The notes: generated by a model not told the origin, from the letters alone. Shown: positions 1-20,000, numbered from the stretch's first letter. The stretch: 20,000 nucleotides of DNA from an uncultured virus (IMG/VR IMGVR_UViG_3300028569_000010) (IMGVR_UViG_3300028569_000010); one strand, 5' to 3'. Numbers and translations: made by a program.

Positions 1-4
1 ATTT

Positions 5-223
5 ATGAAGAATTTTATTTTTGCAATGATTGCTACGTTTATTTTTACTGGTAGTTCGTTTGGTGGAGAGTGTCTCAATGGCACTTGTAATCTTCGTTCT
101 AGGACTGTGAATGTAACAAGAGAAATTGTCAATGTTCCAGTTGTAGTTACTAGGAAAGTTGTAGATACAACTCGTAATACTACAAAGCGAACAGTTAATC
201 GCGTTCGTAATATTGTTCGTTAA
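5..223 (+). CDS. Small putative exported protein
   Basis: Signal-peptide-like N-terminus (MKNFIFAMIATFIFTGSSFG), C-x4-C motif, Arg/Thr/Val-rich tail. Confidence 0.7.
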   Translation: MKNFIFAMIATFIFTGSSFGGECLNGTCNLRSRTVNVTREIVNVPVVVTRKVVDTTRNTTKRTVNRVRNIVR

Positions 224-248
224 ATTCTTTAAGTTAAAGGAGTAACTT

Positions 249-587
249 ATGAAAACTTTGTTCTATACTTTTATATTGATGATATTTGCTACTTCGGCAA
301 TTGCATCAAACCCTATTTATAATCATAACGGTCAAACTATACAGTATAAGTATAGTACAAACACTATGATTGATCAAGATAGGTGCCAAGCAGAAGCAAA
401 CCATATGGCCGCTAATAACATTGCCGGTCATGTATGGGGAGTTATAGGTAATTTTGAAGGGGTTGGTTATGGCAATAGTCCAAATTGTCAAACTTGTACT
501 CCCAGTTCAAATATGAGAATGACGGGAGATGCTTCGGCTTTGGGCAGAAATGGTAAATGGTATAGAGTTAGAAGTTGGCGTTATTGA
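249..587 (+). CDS. Putative exported protein, weakly CAP/SCP-like
   Basis: AAGGAG RBS; signal peptide ending AIA; CQAEANHMAANNIAGH..FEGVG segment resembles a CAP-domain core (recognition only). Confidence 0.7.
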   Translation: MKTLFYTFILMIFATSAIASNPIYNHNGQTIQYKYSTNTMIDQDRCQAEANHMAANNIAGHVWGVIGNFEGVGYGNSPNCQTCTPSSNMRMTGDASALGRNGKWYRVRSWRY

Positions 588-595
588 AAAAAAAC

Positions 596-624
596 TTGAC
601 ACAGGGGTAGATGGGTAGTATACT
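596..624 (+). promoter_or_regulatory. Sigma70-like promoter for the tRNA cluster
   Basis: TTGACA(596-601)-17 nt-TATACT(619-624), 12 nt before tRNA-Glu. Confidence 0.8.
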
Positions 625-636
625 TGTAGTGTCAGT

Positions 637-709
637 GGCCCTATCGTCTAACGGTTCAGGACTTCGGATTTTCGTTCCGAATATCGGGGTTCGAATCCCC
701 GTAGGGTCA
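637..709 (+). tRNA. tRNA-Glu(TTC)
   Basis: Acceptor GGCCCTA/TAGGGTC; anticodon arm TCGGA-TTTTCGT-TCCGA; T-loop TTCGAAT. Confidence 0.9.
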
Positions 710-713
710 TTTT

Positions 714-785
714 GCCGATGTAGCACAACGGTAGTGCAATTGATTTGTAATCAATAGGTTGAAGGTTCAAATCCTTTCGTCGGCT
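714..785 (+). tRNA. tRNA-Thr(TGT)
   Basis: Acceptor GCCGATG/CGTCGGC; ATTGA-TTTGTAA-TCAAT; T-loop TTCAAAT. Confidence 0.93.
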
Positions 786-897
786 CTGTAACTAAAAATA
801 ACTTTATTATTCTTTAGTAATAACAAATTTCTTTCTACTTCAGCAAGAGATTTGGCAGCAAAAGTTAGTGACACTTTTTGTGTAGGTTAAATTCTAC

Positions 898-968
898 TCC
901 GAGATGGTGAAACGGTATCACAGTTGACTTTGGATCAATTTTTCTACGTTCGAATCGTAGTCTCGGAA
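898..968 (+). tRNA. tRNA-Gln(TTG)
   Basis: Acceptor CCCGAGA/TCTCGGA (C1:A72 mismatch); GTTGA-CTTTGGA-TCAAT; T-arm CTACG-TTCGAAT-CGTAG. Confidence 0.88.
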
Positions 969-973
969 CTAGA

Positions 974-1054
974 TGCCTCGTGGCGGAATGGTAAACGCAC
1001 TTGACTGTTAATCAAGCGTCGAAAGACATGTACGTTCGAGTCGTACCGAGGCAG
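974..1054 (+). tRNA. tRNA-Asn(GTT) with extended variable arm
   Basis: Acceptor TGCCTCG/CGAGGCA, G73; CTTGA-CTGTTAA-TCAAG; 13-nt variable region CGTCGAAAGACAT; T-arm GTACG-TTCGAGT-CGTAC. Confidence 0.9.
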
Positions 1055-1057
1055 TTT

Positions 1058-1142
1058 GGCTGGATGGCAGAGTGGTCTAATGCACCGGTTTACTAAACCG
1101 ACGAGGAAAAATCCTCCACAAGTTCGAATCTTGTTCCAGCCG
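1058..1142 (+). tRNA. tRNA-Ser(ACT), class II
   Basis: Acceptor GGCTGGA/TCCAGCC, G73; CCGGT-TTACTAA-ACCGA; long variable arm GAGGA-AAAA-TCCTC; T-arm ACAAG-TTCGAAT-CTTGT. Confidence 0.85.
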
Positions 1143-1202
1143 TTTTAAGATGTTCGATTCATTGCCATATGGTGTATATATTACTACACATAGGAGATTA
1201 CA

Positions 1203-1643
1203 ATGAAACCAAAGACATTAAAAGAACAGATATTAGAACTTAAAAACCAAGGTTATTCCTACAATGAAATTAAAGAAAAGCTTGGATGTTCAAAAGCCAC
1301 TATATCTTATCACGTAGGCATAGGGCAGAAAGATAAGACCAAACAAAGAACTAGGGATGGTAGAACTAAAGTAAGAAAATACTTACAAGAATATAAAGCT
1401 GGTAAGAAATGCGCGGATTGCGGAGAAAACTATCCATACTGGATTTTAGAGTTTGATCATTTAAGAGATAAAAAATTTACAATAGGACAATTTAGTTCTA
1501 AGACAGTAGATCTAGTAGTAATTAAAGAAGAAATAGAAAAATGCGATATAGTATGCTCTAACTGTCATAGAAATAGAACTTTTAATAGATTGGTTAAAGA
1601 CGGGGGTGGGGTATCTTGGGAACATTGTGACTATCCAGAATAA
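1203..1643 (+). CDS. Free-standing HNH endonuclease with N-terminal HTH
   Basis: AGGAG RBS; HTH-like GYSYNEIKEKLGCSKATISYH; CADC..LEFDH..CSNCH Zn/HNH core. Confidence 0.85.
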   Translation: MKPKTLKEQILELKNQGYSYNEIKEKLGCSKATISYHVGIGQKDKTKQRTRDGRTKVRKYLQEYKAGKKCADCGENYPYWILEFDHLRDKKFTIGQFSSKTVDLVVIKEEIEKCDIVCSNCHRNRTFNRLVKDGGGVSWEHCDYPE

Positions 1644-1647
1644 GTTA

Positions 1648-1729
1648 GGTAGATTACTCAAGTGGACAACGAGGGCAGACTGTAAATCTGCTGGCATTGC
1701 CTTCGCTGGTTCGAATCCAGCATCTACCA
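1648..1729 (+). tRNA. tRNA-Tyr(GTA)
   Basis: Acceptor GGTAGAT/ATCTACC, A73; GCAGA-CTGTAAA-TCTGC; class II variable arm; TTCGAAT. Confidence 0.93.
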
Positions 1730-1748
1730 GATTTTTTAAAGATCTACC

Positions 1749-1776
1749 TTGACACATGACGATACTGTGTTATAAT
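1749..1776 (+). promoter_or_regulatory. Sigma70-like promoter with CGAT spacer element
   Basis: TTGACA-catgaCGATactgtgt-TATAAT (16 nt spacer, extended -10 TG). Confidence 0.8.
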
Positions 1777-1815
1777 GGGCGTATACACCACATTCGATAA
1801 TTTGGAGAATAACTA

Positions 1816-2277
1816 ATGGGAATGGGAAGTTTTGCGGTCAATAGTTTTGTTATTGGATATGATGATCTTAAGAAGATCTGTCCAGATGAGATTAAATCTA
1901 TTGAGCAAGAGTTGTATTTTGGTGATATTGGTTGGAATGGTATTGGTCGATGGTTGGCATGGAACGATCCTGACCAAATAGAGGATAGTATATCAGACTC
2001 TATTGATTGTGAGGATGTAGAGGACTGTCAAAAGATTGCAGAAGAATTGGTAATTAAATATGATAAGCATATTCAAGCACTAAAAGATTCATTCTCTAAC
2101 AAAACCGGCCTAACTCTATACTTTGACTCTTATGATGAGGATGGTGGGGATAGATATGATGAGCCTAATGACGAGGATGGCTGTATATTCTGTGTAGATG
2201 GCATGGTAGTATTGTCTCCTGCTGGTGAAAAGTTCAAGGATATTGTTACTGAGCGTAGATGGACACAGTTTGGATGA
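1816..2277 (+). CDS. Acidic hypothetical protein
   Basis: GGAG RBS, 153 aa ORF downstream of promoter. Confidence 0.8.
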   Translation: MGMGSFAVNSFVIGYDDLKKICPDEIKSIEQELYFGDIGWNGIGRWLAWNDPDQIEDSISDSIDCEDVEDCQKIAEELVIKYDKHIQALKDSFSNKTGLTLYFDSYDEDGGDRYDEPNDEDGCIFCVDGMVVLSPAGEKFKDIVTERRWTQFG

Positions 2278-2531
2278 TCTGGAAAGAAATAAAAACTTGG
2301 GCCACAAACAAAGGTTATAAAGTAGATCGTAAGTCTATTGAAGGACAAGATAAGAAATATGTCTACTCTTGGAAGTACAATGATGTAGAGGGAATTACAT
2401 ACAGTACAAATGAATGCGCAACCATGATATACAATCATATGACTAATAATGAGTTTGTAGAATATCAGAAAGAGTACGAGAAAACCAAAGTAAAAGAAGA
2501 TATTATTATTGCGGGTGTAACTCAATGGTAG
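2274..2531 (+). CDS. Hypothetical protein; 3' end overlaps tRNA-Gly
   Basis: ATGA overlap with upstream stop suggests start 2274; stop TAG 2529-2531 lies inside the tRNA. Confidence 0.7.
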   Translation: MIWKEIKTWATNKGYKVDRKSIEGQDKKYVYSWKYNDVEGITYSTNECATMIYNHMTNNEFVEYQKEYEKTKVKEDIIIAGVTQW

Positions 2532-2584
2532 AGTAACTGCCTTCCAAGCAGAATACGAGGGTTCGATTCCCTCTACCCGCTCCA
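2511..2584 (+). tRNA. tRNA-Gly(TCC), encoded CCA
   Basis: Acceptor GCGGGTG/TACCCGC, T73, CCA; CTGC-CTTCCAA-GCAG; TTCGATT. Confidence 0.93.
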
Positions 2585-2603
2585 ATTTTAACTAGGAGTA
2601 ATT

Positions 2604-2870
2604 ATGACAGTTCAAGAATTGCGTTCGATGGGATTTAAGGTAAAGGTTCTTCACTTTAGGAAGCCTATTACTAAATATAAAGTAAGCGGTGAAAAGTATG
2701 TAGATTATTCTACACCTAGTCCAAAGGGTGGAGCAACACAGATAATTATAGATAGTCCAGATGGGCAACATTTTGAAGGTAAGGCTAAGTGTAGTGATAA
2801 TGATAACTACGATAAAAAGCTTGGCATAAGGATTGCTCTAGGTCGAGCGGGATTAAACTATAGTTTTTAG
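2604..2870 (+). CDS. Hypothetical phage protein
   Basis: AGGAG RBS; C-terminal AKCSDNDNYDKKLGIRIALGRA resembles a motif common in small phage proteins. Confidence 0.75.
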   Translation: MTVQELRSMGFKVKVLHFRKPITKYKVSGEKYVDYSTPSPKGGATQIIIDSPDGQHFEGKAKCSDNDNYDKKLGIRIALGRAGLNYSF

Positions 2871-2879
2871 GAATATTAT

Positions 2880-3200
2880 ATGCCATATATTAAAAAAGAT
2901 AATCGTACTGTTTTAGATAGATATATTAATCACTTATCTGAAGCAATTAGTGATAAACATACTAATGAAGATATTATGAATATTATGGGAGATCTAAACT
3001 ATAGTATTACTAGACTTTGTGCTAGTGTTATAAGTGAAAATATAACTTACTCTAAGATAGGTATGATTACTGGCGTCCTTGAAAATGTAAAACAAGAACT
3101 CTATCGTAGAATAGCAGTTCCTTACGAAGAAAATAAAGTGATTGAAAATGGCGACGTTGAAGAATTTACAAAAATAGATTTCTGGAAACACACTACTTGA
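2880..3200 (+). CDS. Conserved hypothetical protein (DUF6899-like)
   Basis: MPYIK..GDLNYSITRL..GVLENVKQELYRR..PYE..K..NGD pattern; family name recalled, not searched. Confidence 0.7.
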   Translation: MPYIKKDNRTVLDRYINHLSEAISDKHTNEDIMNIMGDLNYSITRLCASVISENITYSKIGMITGVLENVKQELYRRIAVPYEENKVIENGDVEEFTKIDFWKHTT

Positions 3201-3225
3201 CAAACGCCGATAGACGAGTTAGAAT
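3197..3225 (+). promoter_or_regulatory. Sigma70-like promoter with CGAT spacer element
   Basis: TTGACA-aacgcCGATagacgagt-TAGAAT (17 nt). Confidence 0.75.
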
Positions 3226-3260
3226 ATGGCTATTCTGATTCGTCTACATTGGGAGGATTT

Positions 3261-3491
3261 ATGACTATTCAAATTGATTATAATACAGCAGCAATGGAAT
3301 GTGCCAGATATATTTTTGATAGTGACTGTGAACAGGTTAGTTATCAAGATTATATTCAAGAAGGAAATGATCCCAGAGAGCATATTCTGTATTGTGCGGC
3401 TGTTGTTTTGGGTGAAACAGAAGATTTTCAAGGTGATATAGACGAATACATTAAGATGGAGAATGAATACAATGAAGCAAGTGGTTCTTAG
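3261..3491 (+). CDS. Acidic hypothetical protein
   Basis: GGAGG RBS before ATG 3261. Confidence 0.75.
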   Translation: MTIQIDYNTAAMECARYIFDSDCEQVSYQDYIQEGNDPREHILYCAAVVLGETEDFQGDIDEYIKMENEYNEASGS

Positions 3492-3654
3492 GGTTGATGG
3501 GGGTATTGTTGATACTATTACTATTCCACAAGGGGTAGAAGTTGTTATTCGTGACTATGATATGGTTAATACTATAGATAATGAGTTGGTGCAAACTGAT
3601 GATACCGGAAAAGAGTATGTGGAAATAGTATTTGAGGAAACAGAGTACGCATGA
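3463..3654 (+). CDS. Hypothetical protein
   Basis: ORF coupled to next gene by ATGA; start could be 3472. Confidence 0.7.
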   Translation: MNTMKQVVLRVDGGIVDTITIPQGVEVVIRDYDMVNTIDNELVQTDDTGKEYVEIVFEETEYA

Positions 3655-4409
3655 TTCGCCAAAGAATTAACTACTGGTCAACTTCTAAGGTCGCGGATTT
3701 TATTCGCGGCGAGGATAAGCCTCATGCTTTGGGCTGGCATGAATGGGATGAATGGCACAAAGATATTAAACAGAGAAAGCCTGCACGATATTGGTTGAGT
3801 GAAAAAGGACTAAATATTCTACAGAATACCATATATTACCCATACGATCTTTATCATACAATAGAGATTTATGTGCGAAATCGTTGGATAGATAAAACTC
3901 ATGTATTGAATACCGGATTAAAACCGGGACAGTATTATGAATTTGACTACAAAGTTTTGCACGGTTTATTCTATGAATTGACAGATTATGTAGAAGTAGA
4001 ATTGGCCGGGATGCAAACTTGGCATAATGAAAATAAATACAATTTTGTTAAAGGAAGATGTGCGGAAGCAGGATTAGATTATTTGGAGTGGGCAAGTTCT
4101 TTAACCTATGATGACGCTTTTTTAAGAAAAAATGATAAGCGTAAGGGTAAACTTACGCCACAAGCAATATCAGCACAAAAAGTGCGTGAACTTTATGAAT
4201 GGTGGAAAATAACAAGACCCAATAGACCCGAACCTAGCGTAGTTGCTAAATATAACGAGATAGTTGGAGATACTGTACTTGATGGTAAACTTTCTGCTAA
4301 GAAACGGGCTTGTCTTACCAAAATCAACAAGATCGAAGATGGATACGAAAAAGAGGATACTGACAAACTTATCGAACTTATTAAGATAAGAAGGGAAATT
4401 TGGACATGA
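3651..4409 (+). CDS. Hypothetical protein, paralog of 10958-11707
   Basis: Shared blocks such as NYW..SK.ADFIRG and TGLKPG.YYEFD...LHGLF.EL.DYVEVE. Confidence 0.85.
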   Translation: MIRQRINYWSTSKVADFIRGEDKPHALGWHEWDEWHKDIKQRKPARYWLSEKGLNILQNTIYYPYDLYHTIEIYVRNRWIDKTHVLNTGLKPGQYYEFDYKVLHGLFYELTDYVEVELAGMQTWHNENKYNFVKGRCAEAGLDYLEWASSLTYDDAFLRKNDKRKGKLTPQAISAQKVRELYEWWKITRPNRPEPSVVAKYNEIVGDTVLDGKLSAKKRACLTKINKIEDGYEKEDTDKLIELIKIRREIWT

Positions 4410-4630
4410 CAAAGGTTGTTTTTGAATTTAATTTACCAGATGATCAACATGATTATGAAGTAATGAATCAGTCTAGTAAGATGCAGTCTTTTTTATGGGA
4501 TTTTAGTCAACAACTACGATCATGGTATAAATATCATCACGATTTCAAAGACGCCGATGATGCACTAGACAAGATAAGAGATGAGTTTTATCGACTACTT
4601 AATGAACATAATGTGAATATAGACCTATGA
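4406..4630 (+). CDS. Hypothetical protein
   Basis: ATGA overlaps at both ends; FEFNLPDDQ N-terminus typical of small phage proteins. Confidence 0.75.
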   Translation: MTKVVFEFNLPDDQHDYEVMNQSSKMQSFLWDFSQQLRSWYKYHHDFKDADDALDKIRDEFYRLLNEHNVNIDL

Positions 4631-4998
4631 AAGCAAATCTAGAACACGACTTATTTCCCTCTGAATATATCAGAAACAAATGTAAAAATAGTGAAATTTA
4701 TTCACAAAATTTATACGCTTGTCTTTGTAATAATAGGTTTTTTAAGAATAACGAAGAATGGAGTTGTTCTTGGAGAATGGCGGGAGGAATAGTAGCAGAC
4801 TTAAGAGATAAGGGAGAAGAATATACCGATTGGTATTGCAGTGGGATACTTGGAGATAAAGTTGATGGATATGTTGCCGAAAGCGTTGTAACATCAGAAA
4901 TTGCTAATGATCTTTTAAATCTAGGATGGACTATTAAGCCTTATGAACCAAGATTAGAACCGGGAGTATATAGAAATGAGTGGCGAATTACCAGATAG
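4627..4998 (+). CDS. Hypothetical protein, paralog of 11698-12060
   Basis: Shared YSQNLYA.LCNNRF, W.CSWR.AGGIVAD, DWYCSG, PYEPRLEPGVYRNEW. Confidence 0.85.
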   Translation: MKANLEHDLFPSEYIRNKCKNSEIYSQNLYACLCNNRFFKNNEEWSCSWRMAGGIVADLRDKGEEYTDWYCSGILGDKVDGYVAESVVTSEIANDLLNLGWTIKPYEPRLEPGVYRNEWRITR

Positions 4999-5095
4999 TA
5001 AAATACCGTGGTGGGACAATCATTATGAAGATGTTTATAGTGAAGAAGTAGAAGATGGCTATCCTTATGATACGGGAACCAAAGTGCAGGAATGA
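4976..5095 (+). CDS. 39-aa acidic microprotein (not in ORF track)
   Basis: MSGELPDSKIPWWDNHYEDVYSEEVEDGYPYDTGTKVQE; paralog at 12050-12172 differs mostly synonymously. Confidence 0.8.
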   Translation: MSGELPDSKIPWWDNHYEDVYSEEVEDGYPYDTGTKVQE

Positions 5096-5379
5096 AAACT
5101 TATAAAGAAGTTAAACGCAAAGTTGAGGATAAGGTATACTGCGATCTTTGTGGACAAAGTTGTACGCTAGATCAGTTTGGTAGTGAATATGCTACACTAG
5201 AGGCTATATGGGGATATGGCTCAAAAAAAGATGGAGAGAAGTTTGATATACAAATTTGCGAAAACTGTTTTAATGAAACTTTAAACTGGATGAAAGAAAA
5301 AAGAAGAATAAATTTAGGCTCGTTCTCATACCCTCATAATAAAGACCCGTTGAATGGAGAAAACTATAACATAATATGA
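5092..5379 (+). CDS. Zinc-finger-like hypothetical protein
   Basis: CDLC ... CENC pairs; ATGA coupling. Confidence 0.75.
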   Translation: MKTYKEVKRKVEDKVYCDLCGQSCTLDQFGSEYATLEAIWGYGSKKDGEKFDIQICENCFNETLNWMKEKRRINLGSFSYPHNKDPLNGENYNII

Positions 5380-5615
5380 GAAAACGAAAGAAAGAGAAAA
5401 GGGCTAAAGGTATCAAGGGTTATTTGCTTTATAGTCCAGTAACCCAAAATCATTTTTTTAGAGTACACAATAAGAAAGATCCGACTAAATTTAAGGATTA
5501 TAAAATAACCGCAGAAGATATAGAGATCAAACTATTGTCTAATTTTAATGCTCTAATAGAACTTGATACTGGTGAAAAAATACTAGATTATACTAGAGAA
5601 GTATTGGGGCACTAA
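5376..5615 (+). CDS. Hypothetical protein
   Basis: ORF coupled at both ends. Confidence 0.7.
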   Translation: MRKRKKEKRAKGIKGYLLYSPVTQNHFFRVHNKKDPTKFKDYKITAEDIEIKLLSNFNALIELDTGEKILDYTREVLGH

Positions 5616-6238
5616 TGAATAATCATATAACTCTCATTGGCGATGTTCACGGTAAATATGATCGTTACCATAAAATCATTCGTCAAACTGAGCGGCACCC
5701 ATACTCTGTACAAGTTGGGGATTTTGGCTTTGACTATACGACATTAAAGAATGTTGATCCGAAAAATCATGTATTTATTGGTGGGAATCATGACCAATAT
5801 GATATTATAAATGATGTCCCCAATTATCTTGGAGACTATGGATATGTGAATAATTTTAATGGTATTGACTTCTTCTTCTTTCGCGGTGCTTACAGTATTG
5901 ATAGACAATATAGAACAATAGGCATCGACTGGTGGGAGCAGGAGCAACTAAAGATGGAAGACTTTATTAAGGCAAGAGAACTTTATAGAGATATTAAGCC
6001 AAATATTATGATAACTCATGATTGTCCACAAGAGATTGTTCTACAAATGCTAAGGCCGGGAGATAGAGTATTTGAAAATCATACCTCTTGGGCTTTACAG
6101 GAGTTGTTTAATATTCATCAACCAAAGATGTGGTTTTTTGGTCACTGGCATAAGTCACGACAAATTCAGCATGGAAACACAAAGTTTATTTGTTTGAATG
6201 AGTTGGAAACTTATACTTTGACTAAAGATTCCTATTGA
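5615..6238 (+). CDS. Calcineurin-like metallophosphoesterase
   Basis: Motifs GDVHG, GDFG, GNHD, THDCP, GHWH. Confidence 0.9.
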   Translation: MNNHITLIGDVHGKYDRYHKIIRQTERHPYSVQVGDFGFDYTTLKNVDPKNHVFIGGNHDQYDIINDVPNYLGDYGYVNNFNGIDFFFFRGAYSIDRQYRTIGIDWWEQEQLKMEDFIKARELYRDIKPNIMITHDCPQEIVLQMLRPGDRVFENHTSWALQELFNIHQPKMWFFGHWHKSRQIQHGNTKFICLNELETYTLTKDSY

Positions 6239-6262
6239 CAAACGTCGATAGTGTGGTAACAT
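6235..6262 (+). promoter_or_regulatory. Sigma70-like promoter with CGAT spacer element
   Basis: TTGACA-aacgtCGATagtgtgg-TAACAT (16 nt). Confidence 0.7.
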
Positions 6263-6271
6263 AACAATATT

Positions 6272-6365
6272 GATGCCGAAAGGTTGGGATCGCGGGTAAT
6301 CCCATAATCAATTTCCGTAGACTTTTTAGCGTGGTTTTGTGTAAGATTGAAAACCACGATTCATC
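6272..6365 (+). ncRNA. Candidate structured RNA / leader
   Basis: GCC-GAAA-GGT hairpin; TGGGAT/ATCCCA hairpin; 9-bp CGTGGTTTT/AAAACCACG hairpin, directly after a promoter. Confidence 0.45.
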
Positions 6366-6385
6366 TTATAAAGAGATAATTATTT

Positions 6386-6667
6386 ATGGACTGCCCTAAT
6401 TGCTTAACTCCATGGAAATGTAATGGCCCCCATCTTGAGAAAAGCGATTTTAACTACTATAAAAGCAGTGAAGGTTATTGGGTATTCAAGCCTTTATTAC
6501 AAAAATATGTTTTTATTCCTTTTGAAAAAGAGTATGATGAAAATCAGCTCTTAGATATAAGCAATACATTGAAAATATTGAATAAAGAAAAGTATAAGAG
6601 TCAAAATAAAAGATTAGAAGTTTTACAAAAACTAAGTGACTTAGATCAGGAATTAGGATTAGTCTAA
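6386..6667 (+). CDS. Hypothetical protein
   Basis: 93 aa; CPNC...CNGPH putative metal-binding N-terminus. Confidence 0.7.
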   Translation: MDCPNCLTPWKCNGPHLEKSDFNYYKSSEGYWVFKPLLQKYVFIPFEKEYDENQLLDISNTLKILNKEKYKSQNKRLEVLQKLSDLDQELGLV

Positions 6668-6861
6668 TGAAAATGGGATCAGTGGTTGTATTTGAACCAA
6701 ATAACTTTAATCCAGAATTTTGGAAACAATTTCCAGAAGAGGATAAGATTAAATATTATGGGCCTTTGGGCTATGGTTCAAACAAGAAAAAGTTTTTCGT
6801 ATTTTTAACAGAAATTTATGCTGCTCCCCGATGGGAGTTCTTACCAGTACGGTTTTTATAG
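6667..6861 (+). CDS. Hypothetical protein
   Basis: TAATG coupling, 64 aa. Confidence 0.6.
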   Translation: MKMGSVVVFEPNNFNPEFWKQFPEEDKIKYYGPLGYGSNKKKFFVFLTEIYAAPRWEFLPVRFL

Positions 6862-6912
6862 GATACAAATCAAATCTTCCTAAGAAAAACCCTAAAGACA
6901 AAGAAGAAAAAT

Positions 6913-7011
6913 ATGTCGTGGCAAGCAAGCCTGCTTAAAATTATGGAAATTTGTTGCGGTATATTATTAGCACGATTAATATTATTTTTTATAAACAAGA
7001 TCAAGAACTGA
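6913..7011 (+). CDS. Possible 32-aa hydrophobic peptide (not in ORF track)
   Basis: MSWQASLLKIMEICCGILLARLILFFINKIKN; fills the gap; no clear RBS. Confidence 0.4.
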   Translation: MSWQASLLKIMEICCGILLARLILFFINKIKN

Positions 7012-7021
7012 ATTAACAGTC

Positions 7022-7130
7022 ACCTTTGGGTTGATCGCCAAGGGTAGCGTCCTGAGCCTCTGGTTCATCTATTGTAGGGATTTCCCTCTCGATGTTCAAT
7101 GCTCAATAATGGGGGCGCTTTCAATACGCC
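7022..7130 (+). ncRNA. Candidate structured RNA
   Basis: GC-enriched intergenic tract with ACCTTTGG/CCAAGGGT hairpin and nested stems AGCGTCC/GGGCGCT, TGAGC/GCTCA, CATC/GATG, AGGG/CCCT. Confidence 0.5.
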
Positions 7131-7139
7131 GGAGAAATT

Positions 7140-7364
7140 ATGAATAGTTTATTTAACTTGTTGTTGGCAGCATCACTGGCTTTTCCGACATCTATTATTA
7201 TATCTTTTCTATATTATATGGGATGTGCTATTGTAGTAAACTGCTTTAAGTATAATTATGGTAATGAAAATTATTGGATATTTTCTCACGCTGTTGTAAT
7301 ATTGGTAATTAGTTGGATAATTAGTTTTGGACTTTACATTATATTCTTAGAAAGAGAACTATGA
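7140..7364 (+). CDS. Small membrane protein (2 predicted TM segments)
   Basis: GGAG RBS; two long hydrophobic stretches. Confidence 0.7.
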   Translation: MNSLFNLLLAASLAFPTSIIISFLYYMGCAIVVNCFKYNYGNENYWIFSHAVVILVISWIISFGLYIIFLEREL

Positions 7365-7657
7365 AAGGCCCACTAATCTACTACGAAATTAAGGATATAT
7401 ATGGTACTGATTTATCTAGTACCAAATTGGCTACACAATTAGGCAAAGATATAATGGGCGATATTGATCTAGGATTTAATGTGGAACTAGACTTTAAAGA
7501 TGTTCGTAGTATAACTAACGGATGGGCTAGAAATGTGGTAGGAACTATTGCTAAAAAACATGGCGAAGATTTTGTAAAAAGCCACATACTAATTAGTAAC
7601 ATGACTAAAGGTGTTCGCAAAACTATGTTGGAAGGCATTGGAGATATATTGGTATGA
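7361..7657 (+). CDS. STAS-like domain protein (DUF4325), copy 1
   Basis: GTDLSS..VELDFKDVRSITNGWARNVVG..ILISNM pattern. Confidence 0.75.
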   Translation: MKGPLIYYEIKDIYGTDLSSTKLATQLGKDIMGDIDLGFNVELDFKDVRSITNGWARNVVGTIAKKHGEDFVKSHILISNMTKGVRKTMLEGIGDILV

Positions 7658-7887
7658 CATTTGAAGAATTTCAAACCAAAGTAGACGATACGTTTATGGC
7701 TAATCAACCCCCAAAAATTCTTGCTACTAATCGGTGGAGATATGGTCAAACAATAATGAATGTTTTACACGATGTTTGGCATCAAAAATATCTGGAAATT
7801 AGCGATTCAGATATGGATTGTTTTTATACTAATCGTAATGTTGATATGGTATTAAATAAACTGGAGAAAGAATGGAAGTTAAAGTAA
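7654..7887 (+). CDS. Hypothetical protein, paralog of 9126-9353
   Basis: WRYGQT.MNVL..DCFY motif shared with copy 2. Confidence 0.8.
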   Translation: MTFEEFQTKVDDTFMANQPPKILATNRWRYGQTIMNVLHDVWHQKYLEISDSDMDCFYTNRNVDMVLNKLEKEWKLK

Positions 7888-8090
7888 AACAAGAATACCA
7901 AACTTTAGATAAGAACAACTTTGATCAAGTGTGTTGTCTTGTGGATCGCATAGTAGAAGATATTTGTATTACATCAGAACTAGAAAAAAATCCATTTTGG
8001 CACGAAGAATTAAAAATATCCATGATAAAAGACTATATGATAGACCTTATTAATCCAGACCTTTTAGATTTTAACAAGGATATTGCATGA
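7872..8090 (+). CDS. Hypothetical protein
   Basis: GGAG upstream; overlaps neighbours. Confidence 0.65.
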   Translation: MEVKVKQEYQTLDKNNFDQVCCLVDRIVEDICITSELEKNPFWHEELKISMIKDYMIDLINPDLLDFNKDIA

Positions 8091-8245
8091 ACATATCAAT
8101 TTGGTATAGAAACGGTGAATATCACTGGGAATTTTATGATGGGCCAGATGGCATCGACCATTTTACAGGTTTTTCCTCTAGTCTGGGAGAGGCTTTTGAA
8201 TCTATAATCAAACAACAACTAATGAATTCCATGCAATATCAATAA
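8087..8245 (+). CDS. 52-aa hypothetical protein (not in ORF track)
   Basis: ATGA coupling, AAGGA RBS; MNISIWYRNGEYHWEFYDGPDGIDHFTG... Confidence 0.65.
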   Translation: MNISIWYRNGEYHWEFYDGPDGIDHFTGFSSSLGEAFESIIKQQLMNSMQYQ

Positions 8246-8258
8246 ACTCAAGCCTGTC

Positions 8259-8286
8259 TTGACAAACGCCGATAACATGGTATAAA
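8259..8286 (+). promoter_or_regulatory. Sigma70-like promoter with CGAT spacer element
   Basis: TTGACA-aacgcCGATaacatgg-TATAAA (16 nt); CTTGACAAACGCCGATA identical to the 3197 promoter. Confidence 0.75.
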
Positions 8287-8345
8287 TAGTCAGTATTGAC
8301 ACTTTAAGGCTAGTTTCTTGCAATAAAAGGACACTTTTGACACTT

Positions 8346-8516
8346 ATGAACTACTATATTGAAAAACACGATATGGAAATGATCTTGGATGCTCTGGAGA
8401 ATCTTGTGGCGGATATGAAACACGCTAAAGATAATGGTCATTATAGACTTGTCGATTATCCTTATTCTATTGATGATGTTAATGGTCTTTTAAAGAGTTT
8501 TACAGAGAATAACTAA
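8346..8516 (+). CDS. 56-aa hypothetical protein (not in ORF track)
   Basis: MNYYIEKHDMEMILDALENLVADMK...; TAATG coupling to next ORF. Confidence 0.65.
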   Translation: MNYYIEKHDMEMILDALENLVADMKHAKDNGHYRLVDYPYSIDDVNGLLKSFTENN

Positions 8517-8722
8517 TGACCGAAAACCCACTACAACTAGCAACTAAAAATTGGATAGAAGCAGTCCAGAAGTATTATGAGAATACTCGTAGTAATGAAT
8601 TAACCCAAATACATATGAGGGGGCATTTTAGCGGTTGGAGCGAAAGAGAGATAGTGAATTTAGCGAACAAATTGGCTAAAAATGAAAACGATTATCCTTT
8701 GTGGAGAGACTTGGAAAAGTAA
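8516..8722 (+). CDS. Hypothetical protein
   Basis: 68 aa coupled ORF. Confidence 0.65.
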   Translation: MTENPLQLATKNWIEAVQKYYENTRSNELTQIHMRGHFSGWSEREIVNLANKLAKNENDYPLWRDLEK

Positions 8723-8832
8723 CAATTTTTCAAGATAGTTGTATCCCTACCAAGGGAGGATTGCTTAATATTAGTGCAGAAAAAATTTCAACATGACACA
8801 AGAAGAATTTTAATATAAAAAGAAGAGGAACT

Positions 8833-9129
8833 ATGAAAGGCCCACTAATCTATTACGAAATCAAACATATGTATGGTACTGATTTAAGCAGCACCAAAAA
8901 AGCTAGTGAATTACGACAAAGCATCCTAGAAGAAATAGGTCTAGGATTTAATGTAGAGATTGATTTTAAAGGTGTTCGTTCAGTTACTAATGGGTGGGCT
9001 AGAAATCTAATTGGTGTTATAGCTAAAGAACAAGGATCGGACTTTGTTAAGAGTCATATACTCCTTATCAATATGAGTAAGAATATTAGAACAACATTAC
9101 TTGAGGGTGTGGAGGATATATTAGTATGA
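8833..9129 (+). CDS. STAS-like domain protein (DUF4325), copy 2
   Basis: Same length (98 aa) and motifs as 7361-7657; GAGG RBS. Confidence 0.75.
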   Translation: MKGPLIYYEIKHMYGTDLSSTKKASELRQSILEEIGLGFNVEIDFKGVRSVTNGWARNLIGVIAKEQGSDFVKSHILLINMSKNIRTTLLEGVEDILV

Positions 9130-9353
9130 AGTTTGTAGAATTTCTATATAAAGTTGATGAGACTTTTATGAGCAATCAACCTCCAAAGGTTTCTGCCGCT
9201 AATCAGTGGAGATATGGTCAAACAGTAATGAATGTTCTTTGGGATATTTGGCCCGAGAAACACGACGAAATTAAAGACAGCGATTTTAACTGTTTTTATA
9301 CTAATCGTAATGTTCCTATGGTTCTAAATAAATTAGAGAAAGAATGGCGATGA
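9126..9353 (+). CDS. Hypothetical protein, paralog of 7654-7887
   Basis: NQPPK..WRYGQT..CFYTNRNV.MVLNKLEKEW shared. Confidence 0.8.
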   Translation: MKFVEFLYKVDETFMSNQPPKVSAANQWRYGQTVMNVLWDIWPEKHDEIKDSDFNCFYTNRNVPMVLNKLEKEWR

Positions 9354-9616
9354 ACAGAGATATAGATTCTGATAAAGATTTTAGCATGAGCGTGGATGAA
9401 TACTTAGCAACTTACAAACCCGGCCCGTTCATTCCTTATGCCGTCTACAACGCTCACAGAGACTCTATAACGGTCTATTTTAAAAAAGAGAGAGACTACA
9501 CACAGCCATTAAACGATGCCTTAGAACTGCATTTATCGCAAGAAACAAATGAGATAGTGGGAGCGACTATTTTCAATATCAAGAAACTTTGTGACAAACA
9601 AAATGAAACTAACTAA
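9344..9616 (+). CDS. DUF2283-like protein
   Basis: YNAHRDSITVYF...LELHLSQETNEIVGATIFN resembles the DUF2283 pattern. Confidence 0.55.
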   Translation: MAMNRDIDSDKDFSMSVDEYLATYKPGPFIPYAVYNAHRDSITVYFKKERDYTQPLNDALELHLSQETNEIVGATIFNIKKLCDKQNETN

Positions 9617-9755
9617 TCAAGACTTAGATATACTACGAGAACTTTTAGAAGATAAGATAGATCAAATAGATCGTGGGCCAGAAAATGAAGTTGATAAACA
9701 AATGCCGGTACACCTCAATCTTCTCAAAAAATTAGACACGATGTATTTTTCATGA
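9603..9755 (+). CDS. 50-aa hypothetical protein (not in ORF track)
   Basis: MKLTNQDLDILRELLEDKIDQI...; fills gap and ends in ATGA coupling. Confidence 0.65.
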   Translation: MKLTNQDLDILRELLEDKIDQIDRGPENEVDKQMPVHLNLLKKLDTMYFS

Positions 9756-10312
9756 TATACTTTATTGCAGATCCTCATTTTGGACATCATAAAATAATTC
9801 AATATTGTAATCGTCCATTTGATAATGTTCACATAATGGATCAGGTTATATTCGATAATATTAACGAAGTTGTTGGGCCAGATGATACTCTGTATATTCT
9901 TGGAGACTTTTGTTTTAGAGGAAAGAAGCCACTTGAGTACAGAATAAGAATAGTTTGTCAAGATATTCATTTAATTTTGGGGAATCACGACAAAAGAACT
10001 GATTTTTATCCCAGTGATCTTGTTACAGATATGAACGGGTTTTCTTCTGTTCAAGAGGTAAAAGAAATAATATATTGTAACCAAAGAATATATCTAAGTC
10101 ATTATCCTCACAGAAGTTGGCCCGCTAGTCATAAGGGTAGTTTTATGCTATACGGTCATGTGCATTCTAATATAGATCATGAAGATAGGGTATCTTCTAA
10201 AAAAACACTAGATGTTGGTGTTGATAACTGTAAAAATTATGGTAAACCTTTTGGTCAACCATTTTCTTTTAAAGAGATACAGAGTATAATGAGTAAGAGA
10301 GGTTTACAGTGA
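9752..10312 (+). CDS. Calcineurin-like metallophosphoesterase
   Basis: Motifs ADPHFGH, LGDF, GNHD, HYP, GHVH, DVGVD. Confidence 0.9.
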   Translation: MIYFIADPHFGHHKIIQYCNRPFDNVHIMDQVIFDNINEVVGPDDTLYILGDFCFRGKKPLEYRIRIVCQDIHLILGNHDKRTDFYPSDLVTDMNGFSSVQEVKEIIYCNQRIYLSHYPHRSWPASHKGSFMLYGHVHSNIDHEDRVSSKKTLDVGVDNCKNYGKPFGQPFSFKEIQSIMSKRGLQ

Positions 10313-10965
10313 GTAATTATCTAAATTTTGATATACCTATATTTACTTGTTATTTAGATTCATCTTTCCTTTATAATAAACCGGCTAGTGTAAATGCTAA
10401 ACGAATCCCTGTAGAAGTATTTTCTTACACAAGTATACCACAAAGATGTGGTTTATTTTCTATTATGACTGAATATGGCAGTCAACACGCTAGAGTTCCT
10501 TTACATTATTTAAGGACGAATGATTCTGGAGGAACAAATTACCCATTAGATTGGATTCAACTATGGGATAGTATGAGCTATTATGGTAGCATTAATATTA
10601 ACTCGTACACAAAGAATAGAGCAGCTAACATAATATTAAAAAACAAGAAACAAGAAAAAGTAAAATATCTGTTCACTATAGATTGGTGTTTTGGCCCACA
10701 GTATCAATTTAATTATGGAGAAATGGCTGCTGGACATAAGTGCGGCCATTTCTTTGAAGGTAATGGTCAGTATTTTATGCAGCCTAATAATAGAATATTA
10801 TGGATGGATGGCGGAAGTTGGATAGCAAAAAAGTTTGACAAAAAACCAGATTGGAAAATTTTTAATCAAGAATTTAGTTGCGAAAATACTGGAAGTAGAT
10901 GGGTTAGCGAATCAGAAGAAGAAGAATATTTCTATTCATTTAAAGAAACAGATAATAATGCTTAA
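10309..10965 (+). CDS. Hypothetical phage protein
   Basis: 218 aa, GTG start; QLWD, YLFTIDW, HKCGH, QPNNR motifs. Confidence 0.8.
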   Translation: MSNYLNFDIPIFTCYLDSSFLYNKPASVNAKRIPVEVFSYTSIPQRCGLFSIMTEYGSQHARVPLHYLRTNDSGGTNYPLDWIQLWDSMSYYGSININSYTKNRAANIILKNKKQEKVKYLFTIDWCFGPQYQFNYGEMAAGHKCGHFFEGNGQYFMQPNNRILWMDGGSWIAKKFDKKPDWKIFNQEFSCENTGSRWVSESEEEEYFYSFKETDNNA

Positions 10966-11707
10966 AAATCGTTTTAATTACTGGACTTGTAGCAAGTTTG
11001 CAGATTTTATTCGTGGAGTAGAAAAACCATTTGCTCTGGAATGGGGCGAATGGGATTTATGGAAAGAGAAACAAAAAAAAGAAAGACCTATCAGATTTTG
11101 GTTGAGTGACACTCTACTAAAGTACATACAAGATATAGTATACTTTCCATATGACGTATATAGTAACTTGAGACACTACATACAAAATAGGTGGATTGAT
11201 AAAAGGCACTACTTAAAAACTGGATTAAAACCTGGACATTATTATGAATTTGATGAGAGAATTTTGCACGGTCTTTTTAATGAATTGGTTGACTATGTAG
11301 AAGTCGAATGCGCCCACTTAAGTTTCTTCGACAAAGATAAAAAGTACAAAGTGAAAAATGGTCGCTGTATAGAAGCAGCATATGATTATTTTGAGTGGTC
11401 TAATAATCTTAAAGATGATGATGGTGAACTTTCTCGACAAGCAATACAGTCTAGAGAATTACAGGAATTGTACGAGTGGTGGAAATTAAAGAGGCCACTC
11501 AGAAAAGATCCAGCAGAATTGAGTGGATGGAAAGATGATTGCTCAATAAATGAGGATGACTTATTCAATAATGACATACCAGAAGACAAAAGAAAACAAA
11601 TAAATATTGTTCTAAATAAGCTTGATTCGATAGAAGAATCTCAGTATGACGAGGATACTAATATGCTAGTACGCTTGATTAAGTTAAGGAAACATTTATG
11701 GATATAA
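10958..11707 (+). CDS. Hypothetical protein, paralog of 3651-4409
   Basis: Alignment to the paralog places the start at ATG 10958 (MLKNRFNYW). Confidence 0.85.
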   Translation: MLKNRFNYWTCSKFADFIRGVEKPFALEWGEWDLWKEKQKKERPIRFWLSDTLLKYIQDIVYFPYDVYSNLRHYIQNRWIDKRHYLKTGLKPGHYYEFDERILHGLFNELVDYVEVECAHLSFFDKDKKYKVKNGRCIEAAYDYFEWSNNLKDDDGELSRQAIQSRELQELYEWWKLKRPLRKDPAELSGWKDDCSINEDDLFNNDIPEDKRKQINIVLNKLDSIEESQYDEDTNMLVRLIKLRKHLWI

Positions 11708-12060
11708 AGAATAACCTAGAATATCATTTGATATCAAGCGATGATATACTAAACAAAGCTAGAAATAGTAATGTATATAGTCAAAATTTATATGCCGCAC
11801 TTTGCAATAACCGATTCTTTTATGAAGATAAAGGGTGGAATTGTTCTTGGAGATACGCTGGAGGCATTGTCGCTGATATTCTACAGCGTGGAGATTATAT
11901 TGATTGGTATTGCAGTGGAATGCTAGGAGATAAAATTCCTGGTTATGTTCCAGAGGGAGAAGTGACGGATGAAATTAGACTAGATTTAATAAAGTTGGGT
12001 TGGATTGTCTTACCTTATGAACCAAGATTGGAGCCTGGGGTATATAGAAATGAGTGGTGA
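11698..12060 (+). CDS. Hypothetical protein, paralog of 4627-4998
   Basis: Shared motifs including identical C-terminal PYEPRLEPGVYRNEW. Confidence 0.85.
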   Translation: MDIKNNLEYHLISSDDILNKARNSNVYSQNLYAALCNNRFFYEDKGWNCSWRYAGGIVADILQRGDYIDWYCSGMLGDKIPGYVPEGEVTDEIRLDLIKLGWIVLPYEPRLEPGVYRNEW

Positions 12061-12172
12061 GAATCTTCCAGACAGTAAAATTCCTTGGTGGGATAATGAA
12101 TATGAGGGTGTATATAGCGAAGATGATGAAGATGGATACCCATATGATGTTGGCACAAAAGTACAAGAATGA
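12050..12172 (+). CDS. 40-aa acidic microprotein (not in ORF track)
   Basis: MSGENLPDSKIPWWDNEYEGVYSEDDEDGYPYDVGTKVQE; paralog of 4976-5095. Confidence 0.8.
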   Translation: MSGENLPDSKIPWWDNEYEGVYSEDDEDGYPYDVGTKVQE

Positions 12173-12186
12173 CTAAAGTACACACC

Positions 12187-12214
12187 TTGACAAAGACGAT
12201 ATATGAGCTATAAT
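12187..12214 (+). promoter_or_regulatory. Sigma70-like promoter with CGAT spacer element
   Basis: TTGACA-aagaCGATatatgagc-TATAAT (16 nt). Confidence 0.8.
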
Positions 12215-12247
12215 CGTATGTATACGAAACACTTATATGGAGACAAA

Positions 12248-12610
12248 ATGGCTAAACAAAGAAAGCAAGTATCTTTGGATTTCATCGAATGTACACAAAG
12301 AACTATAAATGATTTGCTCTGTAGTGAAATTCCACAGTTTGCTAAACATAGACTTTGTATTGTTATGGAGAAACTTCTTAGAGATATGAAACAAAGCGAT
12401 AATAATTTTAAGTATCTATACTGGAATCGTTATGGAAAGTTAGATTGGGACGCAGAAAAAAATATACATCTTGCGAAACTTTCAATAGGAGACAATATCA
12501 GTATACCTAAAGAGTATATAACAGGTCCAGAATTTAATTCTATTAAAGATGATGATAAAGACAATTACATACATCCTATACAGGGTGAGTGGTCAAGAGA
12601 ATATTACTAA
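12248..12610 (+). CDS. Hypothetical protein
   Basis: GGAG RBS before ATG 12248; the longer start falls inside the promoter. Confidence 0.75.
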   Translation: MAKQRKQVSLDFIECTQRTINDLLCSEIPQFAKHRLCIVMEKLLRDMKQSDNNFKYLYWNRYGKLDWDAEKNIHLAKLSIGDNISIPKEYITGPEFNSIKDDDKDNYIHPIQGEWSREYY

Positions 12611-12620
12611 GGAGATAACA

Positions 12621-12935
12621 ATGGATAGATATAAAGATGTAGATTTTGACTTTGGTATACCAAATAGGTTCGATCTTGAAGAAGCTATTTTGGGTCAATT
12701 AAGTGTTAACGATAATTTACAAGTAATTATAGAAGATGTTCTTGAGGGTGATAATCTTTGTCTTGATGGTGATGAATTAGTTAACACTTTGCAAGGTATT
12801 ATTAATCTCCATCAAATGAAGTATAATAAGCTTTGGGAAATTTTTACTGCGCTTTTTAAACTTGATGGATATAATGATAAAAATCTAAACGATTATAAGA
12901 AGTATGCTGAATATTTGAAGAAAGAGAAGCAATGA
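12621..12935 (+). CDS. Hypothetical protein
   Basis: AAGGAG RBS before ATG 12621. Confidence 0.75.
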   Translation: MDRYKDVDFDFGIPNRFDLEEAILGQLSVNDNLQVIIEDVLEGDNLCLDGDELVNTLQGIINLHQMKYNKLWEIFTALFKLDGYNDKNLNDYKKYAEYLKKEKQ

Positions 12936-13117
12936 AAAAGAAGAATGTAAAAATTGTACTGTGCGATCCGCCGGGAAGTTATTGTAATAACAGTGCGTTT
13001 GAAGTTAAGAAAGTTATAAATACTTTACAAGTTAAAGTTGGTGAATATGTTGATGAAAAACTTGTTGAAAAATGGATTAAAAGTCATGAAAATTGGACCA
13101 TAGAGTTTGTTAGATAG
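12932..13117 (+). CDS. Hypothetical protein
   Basis: ATGA coupling, 61 aa. Confidence 0.7.
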   Translation: MKKKNVKIVLCDPPGSYCNNSAFEVKKVINTLQVKVGEYVDEKLVEKWIKSHENWTIEFVR

Positions 13118-13124
13118 TCTTGCT

Positions 13125-13408
13125 GCCCCTATGGTGAAATTGGCAAACACAACGGACTTGAAGATAAAATTTGAGTGCATGAAAGGAAACTTTTGATGTA
13201 GAACCTGTCAAATTCGGTGAAGGCTTAACTGCTAATACCGAGCCAAGCCCAGTAATGGGAAGGTGTAGAGACTTGACGGCAGGAACCTAAAACGCAAGTT
13301 ATGGTTAAGATAAAGTCCAGACCACAAACAGAAATGGTAACGAAAGTTATAGTGGTAAGAAAATCCGTTGCCCGAAAGGGCTTGTCGGTTCAAGTCCGAC
13401 TAGGGGTA
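13125..13408 (+). tRNA. tRNA-Leu(TAA) split by a group I intron (exons 13125-13159 and 13360-13408)
   Basis: Joined exons give acceptor GCCCCTA/TAGGGGT, A73, ACGGA-CTT^AAAA-TCCGT, variable arm GCCC-GAAA-GGGC, T-arm GTCGG-TTCAAGT-CCGAC. Confidence 0.92.
13160..13359 (+). mobile_element. Group I self-splicing intron (IC3-like), 200 nt, no ORF
   Basis: Exon ends in U, intron ends in G; P1 ACTT/GAGT with U.G pair; P AAATTCGGTGAA, Q AATACCGAG, R GTGTAGAGACTTGACGG, S AAGATAAAGTCC; P3 CTGTCA/TGACGG; P7 GACT/AGTC. Confidence 0.92.
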
Positions 13409-13861
13409 TTTTCGATTTTTTGATCTATAATTATCAGTTAGAGCGTGGCAGTTAGGACATAGTAAAGTTAAATTAGAAAGGTTATTGTTAAGATTATTTC
13501 CATCTATATGATGCAATTCAAGAGGAATTTTGGTATCTAACCAAGTTACTTTATTACACTTACAGCACTTATGGTCAAATACTTTTTCCTCTAATAATCT
13601 TCTTTTAAGTTTCCAACTTGTAATAGTCTGTTTATTCGATAGATAATCATCTAATGATCTTTTATGTCCAATTTTTTTACCTTTATTCCATCCCTGTAAT
13701 GTAAAATGAGAGATATCAATATTGTATTCTTTGATTTTCTTTTTAAGACAGGTATAGTTTCCACCAGCTTCTTTTAGTCCAAGTTTATTTAAACATTGAC
13801 GGTAACTATAACTATCACAACAAATTTCTTTAAGTAATTCTTTATTATATTGAATTCTCAT
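13400..13861 (-). CDS. Free-standing HNH endonuclease
   Basis: GAGG RBS; CCKC..LELHHIDGN..NN..NL..LCPNCH; only convincing minus-strand gene. Confidence 0.9.
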   Translation of the reverse strand: MRIQYNKELLKEICCDSYSYRQCLNKLGLKEAGGNYTCLKKKIKEYNIDISHFTLQGWNKGKKIGHKRSLDDYLSNKQTITSWKLKRRLLEEKVFDHKCCKCNKVTWLDTKIPLELHHIDGNNLNNNLSNLTLLCPNCHALTDNYRSKNRKYP

Positions 13862-13871
13862 TTTTTCCTCA

Positions 13872-13900
13872 TTGACAGATATAAAGGCATACGCTATAAT
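13872..13900 (+). promoter_or_regulatory. Consensus sigma70 promoter upstream of tRNA-Arg
   Basis: TTGACA-17 nt-TATAAT. Confidence 0.85.
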
Positions 13901-13933
13901 ACATATACACCAAAGTGTTTGAAATTTAGTTTT

Positions 13934-14005
13934 GGCCCCTTAGTTAAAAGGATATAACTTGGGATTTCTAATCCCACATTAGAGGTTCGATTCCTCTAGG
14001 GGCTA
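13934..14005 (+). tRNA. tRNA-Arg(TCT)
   Basis: Acceptor GGCCCCT/AGGGGCT; TGGGA-TTTCTAA-TCCCA; AGAGG-TTCGATT-CCTCT. Confidence 0.9.
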
Positions 14006-14050
14006 CTTGATATGTGTATATTATCATAGCACTATCATAAGGAGATAGCT

Positions 14051-14398
14051 ATGATAAAAAATAGTTTAGCCAATGTATTGTTAATATCTGCACTAATATC
14101 TATCGTCTCTTTATTTTGTTTTGCTGGGGATACATCAAATCAAAAAGTATTAATTATCTTTTCAGCTGATTGGTGTGCTTACTGCCAAAAAGTTAAAGAC
14201 GATATAAACCATGATCCAGAAATTTCAGAACTTATAAAGGATTATGAAGTTATAATAGTAGATTTTGATAGAGATAAAGAATTAGTAGAAGGGTATGGAG
14301 TTAAGTCTCTACCCACAATCATTAAAAAATATCAAGGTAAGACATTTACCAAGGTAGGATATAAAAATAAAATGGATTTGAAAAACTTTCTTAAATAG
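14051..14398 (+). CDS. Thioredoxin-like protein with N-terminal signal/anchor
   Basis: AAGGAG RBS; FSADWCAYC active site; YGVKSLPT cis-Pro loop; hydrophobic N-terminus. Confidence 0.88.
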   Translation: MIKNSLANVLLISALISIVSLFCFAGDTSNQKVLIIFSADWCAYCQKVKDDINHDPEISELIKDYEVIIVDFDRDKELVEGYGVKSLPTIIKKYQGKTFTKVGYKNKMDLKNFLK

Positions 14399-14750
14399 GG
14401 CCGACAAAGGTATCGATTGGATAAAAATTAGTATAATTAGCAAGTAGTAGGTGGTATGGTGGCTACTTTAAAACCATACTAAACGCTTTAACTGGCGAAA
14501 CACAGTTAGCTCTTGCAGCTTAATTAAGCTGTAACAATCTTAGGAAGCGATGCGGGGAGCGTCCAAAAGATTGTCGTAAAATCCTGCTGGATTAGAGTGG
14601 TCAACTTACTCTAATTGAGATAAATAGGTTGAAAAGTCTATTTAATATCTTGTTCGTTAGAGCTTAAATAGTCTGATAAATAACGAAATAAACTTGTAGA
14701 GATTATCCTAATATTATCGCAAGACACGGGTTCGACTCCCGTTCGGTCCA
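14398..14750 (+). ncRNA. ssrA: tmRNA
   Basis: GGGCCGA 5' end pairs with TCGGTCC-A (G3.U70); 3' GAC-ACGGG-TTCGACT-CCCGT T-arm; tag ORF 14494-14523 GETQLALAA* after TAACT. Confidence 0.93.
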
Positions 14751-14764
14751 CTAAAAGTGTATAT

Positions 14765-15175
14765 ATGTTTAGATTTATAGACAATTTTGGTAGATCATCT
14801 TCTTGGAATCAAGTAAGAAATGATTATATAAAAAATAATCCTAAATGTGCAGCTTGTGGAAAAATTAAAAACTTAGAAGTTCATCACATAATTCCATACA
14901 AAATAGACAAAACTAAAGAATTAGACACAGACAATCTAATTACCCTATGTAGAGATCATTGCCATTTTGTTTTTGGTCACTTTATGAATTGGAAAAGTTA
15001 TAACCCAAAAGTAATAGAAGATTCTGCACAATACTTAGCCAAAATAAAACAAAGATCATATCTAGAAGAATTTCAATCACAAGCGGTTGAGGCATCATAT
15101 GATAAAAGCAATTTTTTTTACAATTTTCTTTTTTGTATTGACAGCATCATTAAGTGCTGGTACAACAGATCCTAA
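14765..15175 (+). CDS. HNH endonuclease
   Basis: CAACG..LEVHHIIP..NLITLCRDHCH. Confidence 0.85.
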   Translation: MFRFIDNFGRSSSWNQVRNDYIKNNPKCAACGKIKNLEVHHIIPYKIDKTKELDTDNLITLCRDHCHFVFGHFMNWKSYNPKVIEDSAQYLAKIKQRSYLEEFQSQAVEASYDKSNFFYNFLFCIDSIIKCWYNRS

Positions 15176-15860
15176 TGTGAGTGATGCAAAACACATTGAA
15201 TATGGATCAAAACATGAATGCGTAGTATCTATTTTTGGCAAACAAGATATTGATGACAAGCAATTTTTTGCATCAGCTGTTATAATAAAACCAAAAATTA
15301 TTCTTACTGCTGCTCATGTAATTAAAGACACGAAAGACGCATACATTAATTTTAAAGATAGCAAAATAAAAATTCAATATGCTATTTATCCAAACGCATT
15401 TGATGAAAAAAATATAAGTAAACATGATATAGCAATATGCCTCTTAGAAACACCCTGTGAACTAAATTTCTATCCAGAACTATATGAAAATGATGATGAA
15501 CTCGGTAAGGTATGCAGCATCGCTGGTTTTGGTATGCACGGCAGTTATGATAAGGGTATAATAGGATATGATGGAAAAAAACGTGCTGGCTCAAACATCG
15601 TTGAAGAAATATCAGACGGTATGCTATTTTGCACATTGACTGATAAAAAAACTTCATTAGAAATGCTTCCATCTATTGGAGATAGTGGTGGTGGATTATT
15701 CATAAATCAAAAATTGGCTGGTATAAATTCCATTGTCTATACAAAAGAAAAAAATGGTAAATTAGATTCAAATATGAAAGATGGTTCGGGACATACTAGA
15801 ATTAGTTTACATATAAATTGGATTAAAGAATTAATTGAAGCATTAGAAAAAGTTGAATAA
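15099..15860 (+). CDS. Trypsin-like (S1) serine protease with signal peptide
   Basis: Catalytic motifs LTAAH, HDIA, GDSGG; GAGG RBS before ATG 15099; hydrophobic leader. Confidence 0.9.
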   Translation: MIKAIFFTIFFFVLTASLSAGTTDPNVSDAKHIEYGSKHECVVSIFGKQDIDDKQFFASAVIIKPKIILTAAHVIKDTKDAYINFKDSKIKIQYAIYPNAFDEKNISKHDIAICLLETPCELNFYPELYENDDELGKVCSIAGFGMHGSYDKGIIGYDGKKRAGSNIVEEISDGMLFCTLTDKKTSLEMLPSIGDSGGGLFINQKLAGINSIVYTKEKNGKLDSNMKDGSGHTRISLHINWIKELIEALEKVE

Positions 15861-16498
15861 TGAATTCAGTAAAATTTATTAGCATGACTCCAGATGCAGA
15901 AAAATTAATTGCATACTGTGCTAGAGTATCTAATCCTAGCAACCAAGAAAACGAAAATTATGCTAAATTAATTGCATACTGTATAAAAAATAAACATTGG
16001 AGCATATTTGAACAAGCTTTTATGACAGTGGAAATTATTACCACAAGAGGCATAGCGGCTCAAATTTTAAGACATAAGAGTTGTAACTTTCAAGAATTTA
16101 GCCAAAGGTATGCAGATACAAGTATACTTAATGAAGATATTCCTTTATTTGAATTACGTAGACAAGATAATAAAAATAGACAAAACAGCATTGATGATAT
16201 AAGTAATGAAATTAAAGTAAAGTGGAATACCAAAATACGTGAACACTTTGCAAAAAGCAAAGCTTTATATGATGGAATGTTAAAAGATGGAATAGCAAAA
16301 GAAAGTGCTAGATTTATATTGCCACTTGCAACACCAACAAAGATGTATATGAGTGCCAGCATTAGATCATTTATACATTGGATTGAATTAAGAAGTTCTA
16401 ACGGCACACAAAAAGAACATATGGATATAGCAAATGCTTGTAAGGAAATTTTTATAGAACAATTACCTATTATTGCGGAGGCTCTTGATTGGCGATGA
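15860..16498 (+). CDS. thyX: Flavin-dependent thymidylate synthase
   Basis: HWSIFE, QILRHKS..FQEFSQRY, ESARFILP, QKEH motifs. Confidence 0.95.
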   Translation: MNSVKFISMTPDAEKLIAYCARVSNPSNQENENYAKLIAYCIKNKHWSIFEQAFMTVEIITTRGIAAQILRHKSCNFQEFSQRYADTSILNEDIPLFELRRQDNKNRQNSIDDISNEIKVKWNTKIREHFAKSKALYDGMLKDGIAKESARFILPLATPTKMYMSASIRSFIHWIELRSSNGTQKEHMDIANACKEIFIEQLPIIAEALDWR

Positions 16499-16887
16499 TT
16501 GAGGTTCATATAACAGAAAATGATATTGTAAAAGCGATTAAAAATACTAACCTTACACCGCACGGAATAGCACTTTGTAGATCATTTAATTGCTCTATAG
16601 AACAAATAGAGATTAAAAATCGCCACATAAATGTGTGGCTTAATGACGATTCAAGTTATGTTGCTTTTGAGTTTAGTACAAAAGAAGATAGATATCTTTT
16701 TGAATACTTTAAGGATAAGTGGGAAGAGTTTTTTGAATCTGATAGTGAAGAATTTTTAGAAAGACCAATTAAAATATTCTTAGATGGCGATGATGAAGCT
16801 TTGAAAGTTGACTGCACCAGATTTATAGATCGCCCAAGTGCTGATAAAAAAAATCCAAAGTTTCGCTTGACAGATGACGATGAATGA
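16495..16887 (+). CDS. Hypothetical protein
   Basis: ATGA coupling to thyX; GGAGG upstream. Confidence 0.7.
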   Translation: MIEVHITENDIVKAIKNTNLTPHGIALCRSFNCSIEQIEIKNRHINVWLNDDSSYVAFEFSTKEDRYLFEYFKDKWEEFFESDSEEFLERPIKIFLDGDDEALKVDCTRFIDRPSADKKNPKFRLTDDDE

Positions 16888-16895
16888 TGTATACT
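16867..16895 (+). promoter_or_regulatory. Sigma70-like promoter with CGAT spacer element, upstream of rIIA
   Basis: TTGACA-gatgaCGATgaatgatg-TATACT (17 nt). Confidence 0.8.
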
Positions 16896-16936
16896 TGAAG
16901 CATAAGTTTTAAAGCATTTAAAGGAGATTTTGCCAA

Positions 16937-19057
16937 ATGAAATTGCACACTGGTACGCACACTGTTGAAAAGTCTGACAATTTTGAAGAGAATCGTTTTA
17001 GCATTGAAGCGTCAGCTAAAGCTTTTATGATTCTTTCTGATGGACTTTATTCTAATAAAATTCTTGCCGTTGTACGAGAGTTGTCTACAAACGCTTATGA
17101 TTCACACGTTGATGCTAAATGTGTAGATAAGCCTTTTGAAGTTCATCTTCCAAGTCGCGTGGAACCGTACTTTTATGTTCGTGATTTTGGAACAAGCATG
17201 GAGCATGAAGACTGCATGGTTCTTTATACAACGTACTTTCGTAGTACGCGAAATAATAGTAATGATTCCGTTGGTTGTCTAGGATTGGGTAGTAAGGCAC
17301 CATTTGCTTATACAGACAGTTTTACTGTTGAAGCATATCTCAATGGTATTAAGCGTATATACTCTGCTCATCGTGACAACAATGGAAATCCCACATTCTC
17401 TCTTATGGAGTCTGTAGAGACAAATGAGCCTAACGGTATTAAGGTTTCCATGCCCGTTAAGGTTGATGATATGGACACATTTCAAGATGAAGCTGAGAAT
17501 GTGTTTCAATATTTTAAAGTTCGCCCAACTCTCAAAGGTAATGACGAAATTTATTACAGAGATGAAACAACTCTACTTAAAGCTTCAGACAATACTTGGG
17601 AGTGTAATACTGGAGATCATTCTAACAAGATAATAATGGGTCAGATCGCCTACCCAATTAATAATGACAGTATATCTTCACGCTATAGCGACGATGATAA
17701 GATTGGCAACTTCCTTTGGCACTCTAGTGGTCTTAGGCTTTATGTTAACATTGGTGATGTTGATATTACTCCTAGTCGTGAATCTCTGTCTTATACTCCA
17801 GAAACTAAGAAAAACATTAGGAATTTGCTTTCTAAAGTTATCAATGATATCAAAGAAACTGTGGAAGATGCTATTAAGTCTCAACCCACATTGTATCTTG
17901 CTAGAAAGAAGTTTCTTGATATTGAAAGTCAGTGTGCTTCTGTAAAGTCAGCTATGGATAGCCTTAACAATGCTATTGAGTGGAATGGTCAAAAGATTTT
18001 TGACTCAATGGTTGACAATAAGATTAAAGCTGAAAATATGGGCATAAAGCAAATCCATGAGTCTGGCTATCGTTCTAAGTCAGAGACTAATAAAGATATT
18101 AAAGAAATAACTATGAACAAGTCTATCAAATTCTATGTTGATAACTGTGTTCGTGGTGGAATGGGTAGAATTAGGCAAGACCTTAAAGAGAATCATGGCT
18201 CTAATAGTTATACAGCCTATATCTATGTTCTTGGTTCTAACGAAACGGCAGATAACAATAAGTTTCTTGATATTCTTGGTAATGCTACTAAAGATGATGT
18301 GATATTGACAGAATCTTTGCCAAAAGTTCAGCGTAATAATAGTGGTGGTGGATCTGGATCTACCGTTGACTATTCAGAGGTCAACTACTATGATGAAGAA
18401 GCTGCGTGTATTCTTACTGACAAAATGAGTGTAAAAGTTGAAAATGCTGTATACATTCCTACTAAAAAGGGTGAATGCTACATTGGTGGTAGAAAGTTTG
18501 ATATGAATCAAATAGCCAACATAATTGGTTATATCTATGAGGATATCGATACAGATAAGACATTCTATTTTTTGACTCCATCTCAAATTAAGGTTAGAAA
18601 ACTTGATGAGCGTAATAATTGGGAATCAGAAAATCATCTGCTAGAACTAATAAATAGCATTGGTGAATACTATGCAGATGATATTAAGTCTATAAGGTAT
18701 CAACATCAGATTGGTAATGCTTATAGGTGGCACGATGTGTTTAAGAAAACTAAGAGTGACAATAGAGCAAAAGAAATTATGGCAGAATATAAAGAATATC
18801 AAAAGTCTATTGTTAATATGAGCGATAAGTGTGAAAACATTTTTAGTATTTGTCGATCATTTGGAATGACTATTCATTCTTCAGATTCTAGTATTGATTA
18901 TAAGGCTAGGTTTGAAAAGCCACTTAATGAAGAAATTGCCAAATACCCAATACTTTCTGGTAATGTTCTTACTACTTTGTGGTCAGATGAGCAAAAGAAA
19001 GTAGTTGCAGAGTATATTGATATGGTAGAACAAGCATATGTACTGGCGTCAGTATAA
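16937..19057 (+). CDS. rIIA: RIIA-like protein with N-terminal GHKL ATPase domain
   Basis: LSDGLYSNKILAVVRELSTNAYDSH, VRDFG, GCLGLGSKAPFAY, PSRESLSY; followed by rIIB-like gene. Confidence 0.88.
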   Translation: MKLHTGTHTVEKSDNFEENRFSIEASAKAFMILSDGLYSNKILAVVRELSTNAYDSHVDAKCVDKPFEVHLPSRVEPYFYVRDFGTSMEHEDCMVLYTTYFRSTRNNSNDSVGCLGLGSKAPFAYTDSFTVEAYLNGIKRIYSAHRDNNGNPTFSLMESVETNEPNGIKVSMPVKVDDMDTFQDEAENVFQYFKVRPTLKGNDEIYYRDETTLLKASDNTWECNTGDHSNKIIMGQIAYPINNDSISSRYSDDDKIGNFLWHSSGLRLYVNIGDVDITPSRESLSYTPETKKNIRNLLSKVINDIKETVEDAIKSQPTLYLARKKFLDIESQCASVKSAMDSLNNAIEWNGQKIFDSMVDNKIKAENMGIKQIHESGYRSKSETNKDIKEITMNKSIKFYVDNCVRGGMGRIRQDLKENHGSNSYTAYIYVLGSNETADNNKFLDILGNATKDDVILTESLPKVQRNNSGGGSGSTVDYSEVNYYDEEAACILTDKMSVKVENAVYIPTKKGECYIGGRKFDMNQIANIIGYIYEDIDTDKTFYFLTPSQIKVRKLDERNNWESENHLLELINSIGEYYADDIKSIRYQHQIGNAYRWHDVFKKTKSDNRAKEIMAEYKEYQKSIVNMSDKCENIFSICRSFGMTIHSSDSSIDYKARFEKPLNEEIAKYPILSGNVLTTLWSDEQKKVVAEYIDMVEQAYVLASV

Positions 19058-19071
19058 ATAAAGGAGAAAAA

Positions 19072-19941
19072 ATGAGCTATATAATTACTAATGATGGTAA
19101 TGTTACTGCGGTTGTTGCTGGAGAGGTATATACTTTTGGTAAATCACATCCAAGATATGAGCGTCTTATTCAGCACTTAAAGGTGAATAACGTTGAGCAT
19201 TTTGAGGCTACATACGATGTAGTTTCACAGATCAATGAATATTGTGATGGTTATGTCAGTGCTAAAAATGGTAAAATGCAATGGGATGGAATTACCATGC
19301 CAGATATGTTTACAAGTACTATTATGGATATGATTCAACAGGGTTATCCTTTTGAGCCAATGCTTAATTTTCTTGATAATATGAGTCAAAATCCATCTGA
19401 TCATGCAATAGTAGAATTGTTTGATTTTATGGAGAATAAGAATATGCCAATTACTCCAGATGGACACTTCCTTACTTATAAGGCTGTTAAGTCTGATTAT
19501 ATGGATATCTATTCTGGAACATTTGATAATCATGTTGGGAATATCTGTGAAGTTCCACGTAATAAAGTAGATAGCAATCGTAACAACGGATGCGGACACG
19601 GTTTGCACGTTGGTGCTTTTGATTATGCTAAGTTTTATGGCGGCATTGATCTTGATGATAATGAAGGTGGAAACGGAAACAAACTAATGATTTGCAAAGT
19701 TAATCCACGCGACGTTGTTAGTGTTCCTACGGATTCACGTTTTCAGAAACTTCGCTGCTGTAGATATGAAGTTGTAAGTGAATTCGAAGATCTGTTCAAG
19801 AGCGTTGTTCATATGACTAAGGATGATATTGCTTATGAAAATCTCAAGAAGCGTAATCGTGAGTGGGTTGTTGAGGTTACAGCAAAACTTGAGCGTGTAA
19901 ATAAAGTGCTGAAGAAGAAGAAAGAACTTCTTAGCGTATAA
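19072..19941 (+). CDS. rIIB: RIIB-like protein
   Basis: AAGGAG RBS; ITPDGHFLTYK, CGHGLHVG, KVNPRDVVSVP, KLRCCRYEVV motifs. Confidence 0.88.
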   Translation: MSYIITNDGNVTAVVAGEVYTFGKSHPRYERLIQHLKVNNVEHFEATYDVVSQINEYCDGYVSAKNGKMQWDGITMPDMFTSTIMDMIQQGYPFEPMLNFLDNMSQNPSDHAIVELFDFMENKNMPITPDGHFLTYKAVKSDYMDIYSGTFDNHVGNICEVPRNKVDSNRNNGCGHGLHVGAFDYAKFYGGIDLDDNEGGNGNKLMICKVNPRDVVSVPTDSRFQKLRCCRYEVVSEFEDLFKSVVHMTKDDIAYENLKKRNREWVVEVTAKLERVNKVLKKKKELLSV

Positions 19942-19952
19942 TTGGATTAATT

Positions 19953-19981
19953 GGTGATGGGGGTAGAAATACCCCATTACC
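19953..19981 (+). terminator. Strong hairpin after rIIB (terminator or processing site)
   Basis: GGTGATGGGGGTA-GAAA-TACCCCATTACC; no U-tract follows. Confidence 0.5.
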
Positions 19982-20000
19982 TATACATTATGGAGAATAC

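Follow-up and report, generated by a model that had tools for sequence, protein, structure and literature searches.

Two diverged copies of an acidic microprotein gene in an uncultured virus belong to a widespread, unnamed phage family

Two short open reading frames (ORFs) in a stretch of 20,000 nucleotides from an uncultured virus (IMG/VR IMGVR_UViG_3300028569_000010), referred to here as the window, are almost certainly real, translated genes. Comparison with their homologues shows that the microprotein is protein-coding and under strong purifying selection, and its distribution over different modules of very different phages shows the microgene to behave as a mobile accessory ('moron-like') element. 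The most likely reading is that of an autonomous, moron-like early accessory peptide. The complete explanation, which joins old paralogues, an unnamed widespread family, autonomy and a peptide of the mimic type, comes close to an even chance without quite reaching it.

The window copies and their family

The initial annotation described the two ORFs as a hidden, duplicated acidic microprotein gene under purifying selection, and the coordinates and lengths that it gave were confirmed (Table 1), as was the overlap of each microgene with the 3' end of its upstream paralogue. Each copy lies within a diverged three-gene module formed by a gene of approximately 250 codons (p252 family), a gene of approximately 120 codons (up120 family) and the microgene, which is in the +1 frame relative to its upstream gene. 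The two up120 paralogues are 65% identical (77/119). An AF2 model of the 123-aa paralogue (pLDDT 87.6) matched no fold in the PDB; the model of the 252-aa protein is helical (pLDDT 73.5). For p252 paralogue B the ORF extends back to 10835, yet the shorter start is favoured, both by the family alignment and by an ATG at 10958. Copy 1 begins with an ATG four codons 5' of the conserved LPD and 9 nt 3' of a GGAG, and its TGA stop shares the ATGA at 5092-5095 with the ATG of the next gene. Homologues of that next gene stand directly 3' of the 120-aa gene, with no microgene between, in two other loci (L006, L007), while the module A order p252-p76-up120-micro recurs in L117. The promoter-like site directly past copy 2 would mark this copy as the end of a transcription unit. 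The window also encodes rIIA, rIIB, thymidylate synthase and HNH genes, which, like the promoter-like sites, agree with a setting among early genes.

Table 1. Features of the window around the two microgene copies.
Feature	Position	Strand	Product or match	Remarks
Microprotein gene copy 1	4976..5095	+	39 aa	MSGELPDSKIPWWDNHYEDVYSEEVEDGYPYDTGTKVQE
Microprotein gene copy 2	12050..12172	+	40 aa	MSGENLPDSKIPWWDNEYEGVYSEDDEDGYPYDVGTKVQE
up120 family, paralogue A	4627..4998	+	123 aa	last 23 nt overlap copy 1
up120 family, paralogue B	11698..12060	+	120 aa	last 11 nt overlap copy 2
p252 family, paralogue A	3651..4409	+	252 aa	fixed partner gene of up120 family
p252 family, paralogue B	10958..11707	+	249 aa	45% identical to paralogue A
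Gene between p252 and up123, module A	4400..4630	+	76 aa	
Cys-rich (zinc-ribbon-like) gene	5092..5379	+	95 aa	directly 3' of copy 1
Sigma-70-type promoter-like site	12187..12214	+	12/12 consensus matches	15 nt 3' of copy 2; consensus match only
Promoter-like site	3197..3225	+	11/12 matches	upstream of module A; consensus match only

Alignment of copy 1 with copy 2 by BLASTP gives 34 identities in 40 columns with one gap (E 1e-22), and a codon-by-codon recount returned the same numbers as the initial annotation: 17 synonymous codon differences, five replacements and one codon indel. At the DNA level 90 of 117 nucleotides are identical. Synonymous alternatives exist for 31 of the 34 identical residues and 17 of these 31 codons differ, so that silent sites in the pair are approximately saturated, against a pN of 0.09. 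Read in either of the other two sense frames, the same DNA contains stops or has dN > dS. The core of copy 1 is of an 'H-type', with NHYED...EEVED, and that of copy 2 of an 'E-type', with NEYEG. A tblastn search found no third copy in the window.

The description of the pair as hidden holds for the first ORF track only, from which the microgenes were missing because of a length cut-off alone. Both appear in an ORF listing of the window at a minimum of 30 aa, the family already figures in public gene calls as 'hypothetical protein', and copy 2 is present in a public protein collection as a 51-aa protein (P0003) that starts at the upstream ATG 12017. The gene is present twice, as was stated, but the duplication is old and the nearest relatives of each copy are found in other phages. 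Copy 1 is 92–97% identical to copies in L010-L012 and L020; for copy 2 the corresponding value is 92%, with L047, whose up120 orthologue is 80% identical to paralogue B. Since each window copy resembles a counterpart in other phages more closely than it resembles its sister in the window, these sequence relationships indicate that the two are old paralogues.

The family core is formed by the 35 C-terminal codons, with the landmarks LPD, PWWDN, GYPYD and GTKVQE. Copy 2 has 12 Asp/Glu against two Lys in 40 residues, plus six Trp/Tyr, and copy 1 is similar. The family extends to 71 IMG/VR loci (not independent samples, as many come from near-identical phages), to 49 protein clusters of 39–68 aa, and to 22 representatives at 50% identity among 1.84 billion proteins. 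No match was found to Pfam, PHROG, NCBIfam or PADLOC models, or in deposited phage genomes. Stops or frameshifts in homologous loci had been named beforehand as the observation that would speak against a real gene; the 35-codon core and the same stop are intact in 73 of the 75 copies examined, and the two exceptions are near-identical loci (L079, L080) that carry a 1-nt deletion and thus a frameshift. The 75 copies reduce to 57 distinct DNAs and 48 distinct proteins. Across the distinct DNAs GC3 ranges from 0.09 to 0.94, invariant Leu positions use all six Leu codons and invariant Pro positions all four Pro codons, the median dN/dS is 0.14 (630 pairs), and pN exceeds pS in one of 1596 pairs. 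The claim of a real gene under purifying selection thus has strong support and extends to a large family. Of the 57 cores, 54 are also open in the antisense frame that is in codon register, as expected from Asp, Glu and Tyr codons.

A 35-residue peptide that remains approximately 75–95% identical while GC3 shifts from 9% to 94%, in phages of quite different architectures, implies a constraint that is common to many hosts. Such a shared constraint is unusual, as phage accessory genes normally evolve fast. Despite hundreds of database entries, no name, model or publication was found for the family. At a more modest level, the case illustrates that ORF-length cut-offs conceal real, strongly selected phage genes.

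Genomic setting and the 120-aa/250-aa gene pair

The initial annotation had proposed the upstream 120-aa protein as a partner. In a stricter form of this proposal, the microprotein would be a small subunit or regulator of the adjoining p252-up120 pair, its translation coupled to that of the 120-aa gene, and would act only with both proteins. The overlap of both window copies with the 120-aa gene and the presence of the whole three-gene module twice in the window agree with it, as does proximity elsewhere: an up120 gene is found within 2.5 kb of the microgene in 37 of 71 loci and a p252 gene in 33 of 71. Direct adjacency is also observed, with up120 immediately upstream in L032, L039, L047, L057, L068 and L117, up120 immediately downstream in L019, L034, L035 and L040, and p252 as the immediate downstream gene in 17 rows.

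Against this stands the distribution over genomes, obtained in searches whose positive controls were positive. Two complete genomes carry the microgene with neither up120 nor p252 (G011, 200 kb, with two copies; G001, 65 kb, GC 0.61), and two genomes carry the pair with no microgene (G007, complete, 229 kb; G006, 91% complete). In the five genomes tested, p252 is present exactly where up120 is, whereas the microgene does not follow them; likewise, none of the first nine up120 loci has a microgene (0/9). The neighbours of the microgene vary among loci, and in GC-rich phages it is hosted by unrelated modules, where it is flanked by a replication initiator and RusA, follows an exonuclease and a dNMP phosphatase, precedes HNH and small terminase genes, or is flanked by large terminase and portal. 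A dedicated subunit is therefore improbable, and the 120-aa protein is unlikely to be an obligatory partner, because complete genomes carry either gene without the other. A facultative link may exist, as the 120-aa gene is nearby in about half of the loci and overlaps both window copies. On this pattern of presence and absence, the microprotein is judged with good confidence to be autonomous of its neighbours.

Proposed role and rival readings

The suggestion of a nucleic-acid mimic or anti-defence peptide, made from composition in the initial annotation, fits both the composition and the moron-like distribution of the family, but no similarity was found to known DNA- or tail-mimic, anti-defence or defence families in Pfam, PHROGs, NCBIfam, PADLOC or PDB sequences. 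Early expression in this T4-like lake phage would be expected from the putative sigma-70-type promoters, beside small genes of the host-takeover type. The free peptide would probably be unstructured until bound, and its acidic and Pro-aromatic patches (IPWW-D, YPY-D) would fill a basic site, one that normally binds nucleic acid or an acidic tail, of a highly conserved and most probably host-encoded protein; the peptide would thus compete as a mimic, in the service of host takeover or counter-defence. This mechanism, which is derived from composition, distribution and analogy, is offered tentatively. The extensions that precede the core are variable (3 to 14 residues), and together with natural fusions they point to a core that acts as a portable tail at the C-terminus.

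A bolder and rather doubtful extension is that the core may be a 'universal key', ultra-conserved and moving horizontally, with which many unrelated phages, AT-rich T4-like myoviruses as well as GC-rich ones of the terminase/portal/RusA type, address a single target that is near-invariant across bacterial phyla. Candidate targets would be the pocket for the acidic tip of the single-strand binding protein (SSB) on replication, repair or defence proteins, or a small molecule common to all cells. If true, the peptide would represent a new class, acting in host takeover or counter-defence over a broad host range. It is small enough for chemical synthesis, so a partner can be fished directly from lysates, and should it act on a conserved bacterial protein, it could be of use as a probe or inhibitor lead.

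Alternatively, the core could be a tiny folded domain, a beta meander of three to four strands with an aromatic face, which serves as sponge or sensor for a cation or metabolite; its ligand would be small and common to all hosts (a metal ion, polyamine or similar). The invariant Gly, Pro and aromatic positions alternate with turn-formers, a local likeness exists to the W-x-N-x-G-x-F hairpin of FG-GAP/VCBS repeats, and a small-molecule target would explain near-identity across very different hosts. However, that likeness spans 20 residues only, with 11% probability in global mode, no canonical metal-binding loop is present, and no confident fold was obtained for the peptide. Known phage sponges are, moreover, larger and oligomeric. 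This reading is considered unlikely.

The fusions mentioned above are found in two diverged 120-aa clusters (P0052, P0073), in which a WCGPC thioredoxin domain (PF00085) is followed by a C-terminal core. The core could accordingly be a thioredoxin-linked tail that binds or tethers thioredoxin, the free peptide modulating a thioredoxin-dependent process of host or phage, and the retention of the fusion while the thioredoxin part diverged is in its favour. On the other hand, the fusions amount to two clusters from Logan contigs alone, with none in IMG/VR and none among the 80 metagenome loci kept; two further candidates (L112, L117) proved to be ordinary free-standing genes. PF00085 is absent from the complete genomes G011, G001 and G012, which bear the microgene, and the window's own thioredoxin-fold protein is probably not cytoplasmic because of its signal-peptide-like N-terminus and WCAYC motif. 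The fusion could merely mean that the core tail tolerates any N-terminal carrier, and a specific link to thioredoxin is quite improbable.

A further reading takes the microgene ORFs as C-terminal extensions of the 120-aa protein, produced by programmed +1 frameshifting, since both window copies, like those of L032, L039, L047 and L068, are read in a frame shifted by +1 against the 120-aa gene. However, the relative frame differs in L057, where a gap separates the genes, the microgene occurs in complete genomes without any up120 gene, and in most loci it lies upstream of up120 or far away. The family is free-standing: of 55 distinct contexts, 53 have an in-frame ATG 3–14 codons 5' of LPD, another has a TTG with GGGGAGGA ahead of it, and in one (L072) the open frame offers no canonical start. 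A Shine-Dalgarno-like 4-mer precedes the start in only 24 of the 55. The start-codon pattern shows that the microprotein has its own start codon, in place of the cis link to an upstream ORF that frameshifting involves, and this reading is very improbable. Chance ORFs, for which the short length could speak, or conservation imposed by a DNA or RNA element are effectively refuted by the comparative data, as amino acids are kept across the whole GC3 range and nearly all change is synonymous, whereas such an element would instead conserve nucleotides.

Comparison with known systems

Precursors of peptide natural products or cofactors (RiPP, PqqA-like) are conserved short peptides encoded beside their maturation enzymes. 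They do not account for the microprotein, whose gene has changing neighbours, none of them from a radical-SAM or other maturase family. Sel1-like repeats are tandem helical hairpins with the signature G-x-x-Y-x-x-G-x-G-V; the stretch GYPYD-GTKV aligns to this signature in 6deh_A only at E 0.46–1.3, as a single copy with a Pro inside. The PWWDN-YE-VYS stretch aligns with an FG-GAP/VCBS hairpin (P0070; hhalign local probability 79.7%, 20 columns, E 1.5e-5 for a single comparison), but the microprotein is a single copy of approximately 35 aa as against tandem 50-aa repeats, it lacks the rest of the repeat and the Asp-Gly calcium loop, and no Pfam hit supports membership of that family. T4 Stp and similar phage micropeptides have fewer than 50 aa, are expressed early and bind a host protein. 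The microprotein is likewise a very short phage peptide and would share the early, host-binding character, but there is no sequence relation; Stp, as far as is known, is neither acidic nor aromatic and is confined to T-even phages.

Ocr, ArdA, Arn and gp5.9 are small, very acidic, early, accessory phage proteins that imitate nucleic acid and block a host DNA-handling enzyme. The microprotein resembles these DNA mimics in its strongly acidic composition and its accessory, mobile distribution. Accounts of T7 gp5.9 and RecBCD (PMC9836394) and of Ocr (PMC11317158) are published. A member of the class of Ocr, ArdA and gp5.9 would set its carboxylates in the manner of a DNA backbone and bind a restriction, BREX or RecBCD enzyme. 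In sequence there is no similarity, as the best PDB match has an E not below 0.07 and no mimic is among the listed chains. The 35-residue core is shorter than any of these mimics, and is unusually rich in Trp, Tyr and Pro; a dimeric helical fold like theirs is not apparent. It also stays conserved among phages that differ widely in GC content; known DNA mimics, by contrast, are lineage-restricted.

The tip of bacterial SSB reads D-D-D-I-P-F, and T7 gp2.5 and T4 gp32 also have acidic C-terminal tails. Pockets for the SSB tip read the free alpha-carboxylate. In the microprotein the Pro-aromatic elements are internal, the aromatic is not the final residue, the free alpha-carboxylate at that place is missing, and an OB fold is absent; its C-terminus is GTKVQE or, in short variants, lies one residue past GYPYD. 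By eye, the two nevertheless share an Asp/Glu run that ends in a hydrophobic-Pro-aromatic element, of which the microprotein carries two (IPWW-D, YPY-D), as well as a C-terminal position that tolerates any N-terminal carrier. The tip of SSB hardly varies among bacteria, and this would account for a mimic that is itself near-invariant.

A small acidic gene and its relatives

Two short open reading frames (ORFs) of 39 and 40 residues, copies 1 and 2 of a putative microgene, had been recognized and compared by hand in the initial annotation, and both are present in the window as described. The hand count of 34 shared residues agrees with BLASTP (34 identities over 40 columns, one gap, E 1e-22), and its 17 synonymous differences, five replacements and one codon indel were reproduced codon by codon. 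Both ORFs overlap, as had been noted, the end of an upstream paralogue; each begins within its last codons and in its +1 frame, with overlaps of 23 nt for copy 1 and 11 nt for copy 2. The earlier observation is fully confirmed. A third copy was sought in the window and is absent. The two copies are identical at 90 of 117 nucleotides, with a pN of 0.09. Synonymous alternatives exist for 31 of the 34 identical residues and the codon differs at 17 of these 31, so that silent sites are about saturated; the remaining two sense frames of the same DNA show either stop codons or dN > dS.

The further proposal, of a real gene under purifying selection, could be followed across a wide family. Searching with an alignment of the two peptides brought up 71 loci in IMG/VR, a protein search gave 49 clusters of 39–68 residues, and a profile run against 1.84 billion representatives gave 22 members; among the family entries listed, a length of 39 is the mode and all source names read 'hypothetical protein'. 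The 75 copies compared (two from the window, 72 from the 71 viral loci and one from a MAG contig) represent 57 different DNA sequences and 48 different proteins, and their GC3 ranges from 0.09 to 0.94. Stops and frameshifts were sought in these homologous loci, and 73 of the 75 copies keep an intact core of 35 codons, from the LPD motif to the stop. At the first two core positions, which are invariant, all six Leu codons and all four Pro codons are in use. Values of pN exceed pS in one of 1596 pairs of distinct sequences, and the median dN/dS is 0.14 (630 pairs with informative pS). Purifying selection on a real gene is thereby upheld, and on comparative grounds the gene call is as secure as such data allow. 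The two exceptions, L079 and L080, are near-identical contigs with a 1-nt deletion that joins the front of the microgene to a downstream lipoprotein-like ORF. In the clade to which they belong, with L075, L077 and L078 (about 2500–2850), the lipoprotein-like ORF begins in a different frame, within the final 35 nt of the microgene.

An in-frame ATG lies 3–14 codons (mode 4) 5' of LPD in 53 of 55 distinct contexts, and the ATGs of both window copies match this pattern; one further context has a TTG start behind GGGGAGGA, and in the context of locus L072 the canonical start is absent. The AT-rich relatives L010–L029 and L081 carry no Shine-Dalgarno-like motif 5' of the ATG. A public 51-residue call of copy 2 (cluster P0003) begins at an upstream ATG, a start that a stop codon shuts off in copy 1. 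The more distant members lack GTKVQE and terminate directly behind GYPYD; the minimal unit is therefore LPD to GYPYD. Over all 55 contexts, a Shine-Dalgarno-like 4-mer precedes the start in 24. The microgene was found in one of 185,579 species genomes, on a 6.6-kb contig assigned to a Bacteroidetes MAG; together with these Shine-Dalgarno counts, this is a weak hint at hosts whose initiation is not led by Shine-Dalgarno sequences.

Duplicated modules in an early region

The window has a GC of 0.31–0.37 and consists of an array of small genes, nearly all on one strand, that includes rIIA, rIIB, thymidylate synthase, two phosphoesterases and three HNH endonucleases. By this gene content, the window is the early part of the genome of a large T4-like phage. 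Two promoter-like sites are probably early promoters that bound transcription units. With the low-complexity filter active, blastn of both microgene regions and tblastn of the microprotein and of the 123-aa protein upstream of copy 1 (up123) gave no match in 50,697 deposited phage genome records, and no rIIA in them exceeds 37% identity to that of the window. Among four lake or freshwater DNA runs, X2 and X3 hold contig pieces at least 99% alike to the window DNA and X4 a relative at 95–99%; further runs carrying the same DNA are labelled lake water metagenome, no RNA run is among those listed as carrying it, and variation inside the microgene in the four runs is too small for use.

Features of the window discussed in the text
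Feature	Position	Strand	Remarks
HNH homing-endonuclease-like gene	1203–1643	+	
Promoter-like site	3197–3225		11/12 consensus; upstream of module A
p252-family gene, module A	3651–4409		252 aa
p76, module A	4400–4630		
up123, module A	4627–4998		up120 family
Microgene copy 1	4976–5095		H-type core (NHYED)
p252-family gene, module B	10958–11707		
up120, module B	11698–12060		up120 family
Microgene copy 2	12050–12172		E-type core (NEYEG)
Promoter-like site	12187–12214		12/12 consensus, TTGACA-16-TATAAT; directly 3' of copy 2
HNH homing-endonuclease-like gene	13400–13861	-	Sole sizeable minus-strand gene
Gene for thioredoxin-fold protein	14051–14398		Hydrophobic, signal-peptide-like N-terminus; WCAYC active-site motif
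HNH homing-endonuclease-like gene	14765–15175	+	

The duplication that had been reported for the microprotein extends to two modules, p252-p76-up123-micro1 and p290-up120-micro2, in which the p252-family protein is the third duplicated gene. Identity between paralogues climbs along the module, from 45% for the p252 pair through 65% for up123 and up120 to 85% for the two microproteins. Copy 1 is 92–97% identical to copies in other phages and copy 2 is 92% identical to that of locus L047; likewise, up123 reaches 70% identity to orthologues and the window's up120 80% to that of L047. The two microgenes are thus old paralogues within a duplicated module. Contig L117 repeats the order p252-p76-up123-micro1. 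A second phage with two microgenes, both H-type and 350 nt apart, is represented by the genome record G011 (2501–2617 and 2966–3073 in locus L013). The 290-aa ORF (p290), listed from a TTG at 10835, is probably over-extended by 10835–10957. In its orthologues and its paralogue the first residue is the one that ATG 10958 encodes, and from this ATG the overlap with the end of the ferredoxin-like gene before it is 8 nt.

Neither up120 nor p252 matches a model in Pfam, PHROGs, NCBIfam or PADLOC. The predicted structure of up120 is confident (pLDDT 87.6), and a search with this model found no PDB counterpart (Foldseek E > 1, best VIA Z 4.8); Trp, Cys and Tyr positions of the protein are invariant. 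p252 is predicted to be helical, and its model resembles generic helical bundles alone (best Z 6.4); the fold searches thus yielded a usable assignment for neither protein.

Genomic company of the microgene

A competing lead is a facultative tie of the microprotein to p252 and up120. Of the 71 loci, 37 have a member of the up120 family and 33 one of the p252 family no more than 2.5 kb from the microgene, most commonly in the order micro-p252-up120, with p252 immediately downstream in 17 of the rows listed; the orders micro-up120 and up120-micro are likewise found. The microgene is missing from all of the first nine up120 loci listed, and the zinc-ribbon-like gene found 3' of copy 1 in the window directly follows the 120-aa gene in L006 and L007. 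That the microgene does not depend on these neighbours is settled by searches of whole genome records, run with positive controls. Two microgenes and neither up120 nor p252 are present in G011 (200 kb, terminal repeats, complete), and G001 (65 kb, complete, GC 0.61) likewise has the microgene and lacks both neighbours. Conversely, G007 (229 kb, complete) and G006 (91% complete) carry up120 and p252 and lack the microgene; all three are present where tested in G012–G014. From this distribution, p252 and up120 form a true conserved pair, and the presence of the microgene varies independently of it. In GC-rich contigs (GC 0.60–0.69) the microgene occupies four different places: flanked by replication initiator and RusA genes, downstream of exonuclease and dNMP phosphatase genes, immediately upstream of HNH and small terminase genes, and between the large terminase and portal genes. 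As these positions are unrelated, the microgene behaves as a mobile accessory gene, or moron.

A connection of the core with thioredoxin is a second lead. Two diverged clusters (P0052 and P0073, from Logan contigs) are natural 120-aa fusions in which the core stands C-terminally, behind a WCGPC thioredoxin domain. The lead is weakened, however, because there are complete genomes that carry the microgene and lack a thioredoxin gene, no further fusions were found, and the window's own thioredoxin-fold protein looks exported. From its N-terminus and active-site motif, the latter is likely an exported thiol-disulfide oxidoreductase; in L034, L047 and L058 an orthologue is encoded some 2 kb 3' of the microgene. 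As a third lead, the microprotein might be a very small folded beta-meander with a cation or metabolite as its ligand, which is suggested by a 20-residue stretch that resembles an FG-GAP repeat hairpin. The 2213-aa protein P0070 has tandem 50-aa repeats of FG-GAP/VCBS type, whose hairpin motif resembles microprotein residues 6–25. In a predicted assembly of four peptides and four Ca, the peptide's own fold came out uncertain, which speaks neither for nor against such a fold.

Other identities were rejected. Ribonucleotide-reductase tail mimicry finds NrdB in just one of five complete genomes bearing the microgene, with a C-terminus unlike the core. A frameshift extension of the 120-aa protein is excluded by the microgene's own start and its presence where that gene is absent, and an RNA or DNA element by residues that stay fixed while nucleotides drift freely. 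PDB sequence searches gave just two matches, a 19-residue chance-level one to GAP50, of metallophosphoesterase fold (E 0.07–0.1), and one to a Sel1-repeat signature (E 0.46–1.3). As the window's own phosphoesterases contain no such stretch, both are treated as probable chance.

Proposed action of the peptide

The microprotein matches no Pfam, PHROG, NCBIfam or PADLOC model, an ESM Atlas search gave no usable match and PDB sequence searches nothing significant. The strings PWWDN, WWDNEYEG and WWDNHYED do not occur in the literature searched, where GYPYD matches are epitope-tag constructs, and keyword searches of the literature found no description; as far as these searches show, the family is unnamed and undescribed. 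Its near-invariance across very different phages is striking, as is a length that permits chemical synthesis.

Among the residues of the peptide, 12 are acidic, two are basic, six are Trp or Tyr and three are Pro; Cys is absent. The N-terminus can vary freely and, given also the natural fusions, the core may act as a C-terminal tail module. The carrier phages differ widely in GC and architecture and share no constant phage-encoded neighbour, which argues that the partner would be something many hosts share and not a phage protein. In the window, the microgenes sit in units of sigma-70 type, by consensus match, among small early genes. A free, largely unstructured acidic and aromatic peptide could occupy a basic site of some conserved protein of the host, in place of the nucleic acid or acidic tail that would ordinarily be bound there. 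This mimicry, proposed in part in the initial annotation, is judged the most likely reading and is tentative, being somewhat more apt to fail than to hold.

The acidic tails of proteins of SSB type offer one model for such binding. The microprotein resembles the SSB tip in two acid-flanked Pro-aromatic elements, IPWW-D and YPY-D, but these are internal, so a defining feature of that tip is lacking. Small DNA mimics such as T7 gp5.9 (PMC9836394) offer another model. The microprotein is filed here among the small acidic phage accessory peptides.
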